A stretch of DNA of 44,531 bases from Candidatus Stercoripulliclostridium sp. GTDB taxonomy: Bacteria; Bacillota; Clostridia; Christensenellales; DTU072. The position numbers were made by a program, and so were the translations under genes. Below the pieces are notes generated by a model, which saw nothing but the letters and a program-made list of their open reading frames with translations, ran no database searches and had not been told where the DNA came from. This document shows, piece after piece, positions 1-44,531 of the stretch. The DNA is taken from the NCBI GenBank assembly GCA_045594145.1, contig JAZNYA010000069.1, positions 1 to 44,531 of the forward strand, given 5' to 3'. Position 1 is the stretch's first letter, and the number at the start of each line of letters is the position of its first letter.

Positions 1-15
1 TGCTTGCCTTTTTTA

Positions 16-47
16 ATGCAAAATGCAAAATGCAAAATGCAAAATGG
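16..47. repeat. 7-bp tandem repeat (ATGCAAA) x4 plus a partial fifth unit
   Basis: Direct reading gives atgcaaa at 16-22, 23-29, 30-36 and 37-43, then atggg. The repeat sits in non-coding sequence at the window edge. Confidence 0.9.
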
Positions 48-107
48 GCTTCGCTCCGTTACCCTTCGCTCACAAGGAAGAATATATTTATTTAAAAATC
101 CTTAAAG

Positions 108-243
108 CTCACGCAGTGAGTAGTTAACGCTTGCGTAAGCAAGTAGTTATCGCCACCGATTAGGTGGTAGTTATCGCTCCCGTAAGGGAGTAGTTAACGC
201 AAATGCGGAGCATCGCTCCGCATTTCGCTTTGGCGAAGAAAGC
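108..243. repeat. Array of consecutive perfect mini-hairpins separated by a conserved TAGTTAWCG linker; candidate structured RNA or REP/BIME-like element
   Basis: Four short hairpins: H1 108-120 ctcac/gca/gtgag, H2 130-143 cttgc/gtaa/gcaag, H3 153-167 ccacc/gatta/ggtgg, H4 177-190 ctccc/gtaa/gggag. The linker tagtta[a/t]cg occurs at 121, 144, 168 and 191 (period 23-24 nt). These are followed by an 11-bp-stem hairpin (201-225, aaatgcggagc/atc/gctccgcattt) and a 5-bp-stem hairpin (227-243, gcttt/ggcgaag/aaagc). The transcribed strand is not established. Confidence 0.6.
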
Positions 244-250
244 ACGTATT

Positions 251-278
251 AAAATAAAAAACCACCCAATAGGGTGGT
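251..278 (-). terminator. Rho-independent terminator of the zinc-ribbon/acidic-tail gene
   Basis: The minus strand reads ACCACCC-TATT-GGGTGGT followed by TTTTTTATTTT, about 26 nt downstream of the stop at 305-307. Confidence 0.8.
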
Positions 279-304
279 CTTCGTTTATTAAGTTGTTTTG
301 TGTT

Positions 305-781
305 TTAGAAGTCGCTGTCGTCTTCGTCATCGTACTCTTCATCGTCTTCGTCTTCTTCGTCATAGTCGCCTACGTCTACGGTTTCAAAGTCGTCTTCGTC
401 GTCTTCGCTATAATAATCGTCGTCTTCATCAAAGTCTTCTTCTTCGTCTTCGAGTGAAGCAAAGCTTACGAATTCGTCGTCATCGAGAATCATGTCGTCT
501 TCAAGAAGCATATCGTCTGCTTTTTCTTCTTCCCAGTAATCATCATGGGCACTCTTTTCTTTTTCTTCTTCAAGTGCTCTTAAGCATTGTTCGCAGTACT
601 TTTCGCCTTCGTTAACGTAGTTTTCACGGCAACGGGGGCAAAGACCTTCTTCGATATCGCTTTCATCGTCGCTATCGATAGTAACTATGCCCTTTAGCTC
701 TTCTTTGCAAATAGAGCAGTAGTCTTCATCAATTGGGATGTAGTTCAAGTCGCAACGTGGACATTTTTTAAATTTTGCCAT
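305..781 (-). CDS. Small double zinc-ribbon protein with an extremely acidic C-terminal tail (hypothetical)
   Basis: The ORF is 158 aa. AAAGGAG lies 5 nt upstream of the ATG. There are two copies of a CPRC-x11-CxxC module (C7/C10/C22/C25 and C48/C51/C63/C66). By my count 53 of the last 88 residues are D or E. The gene has its own promoter and terminator. Confidence 0.8.
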   Translation of the reverse strand: MAKFKKCPRCDLNYIPIDEDYCSICKEELKGIVTIDSDDESDIEEGLCPRCRENYVNEGEKYCEQCLRALEEEKEKSAHDDYWEEEKADDMLLEDDMILDDDEFVSFASLEDEEEDFDEDDDYYSEDDEDDFETVDVGDYDEEDEDDEEYDDEDDSDF

Positions 782-826
782 TTTAACTCCTTTGAATTTG
801 ATTGGGTTTTGTGTTATGACGGATAC

Positions 827-855
827 ATTATATTTACAACGGATATATTTGTAAA
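827..855 (-). promoter_or_regulatory. Sigma-A-type promoter for the zinc-ribbon gene
   Basis: The minus strand reads TTTACA (850-855), a 17-nt spacer, then TATAAT (827-832), about 45 nt upstream of the ATG at 781. Confidence 0.6.
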
Positions 856-1097
856 CACTTTTTTGAAAAAAAATTAAAAATTTTCTTCATTTTTTCTTTT
901 CGTCCGAAAAAACGGACTAAATACTGTTACGAAGGCGGTAGGATTTCTCCTTAAAATTGCTACGAATTTTTCTTGCAAGGACGTAACAATATAGTTTTTT
1001 GTGTCTACGCTGGGCGTGTGGGCACGTGCTTGCGATTAGTCGTGCGGGCATAATGGCGTATGCGTGCGACTTGGTTTGTGGGCGAATTGCGTGCGTT

Positions 1098-1111
1098 ATG
1101 CGTGCACGCAT
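1098..1111. promoter_or_regulatory. Perfect 14-bp palindrome ATGCGTGCACGCAT inside a GCGTG/CACGC-rich cluster upstream of the giant surface-protein gene
   Basis: Checked base by base. It lies within a 17-nt alternating purine-pyrimidine run (1097-1113). The 1008-1160 region holds many further GCGTG/CACGC copies. Confidence 0.4.
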
Positions 1112-1154
1112 GCCACCACGGGCGTATAATTAAAGTAAAACTTCACGCGCACGC

Positions 1155-1184
1155 TTGCGATTTTATTATATAATATGCTATCAT
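1155..1184 (+). promoter_or_regulatory. Candidate promoter of the giant surface-protein gene
   Basis: TTGCGA (1155-1160), an 18-nt spacer, then TGcTATCAT (extended -10, 1176-1184), about 30 nt upstream of the start codon. An alternative TATAAT at 1125-1130 has no -35 element. Confidence 0.35.
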
Positions 1185-1214
1185 CAATGCGTATACTGTG
1201 AAAACTGAGAGGTT

Positions 1215-4200
1215 ATGATGGAAAAGACCATTTTCTCGAAAAAACACGCACTAATTAAGTTTTCCGTCGTCTTATTGCTCGCTTTGTTTGCGTTCTGTTT
1301 CGCAACCATGCAAGCGGTAAGTATTCCTGCACGTGCAGAAGAGACGGACGTACAAGCGTACGAGTTTGACGTCGATACGGGAAATTACCGCCAAGGCACC
1401 TACCTAAAGGTAACCGGTGTTTATCCCCAATTCAAGCTCACCTTCAAGGACAAGAACAACGTTCTGGAAAAGGGCTTCTGGTTTGGTGTTTCGGAAACTC
1501 CCAACATTGAAGACGTAGACGTTTGGAGCAAGGCTCACAACTATGCTGTTGACGACCAAGGCAACGGCGTGGGCACCATCTTCATCGACACTGTTGCTCG
1601 TGACGAAGCAGAAGCAAACGGTGGCATATATCACAAATATATGTTCTTCGGTAGCGGACAAACTGCAGGAGCCGGCCCGGAATACTACTCGGCGGAAATG
1701 GTAGACCTTCGTCTTGACGTAAACATTTCCGACGACGTATATAAGATTGACTATTTGAGTGCAACTTATGACAACAAGGGTACGACCACCGATTATAGCT
1801 TTGATTCTATAGAGAAGCAATGGATATCTTCTCCCATCACGATGGTTGTAAAAAACAATGACGGTGAGTTTGATAACGCCAACTTCTATTATAAGCTCGA
1901 TGGTAACATCGTATACGAAAACGGCATAAACGCAGGTAGCGAATTCCAACCCGTAAAGTTTGCTAAAAAGGCCATTACACAAGAAGGTAGTGCGAATTCT
2001 TTGTATCAAGGCGAAGCAATTATTCCCAATCCTGAAAGCGGAATAGTTTCTTTCGAAGGAAAAATCACGGTATACTCAACTTCCTTCGCAACCCCCGATG
2101 AACCTATCTACTATGATGCTAAAGAACTAAACTTCTATTATGACGGTGCAGCTCCCGAGTTTACCGTTCAACCCAAAGTTGCCGGTGAAGACCACCAAAA
2201 AGAATGGGCAAAGGGCGACATCGAATACGTTATAAATAACGCTCCCGTCGCTTCCGGTGCTACCTATTTCTGTGACGTATGGGTAGCAGGCGGACAAAAG
2301 GAAACCTACCAAGTACAAAAGCACGGCGATGCATATTCCTACGTAGTTTCTAACGAAGGCGTAACCAACGTACAATTCCGTGCAGTTTCCAATTCCGGCG
2401 TAGAATATTCGACCAACCAATATATTGCTCGTATAGATAAAGTTAAGCCCGTAATTGCTGTTTCCGCAATAGATAAACATGGTGCGGAAATCCGTACCGG
2501 CGGTTATGCCAGCGACGACGTAACCTTCACGGTTATTAACGAAAGCAAGCAACAACCCAACAATACCATTACTTACCAATACAGCTTGGACGGCGAAGAG
2601 TATCAAGAAATTTCAAACAACACCGGAAACTATCAATGGTCTCCTGCGGATGAAAGCATAATAGGTAAAACCTATTACTTCAAAATACTTTCTGCATCCG
2701 GTTACGAAGATAACTACGCATTTACCATTTCCGTTTTAAAGAGCAATTATTCCGTAAAGATGAAAATAGACAAACTAAACGTTAACGGAACCGGCTGGTT
2801 AAACGAAGCAGTAGGCGTAGAATTCACCATGCCCAGAGTTTTGGGAATTGCTAACGAATATGAAATTCAAGGTATGATTACCGGTGCTCCCGATACCGGC
2901 AAGGTACTACCCATCCTAAGCGAAGAAGTGGACGGAGACAGCGTAACCTATAAAGTTCAAATAGACACCAATCTTGCCAACAACAGCTATTCCTTCAAGG
3001 TAAGCGACAAGGCAAACAACCAAGCCGATACAGGTACGGTAGAACAAGACGGCGTTTCCGTAGAGAATACTTCTCTACGTACCACCCAATTAAAGCTTGA
3101 CTTGGTAACCCCGAGTGCAGACGTAGTGGCAACCATTAACGGTACGGCTATCGTTCTTAGCGAAAGTGATTGGGCAAACGGAGAAGTTCTCATCACCATT
3201 ACTCCTGCAGAGCTAATTTCCGGCGTAAACTGCTATCCCGTAATCGAAGGCATCGTTTCCGGCGTTGCAATGACCGAAAGAAACGGCTCCTTTACCAAGA
3301 TGGTATCCGTAGGCGGAAATTATGAATTCCGTCTGGTAAGCGGTGCAGGACTATATGAACAAGTCAGCTGTCAAGTTAACATTGATACGAGAGACATTAC
3401 TTTGGAAGAAGTCATAGTTTCAACCATCGATAAGCAAGGCAACGTAATCGAAGAAGACATCGATGAAAAAGATGCAAGCTTGATGATAGCAAACAACCTT
3501 AAAGTAACGTTCGTAACCAACCATAACGACTTGCCCGATAACTATTTGTCAGCAGGCGTAAGCGTAAAAGAACACTTTAACATCTATTACACCACCTTCA
3601 CCGGCGATGAACCCACTCGCAATCTTAACGAATATGAAAGATTCGTAGCGGAAGAAGGACAAGACCCCTTCACCTTCATCATCAACATGCTTGAAGAAGG
3701 CGGTAACGGATATCTAAAGTATGCTTTCTATCTGGAAAGTATGGCTACCGATACCAACGGCATAAAGAGCGTAACGGACGTAGAGTTCTTCACTATCGCA
3801 TACGACGTACGTGACTTCGTTATAGTAGCAAGCTATAGCGGTTTAGGCATGGACGACCAATGGGTAGGCAGTGCTCCCACCTTCACTTTGAGCTTGAGCC
3901 AAGAAACTGCAGTAGGCATTTCCGTAAAGGAATTCCAATATTCTCTTTCCGAAAATGGACAATGGACTTCTATCCCCGGCACCATAGATAACAAAGTCGA
4001 CTTCGATTTCGAAGGCGTAGAAAACTACGTCGATTACGTAGACGACCTACATAGTCTAAACAGTGAAAACACTTTCCGTAGCTTTAACGGCACCATTTAC
4101 TTTAGAGCAGTGAACGCAGCAGGACACACGAGCCCGCCTATTTCATGCGAAGTAAAGATGGATACTTCCACCCCAAATCCCTTGTATGCGGTAAGACAAC

Positions 4201-7055
4201 TTTCCGGTGAAAACGTATACGACAGCACGAGCAACATTTTCACCATTTACTCCAACAAGGAAGTAGCCTATGCTCAAACCAGCGAAAATGACGGTGAAGT
4301 ATTTGCTCAAAAGGCACCCATCACTTATTATTACAGAACCACGTCTTTTGATGGCGAAAGCAGAAGTGATGAACTCGAAGACACTAGCGTATGGACCAAG
4401 CTTACCAACAAGTTCACGTTTACTAACGATAGTTACTATTGGATAATTGCCGATAACGGTATGGTAAGAAGTGCTCCCTATAAAATACAAGTTAAAATCG
4501 AGAGCACGACGAAGCAAGTTCTTGGAGCAACCCTTCAAGGCGGAACCATTGGTGCAGATAAGACTATCATCGAGTATAACTGGACTCAAGATAGAGCTTC
4601 CATCCAATTTGCTATTACGTCCCAATCCGCAACGTATATTTGGTACTCACTTGATGGCGAGCCTTGGACGAAGGTAGAAGAAAGGGCTATTGAAGTTAAT
4701 ACGACGGGAACTACCTATCAAACCGTATCCTTCATGCCACCTTCGGAAGACGGCACTCCCATTGATGAAGAGTTTGTCATTGTAGGTAATATCAAGAAGA
4801 CGGTAAAATTCAAGATTACCAATAGACACGGTTCGGAATACGTCATTGAACAAAGCGTTATCATAAGAATCGACTCGGCATCGCCTGAATTCGCAGTAGA
4901 TTTAAGCACTGCAACTCAAGGTAGCATAAATGAAGAAGACCTTTCCAAGTACTTTAGTGAAACCATCCATATCCACATCACTCCCATAGCGGAAAACCCC
5001 GGTGGCGTAGAGTATACTTATAGAGTAGACGGCACGTTAAGCTTCGAAAAGATGGCAGGTGCATATATCACCACCGATGAAATTTTGGGATTTAGTGGTA
5101 ATGGTATTTTGAATTTGACCATAAGAGCACAAGCAAAGGCAAGCCTAAAGACCTATGAAAAACACCTAACGCTAAAGGTAGACAAGATAGCTCCCGAGTT
5201 CAGCCTAAAGGGCGAAGTATTCAGGGACGGCCTACCTACCGGTCAAAAGATTGATTCCGGCGTATGGACCAATGCCGACGAAGTACTTGTTTCCAGAGTA
5301 GTAGAAAAGATACCTGTTTCCGGTGCAACCTATACTATCGCAGTAGGCGAAGAACCCATCAAGAATTGGGCGGAAGGCACTCCCGAATCCATCAAGGAAA
5401 TTTCTAAGATTGTAGTAACCGCAACTTCCGGTTCCGGTCTTGTAGTAGAAAAGGAATTCCAAGTTAACATCGATAGGGAAGCTCCCATCATTGATGCAGG
5501 CAAGATAATCAACAATCCCGATAACTTTAACGCACCCTTCAAGTACTATATCGACCAAAAGATTACGTTTGTAGAAGCTCACCTTAAGAGTGCTATGTAT
5601 AACGGATTCCCGCTTGCAAACGGACACGTTATAGCAACCAACTCCGTAGATAACTCCAATAATGGTCTCGTTCACATCGTTATAGAAGACCTTGCCGGCA
5701 ACGTTGCAGAACTCAAGTTCTATATGACGATATTCGATTTAACGGTAAACAACATCCAAATTAACGAAGACCACATTAAGAGACTAGCCGAGTTTGAAAC
5801 GGCATATCAAGATGCTTTGAACAGCGGTAGCTTGAGCGATTCTCGTGCCGAATACTTTAGCACGACGATAGGTAGACTTAAGGATAGACTTGCAACCTTG
5901 GAAAAAGAAGTTGCAGACTACCAAGCATACCTGACTCGCATCAACCAAAAGGTAACCTTCGACCTTGTTAGCGACTATCCCAGCATGGAAAAATACCTAG
6001 CATACTTCATTTCCGAAGACCCGCTAATCGTATATCCCAAGTGGCAACAAGAAAAGATTAGAGAAGGCGTTTACGAAACCTACTACAACAAACTCCTTGC
6101 CGCATATAGCGAACTCAATACGCATATGACGGTTGTTAGAAATCTACAAAAAGAAGTAGTAGCTCTTCCCGCAACGAACATCGTAGAAGAAGGCGACTAT
6201 CAAGCAGTTATACGTGTATACAACGCATATCAATCGCTCTCTAACGACCAAAAGGCAGTATTTAAGCCTACGCTATATACCAAGCTCACCGAGCTAAAGA
6301 GAATTTGTGAAGTATACCTACTACAAGATGAAGATACCGGCATCTCCATTGATGGCGACCACCTAGTAGGCGAAAGCGTTGGTGTAGCACTCGAAGTTGT
6401 TAACTACGCAGAAAGCACCGAGCTATTCCTTAACGCTCAAAAGACCTTGTATGAAACGGTAAGCGAAGGTAACCCCCGCAAGATTATATCCATCAACAAG
6501 CTGGGACTCACGGGCTACGGCTCACAATTCGATACGGGCGAAATTACCATTACACTACCCATACCGAACGAAGGCGAAATCGACTATACCGAATACGTAT
6601 ACTTCGCAGTATATAGACTTTCTGCAGACGGCACGCTCTCTCCCGTTAAGAACGTAATGCGTGCACGTGATGGTAAGAGCGTATACTTCAACTCTACGCA
6701 ACTTGACACTTACGTACTTGCTACCACCGCTAACGTAGTAGTAAGAGACGAGCCCGAAAAGATTTACGGCTCCGTTGCAGGAATAGAAATTGATGCAACG
6801 CTACTAACCTACATCACCTTTGCAGTAATCGCAATGTTCGTAGTATTCGTAGTAATCGTTCTCTTGGTTGCAATAAGAAGACGCAAGTTCCTACGTGCAT
6901 ACAACCGTGACCACAAGAACGCACTACAACGTCGTGGTATTACCAGAATACCCAAGGGCAACGCACCGCCACCTTCCAACCCTGCACGTCCTGAAGAAAG
7001 AGTTGGAGATACTAGTGCCGTATATTACTACGGAAAGAAGAGAAGAAAGAGATAA
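1215..7055 (+). CDS. Giant (1946 aa) cell-surface protein with N-terminal signal peptide, multiple Ig-like domains, a helical region, a C-terminal TM anchor and a basic cytoplasmic tail
   Basis: - GAGAGG RBS at 1207-1212; the ATG at 1218 is spaced better than the one at 1215.
- The signal peptide ends ...IPARA/EE.
- Domain-boundary motif D-x-x-x-P-x-(I/F) recurs near nt 2140, 2435, 3100, 4155, 4870, 5180 and 5470.
- TM helix LLTYITFAVIAMFVVFVVIVLLVAI at about 6801-6875, followed by an RRRK... tail.
- No LPXTG, SLH or choline-binding repeat was seen. Confidence 0.85.
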   Translation: MMEKTIFSKKHALIKFSVVLLLALFAFCFATMQAVSIPARAEETDVQAYEFDVDTGNYRQGTYLKVTGVYPQFKLTFKDKNNVLEKGFWFGVSETPNIEDVDVWSKAHNYAVDDQGNGVGTIFIDTVARDEAEANGGIYHKYMFFGSGQTAGAGPEYYSAEMVDLRLDVNISDDVYKIDYLSATYDNKGTTTDYSFDSIEKQWISSPITMVVKNNDGEFDNANFYYKLDGNIVYENGINAGSEFQPVKFAKKAITQEGSANSLYQGEAIIPNPESGIVSFEGKITVYSTSFATPDEPIYYDAKELNFYYDGAAPEFTVQPKVAGEDHQKEWAKGDIEYVINNAPVASGATYFCDVWVAGGQKETYQVQKHGDAYSYVVSNEGVTNVQFRAVSNSGVEYSTNQYIARIDKVKPVIAVSAIDKHGAEIRTGGYASDDVTFTVINESKQQPNNTITYQYSLDGEEYQEISNNTGNYQWSPADESIIGKTYYFKILSASGYEDNYAFTISVLKSNYSVKMKIDKLNVNGTGWLNEAVGVEFTMPRVLGIANEYEIQGMITGAPDTGKVLPILSEEVDGDSVTYKVQIDTNLANNSYSFKVSDKANNQADTGTVEQDGVSVENTSLRTTQLKLDLVTPSADVVATINGTAIVLSESDWANGEVLITITPAELISGVNCYPVIEGIVSGVAMTERNGSFTKMVSVGGNYEFRLVSGAGLYEQVSCQVNIDTRDITLEEVIVSTIDKQGNVIEEDIDEKDASLMIANNLKVTFVTNHNDLPDNYLSAGVSVKEHFNIYYTTFTGDEPTRNLNEYERFVAEEGQDPFTFIINMLEEGGNGYLKYAFYLESMATDTNGIKSVTDVEFFTIAYDVRDFVIVASYSGLGMDDQWVGSAPTFTLSLSQETAVGISVKEFQYSLSENGQWTSIPGTIDNKVDFDFEGVENYVDYVDDLHSLNSENTFRSFNGTIYFRAVNAAGHTSPPISCEVKMDTSTPNPLYAVRQLSGENVYDSTSNIFTIYSNKEVAYAQTSENDGEVFAQKAPITYYYRTTSFDGESRSDELEDTSVWTKLTNKFTFTNDSYYWIIADNGMVRSAPYKIQVKIESTTKQVLGATLQGGTIGADKTIIEYNWTQDRASIQFAITSQSATYIWYSLDGEPWTKVEERAIEVNTTGTTYQTVSFMPPSEDGTPIDEEFVIVGNIKKTVKFKITNRHGSEYVIEQSVIIRIDSASPEFAVDLSTATQGSINEEDLSKYFSETIHIHITPIAENPGGVEYTYRVDGTLSFEKMAGAYITTDEILGFSGNGILNLTIRAQAKASLKTYEKHLTLKVDKIAPEFSLKGEVFRDGLPTGQKIDSGVWTNADEVLVSRVVEKIPVSGATYTIAVGEEPIKNWAEGTPESIKEISKIVVTATSGSGLVVEKEFQVNIDREAPIIDAGKIINNPDNFNAPFKYYIDQKITFVEAHLKSAMYNGFPLANGHVIATNSVDNSNNGLVHIVIEDLAGNVAELKFYMTIFDLTVNNIQINEDHIKRLAEFETAYQDALNSGSLSDSRAEYFSTTIGRLKDRLATLEKEVADYQAYLTRINQKVTFDLVSDYPSMEKYLAYFISEDPLIVYPKWQQEKIREGVYETYYNKLLAAYSELNTHMTVVRNLQKEVVALPATNIVEEGDYQAVIRVYNAYQSLSNDQKAVFKPTLYTKLTELKRICEVYLLQDEDTGISIDGDHLVGESVGVALEVVNYAESTELFLNAQKTLYETVSEGNPRKIISINKLGLTGYGSQFDTGEITITLPIPNEGEIDYTEYVYFAVYRLSADGTLSPVKNVMRARDGKSVYFNSTQLDTYVLATTANVVVRDEPEKIYGSVAGIEIDATLLTYITFAVIAMFVVFVVIVLLVAIRRRKFLRAYNRDHKNALQRRGITRIPKGNAPPPSNPARPEERVGDTSAVYYYGKKRRKR

Positions 7056-7092
7056 TCTTCACCCGGTGTACCCCTAAAAAAAGGAGAATACT

Positions 7093-7860
7093 ATGGCAAT
7101 AGATAATAGAACTTTGGCGTACGTAAATTTTTACGCCGCAATAGGCACTCTGGAAAAATTCGTAGAGTACGATAAAGAAGCCGGAGAAATTGCAAAATCC
7201 CAAAACATCACCGTCCGTTTCCACGTTAAAGGTGGACCGGACGGCTTGGTAATATTTAAAGACGGCAAGGTTTCCGTCATCCCTTATGATAAGAGAAGAG
7301 TGGATATCCACCTTTATTGTCCCACCCCCGAAAGCTTTAACAAAGTAGTAGATGGCACCGGCATGCCCATACCCGTTAAGGGCCTTTTTAAGACGCTAAA
7401 ATTCATGGGTAGCCCAACTAGTCCATTTAGTCGTTTAACGGACAAAATGAGTGCTATAATGCGTGCTAAGACTTTTGAAAGCAAGGAAGAGAGAGACCTT
7501 TGTACCATCCTTTCCTTTTATGCGATGGCATCCGGTATTTGTGAAGTAGGCAATCACGATGAAATAGCTCGTTACGCCATGAATAGAGTGCTGGACGGCA
7601 AAATCGTACTTGGAATAAAGGACGTTTGCTATGCAACCATCATAAAAGAAAACGGAGCTATGAGAGTCGTTAGAGAAGGGCTCGAAGGCGGACGTGCATT
7701 TATGACCTTTGGCGATATTGACGTAGCCAAGGGCTTAATCGACGGCGAACTTGATAGTATGGCTTGCGTCTCTAGCGGAAAGCTCGATACTCGTGGCCAT
7801 ATGTTGATGCTGGAAAACGTCAACAAGATACTAAACATAGTTCCCAAATATTTGCAATAG
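7093..7860 (+). CDS. Hypothetical protein with two SCP2-like (sterol/lipid carrier) halves
   Basis: AAGGAG lies 6 nt upstream of the ATG. Both halves show the SCP2-like pattern. The first is ITVRFHVKGGPDGLVIFKDGKV...KGLFKTLKF; the second is FGDIDVAKGLIDGELDSMACVSSGKLDTRGHMLMLENV. The fold assignment is by eye only. Confidence 0.45.
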   Translation: MAIDNRTLAYVNFYAAIGTLEKFVEYDKEAGEIAKSQNITVRFHVKGGPDGLVIFKDGKVSVIPYDKRRVDIHLYCPTPESFNKVVDGTGMPIPVKGLFKTLKFMGSPTSPFSRLTDKMSAIMRAKTFESKEERDLCTILSFYAMASGICEVGNHDEIARYAMNRVLDGKIVLGIKDVCYATIIKENGAMRVVREGLEGGRAFMTFGDIDVAKGLIDGELDSMACVSSGKLDTRGHMLMLENVNKILNIVPKYLQ

Positions 7861-7869
7861 GAGAAAGAG

Positions 7870-9126
7870 ATGACTTATAAATACCCCAAAAACGTTGAAA
7901 TGATGAATAGGGCTGGCAAAGTCATCCCTAGCGGTGTATACGGACACCTAGGCCCTGCGGAAGGATGTATGATACCTTCTAACGCATATCCCTTCTTTGT
8001 TTCCAAGGCAAAGGGAAGCGAAATGTGGGACGTGGACGGCAATCGCTTTATAGATTATATGTGCGGTTATGGTCCTAACGTAGTGGGCTACTGCGACCCC
8101 GACGTAGATAATGCTGCTCTCGAGCAAATTAAAAAAGGAAACTGCACGACTCTTCCCAGTCACGTTATGGTGGAGTTTGCGGAACTTTTAACGGCAACCG
8201 TCAAAAAGGATTGGGCGTTCTTCTGTAAGAACGGCGGAGACGTAACGTCTTTTGCTATTATGATTGCCCGCTATTATACCGGCAAAAAGAAAATAATCTT
8301 CGTAAACAACTATTATCACGGAGTCGCTCCTTGGACGCAAAAACCCGACACTCCCGGAACGTTGATAGACGATTGCAAAAACTCTCTTTACGTCGATTTT
8401 AACGACCTTGAAGGGCTCAAAAAGACAATCGAAGAAAACAAGGACGATATCGCTTGCTTCATAGGAACTCCCTATATGCACGGCAACTTTGTAGACAACG
8501 TTTTGCCCGAAGAAGGATATTGGCAAGGCGTTAGAAAACTTTGTACCGATAACGGCATAATCCTAATCGTAGACGACATTAGAGCCGGCTTTAGACTTTC
8601 TCTTGCAGGAAGCGATAACTACTTTGGTTTTGAAGCCGACCTTATAACCTTCTGTAAGGCTCTTGCAAACGGCTATAACGTTTCTGCTCTTTGCGGTAAG
8701 GAATTCCTTAAGGGTGCCGCTTCCACCGTGCCCTATACCGGTTCCTATTGGATGAGTGCCGTACCTTTTGCAGCAGGTATTGCCAACATCAATAAACTTA
8801 TTGCAAACGATGCTCCCACATACTTTAAAGCAATGGGCGAAAGACTAACGAACGGTCTTCTCAAGACTGCAGGGGAACTGGGCGTACCGCTAATTGTTTC
8901 CGGCCCGCCCGCATTGTTCTATTTGAGAATAAAAGACCAAGACGGTTCCTTCTTGCACCATCAAGAGTGGATTGCCGAGTGCGTAAAGCGTGGCGTATTC
9001 ATCACCAACCACCATAACCACTTCATCAATCTTTCTCTCACTCCCGAGCTAGTTGATGAAACTATCGATATTTGCTCGGAAGCTATGGCGGTGTATGTTA
9101 AGAATCACCCCGAAACTTACAAGTAG
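7870..9126 (+). CDS. Class-III (glutamate-1-semialdehyde aminomutase-like) PLP-dependent aminotransferase
   Basis: The ORF is 418 aa. AGGAGA RBS is present and the gene starts 9 nt after the previous stop. Family-typical motifs include WDVDGNRFIDY, GYGPNVVGY, IVDDIRAGFRL and FCKALANGYNVSAL (putative PLP lysine). Confidence 0.85.
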   Translation: MTYKYPKNVEMMNRAGKVIPSGVYGHLGPAEGCMIPSNAYPFFVSKAKGSEMWDVDGNRFIDYMCGYGPNVVGYCDPDVDNAALEQIKKGNCTTLPSHVMVEFAELLTATVKKDWAFFCKNGGDVTSFAIMIARYYTGKKKIIFVNNYYHGVAPWTQKPDTPGTLIDDCKNSLYVDFNDLEGLKKTIEENKDDIACFIGTPYMHGNFVDNVLPEEGYWQGVRKLCTDNGIILIVDDIRAGFRLSLAGSDNYFGFEADLITFCKALANGYNVSALCGKEFLKGAASTVPYTGSYWMSAVPFAAGIANINKLIANDAPTYFKAMGERLTNGLLKTAGELGVPLIVSGPPALFYLRIKDQDGSFLHHQEWIAECVKRGVFITNHHNHFINLSLTPELVDETIDICSEAMAVYVKNHPETYK

Positions 9127-9131
9127 ACAAC

Positions 9132-9448
9132 GTATTTTGGCGAAAACCATAGAAAAGCAAAAAAATCCTTCGGTCGTTTACTTCTAGTAAAGTCCCTTCA
9201 GTATTTTTCCACTTTCCGTCGGTTGTTCATCCAAACTCCGCTGTCTATCCGGCTGTGGTGGTATTTTGGCGACCTACTTAGGAAAGAAGAAAAACCAGCT
9301 CAGTCATTTACGGGGAGTCAAACTCCTGTCGTGAATTTTTTCCTTCGTCTTTCATCTAAAAATCGTGGTTTAATAGAGAAAAGATAGAAAGAAAATATTT
9401 CATCCAAATTCCGCTGTCTATCCGGCTGTGGTGGTGGTATTTTGGCGA
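9132..9448. repeat. Degenerate direct-repeat structure containing two near-identical roughly 47-nt copies
   Basis: - Copy 1 (9226-9272): ttcatccaaaCtccgctgtctatccggctgtggtggtattttggcga.
- Copy 2 (9399-9448): identical except C>T and an extra GGT.
- GTATTTTGGCGA occurs three times (9132, 9261, 9437).
- The flanks are more weakly similar. Confidence 0.85.
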
Positions 9449-9490
9449 AGTTTAAAAATTTCTACGGAAAAGCCAATGATAAATTTTCTA

Positions 9491-9516
9491 ATACACACGT
9501 GTACGCACGTGCGTAT
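9491..9516. promoter_or_regulatory. 26-nt perfectly alternating purine-pyrimidine tract with nested palindromes ACACGTGT and TACGCACGTGCGTA; candidate operator or leader structure of rmuC
   Basis: Checked base by base: ACACGTGT at 9495-9502 and TACGCACGTGCGTA at 9502-9515. The tract ends 15 nt before the rmuC ATG. Confidence 0.4.
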
Positions 9517-9530
9517 TTATAAGGTATATT

Positions 9531-10814
9531 ATGAACGAACCTATTTTGATTGTAATTTTAATGCTACTGGCAGTCGTGCTTATCGCTAATGCGATAATAC
9601 TTCTTGTTGTGTTAAAAAAGAAGGCAAGCAAAGTTGAGTTTGATACCAAAGATTTGGAAGGCAAAATTTCCACCACCCTTGATTCTACTGCGAAAAACAT
9701 AAAAGATAGTTTTATGATGACCAATGAAGCAACCACTAGGGCTCTCATGGGTGGTCTTAATGCAACCAACGAACAAGTTGTAAACAACGTTAAAGAACTT
9801 TCTCGCAATAACGAAACACGCCTTAAAGAAATGAAGGACGAGCTCCAAGTCGGCCTAAAGGATATGAAGGAAGAACTCTCCGGCTCTCTTAACAAAGTGC
9901 GTGAAGAAAACACTACGCAACTAGAAAAAATCCGTGGCACCGTGGATGAAAAGTTAACCAAAACTTTGGACGAAAGATTCCAAGAATCCTTCAAGAGTGT
10001 AATAGAATCTTTGGATAAAGTATACAAGAATTTGGGAGAACTAAAAACACTGGATACAGGACTTACGGAACTCACAAAGATGCTTTCGGGTACCAAAACT
10101 CGTGGAAATTGGGGAGAACTAGCCCTAGAAGGAATACTATCTGAAATACTAACGCCTTCCCAATACGAAGCTCAATCCAAAATGGGAAGAAGGGTAGGAG
10201 AAGATAAAATCGTAGACTTTGCGATAATACTTCCCGGAACAAAAGACGACAAGGTATATTTGCCCATAGACAGTAAATTCCCCGTAACCGATTTCGTAAG
10301 GATGAAAGACGCCGTGTCGGAAGGCAGAATCGAAGACTATAACATTGCAAAGAAGGCCCTTGCTGCTCGCATTAAGCACGAAGCAATAAGCATAAAGGAT
10401 AAGTATATTGCTCCCCCGTACACCACGGATTTTGCAGTACTCTTTTTGCCAATTGAAAGTTTGTATGCAGAAGTGCTTTCCATTGATGGACTTTGCGAGC
10501 AAATGCAAACCAACTATAAGGTTATGATAGCAGGCCCGAGCAACATAACGGCCTTCCTTAATAGTTTAAGGCTTGGTTTCCGCACTCTCAAAATTCAAAA
10601 AGAAAGTAGAGAAGTATACAAGATTTTGGTACAATTCAAGACGCAATTCACGTCCTTCGTCGGCGACCTGGAAAAAGCCCAAGAGCAAATCGGCAGAGTT
10701 ACTAGAACGCTTGACGACGCCAAGAAACGCACGGCTACCATCAAAGAAAAGCTCGACAAAACGGACAGCCTGACAATGCCCGAAGAAACACCCGTCCTTC
10801 CCCCTGTAGATTAA
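9531..10814 (+). CDS. rmuC: DNA recombination protein RmuC
   Basis: The ORF is 427 aa. It has an N-terminal TM helix, a long coiled-coil segment, the RmuC signature GNWGELALEGILSE and a PD-(D/E)xK-like VDFAIILP...LPIDSKFP. The RBS is weak (AAGG). Confidence 0.85.
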   Translation: MNEPILIVILMLLAVVLIANAIILLVVLKKKASKVEFDTKDLEGKISTTLDSTAKNIKDSFMMTNEATTRALMGGLNATNEQVVNNVKELSRNNETRLKEMKDELQVGLKDMKEELSGSLNKVREENTTQLEKIRGTVDEKLTKTLDERFQESFKSVIESLDKVYKNLGELKTLDTGLTELTKMLSGTKTRGNWGELALEGILSEILTPSQYEAQSKMGRRVGEDKIVDFAIILPGTKDDKVYLPIDSKFPVTDFVRMKDAVSEGRIEDYNIAKKALAARIKHEAISIKDKYIAPPYTTDFAVLFLPIESLYAEVLSIDGLCEQMQTNYKVMIAGPSNITAFLNSLRLGFRTLKIQKESREVYKILVQFKTQFTSFVGDLEKAQEQIGRVTRTLDDAKKRTATIKEKLDKTDSLTMPEETPVLPPVD

Positions 10815-10823
10815 GAATAACGT

Positions 10824-10860
10824 AAAATAAAACGCCCACAACTCGTGGGCGTTAATTTTT
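10824..10860. terminator. Bidirectional rho-independent terminator between convergent rmuC and the DUF2804-like gene
   Basis: Stem aacgcccac (10831-10839) pairs with gtgggcgtt (10845-10853). A T-run follows on the plus strand (10856-10860) and TTATTTT follows on the minus strand. Confidence 0.8.
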
Positions 10861-10877
10861 ATTGCGTACAAGATGAT

Positions 10878-11909
10878 TTACCACTTGTTGCGAACTTTTT
10901 CTGCAAAGCCAAGAGTCTTTTCAAGGTGGATGACGGTGCCGTCGTCGAGAATACATTTACCGCTAAACCAGCCGAAAACTTGGTGGGGGAGCATACACAT
11001 GACCTTTAAGTCAACGGGTGCTTGGCGGTCTATTATTGGCTCGAAGTCGAGTTCCAGTCTGCCGTCGCTGGAAGTGAAGGTCCAGGGTTCCATATATTTA
11101 ATATTGTCGGTGTTGTCGCCGGGAATATTAAAGGTTACGTCTTCTAGCTTATGAGCTTTGCCATCGTAGAAGAGCATATTTTCGCTTGCGGCAGTAGTGT
11201 TGCCGAAGCCATAGCCGATGTTAAAGCCGAATTTTTTGCCATCGGGAAGTATGGTTTGCAAGCTACCCCAATACCAAGTGTTGTCATACGTCCAAACGCC
11301 ACGTCCCCAGTCTAGAGTGCCGAGTGCGTCGTCAAGGTTATAAACCTTTTTGCCCAGACGGAATTCACCCTTACAGCTCAAGCAATTGATTTTAGCATTG
11401 TAGTAGAAATATTTGGGCTTATCGAAGGGGGTTGCTATAAACATACATTCTTCGGGGTTATCGGAGAGAACGAAATCGAAGGAAAGTTCTTCGCCGTTTT
11501 TACCGAAATTGGGATATTTGCCGAAAAGATGACGGGTGTTGCCGTCGTTTATGAAGCTCATTTCTACGTCGCCGTTTTTGCAAACGGAGTCGCCCTTAAG
11601 AGTGGTGTTAGGCATATGTAGATTACCCATGGGGAATAGGAAGACACTGCTCTTGGTAATTTGGTCGGGAACTTTAAAGTCGATGAAGGTAGCACTCATT
11701 GCTCCAATGTAGCCCATATCGGAGATGGTAAGGCAGATTGCGTAATCGTCGTTGCCAACGTAGTAGTAATCCCATTCCTTTAGTCTCCATTTCTTAGCCT
11801 TGACGTCGTCACGATTATATTCCAAAAGATATGATTTAGCGTATCCGGGTTCACGAATATTGCCGTTTTCATCTAGTAGTTTACCTTTTTCGATAATGCG
11901 GTTTTGCAT
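10878..11909 (-). CDS. Beta-rich hypothetical protein, DUF2804-like
   Basis: The ORF track opens at a TTG (11921). The ATG at 11909 (MQNRIIEKG...) has GGAGG 5 nt upstream and lies downstream of the predicted promoter. The family assignment is from memory of DUF2804-type sequences only. Confidence 0.6.
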   Translation of the reverse strand: MQNRIIEKGKLLDENGNIREPGYAKSYLLEYNRDDVKAKKWRLKEWDYYYVGNDDYAICLTISDMGYIGAMSATFIDFKVPDQITKSSVFLFPMGNLHMPNTTLKGDSVCKNGDVEMSFINDGNTRHLFGKYPNFGKNGEELSFDFVLSDNPEECMFIATPFDKPKYFYYNAKINCLSCKGEFRLGKKVYNLDDALGTLDWGRGVWTYDNTWYWGSLQTILPDGKKFGFNIGYGFGNTTAASENMLFYDGKAHKLEDVTFNIPGDNTDNIKYMEPWTFTSSDGRLELDFEPIIDRQAPVDLKVMCMLPHQVFGWFSGKCILDDGTVIHLEKTLGFAEKVRNKW

Positions 11910-11935
11910 ATTAGCCTCCAAAAATTGATATTTAA

Positions 11936-11964
11936 ATTATATCACCTATTTTATAGTATTTCAA
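11936..11964 (-). promoter_or_regulatory. Sigma-A-type promoter for the DUF2804-like gene
   Basis: The minus strand reads TTGAAA (11959-11964), a 17-nt spacer, then TGaTATAAT (-10 at 11936-11941). Confidence 0.6.
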
Positions 11965-11988
11965 TAGGCATTTTCATTTATTTGCATC

Positions 11989-12017
11989 TAGACAAAAGGA
12001 GCGTTTTATTGTATAAT
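11989..12017 (+). promoter_or_regulatory. Sigma-A-type promoter for the FGGY kinase gene
   Basis: TAGACA (11989-11994), a 17-nt spacer, then TATAAT (12012-12017). It is followed by an AGGAG RBS at 12037-12041. Confidence 0.5.
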
Positions 12018-12047
12018 TACGATATATCGTAATCACAGGAGAAAAAT

Positions 12048-13643
12048 ATGTCCAACTATATCATTACTTACGACGTAGGTACGACGGGAATTAAGACCTG
12101 TCTTTTTGACGTGGGCTCAACTATCGAGCTAAAAGCAAGTGCAATGGAAGGCTACAACCTTTACGTTTTGGAAAACGGCGGTGTAGAGCAAGACACTAAC
12201 GAGTGGTGGAACGCAATGTGCGTAACTACCAAAAAGATATTCGCAAACTATCCCGTTGACCCCAAGGAAATACTAGGCATTTCTTTCTGCTCCCAAGCAC
12301 AAGGTCTAGTTCTTGTGGATGAAGACTGCAAGCCCGTAAGAAGAGCTATGAGTTACATGGACCAACGTGCAAAGGAAGAGATAAAAAAAGGTATGGCACA
12401 CGGACTACAAATAGCAGGGGCCAACGTTATTAAACTACTAAAATCCTTGTATTATACCGGAGCTGTTGCAGCATCCGTAAAAGACCCGGTATGGAAGTAT
12501 AAGTGGGTAGAAGCCCATGAACCCGAAAACTTCAAGAAGGCATACAAGTGGTTGGACGTAAAGGAATTTTTGATTTCCCAATGTACCCATAAGTGCATTA
12601 TGACGACAGATAGTGCGTTTGGAACGCTCATTTACGACATCCATAAGAACACTTGGTCCAAGCCGATGTGCAAAATGCTCGGCGTAGATACTCGTCACCT
12701 TGCTCCCATCATGAAGAGTACCGACTGCGTAGGATTGGTTACCGCTAAAGCTGCGGAAGAACTAGGACTTGCCGAAGGCACTAAAGTATTTGGCGGCGGT
12801 ATGGACGCAGCACTAATAGGAGTAGGTGCAGGTGCAACGGAAGTGGGCGACACCCATATTTATAGCGGAACTTCCGGCTGGGTAGGCACGGTAGTAGATA
12901 AGTCTATGGTAGATACTTCTGCTATGATAGCCGCAACCGTAGGTGCAGAAAGCGGAAAGTACAACTACTTTGCAGAAATGGAAACTTCCGGCAAGTGCTT
13001 GGAATGGGTTAAGAACCATCTTGCTCTTGATGAAATCGGCATCTATCTTAAGACGACCAACGTAACCGAAAGTGAAGATATAGAAAAGAAGTACACTTCT
13101 CTTTATGACTATATGACGGAAGTATGTAACACCATCCCTGCCGGCTGTGGTGGCGTTATATTTACTCCTTGGCTACACGGCAATCGTTGTCCTTTCGAAG
13201 ACCCTAACGCTAGGGGTATGTTCTTTAATATTAGCCTTGAAACCGGCAAGACCGAACTCATCCGTGCCGTATTGGAAGGCGTATGTTTCCACCAAAGATG
13301 GATGTTGGAAGCAGAAGCAAAGAAAGCCAAAGTTAGCGATGCTATTCGTTTTGTAGGCGGTGGTGCACTCTCTAACTTTACCGCTCAATTGCTTGCCGAC
13401 ATAACAGGCCACGTTGTAGAAGTAGTAAAAGACCCGCAAAACGTAGGTGCAGTAGGTGCTTGTGCTTGCGTAGCAGCAGGACTTGGTCTAATCGAAAGCG
13501 TTTCTAAGGTAAAAGACTACATCGAAGTAGAAAAGACCTTTACTCCCAACTTGGAAAACAAGGCTATATACGACCGCAACTTTGCTGTATTCAAGCAACT
13601 TTACAAGGCAAACAAGAAGAACTACGCATTGCTCAACAAGTAG
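12048..13643 (+). CDS. FGGY-family carbohydrate kinase (xylulokinase-like; substrate unknown)
   Basis: The ORF is 531 aa, with N-terminal YDVGTTGIKTCLFD and C-terminal FVGGGALSNFTAQLLADITG signatures. Confidence 0.85.
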   Translation: MSNYIITYDVGTTGIKTCLFDVGSTIELKASAMEGYNLYVLENGGVEQDTNEWWNAMCVTTKKIFANYPVDPKEILGISFCSQAQGLVLVDEDCKPVRRAMSYMDQRAKEEIKKGMAHGLQIAGANVIKLLKSLYYTGAVAASVKDPVWKYKWVEAHEPENFKKAYKWLDVKEFLISQCTHKCIMTTDSAFGTLIYDIHKNTWSKPMCKMLGVDTRHLAPIMKSTDCVGLVTAKAAEELGLAEGTKVFGGGMDAALIGVGAGATEVGDTHIYSGTSGWVGTVVDKSMVDTSAMIAATVGAESGKYNYFAEMETSGKCLEWVKNHLALDEIGIYLKTTNVTESEDIEKKYTSLYDYMTEVCNTIPAGCGGVIFTPWLHGNRCPFEDPNARGMFFNISLETGKTELIRAVLEGVCFHQRWMLEAEAKKAKVSDAIRFVGGGALSNFTAQLLADITGHVVEVVKDPQNVGAVGACACVAAGLGLIESVSKVKDYIEVEKTFTPNLENKAIYDRNFAVFKQLYKANKKNYALLNK

Positions 13644-13729
13644 GAAGAACTAGAAGATAAAAGGGCAAAAAAGGCGAGTGAGCGTGGCGGATTCCAACAA
13701 AAGATATTACTCAAAAAGGTAATAGAACA

Positions 13730-14113
13730 ATGATGGTAGAAGTAGTAGCGGCACTAATTTGGGACGGGGAAAAGTTTTTGATTTGTCAACGTCCAAAAAA
13801 CAAGGCGAGAGCACTTCTTTGGGAGTTCGTAGGCGGAAAGGTAGAAGCCGGCGAGAGCAAAGAAGAAGCCTTGGTGCGAGAGTGCAAGGAAGAGCTTGAT
13901 ATCACTTTGAGCGTAGGGAAAGAGTTTATGACGGTCACCCATGAGTATACGGACATCACCGTCAACCTAACTCTTTTTAATGCGACCATCTTGGAAGGTG
14001 AGCCCAAAAAACTTGAGCATAACGATATAAGATGGATAACGCCACAAGAAATCCCCCTTTACGAATTTTGTCCTGCCGACGTAGAAATCCTACGAAAAAT
14101 CCAAAGTGAATAG
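13730..14113 (+). CDS. Nudix hydrolase, MutT/8-oxo-dGTP diphosphatase-like
   Basis: The ORF is 127 aa with the Nudix box GGKVEAGESKEEALVRECKEELDI. Confidence 0.85.
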   Translation: MMVEVVAALIWDGEKFLICQRPKNKARALLWEFVGGKVEAGESKEEALVRECKEELDITLSVGKEFMTVTHEYTDITVNLTLFNATILEGEPKKLEHNDIRWITPQEIPLYEFCPADVEILRKIQSE

Positions 14114-14121
14114 TTAAAACT

Positions 14122-14155
14122 AACGCCCCGAATTTCGGGGCGTTTAATTTTGTTT
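14122..14155. terminator. Bidirectional terminator between the convergent Nudix and Mrp genes
   Basis: Stem aacgccccg (14122-14130) pairs with cggggcgtt (14136-14144), followed by TAATTTTGTTT. The T-run is weaker on the minus strand. Confidence 0.7.
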
Positions 14156-14156
14156 A

Positions 14157-14987
14157 TTATAGGTTGTCGCTTAGGTTGTCTAGGAGCTCTAGTTCGTGGA
14201 GTTCGATTAGACCTTTGTCTGCTTGGTTTGCAAGGTCGGGAGTGATGGGCAAGCGAGCAATGTGTTTGATGCCGTATTTCTTTGCGATTTCTTCAAGGTT
14301 GCTCTTTCCGAAGGGATAGTGCTTTTCTCCACACTTATCACAAACGAAGTAGGACATATTTTCAACGAGTGCTACAATGGGAATATTCATCATATTTGCC
14401 ATTTTAACAGCCTTTTCTACTATCATGCCAACGAGTTCTTGGGGGCTGGTTACTATGATAATGCCGTCAAGGGGAAGACTTTGGAAGACGGTTAGCGGTA
14501 CGTCGCCGGTTCCCGGGGGCATATCGACGAACATATAATCTACGTCCGACCAAACTACGTCCGACCAAAATTGTTTTACGGTGCCGGCAAGCACGGGGCC
14601 ACGCCATATAACAGGGCTGGTTGCATCTTCAAGCAGAAGATTTATGCTCATTACTTTGATGCCGGTTTTGGTGACTACGGGAAGGATGTTGTTTTCATCC
14701 ATTGCTTCCGCAGGTTCGGTTAGGCCAAAGGCACGGGGAATAGAAGGACCGGTGATATCGGCATCCAGTATTGCCGTTTCATATCCACGTCTTCTTGCGT
14801 TTACTGCAAGAGTGGAAGTGACTAAGGATTTACCTACGCCACCTTTTCCGCTTACAACACCATAAACCTTTTTTACGTTGGAAAGGGTATTCATGGGTGC
14901 TGCAAATTCGTTGACGGGCTTTTGTCCTTGTTGCTTAGAAGGGCAATTTAGTCCGCAAGTGCTACAATCATGTGTGCATTCGCTCAT
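14157..14987 (-). CDS. Mrp/NBP35-family iron-sulfur cluster carrier ATPase
   Basis: The ORF is 276 aa with an AAGGAG RBS. Motifs seen are the deviant Walker A GKGGVGKS, DMPPGTGD and CDKCG. The N-terminus is Cys-rich (CTHDCSTCGLNC). Confidence 0.9.
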   Translation of the reverse strand: MSECTHDCSTCGLNCPSKQQGQKPVNEFAAPMNTLSNVKKVYGVVSGKGGVGKSLVTSTLAVNARRRGYETAILDADITGPSIPRAFGLTEPAEAMDENNILPVVTKTGIKVMSINLLLEDATSPVIWRGPVLAGTVKQFWSDVVWSDVDYMFVDMPPGTGDVPLTVFQSLPLDGIIIVTSPQELVGMIVEKAVKMANMMNIPIVALVENMSYFVCDKCGEKHYPFGKSNLEEIAKKYGIKHIARLPITPDLANQADKGLIELHELELLDNLSDNL

Positions 14988-14999
14988 TTTATATACTCC

Positions 15000-16649
15000 T
15001 TATATAGTGAAAACTTTTACGCTACGGGCGGGAATTTTACCGCTTAATAGTTCGCTCTTGGTTGATGCTTGGGCGGTTAAGCAATTGAAAATTTCGCCGT
15101 CTTTATTATAGTTTATATAACTTTCTTTTACAAATATATTTTCGTCAAAACTAAAAGTTTTGGTTTCATCGGTTTTGTTAAAATAGCAAATGGCGGTCTT
15201 TCCGTTTGCTAGGGGGCGAACGAGAACGTCCACGCTACCTTTAACTATACGCTTTGCTTGTTTGCCGAGCACGTCTTGGTCTATTGCGATAAGATGCTTG
15301 TTGGCGATAATCTTAAGTACGTCGTCCGTCATCGACCTAAGGTCGTTGCCGAGAAGTAGGGGAGATGCCATCATGCACCAGAGTGCGAAATGGGCTTCGT
15401 TTTCGTTGTAGGTAAAATTACCGACGCCTACTTCCAGCATGTCGGGGTCGTTCCAGTGTCCTACGTCGGCATATTTATATAGTTCTACGTTATGCTCATA
15501 TAGGTTTTTGATGGATTGCCAATTGTGGTATATATCACCGGTTGTACGCCAAAGGTTGCCGGCACTCTTTCCCCAAAGATGCGGTTCTCCGCTACCCCAC
15601 TCGCAAATGGAGAATACTATGGGTTTTTCCGCAACTCCGGCTTCTTTTGCATAATCGGCAGTTGCTTGCTTAATGCATTTTCCGGCATATTGGAATTGTA
15701 GCATATCGCTTGTGGAGCGGTTGTTGATTGGGTTAAATAGGCTAATCTTATTTTTGCCCGCCTTCAAAGAAACAATCTTTTGGGTGATGTATTCTTGCCA
15801 ATGGAAGATTTCCTTCGGGATGTTAATGAGATAAAGTTCTTCGTCGTTAACTTGTACGCCAAGGAGCTTTTCGTACTTGGGATAAAGTTCGTGAGTGAAT
15901 ACGGTAAGGACGTACTCGCCACTATCGGAAACTTCTATTTCCCACTCGATTTTGCCTTCTGCTCTATCTAGTCCGCTACAATGCTTTTTGAATCTTTGGG
16001 TACTGTTCCAACGCTTTTTGGGATACTTAGTTGTGAAAATATGAGCATTGCCATATCGAGTTCCTTCTTCTGCGGAATATAGGCGAGTGGGCTTAACTCC
16101 TTTTTCGCTAACGGCTATTCCCGCAACCAGCGGAGCATAATCGGTGAAGGGAACGTTGTGGCAGTAATCCAGCTTCCAGTACTCTACACCCCAGCTTGCA
16201 AAGGTATATGCATCTCTATATTCGTAGCCTTGTGAACCCGGGAAATGTTGGCAAGTAAGCGGGCCATTACAACTATATATACCGAGTTTTAAACCAAGGG
16301 CGTTAACTTTTTCTCCGAGAGCTTTAATGCCACTGGGGAAGGTGACGGGGTCGCTTACGAGCTCACCTTTAACGTTTCTTTCCTTTGCTTCCCAGCAGTC
16401 GTCAAGGTTGAAATAGTTGTAGCCTGCTTCAAGGAGTCCGCTCTCAACCATGGCTTTAGCCATTTCGTAAAGCATGGTTTCATCTATGTTTTCTTTGAAC
16501 ACGTTCCAAGAATTCCAGCCCATAGGGGGAGTCTTTGCAAGGCCGTTAACAAAGGGTGTTTGGTTATAGAGCGTGGGAATTTTCTTCTCTTTTGGTGTAA
16601 CCAAACTTCTGGCATAACAAATGGGACAAGCTCCGTTTCTCTTTCTCAT
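15000..16649 (-). CDS. GH27 alpha-galactosidase / alpha-N-acetylgalactosaminidase with a large inserted beta-sandwich-like segment
   Basis: The ORF is 549 aa with an AAAGGAG RBS. GH27 motifs are PPMGWNSWN, YFNLDDCW, YWKLDYC (nucleophile Asp codon at 16167-16169) and ICEWG (15603-15614). About 185 residues separate the last two motifs. No signal peptide is present. Confidence 0.85.
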   Translation of the reverse strand: MRKRNGACPICYARSLVTPKEKKIPTLYNQTPFVNGLAKTPPMGWNSWNVFKENIDETMLYEMAKAMVESGLLEAGYNYFNLDDCWEAKERNVKGELVSDPVTFPSGIKALGEKVNALGLKLGIYSCNGPLTCQHFPGSQGYEYRDAYTFASWGVEYWKLDYCHNVPFTDYAPLVAGIAVSEKGVKPTRLYSAEEGTRYGNAHIFTTKYPKKRWNSTQRFKKHCSGLDRAEGKIEWEIEVSDSGEYVLTVFTHELYPKYEKLLGVQVNDEELYLINIPKEIFHWQEYITQKIVSLKAGKNKISLFNPINNRSTSDMLQFQYAGKCIKQATADYAKEAGVAEKPIVFSICEWGSGEPHLWGKSAGNLWRTTGDIYHNWQSIKNLYEHNVELYKYADVGHWNDPDMLEVGVGNFTYNENEAHFALWCMMASPLLLGNDLRSMTDDVLKIIANKHLIAIDQDVLGKQAKRIVKGSVDVLVRPLANGKTAICYFNKTDETKTFSFDENIFVKESYINYNKDGEIFNCLTAQASTKSELLSGKIPARSVKVFTI

Positions 16650-16652
16650 GTT

Positions 16653-18872
16653 TTACTCCTTTACGATTGTTGCGTTTATTAGCGTTATATTTTCATCAAG
16701 ATTTTTGTTTAGTAATTTTAGCGGTTTTCCATGGCTTGCGAAGTATACAACTCTGCCGTTTTTCCACTCGAAATCTACTTTATATCCGCCTATAAGTCTT
16801 TGACCTTTAACCTGTCCGCAAGAAATGGTATCGGGTAGTGCGGGGAGCAGTTCAACCAAGCTACCTTCAATTTGGCAAAGTGCTTCGTTTATGCCGTGCG
16901 TAAATCCGAAGTTGCCGTCGATTTGGAATAGTTTTGGCGGATGCATATCGAACAAGTTTTTGAATATCGCCTTGCCAAGCACTCTGGATATGACGAGAGA
17001 AACCGTATCTTTTTCACGTAATCTTGCGGACAAAGCAAGAGCCCAAGCTCCGCTCCAGCCGTAGTAATACTTGACGTTAAAGATACGAGTATGCATAAGT
17101 TTTCTTACCCACTCACGTTCCGTAGGGTGTGAGTAATAACCTATGGAGCGAGCAGGGTGGAAGGCGTACAAGGGGGAGAAATGGCGGTGTCCCATTTCGG
17201 GCGTATGATAATATTCCGACCACTCGACGAGTCCATCCGGACCATTTTTAAAGGGGTAAAGGTTACTTAGAACTTCTTTTACTTTTTCGGTTAAGTCGTC
17301 CGCTTTAAAGAAATCAAGATAATCGGTAAGACTTTGCTTTACTATGCCGATTTCAAATGCCGACGCAAAGTCCAAGTAACAATGCTTGCCGTCTTTAACG
17401 AAGGTGTTTTCCGGACTGGCAGAAGGGCAAGTGACGTAGTAGCCGTCGTGGAGAACGAGATAATCTAGTATGAACTCTACGTTACCCCTTAATACTTTTG
17501 CTACTTGTTCACGGTATTCTTCCAGCTCACCATACGAAAAATGCTCGTAAAGTTCGTTCGCATACCAAGCCCCGCAAAGCGGTGCATACATGTATTGCGG
17601 ATTGCCCTTTACCGGTGCCGTCTTACGCCAGATATCCGTGTTGTGATTGGAAGTGAAACCCTTTGCACCAAAATTTGTTTTTGCGGTGGATTGTCCGTGT
17701 AAGGAGAGTTCATATATCATCTCTACGTACGGAGCCAAGCACTCAACTAAGCCCACTTGAGAAGTCGGCCAATAGTTCATTTGTGAGTTGATGTTGGAAG
17801 TATAATTGCTCGACCATGGCGGACGAATATTATCGTTCCAAATACCTTGTAGGTTTAGTGCTTGACCGCCCTTTCTTGAGCCGGATATCGTAAGGTATTT
17901 TCCGTAGTTATAGAAAAGAGAAATGAGCTCCGGCGTGATTTTGCCTAACTTTGCTTTGTAGTACAAAGAGTCGGTAAATTGACCGCTATCTTTTGCGATA
18001 GTTAAAGAGTGCCTATTATATAAAGTGGAAAAATCTTTAATATGCTCTTCCTTGATTTCGTCGTAGTCGCAAGGAAGAGAATCAAGGCGATTTTCACAAA
18101 GGTCGATAGGGTAATTTAGACTGTTATACGGACAAACGTCGAAAGAAACAAATCCTGTGTCCGTCGTTGCGTAGATAGTCATTTCCTTTGCGTTAGTAAC
18201 GTAGTAGCCGTCGTCATCAAAGCGTGTTTCGCCGTCGGTTTTAATTCTTGCAACAAGAGCGTAACTCATGCCGAGAAAATCGGAGTACTCAACGGGCTTT
18301 GGGACGGCACCAAGATACGAAGGCTTAACGTGGTCGGGTGCTTGGCCGGAAAGGATGATGCTTTCACCATAGGAAATGCTATAAGAAGGAAGCTTATGAA
18401 TCGCCGTTATTTTTGCACAAAACGGCGTAGTAGACGTGGTCCTATAAACAAATACGTTTTTGGGGAAAGAGCAAAAAGCTTCTCTTTTGGTGGAACCGTC
18501 TTGCAAGGAAAATAGGCCGTTTTCCAAGCTTAAGCTTCTTTCATATTTTCCGTGTTTAAGCTTCCTAAACTCAATGTTTAGTTCCCCAAGCGGAAGATAT
18601 CCTTCGCTATATGCTCCATCAAGTTTTTCTTCACAAAGTTTGTCTGCAAGGTGATTTTCGCCCTTGAAGATTAGTTCTCTAACTTCTTCCAGGTGCTTTA
18701 GGCTTTCTTCGTTGTCGTGCTTTTTAGGGCGACCTGACCAAAGAGAAGAGTTGTTAAAGGCGATACGCTCCTTTTTTATTCCGCCATAAACCATGGCTCC
18801 CATAAGGCCGTTACCCAAGGGGAGTGCATCAATCCATTTTTTTGCATGTCTTTTGTATCTTAATGTTTTCAT
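16653..18872 (-). CDS. GH95 alpha-L-fucosidase
   Basis: The ORF is 739 aa. The N-terminus WIDALPLGNGLMGAMVYGG...SLWSG is typical of the GH95 N-terminal domain, and the length fits. No signal peptide is present. Confidence 0.8.
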   Translation of the reverse strand: MKTLRYKRHAKKWIDALPLGNGLMGAMVYGGIKKERIAFNNSSLWSGRPKKHDNEESLKHLEEVRELIFKGENHLADKLCEEKLDGAYSEGYLPLGELNIEFRKLKHGKYERSLSLENGLFSLQDGSTKREAFCSFPKNVFVYRTTSTTPFCAKITAIHKLPSYSISYGESIILSGQAPDHVKPSYLGAVPKPVEYSDFLGMSYALVARIKTDGETRFDDDGYYVTNAKEMTIYATTDTGFVSFDVCPYNSLNYPIDLCENRLDSLPCDYDEIKEEHIKDFSTLYNRHSLTIAKDSGQFTDSLYYKAKLGKITPELISLFYNYGKYLTISGSRKGGQALNLQGIWNDNIRPPWSSNYTSNINSQMNYWPTSQVGLVECLAPYVEMIYELSLHGQSTAKTNFGAKGFTSNHNTDIWRKTAPVKGNPQYMYAPLCGAWYANELYEHFSYGELEEYREQVAKVLRGNVEFILDYLVLHDGYYVTCPSASPENTFVKDGKHCYLDFASAFEIGIVKQSLTDYLDFFKADDLTEKVKEVLSNLYPFKNGPDGLVEWSEYYHTPEMGHRHFSPLYAFHPARSIGYYSHPTEREWVRKLMHTRIFNVKYYYGWSGAWALALSARLREKDTVSLVISRVLGKAIFKNLFDMHPPKLFQIDGNFGFTHGINEALCQIEGSLVELLPALPDTISCGQVKGQRLIGGYKVDFEWKNGRVVYFASHGKPLKLLNKNLDENITLINATIVKE

Positions 18873-18873
18873 A

Positions 18874-19437
18874 CTATTTTCTGTTTATTTCTCTCATAAG
18901 TTTATCGAAGTCGTTGTGCTTAAGATAATTTTCGAGTGCGGTTGCCAGGTCTTCAAAGAGCTTTTGGAAGGAATCACGGTCTTCCGCCTTGATGTTAGAA
19001 AGTACGTAGTCGGCAAGGTTATATGCTCCGTCACGGCCTATTCCTACACGGATGCGTTTGAACTTATCGCTACCAAGGCACTCTACGATGCTCTTCATGC
19101 CGTTATGCGTGCCGGCACTACCCGATGCTCTTGCTCTAATGGAAAAGCGGTCGATATCTATGTCGTCATAGATGACTACCAAGTCGTCGGGAGTGGCTTT
19201 GTATTTTTGCAAAAGGCTCTTTACCGATTGTCCGCTCAAGTTCATATAGGTTAAGGGCTTGGCAAAAACCACCTTTTCGGAGTTGCGAGAAAAAGTGCAA
19301 GTGAGAGCTTGGCACTCTGCTTTTTTAATGCTCTTGCCCATTTTGTCTGCAAGTGCATCTATTGCTTTGAACCCCATATTATGAAAGGTGTTTTCGTATT
19401 CTTTGCCGGGATTTCCTAGTCCAACCAAAATAATCAT
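18874..19437 (-). CDS. pth: Peptidyl-tRNA hydrolase
   Basis: The ORF is 187 aa, beginning MIILVGLGNPGKEYENTFHNMGF. Confidence 0.95.
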   Translation of the reverse strand: MIILVGLGNPGKEYENTFHNMGFKAIDALADKMGKSIKKAECQALTCTFSRNSEKVVFAKPLTYMNLSGQSVKSLLQKYKATPDDLVVIYDDIDIDRFSIRARASGSAGTHNGMKSIVECLGSDKFKRIRVGIGRDGAYNLADYVLSNIKAEDRDSFQKLFEDLATALENYLKHNDFDKLMREINRK

Positions 19438-19444
19438 AGTTCAT

Positions 19445-19894
19445 CTATTTCCTTTTTTTCTTGAAGTAGTTTGTGAGAAGTGAAGCACACTCGGCTTCCA
19501 GTATACCGCCTTCTACGCCCAGGCGATGATTGAATCTTACGTCTACGGGGAGATTATATAGGCTTCCGCAACAACCGCCTTTTTTATCGTATGCCCCAAA
19601 GTATATATTCCTAAGTCTGCTGTTTATGAGTGCACCTGCACACATTGCACACGGCTCTAGGGTGACGTATATGTCGCAATCTTCCAGCCACCAATTGCCT
19701 ACTTTTTTCGTTGCCTTTTCTATGGCTTCTATTTCGGCATGACGAGTCGCTTGATTTTTGCTTTCCTTTTTGTTATGGGCACGAGCAATAATTTTTCCAT
19801 CCTTTACTATGACGGCACCAATAGGTACTTCGTCTATCTTTTCGGCTTTCTCGGCTTCCTTTATTGCTTGTCGCATGAACCGTATTTTGTCCAT
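19445..19894 (-). CDS. tadA: tRNA adenosine(34) deaminase
   Basis: The ORF is 149 aa with HAEIEAI and PCAMCAGA zinc motifs. An alternative start at 19876 is possible. The gene overlaps the upstream gene's 3-prime end. Confidence 0.9.
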   Translation of the reverse strand: MDKIRFMRQAIKEAEKAEKIDEVPIGAVIVKDGKIIARAHNKKESKNQATRHAEIEAIEKATKKVGNWWLEDCDIYVTLEPCAMCAGALINSRLRNIYFGAYDKKGGCCGSLYNLPVDVRFNHRLGVEGGILEAECASLLTNYFKKKRK

Positions 19895-20706
19895 AACCGT
19901 TTTGCTATCTCCGTGTATAAATTTATTATTCCTTCGTGTTGCTTTTTTAATTCTTCCAAGTGGTCGAGTCCTATTGGATGGGTTAGGGCATCGCTTCCCA
20001 CTTCTATAGTCAGACCCAGTCTTTCCGTGGAGAGCGTAAAGTAGTCCTTTATGCCACCCGTTGAGTGTGGGGTGGTTTTTAGCGTGTATCCAAGAGCATT
20101 GGCAACAAGAGTTGCTTCCGCTTTATACTTTTTGTTACGCATAAAGCCGTAATAAACTTCTTCGCCTTTGGAGTGATATGCTACCACTAGAGCATAATCG
20201 CCTTCATCCATAACCCGTTTTAGAGCGTAACTTTCTACTTCGCTAAACGGACAGGGGCCGATATAATTTTGTGGAGCAGGATAGGTGAGGTTGCTCTGCC
20301 CTTGTCCCCACTTTGCATCGCAGTTTACGTTAAGGTCCACACCACGAGCGTTGGCTTTCCACTCCGAAAAGTCGGTAGAACCGCCGTTTATCCTAAGGAG
20401 TGCAATTCTGTCTCGAAGCTTTAAGGTGAGAGCATCAAGCCCACCTAAGCAAAGCCTTACTCCGTCCGGATTTAACAAAGGGACGACGTCTACGGGATAT
20501 TCGCCGGCATAGTCTTTAAACAAATCTCGCAATAGGTACGCAGTAACGTATTCCCTTGCGTGAATGCCACCCACGAGTAGCACTCCGCCTTTTTTGCGTT
20601 CGCCTTTGTGAATTAGGTGTATAGGCTCGCCGAGCGTAGAGTAGCCTATGATGGATGCGTTTCCGCCGACTAGTTCCAAACTACTAAAAAATTCATTTAC
20701 TTGCAT
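19861..20706 (-). CDS. M14-family zinc carboxypeptidase (gamma-D-glutamyl-meso-DAP peptidase-like)
   Basis: The ORF is 281 aa. It has the HxxE motif in GGIHAREYVT and a later His in VAYHSKGE. No obvious SD precedes the ATG. Confidence 0.75.
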   Translation of the reverse strand: MQVNEFFSSLELVGGNASIIGYSTLGEPIHLIHKGERKKGGVLLVGGIHAREYVTAYLLRDLFKDYAGEYPVDVVPLLNPDGVRLCLGGLDALTLKLRDRIALLRINGGSTDFSEWKANARGVDLNVNCDAKWGQGQSNLTYPAPQNYIGPCPFSEVESYALKRVMDEGDYALVVAYHSKGEEVYYGFMRNKKYKAEATLVANALGYTLKTTPHSTGGIKDYFTLSTERLGLTIEVGSDALTHPIGLDHLEELKKQHEGIINLYTEIAKRLWTKYGSCDKQ

Positions 20707-20729
20707 ATTAAAGAATATGCATTAGTGTG

Positions 20730-21191
20730 TTATTTATGGTAGTTGGTTTTGTTTATTATGGTAGTTGCACGGTATAGTTGTTCGCTTAGTATTACTCGCA
20801 TTAGTTGGTGCGGATAGGTGACTCTGCCGAAGCTTATTAGCTTGTCCGCACGTTTTCTAACGGCATCGCTAACGCCCCTGGAACCACCTATTACGAAGGT
20901 GAATTCGCTGTTTCCCTTCGTGCTTTCTCTTTCTATTAAGCTGGCAAGGTCTTCGCTTTTTATCAATTCTCCGTCTATTGCAAGCAGTACGCAGTAGCCT
21001 TTAATCTTTTTTAGAATACCGCTTTCTTCTTGCTTTTGTAGTCTTTCAGCGTTGCCTTCATCTACGCCTTCAGGACACTCTATTATCGTTAAGGTCGCAT
21101 ATTTGGAAGTGCGTTTGACGTATTCGTTTATGGCGTCCACCCAAAATTTTTCCTTCAGCTTGCCTACGGCAACTATGTTAAGTTTAATCAT
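20730..21191 (-). CDS. rlmH: 23S rRNA (pseudouridine1915-N3)-methyltransferase
   Basis: The C-terminus reads TYPHQLMRVILSEQLYRATTIINKTNYHK. I place the start at 21191 (MIKLNIVAVGKLKE) because it forms an ATGA overlap with the upstream stop. The ORF track starts at 21206. Confidence 0.9.
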   Translation of the reverse strand: MIKLNIVAVGKLKEKFWVDAINEYVKRTSKYATLTIIECPEGVDEGNAERLQKQEESGILKKIKGYCVLLAIDGELIKSEDLASLIERESTKGNSEFTFVIGGSRGVSDAVRKRADKLISFGRVTYPHQLMRVILSEQLYRATTIINKTNYHK

Positions 21192-22219
21192 CTTAGTAGC
21201 CCCCAAAAGAAAGTAAAAGCGGTAACTGCAAGAGCGGAAACAAAGGCAACTATAAGTAGCGTATAATCGCTAAGCTTTGGTTTGCTTAGGGGAAGTTGCT
21301 TTGCTTTGTCACCATTGGCGTAATATATCGGCATACCGTTTTTATCATAGGAAGGAATACCATAAACGTGGAATATGGTTTCTTCAATATCGTTTTTAGG
21401 TTCACTAAACTCAGCTTTTTTGTTTATTTTCATGTAAGAGTTAAGGAGCAAGACAAGTAGTACTCCGCTTACGGCACTGGCAAGGACAAGGGTGAGCACG
21501 TTGCTGTATATGAAGTTTTCTATCGTACTAAAGATGCCAAGAGATATGCCTTTTTGGTCAAAGTAACTACCCATTGTTATGAAGAAGTTGTTCATAAAGT
21601 GGACTATCATTCCGGGGATGATGGAGCCACCCTTTACCGCCATAAATCCGATTATCACACCTGCAAGAGCGGTAGGTCCAAGTTGCGGTGCATTTTGGTG
21701 GCAAGCCCCGAAGAATAGGCCAAGACATATTACTTTTACAACGTCGCTCTTTACGTCTTCGAGAGTGGCAAGAAGAATGCCACGGTCGGTTATTTCTTCA
21801 AAGATAGCGGGGAGTAAGCAACCGGTAATTACTTCCAGTACGAGTACTTCCGGCGACGTAAACAAGGTGCCACCGCCGGTAACGTAGGTAAAACCGAACG
21901 TCGTCATCAAAGCATACCAAACATAGCTTATACCGACGTTTACTCCGTAAGTGCAGATGCCTACGGGAATAGCAATAAGGTAGCTTAGGGGGTGGGTTTT
22001 GGTCTTAATGCGGACGTCCTTTAAGAAATCGCCGTCTTTTATGGTTGCTTTATAAAGAAGGAAGGGAAGGAGACCAAGGAACAATCCTTGCATGATGAAA
22101 CTAAACAACCATCCGGAAACGTTGTCGCTAAGCGGAAGCAAGGATGCAATTATTCTCATAATTTGCAACCCGGTTACGCTAAATAAAATTATGCCGGAAA
22201 GCTTAAAAGTTTTACTCAT
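21188..22219 (-). CDS. CPBP-family intramembrane glutamic endopeptidase (CAAX protease-like)
   Basis: The ORF is 343 aa and polytopic, with motifs FEEITDRG, FGACH and HFMNN. A 4-nt ATGA overlap links it to the upstream paralogue. Confidence 0.85.
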   Translation of the reverse strand: MSKTFKLSGIILFSVTGLQIMRIIASLLPLSDNVSGWLFSFIMQGLFLGLLPFLLYKATIKDGDFLKDVRIKTKTHPLSYLIAIPVGICTYGVNVGISYVWYALMTTFGFTYVTGGGTLFTSPEVLVLEVITGCLLPAIFEEITDRGILLATLEDVKSDVVKVICLGLFFGACHQNAPQLGPTALAGVIIGFMAVKGGSIIPGMIVHFMNNFFITMGSYFDQKGISLGIFSTIENFIYSNVLTLVLASAVSGVLLVLLLNSYMKINKKAEFSEPKNDIEETIFHVYGIPSYDKNGMPIYYANGDKAKQLPLSKPKLSDYTLLIVAFVSALAVTAFTFFWGLLR

Positions 22220-23202
22220 AACAGTCCTTCTACTCCTTCAAGATTTTGGATTATTATAGGAAGCACGGCGTTAAATACGCTCATTACGATAAGGAAGGCA
22301 AAAAATCCGATGGTGACAAAAGATAGTTTTGTCTTCTCCACGCCGTGATATTCCGGGCTAAGTTTTTTGGAGAATACTCTAAAAGGATTCCCGCTAATTT
22401 TAAGATTATCCTTCGCACAAGTTTTGTTAAAGGCCATAAACGAAGGAATTAATATCAAAGCACCAACTATGCACATTGCAACCAAAATTAAAACGTTGGT
22501 TGCATTTAGGTTAACGAGCGAATTGTATGCGGGAATGACGTCGCCTATGAATAGTGCGATGATGTTGTTTAGCACGTGGATTGCAACGGCGTACCATATA
22601 CTTCCGGTAAGGGAAACCGTCATGGCGAGCAAGAAACCCAATACGAATTGGTGGGCTAGTTGTGCAAGATTAAAGTGTGAAAGTGCAAATATTAGAGCGG
22701 AAATGAGAGACGCTTTCCAAACTCCGTGTTTTTCATAAGCAGAGAGTATTGCTCCACGGTAAAGACCTTCTTCCGCAAGGGGTGCTAGAACGGCTACCGT
22801 AAGGACTGCAAGGATGGCGTTTAGCGGAGTGTCGGTTGCAGGAAGCGTTACGCTTGGGGAAAGACCGAATAGTCCGAAGAAGCGGTTTAACAAAACAGCA
22901 AGGATGGTGTTTTGCAAAAATGCTCCAATGGTAATTGGTATAACCAAAAGAAGACCAATCGGCTTAACTTTGCTTTTTACGGGGACTACTGCAAGATAAT
23001 CTATATTGCGGAATTTCAGGTACAATAGGGGTACGAGAAGGTATGCAATTTGAGTGACGGCATAATTTAATAGGACTTTGGCGTTTCCTTCGGGTAGTTC
23101 GAGAACGAAAAAAGATGGGATGAGAGCGACGAAAAGACTGACGCAAAATATTATTACGCCTTCACGCTCGTCATAATTGAGTTTTATTTCTTCCTTTCTC
23201 AT
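22216..23202 (-). CDS. CPBP-family intramembrane glutamic endopeptidase (second, divergent paralogue)
   Basis: The ORF is 328 aa and polytopic, with motifs AEEGLYRG, FALSHF and HVLNN. Confidence 0.85.
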   Translation of the reverse strand: MRKEEIKLNYDEREGVIIFCVSLFVALIPSFFVLELPEGNAKVLLNYAVTQIAYLLVPLLYLKFRNIDYLAVVPVKSKVKPIGLLLVIPITIGAFLQNTILAVLLNRFFGLFGLSPSVTLPATDTPLNAILAVLTVAVLAPLAEEGLYRGAILSAYEKHGVWKASLISALIFALSHFNLAQLAHQFVLGFLLAMTVSLTGSIWYAVAIHVLNNIIALFIGDVIPAYNSLVNLNATNVLILVAMCIVGALILIPSFMAFNKTCAKDNLKISGNPFRVFSKKLSPEYHGVEKTKLSFVTIGFFAFLIVMSVFNAVLPIIIQNLEGVEGLL

Positions 23203-23990
23203 TATTTTGTCGTCACCGTTTCAGCTAATCCTTGTTGCGTAGCAACAAAGTATTCGTAGTCTTTGTTAATGGTCGCTCCGCTATCGCTAAGCAGATTTAG
23301 CGTGGTATCGTGAGCGAGTTCATAGGTGTTGTTTTGTTCGCTCAAGTGGCCTAGAATAAACTTTTTCGTGCCGGAGTCTAATAATTCTCTAATGGCTTCT
23401 GCACAACTTACGTTGGAAAGGTGTCCACGGTCGGAAAGTATTCTTTCTTTAAGGTGCCTGGGATAAGGGCCGTTAAGGAGCAGGTTTACGTCGTGATTGG
23501 ACTCTATTAGTACAAGGTCGCTTCCCTTTATGCTGCTTCTTACAGACGGGCTAAAATAACCTAGGTCGGTGGCGTAAGTGAATTTGCTATCGCCGTCCAG
23601 AAGGGAGTAGCCTACCGGATAAACGGCATCGTGAGAAGTGCGGAAGGGGCGAATTTCCATGCCGAGAAGAGTAAACGGAGTGACGTCTTCAAAGTAATAT
23701 CCGCCTTTTAGTCCGGTTTTGCGTTTTAGGGCAGACATTGTGACTGCGTTGGCAAACACGGGGATATTATAGGCTTCGGAAATTTGTGCTACGGAGTGGA
23801 CATGGTCGGCGTGCTCATGGGTTATAAGTATGGCTCTGACTTCGCTAAGAGCCGTTTCTTTTTTGCGTAGAGCATTAGTTAAGGTACGAGCACTAATACC
23901 GCAGTCTATGAGAAGTTTTTTGTTCTCTGCGGTAGTTATTAGCGTACTATTACCTTTACTGCCCGATGCGAGCACGTCTATTTTTAGCAT
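23202..23990 (-). CDS. MBL-fold metallo-hydrolase, YycJ/WalJ-like
   Basis: The sequence reads MLKIDVLASGSKGNSTLI...LIDCGIS...ILITHEHADH. I prefer the ATG at 23990 over 24023 because it has an AAAGGA RBS and lies 1 nt after the upstream stop. The stop overlaps the next ATG (TAATG). Confidence 0.85.
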   Translation of the reverse strand: MLKIDVLASGSKGNSTLITTAENKKLLIDCGISARTLTNALRKKETALSEVRAILITHEHADHVHSVAQISEAYNIPVFANAVTMSALKRKTGLKGGYYFEDVTPFTLLGMEIRPFRTSHDAVYPVGYSLLDGDSKFTYATDLGYFSPSVRSSIKGSDLVLIESNHDVNLLLNGPYPRHLKERILSDRGHLSNVSCAEAIRELLDSGTKKFILGHLSEQNNTYELAHDTTLNLLSDSGATINKDYEYFVATQQGLAETVTTK

Positions 23991-23991
23991 A

Positions 23992-24906
23992 TTAATCCTT
24001 TTTAGCAATATATCTTTCGGCAAACGTGATAGGATTATAGCTGAGTTTGGATTTTCTCAGCCCTTCAATGCCCATATCTTCTTGTTTATTTATATATCTT
24101 ACGCCACTGGCAAAGTGCTTTTTACAGAAAGCATTGTCAAGCAGGGGATATATTCCTTTGTATTCTATGTCGCCCTTTTCAAAGTATATGGCACCTATAC
24201 CACTTGGTAAAATTTCACCCAAGGCAAAGCCAATAATTTTGCCGTCTTCTATTGTTAGTACGTCGGCAAAGCAGTTGTATGCGTCAAGGTCGTCAAGAAC
24301 GGCGTTAAGAGCTTTAATTTCCGGGTCGTTTAGTATTTTTTCACGAATTTTGTGCAAGTGCCAGCCTTCTTTTATGGAAAAATCAACGCCATTATCTATG
24401 TGGAGATAACTCCATTTGAAAAGTAGCTCGTTTAGATTTTCACGGTCGCTTGGTTCATAAGTGCGGAATTCATAAGGAAGGGAGAATCCGTTTATGAAGT
24501 TACGTTTAGCGTGATATTTTTTGCCCTTTAGCTCAATTAGGTTTTCGGGCAGATATAAGTATTCGAAGTAATCTCTGGATGGGGTTATGGAGTAGCCCAA
24601 ACTTTCGTAGACTGCCAGCTGGTCTTCGTTGACGTTTGCAAAAGATTCGGCATCATAGCTTTCCGCTATTCCTATGGCTTTTATTAGGGCTTGCTCGCTT
24701 GTTGCAAGCGGAGACCAGTTGAGAACTTTATTGTTTTCTACCGTACCACGAAAGAGAGCGTAATCTTCGCCTACTTCAACTAGCGGATTTTTATCCTTAA
24801 ACCAACCTAAGATGGTGGTTTTAGCGTAAGAAGTATCCTTAGTGCCACTTGCACCAAGGATACTATAAATACGGTCTAAATCTTCTTTTGTGGGAGTGTG
24901 TAACAT
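23992..24906 (-). CDS. Stand-alone DUF2156 domain protein (related to the C-terminal aminoacyl-phosphatidylglycerol synthase domain of MprF/LysX)
   Basis: The ORF is 304 aa and soluble. The central KGKKYHAKRNFINGF motif and the size match my recollection of DUF2156. No TM segments are present. There is a TAATG overlap with the upstream PRT gene. Confidence 0.55.
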   Translation of the reverse strand: MLHTPTKEDLDRIYSILGASGTKDTSYAKTTILGWFKDKNPLVEVGEDYALFRGTVENNKVLNWSPLATSEQALIKAIGIAESYDAESFANVNEDQLAVYESLGYSITPSRDYFEYLYLPENLIELKGKKYHAKRNFINGFSLPYEFRTYEPSDRENLNELLFKWSYLHIDNGVDFSIKEGWHLHKIREKILNDPEIKALNAVLDDLDAYNCFADVLTIEDGKIIGFALGEILPSGIGAIYFEKGDIEYKGIYPLLDNAFCKKHFASGVRYINKQEDMGIEGLRKSKLSYNPITFAERYIAKKD

Positions 24907-25448
24907 TAGTCGGTTATGATGGGGATAGTTGCTAAAAACTTGACGTTATCACGGTCTTTAGCATCGCCTTCTGCTAGAACGAACAAACGGTCTACGATAA
25001 TACCGCCGGCTTTTTCTACCAAAAGTTCAAGCCCCTTTAAGCTACCGCCGGTGGATATTACGTCATCCACAATAGCGACCTTCTTGCCTTTGATGAGAGC
25101 TGTGTCGTGAGCGGAAAGATATAGGTGTTGTTCGCCTGCCGTGGTGATGGATTGGACTGCGACTTCTATGCCGTCTTGCATATAAAGTTTTTTGGATTTT
25201 CTTGCAACGGCATAAAACTTTTGGCCGAGTTCACGAGAAACGCAATGAGCGAGTTGCAAGCCCTTGCTTTCTGCCGTGATGACGACTTCTACGTCCTTGC
25301 TTGCGAGCTTGGCGAGTTCTTTACCGCAGTGTTCGGTTAACTCTTGTGCTCCGTGAAGGTTAAAGAAGCAAATCTTTATGTTACCTATTGGTAAAATAGG
25401 CAAATCATAGGAATATCCGTTCAAATCAACTTTATAAAAATCAGCCAT
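24906..25448 (-). CDS. Type I phosphoribosyltransferase (adenine/xanthine PRT-like)
   Basis: The ORF is 180 aa with the PRPP-binding loop VAIVDDVISTGGS and an AGGAGA RBS. Confidence 0.8.
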   Translation of the reverse strand: MADFYKVDLNGYSYDLPILPIGNIKICFFNLHGAQELTEHCGKELAKLASKDVEVVITAESKGLQLAHCVSRELGQKFYAVARKSKKLYMQDGIEVAVQSITTAGEQHLYLSAHDTALIKGKKVAIVDDVISTGGSLKGLELLVEKAGGIIVDRLFVLAEGDAKDRDNVKFLATIPIITD

Positions 25449-25456
25449 ATTTTCTC

Positions 25457-25747
25457 CTAAAATTCAAAATCTAAAGCAACGGAACCGGACCTGACTGCAT
25501 GCATGTGCGGTTTGACGACGGAGCAATGATAGGGGTCTTTTTGATAGCTTTCGAGTGCTTCTTTGCTATCAACGGTAACAATCAAAGCGACGTCATAGCT
25601 TCTTTCGGAGTGAAGGTAATCTATGCCTACTTCGATGGAGCGAAGTTCAGGCACGTTGCCTTGCATGGAAAGAAGGACTTCTTTTGCCTTAAGACAATTT
25701 TCGTAAGAATTGTCTTTTAACTTGAATAATACCATGTGTTTAACCAT
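25457..25747 (-). CDS. Dabb (stress-responsive alpha/beta barrel) family protein
   Basis: The ORF is 96 aa and starts MVKHMVLFKLKD, which is typical of the family. Confidence 0.75.
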   Translation of the reverse strand: MVKHMVLFKLKDNSYENCLKAKEVLLSMQGNVPELRSIEVGIDYLHSERSYDVALIVTVDSKEALESYQKDPYHCSVVKPHMHAVRSGSVALDFEF

Positions 25748-25751
25748 AACG

Positions 25752-27317
25752 TTAACCTTCCGTAATTTCTATATTTTCTGTTTTTTGTGCGGGAACTTTG
25801 CCGTAAAGTTCTTTGATGAGTGCTTCACGTTCTACTTTTTCTTCTTCGGTTATATCGGCAAGCTTGCCGTCACGATTAAGGTCGATGTAGTAACGCATAC
25901 GGGTAAGCTTTTGGTTATTAACCTTGAACTTGAAGGATGCGAACAAGGAGATTGCTATTAGAGCAGCGATTGCGATACCCATTAGTAGACGGATGGTGAG
26001 AAGAACGTTGTCGCCTTGAACGACGTATTCAGTAGCATTATCTTGTGAGATATAGCCAACGCCGGTTAGAACCCAACCGATGATACCTACGCCAAGAGCA
26101 CCGGAAACCTTTCTCGTTAAGGTCATCATGCCGGAATAGGAGCCGGTGGGACGTTTACCGGTTGCGAATTCTGCAACGTCAACGGTATCGGGGAAGATAA
26201 TCCAAGGCATCATTTGAGCACCACCAAATCCAAGGCCCATTAGGAAAGCGATGATGGGGATGATGATTGGGGGAGTCCAGCTGGGGTCCATAACTGCAAG
26301 GAGAATACCGCCTAGGATATAGAAGGGAAGACCAATGCGGAAAGCAAATTGCTTGGTTTTTTTGTCCATAGCGTATCTTACAATGGGGAAAGCGACTACG
26401 GCTGCAACCATTAAGGGAGCAACGATGAACATGCTGGAGAAATTCATGCCGAATAGTTGATATCCGTGCCAAACGTCAGTTGCATAGTATACTGCTAGAG
26501 CGGAGAGCATATCTGCACAGGTGAAAGCACTGGCGTACATGGTGATATGCCAAAGGAAAGACTTGTTTTTAAAGGGTATTGCATAGCCCTTGAAGAAGAC
26601 TTTAAGATTAAACTTTTCTTTGGGAGTGATGGGTTGGATTCTTTCTTTAACGCCGATAGCGGTAATTATTAGACCTACGCCGAAGAGAATACCGAATACT
26701 ACGGTTATAATAATCCAGAATTCCGTTGCGTTAATGGCGGGAAGGAAGGCTGCTTCGGGAGAAACGTAAGCTTCGAGTATTAGTAGGGGGATGACGTATG
26801 CAAGACCTGCACCTGCTGCACTAAATACGAGTTTTACGGTATTAGCGTCGTTTCTTGCTCTAAACGAAGGAGAAATATCGCTTGCGAGAGAGCAATAAGG
26901 AACTTGTGAAAGGGTTGAGAAAGTGTTCCATAGTAGGTACATAACGGTCATATAAGCAACCATGCCGGCAGGGTCCATGCCCCATTCTTTGATGGGAGCA
27001 AAAAGTAGGAACAAACCGAAGATTATGCTTATACCGCCAAAGAACATATAGGGTTTACGTCTACCATATTTTGAGCGGGTATTATCGGAAATAAATCCCA
27101 TTAGCGGGTCGCTTATTGCGTCCCAAATTTTAGCAACCATCATGATGGTAGAAGCGATAGCTGCTTCTATGCCGAGAGAAGTCATGTATTTGAGCATGAC
27201 GCAAGCCATAAGGGCGACACCGCCACCATCCATAAAAGCACCTACACCATAGGCTAACTGCTCTTTAAAAGGAATAGCATCGGGGTCAACTACCACGTTA
27301 GTGTTTTGTTTTGCCAT
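25752..27317 (-). CDS. Glycoside-pentoside-hexuronide (GPH):cation symporter family permease
   Basis: The ORF is 521 aa and polytopic. It has the GPH signature DAISDPLMGFISDNTRSKYGRRKPY and an AAGGAGA RBS. Confidence 0.85.
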   Translation of the reverse strand: MAKQNTNVVVDPDAIPFKEQLAYGVGAFMDGGGVALMACVMLKYMTSLGIEAAIASTIMMVAKIWDAISDPLMGFISDNTRSKYGRRKPYMFFGGISIIFGLFLLFAPIKEWGMDPAGMVAYMTVMYLLWNTFSTLSQVPYCSLASDISPSFRARNDANTVKLVFSAAGAGLAYVIPLLILEAYVSPEAAFLPAINATEFWIIITVVFGILFGVGLIITAIGVKERIQPITPKEKFNLKVFFKGYAIPFKNKSFLWHITMYASAFTCADMLSALAVYYATDVWHGYQLFGMNFSSMFIVAPLMVAAVVAFPIVRYAMDKKTKQFAFRIGLPFYILGGILLAVMDPSWTPPIIIPIIAFLMGLGFGGAQMMPWIIFPDTVDVAEFATGKRPTGSYSGMMTLTRKVSGALGVGIIGWVLTGVGYISQDNATEYVVQGDNVLLTIRLLMGIAIAALIAISLFASFKFKVNNQKLTRMRYYIDLNRDGKLADITEEEKVEREALIKELYGKVPAQKTENIEITEG

Positions 27318-27336
27318 AGTCTTTCTCCTTCTGGAA

Positions 27337-27366
27337 ATGCACGTACGTGCGTGTATTGCGTGTATT
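27337..27366. promoter_or_regulatory. Alternating purine-pyrimidine tract with the 12-bp palindrome GCACGTACGTGC plus tandem GCGTGTATT x2, in the predicted leader of the GPH operon
   Basis: Checked base by base. The palindrome is at 27339-27350. The alternating run covers 27337-27356, then 27357-27365. The direct repeats are at 27349-27357 and 27358-27366. Confidence 0.4.
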
Positions 27367-27382
27367 TAATATAATTAAATAT

Positions 27383-27411
27383 ATGATACTACAAAAAAAC
27401 TATCTTGACAA
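27383..27411 (-). promoter_or_regulatory. Sigma-A-type promoter for the long minus-strand operon starting with the GPH permease
   Basis: The minus strand reads TTGTCA (27406-27411), a 17-nt spacer, then TATCAT (27383-27388). Confidence 0.55.
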
Positions 27412-27440
27412 GAGTTTTTTTGCAAAGCAAAAAAGCGACG

Positions 27441-27462
27441 AAAAACCCCGCAAAAAGCGGGG
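27441..27462 (-). terminator. Rho-independent terminator of the PIG-L deacetylase gene
   Basis: The minus strand reads CCCCGC-TTTTT-GCGGGG followed by TTTTT. Confidence 0.8.
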
Positions 27463-27495
27463 CTTATGGTAAAACGCAAATTAATGGGCTAAAAA

Positions 27496-28275
27496 CTATA
27501 TTTTTTCTGCACAGCAATGGGTGTGAGTGTTGCCAAGAGCACGGAATCCGTCCGCCCTGCCTTTTAGCTTTTTAACACCGAATCTTATGGAGCGAACGTG
27601 GTTATAAAGCATGATGAAATCGCCGTCGCCGTTTCCTTTTTCATTAAATGCCATTTGGGACGTGAAGAGCTTAAGGGCTTCCTTTTGTCTCTTTAAGTGC
27701 TTGGCACCCGTTTTAAAATAGGTGTTGGGGCTATCGGTATAGTAGAAGGCGAGAAGGGAAGGGGAAGCGGGGGTGGTATCGGCATATTCCTTTGCATAAG
27801 GAGCGTTGCCGGCAATAAGGTATGCACTGGCAGATGCTTTTCCTACGTTCAAGTGGTCTACGTGGCACTCCGTTAAAAGATTGGGGTCGGGAGCAAAAAC
27901 GGCTTCCGGTTTAATTTCTATAATCTTTTTTGCAATGGCTTGCATAAGCTCGGTTTGGTCGTATAGTCCGCAATCGCTAAAGGGAAGGAAATGTACGTCT
28001 TTTACGCCTAGATAGTTTGCTGCAGCAATGGCTTCTTCTTGGCGAGTTTTAATAAGGTCTTCCTTTACGTAATCGGCAGTAGGGGAACCATAACAGCCGT
28101 CTGTGGCTATCAAATACGTAACTTTCTTACCCATTTCTACAAGGCGAGAAACGGTGGCTCCGGCACCTACTTCTATGTCGTCGGGATGGGGACCAATGAA
28201 TAGATATTCTTTGAAAGCATCTATCTTTGGGATGGGAACAATAAACTTTTTAAGTATCCAAGTTATAAGTGACAT
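27496..28275 (-). CDS. PIG-L/LmbE-family N-acetylglucosaminyl deacetylase
   Basis: The ORF is 259 aa with GPHPDDIEVGAGATV and HVDH motifs and an AAGGAG RBS. Confidence 0.85.
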   Translation of the reverse strand: MSLITWILKKFIVPIPKIDAFKEYLFIGPHPDDIEVGAGATVSRLVEMGKKVTYLIATDGCYGSPTADYVKEDLIKTRQEEAIAAANYLGVKDVHFLPFSDCGLYDQTELMQAIAKKIIEIKPEAVFAPDPNLLTECHVDHLNVGKASASAYLIAGNAPYAKEYADTTPASPSLLAFYYTDSPNTYFKTGAKHLKRQKEALKLFTSQMAFNEKGNGDGDFIMLYNHVRSIRFGVKKLKGRADGFRALGNTHTHCCAEKI

Positions 28276-28291
28276 AGTTATCTCCTTGATT

Positions 28292-28317
28292 AAAAAGAAA
28301 GGGAGCAGTTTGCTCCC
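28292..28317 (-). terminator. Rho-independent terminator after the lipoprotein gene
   Basis: The minus strand reads GGGAGCA-AAC-TGCTCCC followed by TTTCTTTTT. Confidence 0.8.
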
Positions 28318-28323
28318 TTAACG

Positions 28324-29175
28324 TTATTTGGGTTGGGGTACGGTGAACTTGGGGCCGGTATAAACTATTTCTAGTTTGTAGCTTTCATATTCGAGAGCAA
28401 GAATACCTTGGGTGTTGCTTTCCGATGCACCGGGGTCGTTTTGATAAACGATGATAGCGGCGATTCTGTCATAAGACATTTCGATGGTCATATATTTGCC
28501 TTCGAGTACGCTCTTGTGGCCGTTTGCGTTTTTGTAGGCTTCTGCGTATGCGTCGCTAACTTTGCAGGTGATGGTAACAACGTTACCTTTCTTTTCTACC
28601 TTGCCGTTTTGGAACTCATCGATGAGAAGGTCTTCTCTCTTGAGAGACTTTAGTTCCTTGAGCTTTTCTTCTAGGGTATATTCTTTGAACTTGTCGCTTA
28701 GTACGTAATCTTCGGCAACCATAGATTCAAAAGCATAAGCATCGGTGTTGGTAAGAAGGGTAGTGCCGTTTTTGTCGCCACGAGTAGCAAGATAGGAATT
28801 GCCGTTTTCTGCGTAACCGCAGTATTGCTCGTAAACGAGTTTGCCGTCGTAGGACTTGTTTACTCTTGCCTTAAGGTCTTCATAATCGTATTCGCCTGCA
28901 CCTTCTTTTACGAAGTTGTAGTCACGGTCGATGGCACAAAGAACGTTTACGGTGGTGGTTTCTACTAGGTTGGTGATGCCTTCACGTGGAGTAGAAACGT
29001 TCTCTTTCCAATAGAAAATATGAGCATTGTTATCATGCAAAGTATTTTCTATTGCTTTTTGCATTAGCTCGTAACCTTCGTCACCGCTGAGTGATTGACA
29101 ACCGCTCAAAAGGCAAGTGCAAAGCATTACTGCAAGTAGGGATAGGCAAAGAATCAATTTAATATACTTTCTCAT
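28324..29175 (-). CDS. Lipoprotein of unknown function
   Basis: The ORF is 283 aa. The signal peptide carries the lipobox LLSGC. The start overlaps the stop of the upstream permease by 1 nt (TAATG). Confidence 0.8.
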   Translation of the reverse strand: MRKYIKLILCLSLLAVMLCTCLLSGCQSLSGDEGYELMQKAIENTLHDNNAHIFYWKENVSTPREGITNLVETTTVNVLCAIDRDYNFVKEGAGEYDYEDLKARVNKSYDGKLVYEQYCGYAENGNSYLATRGDKNGTTLLTNTDAYAFESMVAEDYVLSDKFKEYTLEEKLKELKSLKREDLLIDEFQNGKVEKKGNVVTITCKVSDAYAEAYKNANGHKSVLEGKYMTIEMSYDRIAAIIVYQNDPGASESNTQGILALEYESYKLEIVYTGPKFTVPQPK

Positions 29176-31571
29176 TATTCGTTTTCTCCTTCGTCTACGG
29201 TGGATGCGACTTCTTCTACTACCGGAGCTTCAGTTTTTTGGGCTTTAGCTTGTTTCTTTTCTTCTGCTTTTTGTCTACGAGCAAGAATTCTAGCTTGTTT
29301 TTCGGGAGAGAAGGACTCGAAGCGAGCTTGTTTTGCTTCTATGAGTTCTTGTTTTCTACGTTCACGCTCTTCTTCTTCCTTGCGAGTTAGCTCTTCGTCT
29401 TTACGCTTGATTTCGGCAAGAGCTTCTTCATACATTGCTTCGATTTCCGAATAGTAACGTCTGTTTTCGGATTCGGCTAGAAGTTCGAGCTTGATATTGT
29501 AGTAGTTGAATACTTGGTTGAACTTAATGAGAGCTTTTTCTGCAACGTCGATAGCCTTATCACGAGCCTTGATGGCATCTTTATCTTTGATGTCTTCAAC
29601 CACGATAGCGTGAGCTTGTTCGACTTTTTCATATAGGTTTTCGGGGATATTGTCGCCATAAACCTTTTTAATTTCTGCTATCATCTTGTTATAACGCTTA
29701 ATTTCCTTGTTGTATAGAGCGTTAAGTTTCTTATCTTCGGGAGCGGCAATGTGGAAATCTTCAAATGAAATCTTGCAGATTTCATAAGGAGTATACTCCT
29801 TAATTGCTTTTGCGATTTCGAGTAGAAGAGCGTTCTTGGGAACTTCGAACTTGTTTTCTTCCTTAAGATAGATTTCTCTGTATGCTTCTTTGTTTTCCTT
29901 TAGGCGTTTTGCAGCTTGGTGAGCCTTGGTTGCAGCCTTGATGGCGTCCTTTCTATAAGCTTTTTCTTCGGGAGTGCCGGCTCTTATTGCGAAGGCGTTC
30001 TTTATAGCTTCACGAGAAGCCTTAAGGTCGGGCTCTTCTGCGTTGATGATTTCCATAATCTTTTTATGGCTTTCTACCGTTTCTACTATTTGCTCGGGAG
30101 TTATATTACCGCTAGCATAGTCGGCAAATGCAGCTCTTCTTCTTAGGATTTGGACTATCATCGTGTGCTTTTCACGGCTTAGGCGATAGAAGAAGAAGGG
30201 GACTAGGTTGAGTATGGAGCCTACTATGGATAGTATGCAGAGCATATTGAACATATCGTTACGAACTTGCGGGTCGTAAAGAATGTCGTAATTGGAAGTG
30301 ATGCCCATCGATTCATAAACGAAGGGGATTACCAGACCGGTTAGAAGGGTGATGGGGGTGGTGATGGTTGCTGCTGCACCAAGGATGAAGTCAACACGCT
30401 TGCCGGTAAGGAATTGTTGGTAGTCTTTAACTTCTGCGTTCAAAACGGGGTCATAAACGAGTTGTAGTTGGTTGAATACTGCGTTTATGTACATGCAGAT
30501 GAAGAACAAGAAGGGATTCTTGTAGGAGAGTACCATTAGGGAGATGAAGAAGATGTTGCTTACGTTGTGGAAGAGTAGGATACCACGGTTTCCGAGCTTA
30601 CGCAGTAGCATGGGGGTGATGACCATTGCGATAGTGGAAGCCGTACCATAAATGGTGGTAAGAAGGCTGTATTGAACCATGTCTTGCGTGCCATAAATAT
30701 ACATCCAGCCGAATATGACGCTAAATGAGCTTTCCAGGAAGCCGATGATGGTAGCGATGTTCTTAATCCACCAATATTTATTTTTATAAACGCCTACCAT
30801 ACCTTCTATTAGGCCGACCTTTTGGGTGTAGGATTTGGAAGTTATAACACGTTCCTTACATCCGAAAGCGGTAAGCAAGTTAAGGCCTACGCCGGCGATT
30901 GCGAAAGATGCGATAACGTAGCGATAGGTTGCTATATTCGTATAAGTAAGACCCGTCCAATTCAAAATCAATGGGGTGATGAAGTTGTAGATGGTGGGTG
31001 CAAAAGATGCGATAAGAATACTTATGGTAAGAAGTCTTGCACGTTCGTTAGAGTTTGGCGTAATAACGCTACCTAGTTCCGTGTATGAATCGGTAAACAT
31101 GGGTTGGAACATAGCTAGTGCCGTCGAGAAGAAGAACGTACAAATGAGCTTGTCGTTATAGGTCATGCGGTCGAAAGGCAAGAAAAGGAATGCGAGTGCA
31201 ACCGCAACGAGCGGGAAGCCCATGAAGGCAATATACGGACGGAATTTACCCATGCGGGTTCTGGTATTATCAACGATTTTACCACGGAACATGGCGAAGA
31301 ATATGCCGAGAATGGTTTGAATAATTGCCATGTATTGAAGGTGTAGTGGGCGAATACCGATGGTGGAACCAAGCAAAGTATTGCTTGCAGAAAGAGCCAT
31401 GTAGGTGAGAAGATAGATAACCATGTTTCTTCCCATACCGCCGACTGCGTAGTTGATGAGTTCTTTATATGGAACGTGATTTCCCTTTGCGGGACGATTC
31501 CAATGTAGAACGATTTCATCATAAACGCCGATTACTTTAGTTTTGATTGTTTCAATAAATTGCATAGGCAA
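29175..31571 (-). CDS. GPH/MFS-type permease fused to a roughly 330-aa Lys/Glu-rich helical (coiled-coil-like) cytoplasmic C-terminal extension
   Basis: The ORF is 798 aa. The N-terminal roughly 470 aa is polytopic and carries the GPH-like motif KIVDNTRTRMGKFRPY. From about nt 30175 down to 29178 the sequence is hydrophilic and charged (for example ...EEERERRKQELIEAKQARFESF...KAEEKKQAKAQK). A GGAGA RBS is present. Confidence 0.8.
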   Translation of the reverse strand: MPMQFIETIKTKVIGVYDEIVLHWNRPAKGNHVPYKELINYAVGGMGRNMVIYLLTYMALSASNTLLGSTIGIRPLHLQYMAIIQTILGIFFAMFRGKIVDNTRTRMGKFRPYIAFMGFPLVAVALAFLFLPFDRMTYNDKLICTFFFSTALAMFQPMFTDSYTELGSVITPNSNERARLLTISILIASFAPTIYNFITPLILNWTGLTYTNIATYRYVIASFAIAGVGLNLLTAFGCKERVITSKSYTQKVGLIEGMVGVYKNKYWWIKNIATIIGFLESSFSVIFGWMYIYGTQDMVQYSLLTTIYGTASTIAMVITPMLLRKLGNRGILLFHNVSNIFFISLMVLSYKNPFLFFICMYINAVFNQLQLVYDPVLNAEVKDYQQFLTGKRVDFILGAAATITTPITLLTGLVIPFVYESMGITSNYDILYDPQVRNDMFNMLCILSIVGSILNLVPFFFYRLSREKHTMIVQILRRRAAFADYASGNITPEQIVETVESHKKIMEIINAEEPDLKASREAIKNAFAIRAGTPEEKAYRKDAIKAATKAHQAAKRLKENKEAYREIYLKEENKFEVPKNALLLEIAKAIKEYTPYEICKISFEDFHIAAPEDKKLNALYNKEIKRYNKMIAEIKKVYGDNIPENLYEKVEQAHAIVVEDIKDKDAIKARDKAIDVAEKALIKFNQVFNYYNIKLELLAESENRRYYSEIEAMYEEALAEIKRKDEELTRKEEEERERRKQELIEAKQARFESFSPEKQARILARRQKAEEKKQAKAQKTEAPVVEEVASTVDEGENE

Positions 31572-31595
31572 ACATCTCCAATTATACTATTTGAT

Positions 31596-31624
31596 AGTAT
31601 AACACAGAAAAACGACAAAAGCAA
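31596..31624 (-). promoter_or_regulatory. Sigma-A-type promoter for the permease-lipoprotein unit
   Basis: The minus strand reads TTGCTT (31619-31624), a 17-nt spacer, then TGtTATACT (-10 at 31596-31601). Confidence 0.5.
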
Positions 31625-31660
31625 TAGCTTTTTTATATACGCCTACGCACCTACGTACTT

Positions 31661-32809
31661 TTAATAGTAGGTTACCTTAGTTTCCACGTTTAAATTGGAT
31701 TTTTGCAAATAGCCGTCGCTTTGTTCCACCCACTTTTTTCCCAGGCGACCATAAAATCCGCCGTAAAGGTCGAATACGTCCACTCCGTGCTTTTGACACT
31801 CTTTGAAAGCATACGAAATTACGCCGTTAAAATAATCTTTTAGCAGTGAGTCTACTCTTTCGGAAGGCTCTACGTCAACTACGGAAAAGTCGGTTGGCGA
31901 AGAAGCGGAAACGACTTCTTTTAGTATTATGTCCACGTTAAGCTTAACCTTTGCCGTAAGTGATTCGGGCGAAAAGTCCAGCTTGCTTTTGCTTTTAATT
32001 ATATAAAATGAATAGGTTAAATCTCCATCGGTAATTACGACGTCGCCTTTATCCAGCTTTGCGGTAACAAGGTTGATTCCGCTTATTAATTCTTCGTTGC
32101 CATCAAAGACGTAGTGGTCGCCTTTTATGATGGCACACCTAGCAAAATCTAAGACGTATACCTTGTCTTCGCCACCGCTTCCGGAAGAAGAACCGGCACT
32201 CGTCGAGCCCCCGGTTTGCGGTTTTTCGGTTTCTACTTTTTTAATTTTGGTTAACCAATTGGCAGAGTTTTCGGTGTAATAAGAAGATAAGTATTCTTTT
32301 ATGTTTCTATGCACCGCTTCCTTATAGTTTCCGTAAACCATAAGTTCTCTTTGGATATAAAAAGAAGTCATATCGGAGTATGCGGTCTTTGCGTTAAGGA
32401 CGTCTTTTGCCGTGCCTTCCGTGGTGAGCAGTAGGGCGTTTTCGGAAAGGTAGGCGTTTCTTATCATATAGTCGAGAGCAGAATATGCCTTGCCACGCAG
32501 AGTGCCTTCTCCAAGAAGCACAAGATTGCAATGGCTCATTGCTACAAGCATACTGCTTTCGGAACTAATTTTGGCAAGTGCTTCGCCCAGCGTTTTTCCT
32601 TCTGCGGAAGAAACGACGATGTTACTTGTTTTGCTGTCGTCGGAAGAAGGCAAAAGAATTTGGGCCGATACCGTGAAAACGCCGTTATCGTAATCTATGC
32701 CAAGTCCTGCAACTATAGCTCTTTCGGAAAGCGGAGTTATTTCTACGCCAAGGGCAAACATGAGAAAAAAGCAAATTAAAAATGCTATCCATTTATATTG
32801 TCGCTTCAC
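31661..32809 (-). CDS. Ger(x)C-family spore germination protein
   Basis: The ORF is 382 aa with ERAIVAGLGIDY near the N-terminus. It is third in an A-B-C gene order and overlaps the B gene by 17 nt. Confidence 0.8.
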   Translation of the reverse strand: MKRQYKWIAFLICFFLMFALGVEITPLSERAIVAGLGIDYDNGVFTVSAQILLPSSDDSKTSNIVVSSAEGKTLGEALAKISSESSMLVAMSHCNLVLLGEGTLRGKAYSALDYMIRNAYLSENALLLTTEGTAKDVLNAKTAYSDMTSFYIQRELMVYGNYKEAVHRNIKEYLSSYYTENSANWLTKIKKVETEKPQTGGSTSAGSSSGSGGEDKVYVLDFARCAIIKGDHYVFDGNEELISGINLVTAKLDKGDVVITDGDLTYSFYIIKSKSKLDFSPESLTAKVKLNVDIILKEVVSASSPTDFSVVDVEPSERVDSLLKDYFNGVISYAFKECQKHGVDVFDLYGGFYGRLGKKWVEQSDGYLQKSNLNVETKVTYY

Positions 32810-33905
32810 TTTTTAATTCCCCCTTTAATGAAATACGTTCCTTTAGGTCGAGTAAAACAAAAGCGATGAACGGAACCATTAGTTCCACGCCTATGACAAA
32901 ATATCTTATGACAGAAGTTGCAAACTCAAATGCTCGCTCTAGGTTATAAAAGGCATATTGTCCAAGTATGACGACGACGGCGGAGGACAATGCGACGCCC
33001 AAAGGGAATTTTATTTTTAGGTCGGAGAGAACCTTTCCCGCACCGAAAAGCTTGAGTGCAAGCGAAACTATCGCAATAGAAAGCCAGAGTGTTATTGCCG
33101 GCCAATCGATAGAACCTATTTCCGTATTTACGACGTTGAAAGCACCCAGGGAAGAAAATGCGGTATCTACAAGGTGTCCCGCTTGTCCGTAGTTCATAAC
33201 GTACAAGGCGTACAAAAGCACCATGCCGACCAAAGATAAAACGGCAAGGAAGGGCAGGATGGGGAACTTGGAACGCTTGCGGGGTGGCATGGTAACGTCT
33301 TCTCTAACTTGCATGAAGAGAAGGGGAGAAAAGTCCAGCGTCCAAAAGAGAACGTGGTCAAACGATTTTGCAATTGGCACAATGCCGTTTGCACCAATGG
33401 GCAAAACGTTCGCAGGTTTTAGTTGTAGCTTTCCAAAAAGCAGTCCTATAATTATGGCAATCGGTACAAGCCAGGTTATTTGCTCTATTAGTCTACCAAA
33501 CCCTTTTGCTCCTTTAATGGCGATATAAGAAGAAACCAAAACGACGATTACACCAACGCCCTTGGTCGTTATGTTATAGAACAAATAGCTGTTTGCGTAG
33601 GAAGTTGTTTCCGAAGTATAAATAGATGCTTTGAGAACTAAAACGATAAGAATAGGTACCGAAAGTAGCAAATATACCCCAATGCCATATTTTTCTTTTA
33701 TGGCATCCATACCACCCATTTTATCTATTTTTACTATAAAAAGAAGTTGAGTTATTTCCACTAGCATTACCATTAAAATGGTAAGCCAAATATCTCGTCC
33801 GGCATATAGTGAGATTACGCTGGGAAGTACGGAGAACTTGAATACGAAAGGAATAAAAAATGCAAGCAGGGCATATTGCCTTTTTGATAAATAACTATTT
33901 TCCAT
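32793..33905 (-). CDS. Ger(x)B-family spore germination permease
   Basis: The ORF is 370 aa and polytopic (about 10 TM segments). It sits between the GerA-type and GerC-type genes and overlaps both. Confidence 0.8.
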   Translation of the reverse strand: MENSYLSKRQYALLAFFIPFVFKFSVLPSVISLYAGRDIWLTILMVMLVEITQLLFIVKIDKMGGMDAIKEKYGIGVYLLLSVPILIVLVLKASIYTSETTSYANSYLFYNITTKGVGVIVVLVSSYIAIKGAKGFGRLIEQITWLVPIAIIIGLLFGKLQLKPANVLPIGANGIVPIAKSFDHVLFWTLDFSPLLFMQVREDVTMPPRKRSKFPILPFLAVLSLVGMVLLYALYVMNYGQAGHLVDTAFSSLGAFNVVNTEIGSIDWPAITLWLSIAIVSLALKLFGAGKVLSDLKIKFPLGVALSSAVVVILGQYAFYNLERAFEFATSVIRYFVIGVELMVPFIAFVLLDLKERISLKGELKSEATI

Positions 33906-35334
33906 ATCTTAATCTCGTTTTATTTTTTAGTCCAAGCGAAGAAGTACGTTCGGGAATATCCACCATGGAAAGCTTTAGAACGCTGTTTTTTAGGTCTTTT
34001 GGAACAAGCGGAGCAAAGGGTGCAAGGTAGGGTACGCCGTAGCTTTCCAGAGAAGCAACGTAAACGCAAATGACTATGGAAGAAATCAAAATGCCATAGG
34101 TGCCAAGGCTTGCTCCCACGAATACGAAAATTAGCCTAATTACGCTAAAGGTGCCTACTTCATCGGGAATAGCATATAGGCCTATGCTGGAAAGGGCGGT
34201 GATAAGAACGGTAAGAGAAGACAAAATGCCCGCATTAACTGCGGTTTCGCCCAAAATTATACCGCCTACCACGCTCATCGCCATGCCCAAAAAGCGTGGC
34301 ATACGCACGCTTGCTTCACCTAAAACTTCAAAAAGAACCAGAGCGATTAGCATTTCCGTCACGGGACTAAAGGGTATGCCCGTCGTGCTGTTAATTATGG
34401 TGACGAGCAGTTTTAGCGGGAGCAGTTGGTATTGGTGAGACTGGAAGGCAACGAACATGCCGGGAAGAAAGATGGCAAAGAAAACGCCCAAAAGACGCAT
34501 CACTCTAATGACGGTGGTACGTATGGGACGGCGATAAAAATCTTCGCTGTCATAGAAATCTTCTATTATGATAAACGGAAGGGTAAGGACGGTCGGAGAA
34601 CCGTCTACGATGATTGCAATTCTTCCATCGAGAAGCTTTTGTGCAAGCACGTCGGGTTTTTCCGTCGAGCCGGTTTGCTTAAAAAGGGAATATTTACGCT
34701 CTTCCAAAAGCTTGGAAATATAAGACGAATCGACGATGCCGTCAATGTTGATTTTTTTGAGTTTTCGCTCTATTTCTTTTGCTACTTTAAGATTTGCTAT
34801 GCCTTTGACGTAGCATAATTCGACGTGGGTTTTGGAGTATTTACCTATGGTAAAGGATTTAAAAACCAAACTTTCCGTGGGAAATCTTCTTCTAATTAAG
34901 GTGATATTGGTCTTAAAGCTTTCCGTAAAACCTTCTCGTGGTCCCTTAATTACGCTGGAAACAGGTGGCTCGGAAATTGGTCTTGAAGAAAACCCTTGTG
35001 CCGAGCAAACGGCATAGTCGTCTACGCCGTCTATGAGTATTAGGCATCCGCCGACAAGCACTTTATCCAGAGCCTGTTTTCTAAGGTGAAAATACTCTAG
35101 CTTTTCGCTTGTTTCAACAATGCCGTCTAATGCACGGACGTCTTCTAACACCGCATTTGTTTTTCTCAAAAGGGGTTCAACCAAACCTAAATCTATGGTA
35201 TTTACGTCAATCATGCCGTCCAGGTACAACAGGGCACATTGTGTAGAGCCGAGAGAAAGTCGTCTTTCTACAAGGTCGGAAGAAAAATTGAAATATTTTT
35301 TGATTTTCTTAATTTCTTTTTCTAGGACAATCAT
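33895..35334 (-). CDS. GerA-family spore germination protein (A subunit)
   Basis: The ORF is 479 aa. It has GPREGFTESFKTNITLIRRRF typical of GerA-family proteins and C-terminal TM helices. The SD is weak. Confidence 0.85.
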   Translation of the reverse strand: MIVLEKEIKKIKKYFNFSSDLVERRLSLGSTQCALLYLDGMIDVNTIDLGLVEPLLRKTNAVLEDVRALDGIVETSEKLEYFHLRKQALDKVLVGGCLILIDGVDDYAVCSAQGFSSRPISEPPVSSVIKGPREGFTESFKTNITLIRRRFPTESLVFKSFTIGKYSKTHVELCYVKGIANLKVAKEIERKLKKINIDGIVDSSYISKLLEERKYSLFKQTGSTEKPDVLAQKLLDGRIAIIVDGSPTVLTLPFIIIEDFYDSEDFYRRPIRTTVIRVMRLLGVFFAIFLPGMFVAFQSHQYQLLPLKLLVTIINSTTGIPFSPVTEMLIALVLFEVLGEASVRMPRFLGMAMSVVGGIILGETAVNAGILSSLTVLITALSSIGLYAIPDEVGTFSVIRLIFVFVGASLGTYGILISSIVICVYVASLESYGVPYLAPFAPLVPKDLKNSVLKLSMVDIPERTSSLGLKNKTRLRYGK

Positions 35335-35367
35335 AAGTTGATTGTTGCCTAAAAACGTCTTTTTAAT

Positions 35368-36741
35368 CTATAAATTATCTAAAAAGTGAGAGTTTTTCCA
35401 TTTCCCGAAGAAGAAATAAATCATGCCCGGAATTGCTGTGCCGTAGGCTGCCAGTCCATAGCCCAAGAATAATCCAAAAAGCCCGAGCCCCAGTACGTTG
35501 CCAAGGAGATATGAAAGTCCAATACGCAAAACGAAGCCGTCCAACAAGGAGAATATCATGCTTAGCGTGGAGTTGCCAACTCCTTGAATGAATCCATTGG
35601 TGCCACGCATTATAATCATGGCCGGGAAACTAATAATGATAGCTTTAACGAAAATGGGAGCAAGGGCAAGCACTTCTTCGTCCGTAGTAAAGAGCTTAAA
35701 TAGTCCTTCTACGTCTATTAAATATGCTATAAGGAAGGCGAGATATATCAAGAAGCTGTAAATCCAACCCCAATACACGGATTTTTTGGCACGGTCGAAT
35801 TCTTTGCCAGCAAAGTTTTGACCGACGAAAGTGGAAACCGAGTAATTTACGCCGATGGATATTTTTCTTACCATATCATCGACTTTTAGCCCTACGCCAA
35901 AAACGGCACTTGCGGCAAGCCCTAGTCCGTTTACAAGGCTCGTGACGAACAGCATGGAAACGTTTACTGCTCCACTCCTAAGGGAGAAGGGGATGCCGAG
36001 TTTAATTAATATTTTTGCAGAAGTCTTGGTGGGGACAAAGGATTTTAGTTTGAAATCGAATCCGAATTGCTTACGCTTTATGAATAGATATATTATGGAA
36101 GAGATAAAGGATATACCTTGGCCTATTATGGTTGCCCATGCCGCTCCCGCAACGCCCATATTAAGTACGGTTACGAAAACTATATCCAAAACGACGTTGA
36201 CAACTGCCGCAATGACGATATAAACGAAGGGTTGTACGCTGTTGCCCATGCCACGAAGGACGGCGGAGATGCAGTTATAGCCGAAGGTGAAAACGACGCC
36301 ACCCGAGCAGATGAGCAGATATTTGACTGCATCATCAAAGGCTTCCGTGGGAGTTTTCATAAGTTTAAGAATAGGGGTAGCAAGAGAAAGCCCTATTGCC
36401 GTCATGATTACGCCAAGGATAAGCGTAAAGGTGAAAAGAGTGCCGATGGCTTTGTTTAGGTCTTCTTTTTTATCGGCTCCTATGAGTTGAGCGATGTAAA
36501 CTTGTCCGCCGGTGGAAAACCCCAGGCAAATCATAGTCATAAACGTAACGACGTGGCTTGCGGTGGAAACGGCACTTAGACCGCTTGGTCCAACCACCTT
36601 GCCTACGACAATCATATCGATTATGGAAAACAACACTTGCAGAGCGTTGGATAGCATAAACGGCAAAGAAAAAAGGAGAATTTGCTTTGGCAAATTCCCT
36701 TTCGTATAATCTTTTAATATTTGTCCGTTAGCTTTTTCCAT
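35368..36741 (-). CDS. MATE-family efflux transporter
   Basis: The ORF is 457 aa with 12 predicted TM-like hydrophobic stretches. The N-terminus is MATE-typical (LPKQILLFSLPFMLSNALQVLFSIIDMIVVG). Confidence 0.85.
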   Translation of the reverse strand: MEKANGQILKDYTKGNLPKQILLFSLPFMLSNALQVLFSIIDMIVVGKVVGPSGLSAVSTASHVVTFMTMICLGFSTGGQVYIAQLIGADKKEDLNKAIGTLFTFTLILGVIMTAIGLSLATPILKLMKTPTEAFDDAVKYLLICSGGVVFTFGYNCISAVLRGMGNSVQPFVYIVIAAVVNVVLDIVFVTVLNMGVAGAAWATIIGQGISFISSIIYLFIKRKQFGFDFKLKSFVPTKTSAKILIKLGIPFSLRSGAVNVSMLFVTSLVNGLGLAASAVFGVGLKVDDMVRKISIGVNYSVSTFVGQNFAGKEFDRAKKSVYWGWIYSFLIYLAFLIAYLIDVEGLFKLFTTDEEVLALAPIFVKAIIISFPAMIIMRGTNGFIQGVGNSTLSMIFSLLDGFVLRIGLSYLLGNVLGLGLFGLFLGYGLAAYGTAIPGMIYFFFGKWKNSHFLDNL

Positions 36742-36793
36742 ACTTATATTATAACTCTACCTTATTATAATATTCGCCGAAATAAACAGATGA

Positions 36794-39232
36794 TTATTTG
36801 TTGAATCTTGCTAGTGCGGGCGAGTTGAGAGCGAGCTTGAGTACGGTTTTGGCGGTACGAAGGAGTTCGCCCCTGGTGATTCCTTCCTTTTGACCGAGCG
36901 AGCGTAGTAGGGTGCCGTCGGGACGCTTGGGGGAAATGGGAAGTCTGCCACCGCCGGGCATTAGAACGTCTACTTGTGCTCTAACACGATATGCTTGGTC
37001 GCAAACGTTGGGGAATTCTTGGGAGACGGATTTTTGCATCCACCAGTCAGTCATAACCAAACCTTCAAAGCCCCATTCGCCACGAAGTATTGTGGTGCAA
37101 AGGTCGTAATTGTAATGTCCCCAAACGCCGTTGATTTTATTATAGGAAGTCATTATGGTTTTCGGGGATGCTTCCTTTATGCAGATTTCAAAGCCCTTTA
37201 GGTATATTTCTCTTAAAGCACGTTCGCTTAGTCTGCTGTCGTTACGGTTACGGTTGGTTTCTTGGTTGTTGCAAGCAAAGTGCTTGGGACATGCTGCGGC
37301 ACCGTTTGATTGTATTCCACGGACGAAGGCGGAAGCCATTTTTCCGGTTAGGACGGGGTCTTCGCTGTAGTACTCGAAGTTTCTTCCGCAAAGTGGATTG
37401 CGGTGTATGTTCATGCCGGGTCCAAGGAGTATATCGGAGCCACGAACAAGCATTTCTCTGCCGACTACTTCATAAAGGCTTTCTACGAGTTTAGTATCCC
37501 AAGTTGAAGAAAGTAGAGTGCCAATTGGCAATAATGTGCAAACAGCTTGTAATCTCATACCGCTGGGGCCGTCGCTCGTTATTACGCCGGGAACACCCTT
37601 TTCACGAAGGCTGGGAAGAACGCCCGCCATAGCACCTGCGTTTCCGGGAGCACCCAGCTTGGAGTGCATTACGTAGTCGCCACGAGAGATGGCTTCCAGC
37701 TCTTTGTTGGTTAGCTGTGCAACGAATTCATCAAGGGTTGCTCTACCTTCTTTGACGTCCATTAGCTTTATGCCTTTGTCGCCGGTGTAGGCGATTTCTT
37801 CGGTGGGAAGATTATCCAGTATTCTTTGCTTTAAGCTATAGCTTCTTACGGGAACTTGTTCCGTTTTAGTTACCAATTTTTCTCCGTCGAAAACGGGCTT
37901 AATTCTTTCAAATGCAACTTGCGGAGAGCCTGCTTCTTGTAGTTCTTCCAGTACTAGGTCGCTTTCGTAAGCGAAGGTATAGAAGGCTTCGGTATCTCTT
38001 ACGGAGTTACCAATGAGCAAGGAGTATTCGCCTTTTTCTAGTACGTAGCAGGATTTTTTAACGGCACCAACGTCGTCGTAGGAAGCAAAAGCATTAAGGG
38101 GGATTATGATTTCCACAACTTCTTTTTCGCCTGCATTAAGGAGAGAAGTTTTGCCAAATCCTACGAGAGTTTTTTCCGGTTTGCCAAGTTTTCCTTGGGG
38201 AAGAGTGGCGTAAATTTCTATGGTATCACGAGCGGAAATGCTTCCAACGTTTTCCACTTCCACAGCGAGTTTTATGAAGGTATGGTGGTCTTCTACGTCA
38301 ATTTTGTTTTTGCTGAACTTGCCGTAACCCAAGCCGAAACCGAAAGGATAAAGAACGGCGTCTTTATTAAAGGTTTCAAAGTAGCGATATCCAACGTAAA
38401 TATCTTCTACGTAATGGTTTGCGTTAAGGTCGCCGAAGTCTTTGGAGCCGGGGTAATCTTCATAGGTTCTGGCTATCGTCATGGGGAGTTTGCCATCGGG
38501 AGAAGCCTTGCCGGAAAGGACGTCTGCAACGGCGTTACCGGTTTCCATACCGCCTTGCCAAATGATGAGAAGGCCTTTAATCTTATCGCCGTATTTTTCT
38601 ATCCAAGAGAAGTCGATGACGTTGCCGATATTCATAATGACTATTACGTTATCGAAGCTGGCGGTTACTTTATCGAGAAGTTCAACTTCTTCATCGTGTA
38701 GATAGAAACTACCTTTTTCCAATTTGTTTTCACGGTCTTCGCCGGCAGCTCTTCCGATTACAACAACGGCTTTTTCCGATTTAGCTCTTGCGTTTTTAAC
38801 GACGTCGTCGCTAAGTGGCATTTCGGGATATCTCCAAGGCCAATGTCCCCAGAATCCGTTATCGATGGGGTTTGCTTCCGACCACTTTTCATATATGCTC
38901 ATTAATTCTTTATCTACGTTCAAGTTTTCGTTGTCCATTACGCCTTTCATGATAGAAACACGGTAAGGAGCACGAACGTCACCGCCGGAGCCATAGCCTA
39001 CGAAGAAGGTATCGACGGCAGTTCTTCCAAAGAGAGCAAAGCTTTCATCACCAAAGGGAAGAACGTTGTCGTTTTTGAGTAGAACCATACCGCTGGAAGC
39101 AACGGCACGAGCAAGTTCCGGGGTATTTTCGAAAGCGTCACCGTGTATGACGTCGGAGCGAAGCTCTTGTTGGGAGAGCGAATTCGAGAACAAATTGACG
39201 AGTTTACCTATGGTTTTAAGAATAAAAGACAT
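36794..39232 (-). CDS. GH3 beta-glucosidase-type enzyme with reversed domain order
   Basis: I place the start at 39232 (MSFILKT...), with AGGAG 8 nt upstream. The ORF-track start at 39310 lies upstream of the predicted promoter. The sandwich-domain motif MVLLKNDNVLPF is near the N-terminus. The barrel motifs SDGPSGMRL, KHFACNNQETNR and GLVMTDWW (nucleophile) are near the C-terminus. Confidence 0.85.
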   Translation of the reverse strand: MSFILKTIGKLVNLFSNSLSQQELRSDVIHGDAFENTPELARAVASSGMVLLKNDNVLPFGDESFALFGRTAVDTFFVGYGSGGDVRAPYRVSIMKGVMDNENLNVDKELMSIYEKWSEANPIDNGFWGHWPWRYPEMPLSDDVVKNARAKSEKAVVVIGRAAGEDRENKLEKGSFYLHDEEVELLDKVTASFDNVIVIMNIGNVIDFSWIEKYGDKIKGLLIIWQGGMETGNAVADVLSGKASPDGKLPMTIARTYEDYPGSKDFGDLNANHYVEDIYVGYRYFETFNKDAVLYPFGFGLGYGKFSKNKIDVEDHHTFIKLAVEVENVGSISARDTIEIYATLPQGKLGKPEKTLVGFGKTSLLNAGEKEVVEIIIPLNAFASYDDVGAVKKSCYVLEKGEYSLLIGNSVRDTEAFYTFAYESDLVLEELQEAGSPQVAFERIKPVFDGEKLVTKTEQVPVRSYSLKQRILDNLPTEEIAYTGDKGIKLMDVKEGRATLDEFVAQLTNKELEAISRGDYVMHSKLGAPGNAGAMAGVLPSLREKGVPGVITSDGPSGMRLQAVCTLLPIGTLLSSTWDTKLVESLYEVVGREMLVRGSDILLGPGMNIHRNPLCGRNFEYYSEDPVLTGKMASAFVRGIQSNGAAACPKHFACNNQETNRNRNDSRLSERALREIYLKGFEICIKEASPKTIMTSYNKINGVWGHYNYDLCTTILRGEWGFEGLVMTDWWMQKSVSQEFPNVCDQAYRVRAQVDVLMPGGGRLPISPKRPDGTLLRSLGQKEGITRGELLRTAKTVLKLALNSPALARFNK

Positions 39233-39263
39233 CCTAATAACTCCTTTAAAAATGCTAACTATA

Positions 39264-39292
39264 ATTATACCATACGCACGATAATAGTTCAA
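39264..39292 (-). promoter_or_regulatory. Sigma-A-type promoter for the GH3 gene
   Basis: The minus strand reads TTGAAC (39287-39292), a 17-nt spacer, then TGgTATAAT (-10 at 39264-39269). Confidence 0.6.
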
Positions 39293-39327
39293 GAGTGAAA
39301 TTAGGAACAAAAGAGAGTTTAGCGTAT

Positions 39328-39357
39328 TTGACGGACAATGCGAATATATGTTAAAAT
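39328..39357 (+). promoter_or_regulatory. Sigma-A-type promoter for the nrnA-nrnA-surE operon
   Basis: TTGACG (39328-39333), an 18-nt spacer, then TGtTAAAAT (-10 at 39352-39357). Confidence 0.5.
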
Positions 39358-39382
39358 ATTAAAGTTGGAGATATAAAAATAT

Positions 39383-40333
39383 ATGCAAAAAAACGATTTC
39401 GAAAAAATTTTAGAAGCGATAAAGAGTTTTGATATTATTATAATTCATCGTCACTCCAGTCCGGATGGCGATGCGATAGGTTCGCAAGTTGGGTTAAAGA
39501 AGGTGCTAAAAGCCAACTTTCCCACTAAGCGTATATTTGCCGTAGGGGATGAAGCGGGCAGATATTCTTTCGTAGATGAATCGGTAATGGATGAAGTTGC
39601 GGATGAAGAATACAAGGATGCACTTGCAATACTACTCGATATGGCGGCTCCACATTTGGTTAGTGACGAAAGGTATAAGACGGCGAAGATGACGGCAAGA
39701 ATAGACCATCATCAATACGTAGAGCAATTCACGGACCTTGAAATCGTCGATACAAGAGCCGAAAGTTGTGCCGGGTTAGTAGCATCACTCATTGAGAAAT
39801 GGGGGCTTAAAATGACTGCTGACGGGGCCAAGGCACTATATACGGGTATGGTTACGGATTCGGGAAGGTTCCGTTATGATTCTACGACGTCGGAGACCTT
39901 CCGAGTAGCGTCATATCTTTTTGAGCAAGAGTTTGATGCGAGCGAAATATATCTTAATCTTTACAGCGACGACCTGGATATGATTAAGCTTCGTGCTAGT
40001 TTCGTATTAAAGATAAATCTGAGCGAACACGGTGTAGGATACATATATACTACGCTGGAAGAAGCTAAGGCAAGCGGAGCGAGTGCGTTTACGTTATCTC
40101 GTGGCATGGTAAACACGATGGCGGAAATAAAGGGCGTTAACACTTGGGTAAACTTTACGGAAACGGAAGAAGGCGTACTTTGTGAACTTCGTTCCAAGAA
40201 CCAAAACGTCAATAAGATAGCCGTAAAATACGGCGGTGGCGGACACGTAAAGGCAAGCGGAGCAAGGGTTAAGGATAGAGCAGAAGCTATGGCTATGCTG
40301 GAAGACTTGGATAAAATGCAAATAGGTGAATAA
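39383..40333 (+). CDS. nrnA: DHH/DHHA1 phosphoesterase, NrnA-like (nanoRNase / pAp phosphatase)
   Basis: The ORF is 316 aa with motifs HRHSSPDGDAIGS, IDHH, LYTGMVTDSGRF and GGGGH. Confidence 0.8.
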   Translation: MQKNDFEKILEAIKSFDIIIIHRHSSPDGDAIGSQVGLKKVLKANFPTKRIFAVGDEAGRYSFVDESVMDEVADEEYKDALAILLDMAAPHLVSDERYKTAKMTARIDHHQYVEQFTDLEIVDTRAESCAGLVASLIEKWGLKMTADGAKALYTGMVTDSGRFRYDSTTSETFRVASYLFEQEFDASEIYLNLYSDDLDMIKLRASFVLKINLSEHGVGYIYTTLEEAKASGASAFTLSRGMVNTMAEIKGVNTWVNFTETEEGVLCELRSKNQNVNKIAVKYGGGGHVKASGARVKDRAEAMAMLEDLDKMQIGE

Positions 40334-40334
40334 T

Positions 40335-41315
40335 ATGAGTTTGGAATTAAAGAAAAGAATACTTGCAAAGATAAAGGAATATAACAAGATAATCATTTCT
40401 CGTCATATTCGTCCCGATGGCGACTGCGTAGGCGGAACAAAGGGGCTACTAGCGATTTTGAAGGCGACTTATCCGGAAAAGGAAATATATCTCGTCAACG
40501 AAGATTACGCCAAATATCTTGCGTTTTTAGGCGGAGAAGACGAGCAATTTGACGATGAATTTTATGCCGATGCACTCGTTATCGTTCTTGATACTGCATC
40601 CATCGAACGCATATCTAACAAAAAGTATCATCTTGGCAAAGAGCTTATTAAGATAGACCACCACATAGATATTAAGCCTTATGGCGATATCAGCTGGGTA
40701 GAAGATTATCGTTCTTCGCTTTGCGAAATGATAGTGGACTTTTACGTTACTTTCAAGGACGAGCTTAAGATGAACAAGGAAGCCGCAACCTGCCTTTATA
40801 CCGGCATGGTAACGGATTCGGGAAGATTTAAGCACAGCACGGTTACCGGTGATACCATGCGACTAGCCGGCACGCTTTTGGACGTTGGCATAGACGTAGA
40901 TTGGCTTTTTGCAAATCTAAAGCTGGAAGAATACGAATATTTAGTCTTCAAGGCATATGCACTTGGACAAATTAAGGTGACGGAAAACGGCGTTGCATAC
41001 ATACACGTAGACAAGGAAATGCAAGAAAAGTTCAATCTTTCCAGGGAAGATGCTAGTTCCGTTATTACTTTTGCCGAATATATAAAGGGAAGTTTGATAT
41101 GGATAGCTTTCATAGATAACCCCGATGGCACCATTAGGGTAAGATTGCGTTCACGTTTCGTAACGTGCAACGATATAGGAGAATCTTGGCGTGGCGGCGG
41201 ACACGAATGTGCTTGCGGAGCGACCTTATATGCTCAAGAAGAGATAGATAAGCTACTAGCTCAAGCAGATGCCAAATTGAAGGATTATAAGGCGAATAAC
41301 GGGGGCTGGCTATGA
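40335..41315 (+). CDS. Second DHH/DHHA1 phosphoesterase, NrnA-like paralogue
   Basis: Motifs are SRHIRPDGDCVGG, IDHH, LYTGMVTDSGRF and GGGH. I prefer the ATG at 40335 (AGGTGA RBS, 1 nt after the upstream TAA) over the GTG at 40326 in the ORF track. Confidence 0.8.
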   Translation: MSLELKKRILAKIKEYNKIIISRHIRPDGDCVGGTKGLLAILKATYPEKEIYLVNEDYAKYLAFLGGEDEQFDDEFYADALVIVLDTASIERISNKKYHLGKELIKIDHHIDIKPYGDISWVEDYRSSLCEMIVDFYVTFKDELKMNKEAATCLYTGMVTDSGRFKHSTVTGDTMRLAGTLLDVGIDVDWLFANLKLEEYEYLVFKAYALGQIKVTENGVAYIHVDKEMQEKFNLSREDASSVITFAEYIKGSLIWIAFIDNPDGTIRVRLRSRFVTCNDIGESWRGGGHECACGATLYAQEEIDKLLAQADAKLKDYKANNGGWL

Positions 41316-42043
41316 GATTACTCTTAACCAACGACGACGGCATAAACGCAGAAGGCATAAAAGTAGTGGCCGACTGGGCAAAAGGTAAAGGTCACGTTAC
41401 CGTATGTGCACCAAAGGTGGAGCAAAGTGCCAAGTCACACGCCATAAATATACATACTCCCTTCGAAATAAAGAAAGTTGATTTTGTTGGAGCGGACGTA
41501 GCGTACTCTGTGGATTCCACTCCGGCGGATTGCGTAAGATTTGCTACCCTTGGTTTAGAGCCCAATTACGACCTTGTAATTTCCGGCATAAATAGGGGAC
41601 TCAATATGGGCGAAGACGTGCTCTATTCGGGAACTGCTGCAGCGATATTTGAAGCTTGCAACCAAAACCTAAAGGGAGTAGCGATGTCTACTAACATATA
41701 TTCTTTTGATAGTGCAAGAGAGTGGATTGGCAAGATATTTGATTTCATATTCAGCAATGATTTACTAAAGCATTGTGATTTTCTTAACGTTAATATTCCC
41801 GATAACGCAAAGGGTATATTAATAACAAAGATGGGTGGTCCGTACTATACGGATAGTTTTAGAGAGATAGCCAAAGATATATGGCAACAGGAAGGACACT
41901 GCATCCATAATAACCGCCACGACCACACGATAGATACGGATGCAACGATAGACGGATACGTTACGATAACTCCCATGACGAACAACCGCACCGACTATAA
42001 GGCATACGAAATCATAAAAGATATAAAATGGGAACAAAAATAA
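41312..42043 (+). CDS. surE: 5-prime/3-prime-nucleotidase SurE
   Basis: The ORF is 243 aa, beginning MRLLLTNDDGINAEGI. An ATGA overlap links it to the upstream gene. Confidence 0.9.
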   Translation: MRLLLTNDDGINAEGIKVVADWAKGKGHVTVCAPKVEQSAKSHAINIHTPFEIKKVDFVGADVAYSVDSTPADCVRFATLGLEPNYDLVISGINRGLNMGEDVLYSGTAAAIFEACNQNLKGVAMSTNIYSFDSAREWIGKIFDFIFSNDLLKHCDFLNVNIPDNAKGILITKMGGPYYTDSFREIAKDIWQQEGHCIHNNRHDHTIDTDATIDGYVTITPMTNNRTDYKAYEIIKDIKWEQK

Positions 42044-42057
42044 GTAGATAATAAAAC

Positions 42058-42086
42058 GACCACTCTTAGAGTGGTCATTATTTTTA
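42058..42086 (+). terminator. Rho-independent terminator of the nrnA-nrnA-surE operon
   Basis: Stem gaccactc (42058-42065) pairs with gagtggtc (42069-42076), followed by ATTATTTTTA. Confidence 0.75.
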
Positions 42087-42087
42087 C

Positions 42088-42119
42088 CCAAATCAAAAGG
42101 CACTCCGAAGAGTGCCTTT
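42088..42119 (-). terminator. Rho-independent terminator of the OB-repeat lipoprotein gene
   Basis: A 10-bp stem (42096-42105 with 42110-42119) carries a UUCG tetraloop on the minus strand, followed by UUUUGAUUU. Confidence 0.75.
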
Positions 42120-42153
42120 CTATCTTTACAAGAAAGAATTGTTTGGGTGCTGA

Positions 42154-44466
42154 TTATGCTTCAACAGCGGTGAATTGACCCCAATTGTAAGTACCACTTA
42201 GGTCGTAGCAGCTGAAGTTGTTGTAGGTGCCGGTTGCACTTGTGCCAAATGCACGGTTGTTATCGTTGTCAACAACTGCAAAGGTTGCTTTGGCAGCACT
42301 CCATTCGAAAACGGTAGCGGATGCTATATCGGTAGAAAGAGAAGCACCGGTGGAAGAATCAGCTATGCAGATGTAGGTCTTGGTGGTGCCATCGGTCATA
42401 TAGAGATAGTATTCGCCGGCGTTGGTAGCAGCTTCAAAGTAAACGGTAGCTGCATCAGCTGCGGTAAGGGTACCATTGAAGCGACCGCTTACAACGGTTC
42501 CGTCAAAGTAAATGGTGCCGTTTGCGTTAGCAGCAGAAATGGTATAACCGGTACCGATTACTAGGGGGCAAGTATCGTGAACTTCAGGTTCTTCGGGTTC
42601 TTCAGCAGCAGGAGCTTCGTAGGTTCCAAGAGTGTAGGTTGCACCTTGAGCCATTTGAGCTGCACCCTTGTAAGCACTGGGCGTACCGGTGATGAGAACG
42701 TACATACCAACTTCAAGGTCTGCGCCACCCTTTACGCGGTAGCAGTATAGATCGTTGGTGCCATCGGTGATGGTGATGGTAATGTTGTCGTGATTTTCGC
42801 TATAAACAGTGTCAATAGACTTGATAGTACCATATACCATGGTGCCGTCTTCGCCGGTGCCTGCAAGACCTACGGTGTTAGCGTCTTTAATGCTGGTTAG
42901 TTCAAGGGGTAAGAAAGTAGCAACTGCTTCGATGTCAGCATTATACTTTTTGATGGGAGCTGCAAATGCAACTGCGTCGCCTACCTCGATGGTAGCAGCA
43001 TCTGCAAGGTTATAACGGTAAACGAGAATTTCGTTGGTGCCGTCGGTTACGTTAAAGGAAACGTTACCATGTTGTTCACTATAAGCAGTGGTGATTTCAG
43101 AAACGGTTCCGATGATGATGTAGTTTTCTGCGGTTTGAGTTTTGTTTTCAAGAGCAGCACCTGCAGTGAGAGCCTTCTTAATGAAGGTTTCAGCGGGAGC
43201 GCAAACTTTAACAACGATTTCTTTAGTGTCGGTTACGGTACCATTTTTGATGGTAGCGGTTAGGGTGATATCAGTATCAACTTCGGGTAGAGCAGCAACG
43301 GTTAGTACGTTGTCGGTAAGGGTAGCAACGGTGGTGCTTGCTAGTGCCCAGCTGATTTCGGTATCAAGGTAACGAGAGCCCTTGGTGGGTAGTTCAACGT
43401 CGCCTTCAACGGTAATCTTATCAACGGTAAGGTTTTCCTTTTCGTATGCTACTCTGGTTTCGGGAGTAGAAGCAACGAATTCGCCTTCGCCTGCCCATTC
43501 AATCTTGGTTACTTGGATGGTTAGGTAGTTGCCGGGGCTGTTGCCACGAACGTAGCCGTAAACGTTAACGGGTTCGTCGTAGTAGTCTGCAACTGCGCCT
43601 ACGATTTCATCGTTGGTGTAGAGCTTGAGTAGTTGCTTGTCATTGTAGTTAGCATTGGTATAACCATCGCTCATAACAAGGGTAGAACCGGTGATTTTGT
43701 AGTACTTGCCAGCCATAGCTGCTACGGTTGCGTTGTCAGCAGCAAGGTCAATGTCTTCTGCAGCAAGAGCGGTAGCAGTGTCTTCTGCGTAGCTAGCGCT
43801 GTTGGATTCAAGAATTTGAACGTCAGTGTTGGTGAGTTGGGGGAGTTGATAGTTGGAAGAGCGCTTGCCCCAAATAGCAATCTTATCGCCTACGAAAACT
43901 TCTCTCTTGGTTTCGTAGCTGAAGATAGCGCCGGTTTCATCGCCAACAACGAAAGAGCCGGTGGAGCCTTCGTTTGCGCCGGTTGCCATAACGTAACCGA
44001 TGATAGCGTAGATGGTGTCACCTTCTTCTTTGGCAAGGAATTCAGCAACGGTGATAGCGTTGAACTTTTCAACTTTGTGGTTGAAGGTCAAGGTTTCGGT
44101 GTTGCCTGCTGCATCGGTGATGGTAGCAGTTAGGGTGTAAACGATTTCTTCGGTTGCGAAAGAATCAACGTCAATGGTAACGATACCATTAACGGCATCG
44201 CCTACTTTAACGCCGTTAGCATCGCCGGAAGTAACGCTTACGGTCCAAGCTACGGTGTATGAGCCGTGCTCGTTACGGAGAGCTGCAGGACGGGTAAAGT
44301 CCGCATTGGTTACGGTAGCTGCATCTCTTAATTGACCGCTAAGATAATCTTTAGCAGCGGTAATACCGGTTAAATCCGGTTCTTCGGGGGTGCAACCTAC
44401 TGCAACACAGCAGATTACAGTACACAAAGCTAAAAGTACTGCAACACAAACTGTAAGTTTTTTCAT
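42154..44466 (-). CDS. Large surface lipoprotein with Ig-like modules, four OB-fold-like repeats and an unassigned C-terminal domain
   Basis: - The ORF is 770 aa with an AGGAGGA RBS and the lipobox VAVGC.
- Two clearly homologous roughly 65-aa repeats: about 42920-43125 (GTVSEITTAYSEQHGNVSFNVTDGTNEILVYR...) and about 42650-42845 (GTIKSIDTVYSENHDNITITITDGTNDLYCYR...).
- Two more divergent copies lie further upstream in the protein.
- A PEEPEEPE linker precedes the last domain. Confidence 0.8.
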   Translation of the reverse strand: MKKLTVCVAVLLALCTVICCVAVGCTPEEPDLTGITAAKDYLSGQLRDAATVTNADFTRPAALRNEHGSYTVAWTVSVTSGDANGVKVGDAVNGIVTIDVDSFATEEIVYTLTATITDAAGNTETLTFNHKVEKFNAITVAEFLAKEEGDTIYAIIGYVMATGANEGSTGSFVVGDETGAIFSYETKREVFVGDKIAIWGKRSSNYQLPQLTNTDVQILESNSASYAEDTATALAAEDIDLAADNATVAAMAGKYYKITGSTLVMSDGYTNANYNDKQLLKLYTNDEIVGAVADYYDEPVNVYGYVRGNSPGNYLTIQVTKIEWAGEGEFVASTPETRVAYEKENLTVDKITVEGDVELPTKGSRYLDTEISWALASTTVATLTDNVLTVAALPEVDTDITLTATIKNGTVTDTKEIVVKVCAPAETFIKKALTAGAALENKTQTAENYIIIGTVSEITTAYSEQHGNVSFNVTDGTNEILVYRYNLADAATIEVGDAVAFAAPIKKYNADIEAVATFLPLELTSIKDANTVGLAGTGEDGTMVYGTIKSIDTVYSENHDNITITITDGTNDLYCYRVKGGADLEVGMYVLITGTPSAYKGAAQMAQGATYTLGTYEAPAAEEPEEPEVHDTCPLVIGTGYTISAANANGTIYFDGTVVSGRFNGTLTAADAATVYFEAATNAGEYYLYMTDGTTKTYICIADSSTGASLSTDIASATVFEWSAAKATFAVVDNDNNRAFGTSATGTYNNFSCYDLSGTYNWGQFTAVEA

Positions 44467-44531
44467 GTTTTGTTCCTCCTATGGAATAATTTTTTGTTTT
44501 TTATTGACTATGGGGTTACTTTTATATATTA

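Follow-up and report, generated by a model that had tools for sequence, protein, structure and literature searches.

The array at the start of the window

The window, by which we mean the whole 44,531-nt stretch of Candidatus Stercoripulliclostridium DNA that was analysed, opens with a small, strongly structured repeat located between two convergent genes. The outer border of the repeat is a terminator-like hairpin at 1–14, and the array of mini-hairpins that gives the locus its character begins about 100 nt further in. No rRNA, tRNA or tmRNA gene is found in the window. The features of the first 282 nt are as follows.

1–14, unstranded: 3′ half of a terminator-like hairpin made of an A-run, a hairpin and a T-run (TGCTTGCC TTTTTT), cut by the window start
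15–49, plus strand: left heptamer arm, (AATGCAA)x4 and the variant AATGGGC
47–80, plus strand: arm module of ~35 nt, GGCTTCGCTCCGTTACCCTTCGCTCACAAGGAAG, common to loci L002, L008 and L010
81–98, plus strand: A+T-rich spacer, AATATATTTATTTAAAAA, kept in L002, L008 and L010
99–107, plus strand: degenerate linker 0, TCCTTAAAG, which is TCCTTAACG in sister copies
108–120, plus strand: hairpin 1, CTCAC-gca-GTGAG
121–129, plus strand: linker 1, TAGTTAACG
130–143, plus strand: hairpin 2, CTTGC-gtaa-GCAAG
144–152, plus strand: linker 2, TAGTTATCG
153–167, plus strand: hairpin 3, CCACC-gatta-GGTGG
168–176, plus strand: linker 3, TAGTTATCG
177–190, plus strand: hairpin 4, CTCCC-gtaa-GGGAG, with the loop gtta in six sister copies
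191–199, plus strand: linker 4, TAGTTAACG
201–225, plus strand: 11-bp hairpin, AAATGCGGAGC-atc-GCTCCGCATTT, a 100% complementary inverted repeat
227–243, plus strand: 5-bp hairpin, GCTTT-ggcgaag-AAAGC
257–282, minus strand: intrinsic terminator of the acidic double-zinc-ribbon gene at 305–781 (minus strand), a neighbour outside the repeat

Reading the sequence confirms the original prediction of four different, fully complementary 5-bp hairpins (108–190) with TAGTTAWCG at 121, 144, 168 and 191, followed by an 11-bp and then a 5-bp hairpin. The four linkers that it counted are all there; a fifth, the degenerate linker 0, was overlooked. This linker agrees with TAGTTAACG at 6 of 9 positions in its window form and at 7 of 9 in its sister form, and hairpin 1 is preceded by it in all copies, the two arrays beside the four-helix-bundle gene discussed below among them. 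The linkers are spaced by 23, 24 and 23 nt, and Tandem Repeats Finder reports a period of 23 over 119–200 as well as a period of 7, at 100% identity, over the heptamers at 15–46. Each linker start, taken together with the preceding stem base, reads GTAG. The arms of the 11-bp hairpin start or end with the heptamer-like AAATGC or GCATTT; its distal border block, CAAATGCGGAGC, is common to L001 and L044 and has the variant CATTTGCGGAGC in L010. In the minimum-free-energy fold the loop GGCGAAG of the last hairpin alternatively pairs with CTTCGC of the left module at 64–69, and this pairing is a remnant of a missing right arm.

The array stands well apart from chance. A 5-bp end stem has a probability of 0.001 in a random 14-mer of the same composition, so four consecutive ones are far beyond chance. 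A detector that searches for the linker first recovered this array alone from the 44.5-kb window and gave nothing in 10 shuffled sets of 128 kb; over the 128 kb themselves, such arrays occurred only at the window, the sister loci and the four-helix-bundle loci. Two earlier detectors based on hairpin chains were dropped as too permissive, with chance 4-bp stems giving 16 matches in 5 shuffled sets. Both strands fold much better than their shuffles, with z-scores of -7.1 and -6.6 as RNA and -6.4 and -6.0 as DNA. Among 10 distinct units of the array family, which made up the covariation set, 98% of the cells are paired, four of the five stem pairs have changes on both sides, and 21 double-change cells are observed against 6.3 in shuffles; when the 3′ partners were slid by 1 to 3 columns as a control, pairing was at most 48%. 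End stems of at least 4 bp are found in all 14 distinct inter-linker segments. The earlier claims that the stems vary yet stay compensated beside a constant linker, and that a chance origin is unlikely, are borne out by these numbers.

It is worth pointing out that the pairing is almost purely Watson–Crick: the stems count 239 pairs, one G-T and four A-C, and the share of G-T in the helices is 1 in 247. This scarcity would be expected of a DNA-level palindrome, or of a young repeat, more than of a long-selected RNA, and it counts against prolonged selection at the RNA level. The stems could also be kept perfect, without any structural selection, through template-switch correction of quasi-palindromes. 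The only loop feature kept among the copies is a pair of G...A ends closed by C-G, a bias on one strand, which argues that one strand matters. Two loops had been read as GNRA tetraloops and as a sign of plus-strand transcription. That reading is weakened: the second GTAA loop is GTTA in six sister copies, and the GNRA form is therefore not conserved.

Sister copies and the foldback form

An array of ~100 nt with the same stems is found at seven places on five short contigs of one fragmented Candidatus Stercoripulliclostridium MAG, JAZRAN01, which is not the source genome of the window and on which the copy number rests. These sister arrays are 84–97% identical and often lie at contig ends. Their neighbours are unrelated housekeeping genes, and the orientation of the array to these genes is mixed over the seven contexts. 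Dozens of dispersed intergenic copies had been named beforehand as what would make the array an ordinary repeat of the REP kind; the dispersal was found in kind, at seven places and not dozens. At its own syntenic site, meanwhile, the array is missing in the relatives, an outcome that the original prediction had named, together with the lack of any transcript, as counting against it. In two related loci the giant neighbour gene is also present, the acidic protein is 70% identical to that of the window, and the spacer measures 82 nt and holds one terminator; two others (74% identical) lack the array as well, and the site in the relatives holds only a terminator. The available empty sites, at 70–74% protein identity, are too diverged to define the ends of the element.

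The complete gene-less copies reveal what the window has lost. Such a copy is a foldback of ~290 nt, in which a terminator-like hairpin is followed by AATGCAR heptamers, the 35-nt module, the A+T-rich spacer, the array, and then the inverted module and heptamers. The array in these copies has five 9-nt linkers, T[AG/CC]TTAWCG, between four different perfect mini-palindromes. In L002, L004 and L008 both the inverted run (YTGCATT)n and the inverted arm module are found beyond the far side of the array, and complete copies are bounded at either end by a terminator-like hairpin. The hairpin of 1–14 in the window (GRCAAGC..GCTTGYC, with runs of A and T) also lies next to the heptamers of L004, L008 and L010. 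The arm module of the window is 88–94% identical to those of L002, L008 and L010, and its core 14-mer occurs only once in the window. The fold of L002 reaches -130 kcal/mol (z -13.5). The heptamers of one arm are paired with the inverted run of the other, and the two modules likewise, in a foldback stem of ~60 bp that has the four hairpins at its apex. Of this structure the window copy has retained the left arm and apex, and the right arm only as remnants at 201–243. That the array is the apex and an arm of a larger foldback, that the AATGCAA heptamers at 15–46 belong to it, and that an Avd-like gene is present in related elements were all hidden from the first reading of the window.

Small size, inverted heptamer and module arms and seven copies in one MAG are features of a MITE. 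A target-site duplication, precise ends and a transposase were looked for at the window, MAG and relative loci, with the ORFs compared against Pfam, and none was found; we know of no cognate transposase for the window element. The distribution of the copies alone suggests that the element may be mobile. The four-helix-bundle protein, which comes from the sole gene-bearing relative of the element, has no transposase activity that we are aware of.

The repeat was also searched for more widely. A blastn search with 47–250 gave no match among plasmids and phages. Five matches in non-Clostridial genomes (L003, L005, L006, L007 and L009) were rejected as chance matches, being plain tandem repeats that contain the 11-mer, and the pattern matches in JGI metagenomes were likewise plain tandem repeats containing the 11-mer by chance, with no hairpins at the inspected loci. 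The loci of the metagenome scan, two viral matches included, held no four-helix-bundle gene.

Arrays beside Avd-like genes

At two loci, L008 and L044, a gene of the PF05635/TIGR02436 four-helix-bundle (Avd-like) family lies between two inverted arrays (Pfam E 2.9e-25; TIGR02436 E 2.6e-29), and the upstream array, 19 nt before the ATG, is the array of the window. L045 has the same layout with the linker TAATTATCG, and one of its hairpins is reverse-complemented on both sides. The 1946-aa protein of the window has no homology to the giant proteins encoded next to the arrays at L044 and L045. Unlike L008 and L044, the window has no PF05635 four-helix-bundle ORF anywhere, by tblastn or by Pfam scan, and its copy is for that reason classed as a gene-less derivative and not as a cassette. 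An exact look-up of the neighbouring 158-aa protein returned no record.

The association of gene and array extends well beyond these loci. Six others (L047, L049 with two genes, L060, L061, L062 and L063) have arrays with the linker RTGAAAT/ATTTCAY or YATATCAT, and hairpin and constant-linker arrays were found at all nine Clostridial and viral four-helix-bundle loci examined, a count that is not unbiased since the loci were picked among relatives of one protein (51–61% identity). A scan of viral contigs for the protein gave two loci only. The ten plasmid-borne homologues examined, from four phyla (Spirochaetota, Bacillota, Bacteroidota and Cyanobacteriota), are all flanked on either side by period-7 tandem repeats that are inverted with respect to each other, with lag-7 autocorrelation of 0.64–1.0 and inverted repeats of 16–39 nt. 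The top tblastn match among the plasmid records is a Treponema gene (52% identity), and the heptamer in Treponema, RTGAAAG, is almost the same as the RTGAAAT linker of the Clostridia. Altogether, 19 of the 19 family gene copies examined lie beside or between inverted short-tandem-repeat arrays: plain inverted heptamers in Cyanobacteria, Bacteroidota and Spirochaetes, and hairpin-interspersed linkers in the gut Clostridia. By our reading of the sequences, several members have four full repeats and one variant per arm. The PDB relatives 2RLD and 2GSC have five chains each.

Some observations on the gene copies themselves may be added. Most relatives of the protein are on contigs shorter than 2 kb, one PF05635 copy lies inside a type I restriction-modification operon, and the 132-aa gene call for the four-helix-bundle protein P0001 starts with a translated array.

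We know of no role for PF05635, the "23S rRNA intervening-sequence protein", outside the diversity-generating retroelements (DGRs). In those, pentameric Avd binds a short stem-loop capped by a tetraloop, with flipped-out bases held in crevices between the protomers, and the pentamer reads bases presented beside a helix; such a stem-loop occurs in 207 of 278 DGRs (bioRxiv 10.1101/2023.10.23.563531). The present element is similar in that short stem-loops with stable small loops adjoin a gene of the Avd/PF05635 superfamily. It differs in having no reverse transcriptase, template repeat or variable repeat, in having four or five hairpins of 5–8 bp where the DGR has one stem of 9–11 bp, and in that its constant part is the linker between the hairpins.

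Elsewhere the protein is on record only as a curious insertion within rRNA genes and cas operons (PMC4990558, PMC3936711). The intervening sequence of Coxiella encodes the same protein family, has tandem heptamers before its ORF and a 28-bp terminal inverted-repeat stem that is cut by RNase III; such sequences are regarded as selfish, their means of spread being unknown (PMC4990558). Our element resembles the 23S rRNA intervening sequences of Coxiella and Leptospira in several ways: the sister copies have the same protein family, and tandem heptamers lie near the ORF, GACAGAT x3 in Coxiella as against AATGCAA x4 in the window. Terminal inverted repeats able to form a long stem are seen in the complete gene-less copy L002 and in 10 of 10 plasmid-borne cassettes, while the window copy has the left arm and the remnants at 201–243. 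There are also differences. Intervening sequences are located in helix 25 or 45 of the 23S rRNA gene, whereas our element lies outside rRNA, between protein-coding genes or, in relatives, after tRNA or tmRNA genes; the window copy has no ORF; and the arms hold a second type of repeat whose units are separated by different mini-hairpins.

A further parallel is found in Cyanobacteria, where Elhai and co-workers reportedly described, in 2008, tandem heptamer repeats (STRR) with small dispersed repeats inserted in them. Both have period-7 arrays and very small hairpin-forming units within heptamer runs, and cyanobacterial PF05635 genes are flanked by tandem heptamers; the STRR, however, are from another phylum and have other sequences.

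Competing readings and the wider model

Several readings of the array have to be weighed. It could be a structural block at the RNA level without any specific binder, one that terminates or insulates read-through, blocks exonucleases or serves as a substrate of RNase III. Its place between the two terminators of convergent genes would suit such a block, as would the terminator-like hairpins at both outer ends of complete copies and a foldback stem of ~60 bp, a length that would suffice for RNase III; the enzyme does cut intervening sequences that encode this protein family (PMC4990558). Such a block leaves unexplained, however, why a constant 9-nt linker should stand beside drifting stems. The window copy, moreover, has lost its right arm, so that no long duplex is possible there, and G-U pairs are not used. 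We consider this reading unlikely.

The second reading is a REP/BIME-type repeat moved by a RAYT (REP-associated tyrosine transposase), with GTAG-led palindromic units recognised on single-stranded DNA. Like the REP/BIME elements and REPINs of Proteobacteria, our element is extragenic, palindromic and multi-copy, a mosaic of palindromes with constant linkers of the kind that recalls BIMEs, and it lies here between convergent genes, as those often do. GTAG is found at every linker with its preceding stem base, E. coli REPs have the same tetranucleotide conserved at their foot, and stems with Watson–Crick pairs only suit single-stranded DNA. Of the four roles in the original prediction this one comes nearest, but the conserved part is the wrong one: in REPs one imperfect palindrome of 20–40 nt is conserved and recurs across the genome, while in the window array the linker is constant and the palindromes differ at four of five stem positions. 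The units are direct and not alternating, GTAG stands 6 nt before the next hairpin and overlaps the 3′ foot of the previous one, and no Y1 transposase is found among the Pfam-scanned ORFs of the window (30), the MAG and the relative loci. As a literal account of the locus we find it quite unlikely.

A looser likeness is that to BOX of Streptococcus pneumoniae, RUP and Correia, which are gene-less modular repeats or MITEs of 100–300 nt, intergenic and with inverted foldback ends. Our element too is modular with a tandemly repeated internal module. That module is a hairpin with a linker, and its hairpins are not identical; the likeness is one of architecture, and none in sequence would be expected.

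A dedicated sponge-type small RNA from the plus strand, with four or five single-stranded UAGUUAWCG motifs that titrate an RNA-binding protein, would account for the constant linker beside compensated stems, for the plus-strand loops with G...A closed by C-G, for the weak plus-strand terminator-like hairpin at 261–278 and for the strong fold (z -7.1). This was the first of the roles proposed, and it fared poorly. There is no sigma-70-like promoter in 1–250 on either strand; the array is absent from the syntenic site in relatives; it is dispersed over seven unrelated contexts of one MAG in both orientations to its neighbours; G-T pairs are almost absent; and the GNRA loops are not kept in sister copies. 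Rfam gave no credible family at gathering and E-value thresholds, in line with the earlier remark that no named RNA family could be recognised. A small RNA of this kind now seems very unlikely.

The array may also be thought of as an iteron- or operator-type array on double-stranded DNA, with a protein on direct repeats of TAGTTAWCG about two helical turns apart. The spacing of 23–24 bp is right for this, the four or five direct copies per arm are inverted between arms like multi-site transposon ends, and in the RTGAAAT family the arrays lie, by reading of the sequences, upstream of the gene's own -10 element. A duplex array, though, would not account for the perfect palindrome in each spacer; the spacing ranges from 16 to 27 bp across the family and follows stem length, and the G...A loop bias on one strand is left unexplained. 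Such an array is highly improbable.

The anatomy refutes a guide-RNA array, whether of the TIGR (tandem interspaced guide RNA) or the CRISPR type, even though short constant segments do alternate regularly with variable ones, 23S_rRNA_IVP genes are reported in cas loci (PMC3936711) and the tandem stems of TIGR-Tas arrays are also "variable but consistently palindromic" (PMC12045711): the variable parts pair with themselves and therefore cannot be guides, the loops of 3–5 nt are too small for the two 8–12-nt spacers and box C/D motifs that TIGR units carry in large loops beside a Nop-domain Tas gene (PMC12045711), the period is 23–24 nt against 36 nt for a processed tigRNA unit, and neither spacers nor any Nop-domain, Tas or cas gene was found, the genes being sought among the 30 Pfam-scanned window ORFs. 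For CRISPR in particular, a repeat of 9–11 nt with palindromic spacers of 13–15 nt and no cas genes was set against repeats of ~23–50 nt with non-palindromic spacers.

Two named RNA systems were also tried and rejected. A Csr/Rsm-type sponge RNA was discarded for want of a promoter, an Rfam match and conservation at the locus; a ToxI-like type III toxin-antitoxin RNA, because the period is 23–24 nt and not ~34–45, the units are non-identical, and the neighbour is a convergent acidic zinc-ribbon gene and not of the ToxN family.

In our view, positions 1–243 are probably what is left of a gene-less foldback repeat, a small element dispersed in the genomes of Stercoripulliclostridium-like gut Clostridia and belonging to the PF05635/TIGR02436 family of selfish cassettes of the intervening-sequence type. 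In such an element the repeated linker would be the sequence-specific part, recognised at multiple points of each arm while the DNA or RNA is unpaired, presumably by whatever factor handles the cassette; the pentameric Avd-like protein that the cassettes encode is the obvious candidate for this role. The palindromes would then serve as spacers of no fixed sequence, each folding back on itself and thereby setting the distance between linkers, and their being unlike one another would prevent the array from growing into a long, perfect direct repeat. In single-stranded form, the arms would pair with each other beneath an apex of four hairpins. That the four-helix-bundle protein would bind the linker is purely an inference; the Avd of DGRs, for its part, contacts a stem-loop and not a single-stranded linker. 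The window copy itself probably has no dedicated cellular role beyond that of a structure between two convergent genes.

One may carry the selfish-cassette reading a step further. Stand-alone PF05635 pentamers may recognise the arrays that flank their own genes, in one cross-phylum family of foldback cassettes that would include the ORF-bearing 23S rRNA intervening sequences as well as gene-less derivatives. We hold this to be possible but doubtful. If it is true, the four and one repeats per arm could mirror one repeat per protomer. We found no description of the architecture, a PF05635 gene with inverted hairpin-interspersed arrays, in the searchable literature.

At the level of the locus the result is a deflationary one, a fragment of a repeat element and not a new regulatory RNA gene. 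Arrays of this kind break short-read assemblies and mislead gene callers. For the family as a whole, the flanking arrays provide a concrete candidate ligand for the PF05635 protein and a testable model of the element.

Hairpin array in the window

The array of four mini-hairpins belongs to a dispersed foldback repeat that is related to cassettes carrying a four-helix-bundle gene. Re-reading of the sequence bore out the original prediction of 5-bp stems that differ from one another and are each perfectly complementary, of near-invariant linkers between them, and of two further hairpins and a terminator beside the array:

15-46: heptamer run (AATGCAA)x4, part of the same element as the array
99-107: fifth, degenerate linker, TCCTTAAAG
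108-120, 130-143, 153-167 and 177-190: the four hairpins with 5-bp stems
121, 144, 168 and 191: linkers TAGTTAACG, TAGTTATCG, TAGTTATCG and TAGTTAACG
201-225: hairpin with an 11-bp stem (repeat I4)
227-243: 5-bp hairpin
257-282: hairpin that serves the gene at 305-781 (minus strand) as its intrinsic terminator

Tandem Repeats Finder gives the array a period of 23. The array is indeed far beyond chance, the probability of a 5-bp end stem in a random spacer of the same composition being about 0.001; a linker-first detector picked out exactly one array across the window, and ten sets of 128 kb of shuffled sequence gave no array at all. No Rfam family matched it, and it had not been recognised as a named RNA family at the outset either.

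The stems had been read as variable, always compensated and under selection for secondary structure. The first part holds across ten distinct units, in which 98% of cells are paired and four of the five pairs show double changes, with far lower values in shuffled and slid controls. In the TAGTTAWCG family, each of the 14 distinct inter-linker segments has an end stem of at least 4 bp; in the family with the linker RTGAAAT, 29 of 34 segments have stems of at least 3 bp. Long selection as RNA fares less well. The pairs over 51 segments comprise 239 Watson-Crick, one G-T and four A-C, so that wobble pairs are almost unused, without strand preference, and this scarcity fits better with DNA-level palindromes, a young repeat or template-switch correction. 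As a counterpoint, one strand does seem to matter, since the loops on the TAGTTAWCG strand mostly have G...A ends closed by C-G (GCA, GTAA, GATTA, GTTA, GAA, GTA). A G...A loop closed by C-G is a stable arrangement in DNA and RNA mini-hairpins alike.

The window is an ordinary piece of Clostridial chromosome that carries spore-germination genes along with genes for glycosidases and transporters; searches found in it neither a transposase gene nor a cas, Nop-domain or four-helix-bundle gene. The 158-aa protein encoded at 305-781 (minus strand) carries a double zinc ribbon at its N terminus, which scores under the Pfam cut-off, and its C-terminal half is rich in D/E and extremely acidic. Most homologues of this protein come from short contigs. 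Positions 1000-1215, upstream of a 1946-aa ORF with no Pfam family, hold dense short repeats of the CGTGC/GCACG type and inverted repeats (D8-D11, I7-I15), with the terminal sequence ...ACGCGCACGCTTGCGATTTTATTATATAATATGCTATCATC. In locus L059, a close counterpart of this region precedes the large downstream ORF, of which 568 aa were called before the contig ends.

Copies elsewhere and the complete element

One genome per prokaryotic species was scanned for two linkers at the right spacing, and ten loci were returned. Five of them, all short contigs, come from a single MAG (Candidatus Stercoripulliclostridium sp. JAZRAN01, Clostridia) and together hold seven arrays. The stems of the window recur in five of these arrays, at 84-97% identity; of the remaining two, one is a variant whose stems differ and the other is incomplete. 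Several of these arrays lie at contig ends, as expected where a repeat breaks assembly, and their neighbours are unrelated housekeeping genes. The other five loci, like all 31 metagenome matches, were rejected as copies, being plain tandem repeats in which the 11-mer is present by chance. No four-helix-bundle gene was found in the metagenome and viral loci of the pattern scan, two viral matches included.

The array is thus a dispersed repeat and no locus-specific gene. Homologues of the acidic zinc-ribbon gene adjoining it share 70-74% identity. Two relatives (L055, L056) have the same giant gene on one side and a spacer of 82 nt with a single terminator before the next convergent gene; the array is absent from the syntenic site in both, and likewise in two others (L057, L058). 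Neither strand has a promoter-like site ahead of the array. The suggestion of a dedicated RNA gene is therefore not supported, given the dispersal in JAZRAN01, the empty syntenic site and the missing promoter-like site.

Alignment of the copies gives a constant core of about 100 nt that starts at TCCTTAACG, takes in the four hairpins and ends at TAGTTAACGC. The modules flanking it combine differently from copy to copy: AATGCAR heptamer runs, a 35-nt module GCTTCRCTCCG...CGCTCACAAGGAAG, an A+T-rich spacer, a block CAAATGCGGAGC and an outer terminator-like hairpin. In the complete copies (JAZRAN01 loci L002, L004 and L008), the 35-nt module and the heptamers appear again on the far side in inverted order, and L002 folds into a single long foldback with the four hairpins at its apex (-130 kcal/mol, z -13.5). 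Of the right arm, only remnants are left in the window copy; its left arm and apex are present.

L004 holds a further hairpin-linker array at 4534-4606, with the linker CGCAATKATG and the stems TCGC, ACTGC, TTTGC and TTCCC. This array and a TAGTTAWCG-type array 200 nt away are in inverted orientation to each other and flank a large palindrome made of the 35-nt module. The window also has a second dispersed repeat, GTTTGGATGA...TCGCCAAAATA, about 105 nt long, at 9130-9450 (minus strand, about 2.5 tandem copies); it contains complementary segments and has no Rfam match, and copies related to it adjoin hairpin arrays or the four-helix-bundle gene at L004, L008, L010, L044 and L045.

Arrays around the four-helix-bundle gene

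L008 and the independent assembly L044 each have an ORF of 114 aa with an array on either side, the two arrays being in inverted orientation. The upstream one is the window's array, 19 nt 5' of the ATG; the downstream one comes after a terminator and has the same linkers with other stems (CCCAATGC, CAAGTCC, CTCCC, CTCTGC). The protein belongs to PF05635 "23S_rRNA_IVP" (E 2.9e-25) and also to TIGR02436 "four helix bundle protein". Its PDB relatives, 2RLD and 2GSC, have five chains each, and its 5436 matches are mostly on contigs shorter than 2 kb. The public gene call for this product (P0001) is 132 aa long, starting from an upstream TTG (L044 4266-4319, L008 2508-2561); its first 18 residues (MLTQALTTHCVSVKELRA) are translated hairpin array, and homologues begin at the ATG.

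With the gene contexts of five more proteins and two viral loci added, all nine distinct genes have arrays of differing mini-hairpins with a constant short linker within about 300 nt. The linker is TAATTATCG in L045, RTGAAAT with the inverse ATTTCAY in L047, L049 and L060-L063, and YATATCAT beside a truncated gene in L049. The linker-first detector found no arrays elsewhere in these loci or in control loci.

The RTGAAAT cassettes appear, from their sequence, to sit just 3' of tRNA or tmRNA genes. An apparent tRNA and terminator lie upstream in L047 (5600-6000), L049 (4300-4700), L060 (1090-1300) and L062 (2700-2800), and an apparent tmRNA gene and terminator in L063 (2350-2800). ORFs of 181 aa (L047 6345-6890) and 111 aa (L049 5280-5615), with no Pfam or NCBIfam family, directly follow the four-helix-bundle genes or overlap their stop codons and may be partner genes.

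The gene was also found by tblastn in 31 plasmid records. All ten plasmid loci examined (L073-L082), from Treponema, Monoglobus, Bernardetia and seven cyanobacteria (Spirochaetota, Bacillota, Bacteroidota and Cyanobacteriota), have tandem period-7 repeats upstream of the ORF and their reverse complement downstream. The heptamers lie beside the start and stop codons, abutting the stop codon in the clearest cases, and vary in sequence between loci: Nostoc punctiforme has (AATTCGC)4 ... (TTGCGAA)4, Bernardetia (TTAGTGA)14 and Euhalothece (CTGGTCA)13. The autocorrelation at lag 7 is 0.64-1.0 for both flanks (other lags at most 0.64), and the upstream and downstream inverted repeats measure 16-39 nt. 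The Treponema gene is the top plasmid match (52% identity), and its heptamer RTGAAAG is close to the Clostridial linker RTGAAAT. With this likeness and the inverted heptamers, the hairpin-linker arrays look like heptamer arrays with hairpins interspersed. In Monoglobus pectinilyticus (NZ_OY725736.1; L074 1201-1545), the four-helix-bundle ORF is unannotated; its neighbours on the two sides are hsdS and hsdR, within a type I restriction-modification operon.

The 23S intervening sequence of Coxiella encodes a member of the same protein family; RNase III cuts its 28-bp terminal stem, and three heptamers in tandem precede the ORF (PMC4990558). By analogy, the window's heptamers would be an ancestral feature of the arm, and the hairpin-linker array a lineage-specific elaboration. 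Among searchable papers, heptamers are described for Coxiella only, and hairpin-linker arrays beside PF05635 genes were not found.

Proposed working of the element

The window element works most like an intervening-sequence-type cassette minus its gene. No transposase was seen in the window or among the ORFs of the MAG and relative loci that were compared with Pfam. Recognition would fall on the repeated linker, which would be read at several places in each arm where the nucleic acid is unpaired, and the palindromes would serve as spacers, free in sequence provided that folding is kept; stems that differ may also avoid a long perfect direct repeat. A natural candidate for the binder is the encoded pentamer, by analogy with Avd in diversity-generating retroelements (DGRs). 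There, a short tetraloop-capped stem-loop contacts all five Avd protomers, with flipped-out bases in the inter-protomer crevices, and such stem-loops are present in 207 of 278 DGRs (bioRxiv 10.1101/2023.10.23.563531). Four full repeats and one variant per arm are seen at window 15-49, at window 99-199 and in the Nostoc loci; little weight is placed on this count, since other arms have 13 to about 40 repeats.

Of the roles first proposed, a REP/BIME-like cluster is the nearest. The habit of the element is similar to that of REP/BIME elements and MITEs, but the conserved palindrome that defines REPs is missing. A TIGR array, a CRISPR array, ToxI and a Csr-type RNA were rejected for lack of their defining features.

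The copy in the window is itself an ordinary repeat that has decayed; the family that it reveals offers a testable way into a protein family of unknown function.

What the first reader, a model, noticed from the sequence alone, without database searches (positions are those of the whole stretch)
28324..31571. GPH-type secondary permease with a 330-aa coiled-coil tail, translationally coupled to an extracytoplasmic lipoprotein
The 798-aa protein has a GPH-like polytopic core of about 470 aa, including the DNTRTRMGKFRPY loop. It continues in frame into about 330 residues of Lys/Glu/Ala-rich, heptad-like helical sequence with no hydrophobic segments (nt 29178-30175). Typical GPH permeases end shortly after the last TM helix. 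The paralogue at 25752-27317 has only about 55 extra residues.

Its stop codon overlaps the ATG of a 283-aa lipoprotein (lipobox LLSGC). The two genes share a promoter (31596-31624) and a terminator (28292-28317).

Outside the TRAP and TTT families, secondary transporters that work with an extracellular binding lipoprotein are rare. A long cytoplasmic coiled coil suggests scaffolding or signalling rather than transport alone. This two-gene unit may be an undescribed transporter-associated module. That is inference.
Basis: partly seen in the sequence, partly recalled or inferred. Interest (0 to 1): 0.6.

Follow-up and report, generated by a model that had tools for sequence, protein, structure and literature searches.

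The report
Long-tailed sugar-type permease with obligate lipoprotein partner
A membrane transporter of the melibiose-permease type carries a previously undescribed 260-residue helical domain inside the cell and is always encoded with a surface-tethered lipoprotein of unknown family. This two-gene unit is limited to a few lineages of gut Clostridia, and what it transports is still unknown.

Summary
A 796/798-aa MFS_2 (GPH-type) permease at 29175-31571(-) overlaps by TAATG a 283-aa lipoprotein at 28324-29175(-), followed by a strong terminator.

The long ORF is not an artefact:
- Contigs from four independent metagenomes cover it without indels.
- 74 species-level genomes encode 705-957-aa orthologues.

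The tail is not a classical coiled coil:
- It has a conserved domain of about 260 aa made of roughly ten helices (AF2 pLDDT 80-92). This domain has no Pfam or PDB relative and occurs only behind MFS_2 cores.
- A variable ER/K-rich extension follows.

The lipoprotein is strictly co-conserved. It lies directly downstream in 68 of 68 loci complete at the permease 3' end, and 44 of those junctions overlap. It has no Pfam family and is not SBP-like. Its confident model (pLDDT 85.6) resembles LolA/LprF only weakly.

The permease lacks MelB's cation-site Asp pair. Its outer loops are as conserved as its TM helices. No other neighbour is conserved.

My reading is a self-contained two-protein transport unit. 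The nearest analogue in logic is mycobacterial LprG-Rv1410, but it is not a member of that family. Substrate and direction are unknown.

I rate it a new variant of a known kind, of moderate interest.

The parts
29175..31565 (-). Permease gene. The likely ATG start is at 31565; the listed TTG is at 31571. The stop is TAA at 29175-29177. The product is 796/798 aa.
   Evidence: Orthologues of 705-957 aa occur in 74 species.
31470..31565 (-). N-terminal cytoplasmic helix (residues 3-34) with the conserved HW..P..G motif (W24 and P27 at >=95%).
   Evidence: AF2 helix 3-22; conservation.
30174..31469 (-). 12-TM MFS_2 / MelB-fold core (residues 35-466). It includes the loop 2-3 signature DNTRTRMGKFRP and the conserved outer loops 1-2, 3-4, 7-8 and 11-12.
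   Evidence: Pfam PF13347 E 2.8e-29. Foldseek hits MelB at TMt 0.75-0.78 and MFSD2A at 0.66-0.73. Loop conservation.
29391..30173 (-). Conserved family-specific cytoplasmic helical domain (residues 467-727), made of about ten helices.
   Evidence: AF2 pLDDT 80-92. The profile finds only 124 cluster representatives in 1.84e9 proteins. Every full-length hit is 700-900 aa with the domain at about 465-730, and 10 of 10 tested have an MFS_2 N-terminus. No Pfam or PDB hit.
29178..29390 (-). Variable ER/K-rich helical extension with an acidic, disordered end (residues 728-798). It is absent from the 705-760-aa orthologues. The clade shares a ...GGNE C-terminus.
   Evidence: Mean top-residue frequency 0.10. 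E+R+K make up 54% of residues 728-779. pLDDT is below 50 for 779-798. Alignment.
29173..29177 (-). TAATG stop/start overlap between the permease and lipoprotein genes.
   Evidence: The junction overlaps in 44 of 68 orthologous loci and is at most 37 nt in all.
28324..29175 (-). Lipoprotein gene, 283 aa, of an unannotated family.
   Evidence: AF2 pLDDT 85.6, pTM 0.80. No Pfam or NCBIfam family.
29098..29175 (-). Signal peptide and lipobox (L-S-G-C, Cys26).
   Evidence: G25 and C26 are invariant in the close family. A lipobox is present in 63 of 68 orthologues; the other 5 have an uncleaved TM anchor instead.
28292..28319 (-). Intrinsic terminator after the lipoprotein gene.
   Evidence: Nine-pair stem with 5 G-C pairs, followed by TCTTTTT.
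31596..31624 (-). Putative promoter TTGCTT-17 nt-TATACT with TGn. It is weak.
   Evidence: Sequence read. It did not reach the threshold of the consensus scan.

Best explanation
The two genes encode one self-contained membrane transport unit.

Proposed mechanism:
- A MelB/MFSD2A-fold MFS_2 permease does the translocation.
- Its substrate is passed to or from a partner protein tethered to the outer face of the membrane. The tether is a lipid anchor in most species and a TM anchor in a few. The partner meets the permease at its unusually conserved extracytoplasmic loops, notably 1-2 and 11-12.
- The conserved 260-aa helical domain sits in the cytoplasm, together with the N-terminal helix. It acts on the permease itself, by gating, regulation or oligomerisation, and not on the lipoprotein.
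- The committed specific reading is that the cargo is an amphipathic, membrane-associated molecule (a lipid, glycolipid or lipid-linked glycan). It is extracted or flipped by the permease and handed to the lipoprotein. This is the logic of mycobacterial LprG-Rv1410, built from unrelated parts.
- Coupling does not use MelB's Na+/H+ site.

Shown:
- gene structure;
- the fold of the core;
- the exclusive fusion of the tail domain to MFS_2 cores;
- strict synteny and co-inheritance of the partner;
- loss of the Asp pair.

Inferred: physical contact, the nature of the cargo, the direction of transport and the role of the tail.

I put about 0.85 on 'a functional two-protein transport unit' and about 0.35-0.4 on the lipid or amphiphile hand-off version.
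For: Reality of the ORF:
- Contigs from four independent metagenomes cover 28200-31700 with substitutions only, no indels and no joints.
- There are 494 homologues, full-length down to 48% identity.

Linkage:
- A lipoprotein homologue lies directly downstream on the same strand in 68 of 68 loci where the 3' end and downstream DNA are present. The 6 loci without it are cut by contig ends.
- 44 of 68 junctions overlap.
- In a 201-genome sample of the order, 10 genomes have the tail and all 10 have the lipoprotein beside it.
- Pairwise distances of the core, tail and lipoprotein correlate at r 0.91-0.94.
- No other neighbour is conserved. That is atypical of sugar-catabolic loci.

Tethering:
- Five orthologues replace the lipobox with a TM anchor. 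Tethering to the outer face therefore seems to matter more than lipidation itself.

Core:
- Foldseek places MelB and the lysolipid transporter MFSD2A as the best hits.
- MelB D55, N58 and D59 align to G89, F92 and A93.
- Outer loops 1-2, 7-8 and 11-12 have a mean conservation of 0.75-0.76, against 0.56-0.70 for the TM helices.

Lipoprotein fold:
- The model is confident.
- The only PDB hits with Foldseek probability of about 0.9 are LprF and LolA.

Analogue:
- LprG-Rv1410 is a two-gene MFS-plus-lipoprotein operon. Its outer TM11-12 region guides lipid into the lipoprotein (10.1101/2023.01.25.525346).
Against: - The LolA/LprF likeness is weak: E 7e-3, TM 0.25-0.40, and no hit at E<=1e-3.
- The profile comparison with DUF6612 matched only the signal peptide.
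- Most characterised GPH members import soluble glycosides.
- In the window's own genus a PIG-L deacetylase and a second GPH permease follow the unit. A sister paralogue pairs with an LRR_5 surface protein. Both facts fit nutrient capture as well as they fit lipid hand-off.
- No complex model, no ligand and no expression data were obtained. No RNA run was listed.
- Tail-bearing outgroup permeases lack the lipoprotein.
Confidence: 0.4

Rival explanations
1. Nutrient uptake. The permease imports a soluble glycoside or another small nutrient. The tethered lipoprotein captures or concentrates it at the outer face, acting as an SBP-like accessory for a secondary transporter. The tail regulates uptake, much as the IIA domain does in LacS.
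For: - The core belongs to MFS_2/GPH.
- In the window's genus a PIG-L (GlcNAc-type) deacetylase and a MelB-like GPH follow the unit.
- A sister MFS_2 paralogue in the same genome is coupled to an LRR_5 surface lipoprotein.
- The hosts are gut glycan fermenters.
- The conserved residues of the lipoprotein are rich in Tyr, Glu and Lys.
Against: - The lipoprotein has no SBP fold and no SBP family hit.
- MelB's cation-site Asp pair is missing, and the sugar-site D19 position is not conserved.
- No glycoside hydrolase, kinase or regulator is conserved beside the pair across 68 loci.
- No SBP-dependent MFS importer is known to me.
Confidence: 0.3
2. Ancillary subunit. The lipoprotein does not touch the substrate. 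It is an obligate chaperone or stabilising 'beta subunit' needed for folding, localisation or activity of the permease, as basigin and embigin are for MCT-type MFS transporters.
For: - Strict synteny, overlapping junctions that imply co-expression, and co-inheritance.
- A TM anchor can replace the lipid anchor.
- Conserved outer loops could form a protein-protein interface.
Against: - Related tail-bearing permeases do without the lipoprotein.
- The sister paralogue uses a completely different partner fold. That is easier to explain by different ligands than by a generic chaperone role.
- There is no direct evidence either way.
Confidence: 0.15
3. Artefact or coincidence. Either the long ORF is a fusion produced by an assembly or frameshift error, or the two genes are merely neighbours with no functional link.
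For: The genome is a fragmented MAG: 206 contigs, 75% complete.
Against: - No indels or joints in four independent assemblies.
- The tail is conserved, with invariant residues, in 74 species.
- The lipoprotein is downstream in 68 of 68 complete loci.
Confidence: 0.02

Closest known systems
MelB / GPH:cation symporters (TC 2.A.2; Pfam MFS_2)
   Same: A 12-TM MFS fold. MelB is the best structural match (TMt 0.75-0.78). MFS_2 scores above its cut-off. The loop 2-3 signature D-x-T-R-x-x-x-G-K-F-R-P is present.
   Different: - The protein is 705-957 aa. Bacterial glycoside MFS transporters are usually about 400-550 aa (PMC13543919).
- The score is below the TIGR00792 cut-off.
- phmmer and profile searches find no PDB relative.
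- MelB D55/N58/D59 are replaced by G/F/A.
- It has a 260-aa cytoplasmic domain and an obligate lipoprotein partner.
LprG-Rv1410 (mycobacterial MFS transporter plus lipoprotein, triacylglyceride/LAM export)
   Same: A conserved two-gene operon of an MFS transporter and a lipid-anchored extracytoplasmic protein. A functional role is proposed for the outer TM11-12 region. The lipoprotein model's best-probability PDB hits are LprF and LolA.
   Different: - Rv1410 is an MFS_1 drug-efflux-type protein, not MFS_2.
- The gene order is reversed.
- The lipoprotein here has no sequence match to LppX_LprAFG, and the TM-score is only 0.32-0.40.
- The host is a monoderm Clostridia lineage with no mycomembrane.
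- Rv1410 has no cytoplasmic tail domain.
MFSD2A (Na+-dependent lysolipid symporter, the eukaryotic branch of MFS_2)
   Same: It is the second-best structural match (TMt 0.66-0.73), and it shows that this fold can carry amphipathic lipids.
   Different: MFSD2A retains the MelB-type acidic cation site (established knowledge); this family does not. It has no lipoprotein partner and no helical tail.
LacS-type GPH permeases with a C-terminal IIA(Glc) domain
   Same: A GPH core extended by a cytoplasmic C-terminal regulatory domain. LacS is the known exception to the usual length (PMC13543919).
   Different: The tail here is all-helical. It has no PTS IIA or any other Pfam match, and it is about twice as long.
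TRAP/TTT SBP-dependent secondary transporters
   Same: A secondary transporter encoded with an extracytoplasmic protein, which is lipid-anchored in monoderms.
   Different: The membrane component is unrelated. The partner has no Venus-flytrap SBP fold and no SBP family hit.

Membership tests
Pfam MFS_2 / GPH superfamily | Match to PF13347 above the gathering threshold over the whole 12-TM core. | tested here: met
   102.4 bits against 27; residues 41-466 cover profile positions 2-427. Ten of 10 tail-bearing relatives also match.
GPH:cation symporter subfamily (TIGR00792) | Score above the curated NCBIfam cut-off. | tested here: not met
   110.7 bits against a cut-off of 231.35.
GPH:cation symporter (MelB-type mechanism) | The helix-II acidic pair that forms the cation site (MelB D55 and D59, with N58). 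| tested here: not met
   MelB is aligned to paralogue P0003, and P0003 to the family profile. This gives D55->G89, N58->F92 and D59->A93. G89 is nearly invariant.
GPH:cation symporter | MelB-like 12-TM fold. | tested here: met
   Foldseek to MelB: E 1e-9, TMt 0.75-0.78, about 460 aligned columns. The model's core pLDDT is only 50-84.
LacS-type GPH with IIA domain | A C-terminal PTS EIIA(Glc) domain. | tested here: not met
   No Pfam hit in residues 470-798 at E<=1. The tail is all-helical.
   Seven prolines between 492 and 643. Only one 28-residue window has >=7 of 8 hydrophobic a/d positions. AF2 gives 13 helices of 4-40 residues. No dedicated coiled-coil predictor was available.
SBP-dependent secondary transporters (TRAP/TTT) | A partner with an SBP (two-lobe alpha/beta) fold and a DctP/TctC-type family match. 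| tested here: not met
   The model has an N-terminal helix, 11 beta strands and inserted helices. No SBP appears among the Foldseek hits. No Pfam family.
LppX_LprAFG / LolA-like lipoproteins | Sequence membership in the Pfam families. | tested here: not met
   No such family at E<=10 for any of 19 members. The PDB profile search is empty.
LppX_LprAFG / LolA-like lipoproteins | An open beta half-barrel with helices enclosing a hydrophobic cavity. | tested here: inconclusive
   LprF 4qa8: probability 0.92, TMt 0.40. LolA 8chx and 2w7q: probability 0.9, TM 0.24-0.34. All have E>=7e-3. The cavity could not be inspected because no coordinates were available.
Pfam DUF6612 (lead from the ESM Atlas) | Match to PF20316, or profile-profile homology. 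| tested here: not met
   PF20316 finds nothing in G000, G419 or G452. hhalign of A6 against five DUF6612 proteins aligns only the signal peptide. The Atlas score was 0.94 with 165 shared features.
LprG-Rv1410-type MFS-lipoprotein unit | A conserved two-gene operon of an MFS transporter and a lipoprotein. | tested here: met
   68 of 68 loci; overlapping junctions.
LprG-Rv1410-type MFS-lipoprotein unit | Lipid cargo and hand-off to the lipoprotein. | not testable with these tools
   This needs binding, lipidomic or transport experiments.

The most novel reading that the evidence does not exclude
Monoderm gut Clostridia have a proton-motive-force-driven lipid or glycolipid extraction system that is independent of ABC transporters. 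A MelB-fold MFS_2 permease hands a membrane amphiphile to a tethered carrier protein of a new fold family. A new cytoplasmic helical domain controls it. This would be a convergent counterpart of mycobacterial LprG-Rv1410 in bacteria without an outer membrane.
Probability: 0.25. Interest if true: 0.75.

Novelty: new variant of a known kind. Interest (0 to 1): 0.55.

Why it matters
GPH/MFS_2 permeases are treated as stand-alone cation-sugar symporters of about 450-550 aa. This clade breaks that picture in four ways:
- it has a fixed extracytoplasmic partner protein;
- it has a large cytoplasmic domain found nowhere else;
- it has lost the canonical cation site;
- it has no conserved catabolic gene neighbours.

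If the pair works as one unit, it would be only the second type of MFS-plus-lipoprotein system after LprG-Rv1410, and the first in Firmicutes.

It also defines two unannotated protein families, the tail domain and the lipoprotein. Both are currently labelled 'MFS transporter' or 'hypothetical protein' in abundant, uncultured gut Christensenellales and Oscillospiraceae of livestock and poultry.

Tried and rejected
- **Frameshift or assembly fusion:** rejected.
- **Classical coiled coil:** rejected.
- **SBP-type binding protein:** rejected.
- **DUF6612 membership**, a lead from the ESM Atlas: not supported.
- **PDB sequence searches:** searches with the permease profile, the core alone, the tail profile and the lipoprotein profile gave nothing useful.
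- **ESM Atlas on the tail alone:** no usable features.
- **Third large protein search, with a diverse lipoprotein profile:** it returned only family members, all unnamed and without Pfam domains.
- **Class-level genome sample:** only the window's own genome of 399 was positive, so the order-level sample and a pattern scan of all species genomes were used instead.
- **Conserved enzymes or regulators near the pair:** none found. PIG-L is present in only 12 closely related loci.
- **Link to the upstream gerA operon:** present only in the closest relatives.
- **RNA evidence:** no RNA run was listed.
- **Literature:** no paper was found on a GPH permease with a lipoprotein partner, or on a LolA-like protein paired with an MFS transporter in Gram-positives.
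- **Partial correlation of tail and lipoprotein distances** given the core (0.64): noted but not used. Both evolve fast and the sequences are related, so it is not evidence of contact.
Full report
**1. What is in the sequence**

The minus strand carries a 798-aa ORF at 29175..31571 and a 283-aa ORF at 28324..29175.
- The junction reads GAA-TAATG-AGA, so the stop and the start share one base.
- Directly after the lipoprotein stop lies a nine-pair G+C-rich hairpin followed by TCTTTTT, at 28319..28299.
- Upstream, TTGCTT-17 nt-TATACT (31624-31596) with a TGn is a plausible but weak promoter. It matches 8 of 12 consensus positions and was not picked up by the consensus scan. No terminator separates the unit from the gerAA-AB-AC operon upstream (Pfam GerAC).
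- The real start is very probably the ATG at 31565. Orthologues begin MQ(I/L)IEK, and GGAG lies 10 nt upstream of that ATG but only 4 nt from the TTG.

**2. The ORF is real**

- Contigs from four independent gut or faecal metagenome runs, each from a different study, cover 28200-31700. They differ only by substitutions. No inserted or missing letters and no joints were reported, and several contigs bridge the core-tail boundary near 30150-30200.
- A protein search found 494 homologues. Full-length relatives of 792-809 aa extend down to about 60% identity, and a large group of 735-aa proteins sits at 48-49%.
- A pattern scan of one genome per prokaryotic species returned 74 loci. The organisms are Ca. 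Stercoripulliclostridium (the closest, at 90-96% identity, so probably the window's genus), Christensenellaceae, Ca. Fimivicinus, and Oscillospiraceae/Ruminococcaceae, plus MAGs labelled 'Eubacterium sp.' or 'Clostridiales'. The sample names point to goat, sheep, roe deer, chicken and similar guts.
- Orthologue lengths are 705-957 aa. None has the ordinary GPH length.
- The window's genome is a 1.67-Mb MAG of 206 contigs, 75% complete.

**3. The permease core**

- Residues 41-466 match Pfam MFS_2 end to end (E 2.8e-29). TIGR00792 'gph' also matches, but well below its cut-off.
- Sequence searches of the PDB find nothing, even at E 10, so the core is divergent.
- The AF2 model (pLDDT 73.5, pTM 0.61) has MelB as its best structural match (TMt 0.75-0.78), followed by the lysolipid transporter MFSD2A (0.66-0.73). 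All hits cover only about 460 columns.
- I bridged through the MelB-like paralogue P0003. MelB's cation-site residues D55, N58 and D59 correspond to G89, F92 and A93. The loop 2-3 signature DNTRTRMGKFRP is retained.
- I reduced 68 orthologues to 33 sequences at under 80% identity. In these, the extracytoplasmic loops 1-2, 7-8 and 11-12 have a mean top-residue frequency of 0.75-0.76, and loop 3-4 has 0.70. The TM helices have 0.56-0.70. The topology is inferred from the MFS fold and the model's helices.

**4. The tail**

- No TM-like segment follows residue 465. With 12 TM helices, the tail lies in the cytoplasm; this follows from established MFS topology.
- It is not a classical coiled coil. 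Seven prolines interrupt residues 492-643. A simple heptad count finds one clean 28-residue stretch. AF2 predicts 13 helices between 466 and 779, with pLDDT 80-92 over about 470-730.
- Conservation splits the tail in two. Residues 462-727 are moderately conserved (0.39-0.51), with residues such as Y462, H469, R479, K574 and Y714 at >=95%. Residues 728-798 are not conserved (0.10).
- The second part is 54% E+R+K, ends in a disordered acidic stretch, and is missing from the 705-760-aa orthologues.
- A profile of the conserved part was searched against 1.84 billion cluster representatives. It found only 124 proteins at E<=1e-3. Every full-length hit is 700-900 aa with the match at about 465-730. 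Ten of ten tested carry MFS_2 in front.
- The domain has no Pfam, NCBIfam or PDB sequence relative. It is therefore a family-specific domain that occurs only fused behind this kind of permease.

**5. The lipoprotein**

- The lipobox L-x-G-C is invariant in the close family and present in 63 of 68 orthologues. The other five, all in one clade, have an uncleaved N-terminal TM helix with no cysteine. What is conserved is therefore tethering to the outer face.
- No Pfam or NCBIfam family matches any of 19 members, even at E 10. A diverse profile retrieves only unnamed family members from 5.8 billion proteins.
- The AF2 model is confident (pLDDT 85.6, pTM 0.80). It has an N-terminal helix, 11 beta strands, a block of short helices at 154-177 and a helix at 208-218.
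- Foldseek against the PDB gives no hit at E<=1e-3. The only hits with high probability are LprF (0.92, TMt 0.40), LolA (about 0.9, TM 0.24-0.34) and two staphylococcal lipoproteins (TM 0.35-0.42). This is a lead, not a classification.
- The ESM Atlas pointed to DUF6612. The Pfam model finds nothing in genomes that carry the module, and a profile-profile comparison aligns only the signal peptide.
- The fold is not that of a substrate-binding protein.

**6. Linkage of the two genes**

- In all 68 of the 74 species loci where the permease 3' end and downstream DNA are on the contig, a lipoprotein homologue lies directly downstream on the same strand. The remaining six loci are cut by contig ends.
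- The junction overlaps by 1, 4, 8 or 11 nt in 44 of 68 loci and is never longer than 37 nt.
- In a 201-genome sample of the order, the tail profile hits 10 genomes in three families. All 10 have the lipoprotein beside it. G478 was recovered with my own HMM.
- A 399-genome sample of the class was positive only for the window's own genome.
- Pairwise distances of the core, tail and lipoprotein correlate at r 0.91-0.94. The tail and the lipoprotein diverge faster (mean p-distance 0.66) than the core (0.41). This shows co-inheritance without partner swapping. It is not evidence of contact.
- No other gene is conserved around the pair. The PIG-L deacetylase and the second GPH permease downstream occur only in about 12 closely related loci.
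- More distant permeases with a weaker but recognisable tail (P0250, P0243, P0237) have no lipoprotein downstream. The tail is therefore older than, or independent of, the partnership.

**7. Interpretation**

The strict synteny, the overlapping junctions, the conserved tethering and the conserved outer loops make it very likely (about 0.85) that the two proteins work as one transport unit.

For the mechanism I commit, at about 0.35-0.4, to hand-off of an amphipathic, membrane-associated cargo between the permease cavity and the tethered protein. The grounds are:
- the unit is self-contained, with no catabolic or regulatory neighbour;
- the core fold is shared with a lipid transporter;
- the MelB cation and sugar-site acids are absent;
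- the partner's only structural echoes are lipid-carrying lipoproteins;
- the known precedent, LprG-Rv1410, is a two-gene MFS-lipoprotein operon in which the outer TM11-12 region guides lipid into the lipoprotein (10.1101/2023.01.25.525346).

The main rival, at about 0.3, is uptake of a soluble nutrient with the lipoprotein as a capture device. It draws on the family's usual function, on the genus-specific PIG-L/GPH neighbours, and on a sister paralogue coupled to an LRR_5 surface lipoprotein.

A pure chaperone or 'beta-subunit' role is possible, at about 0.15.

The tail most likely regulates or organises the permease from the cytoplasmic side. This is inference only.

**8. Comparison with known systems, and novelty**

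A 2026 review states that bacterial glycoside MFS transporters are generally 400-550 aa, with LacS-type permeases as the exception (PMC13543919). This tail is neither an IIA domain nor any other known domain.

The protein belongs to the MFS_2 superfamily but fails the curated GPH subfamily cut-off and lacks the cation-site pair. The pair works like, but is not a member of, the LprG-Rv1410 kind. I found no paper describing such a module.

I rate it a new variant of a known kind: two unannotated families in a fixed architecture, narrow in taxonomy but widespread in animal gut metagenomes. Substrate, direction and the role of the tail remain open.

Noticed in passing
G000 contig C51 = L006:465-3156 (minus strand): A 592-aa MFS_2 paralogue shares 27% identity and the N-terminal HWNRP..G motif with the permease, and has only a short acidic tail. 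It overlaps by 14 nt a downstream 308-aa lipoprotein (lipobox LAGC) that is a BspA-type LRR_5 protein. 'MFS_2 permease plus coupled surface lipoprotein' may therefore be a wider theme in this lineage, with interchangeable partner folds.
   Followed up: partly
L081, L086, L087, L088, L090 (genes downstream of the permease): In one clade of 'Clostridiales' MAGs the lipoprotein orthologue has lost the lipobox cysteine. It carries an uncleaved N-terminal TM helix and is 343-380 aa long.
   Followed up: partly
window 29178-29200 (C-terminus of the permease) and alignment A2: The extreme C-terminus ...(E/Q)GGNE is conserved in the 790-810-aa clade (11 of 68 orthologues end in GGNE; others end in GGND, GENE or GDNE). 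The roughly 40 residues before it vary freely. It looks like a short linear motif at the end of a flexible charged linker.
   Followed up: no
L103:204-5773 and L024:4001-6814: An outgroup clade has tail-bearing MFS_2 permeases of 810-857 aa, two of them in tandem in L103. They have no lipoprotein. They are followed by a conserved 71-aa protein, a class-V aminotransferase and cdaA.
   Followed up: partly
window 27496-28275 (minus strand): The RBS and ATG of a PIG-L family deacetylase (Pfam E 2e-28) begin about 15 nt after the terminator of the lipoprotein gene. No promoter-like site was found in between, so its expression may depend on terminator read-through. It accompanies the module in only about 12 closely related loci.
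   Followed up: partly
window 31572-31660: The gap of about 90 nt between gerAC and the permease gene has no terminator-like hairpin. It contains a near-repeat, GTAGGTGCGTAGGCGTA. Read-through from the germinant-receptor operon into the permease gene is possible in this genus.
   Followed up: no
window 28308-28310: In three of the four metagenome runs laid on the window, the terminator loop differs at three adjacent bases (GTT to AAC) while the stem is unchanged. This is strain variation that preserves the hairpin.
   Followed up: no
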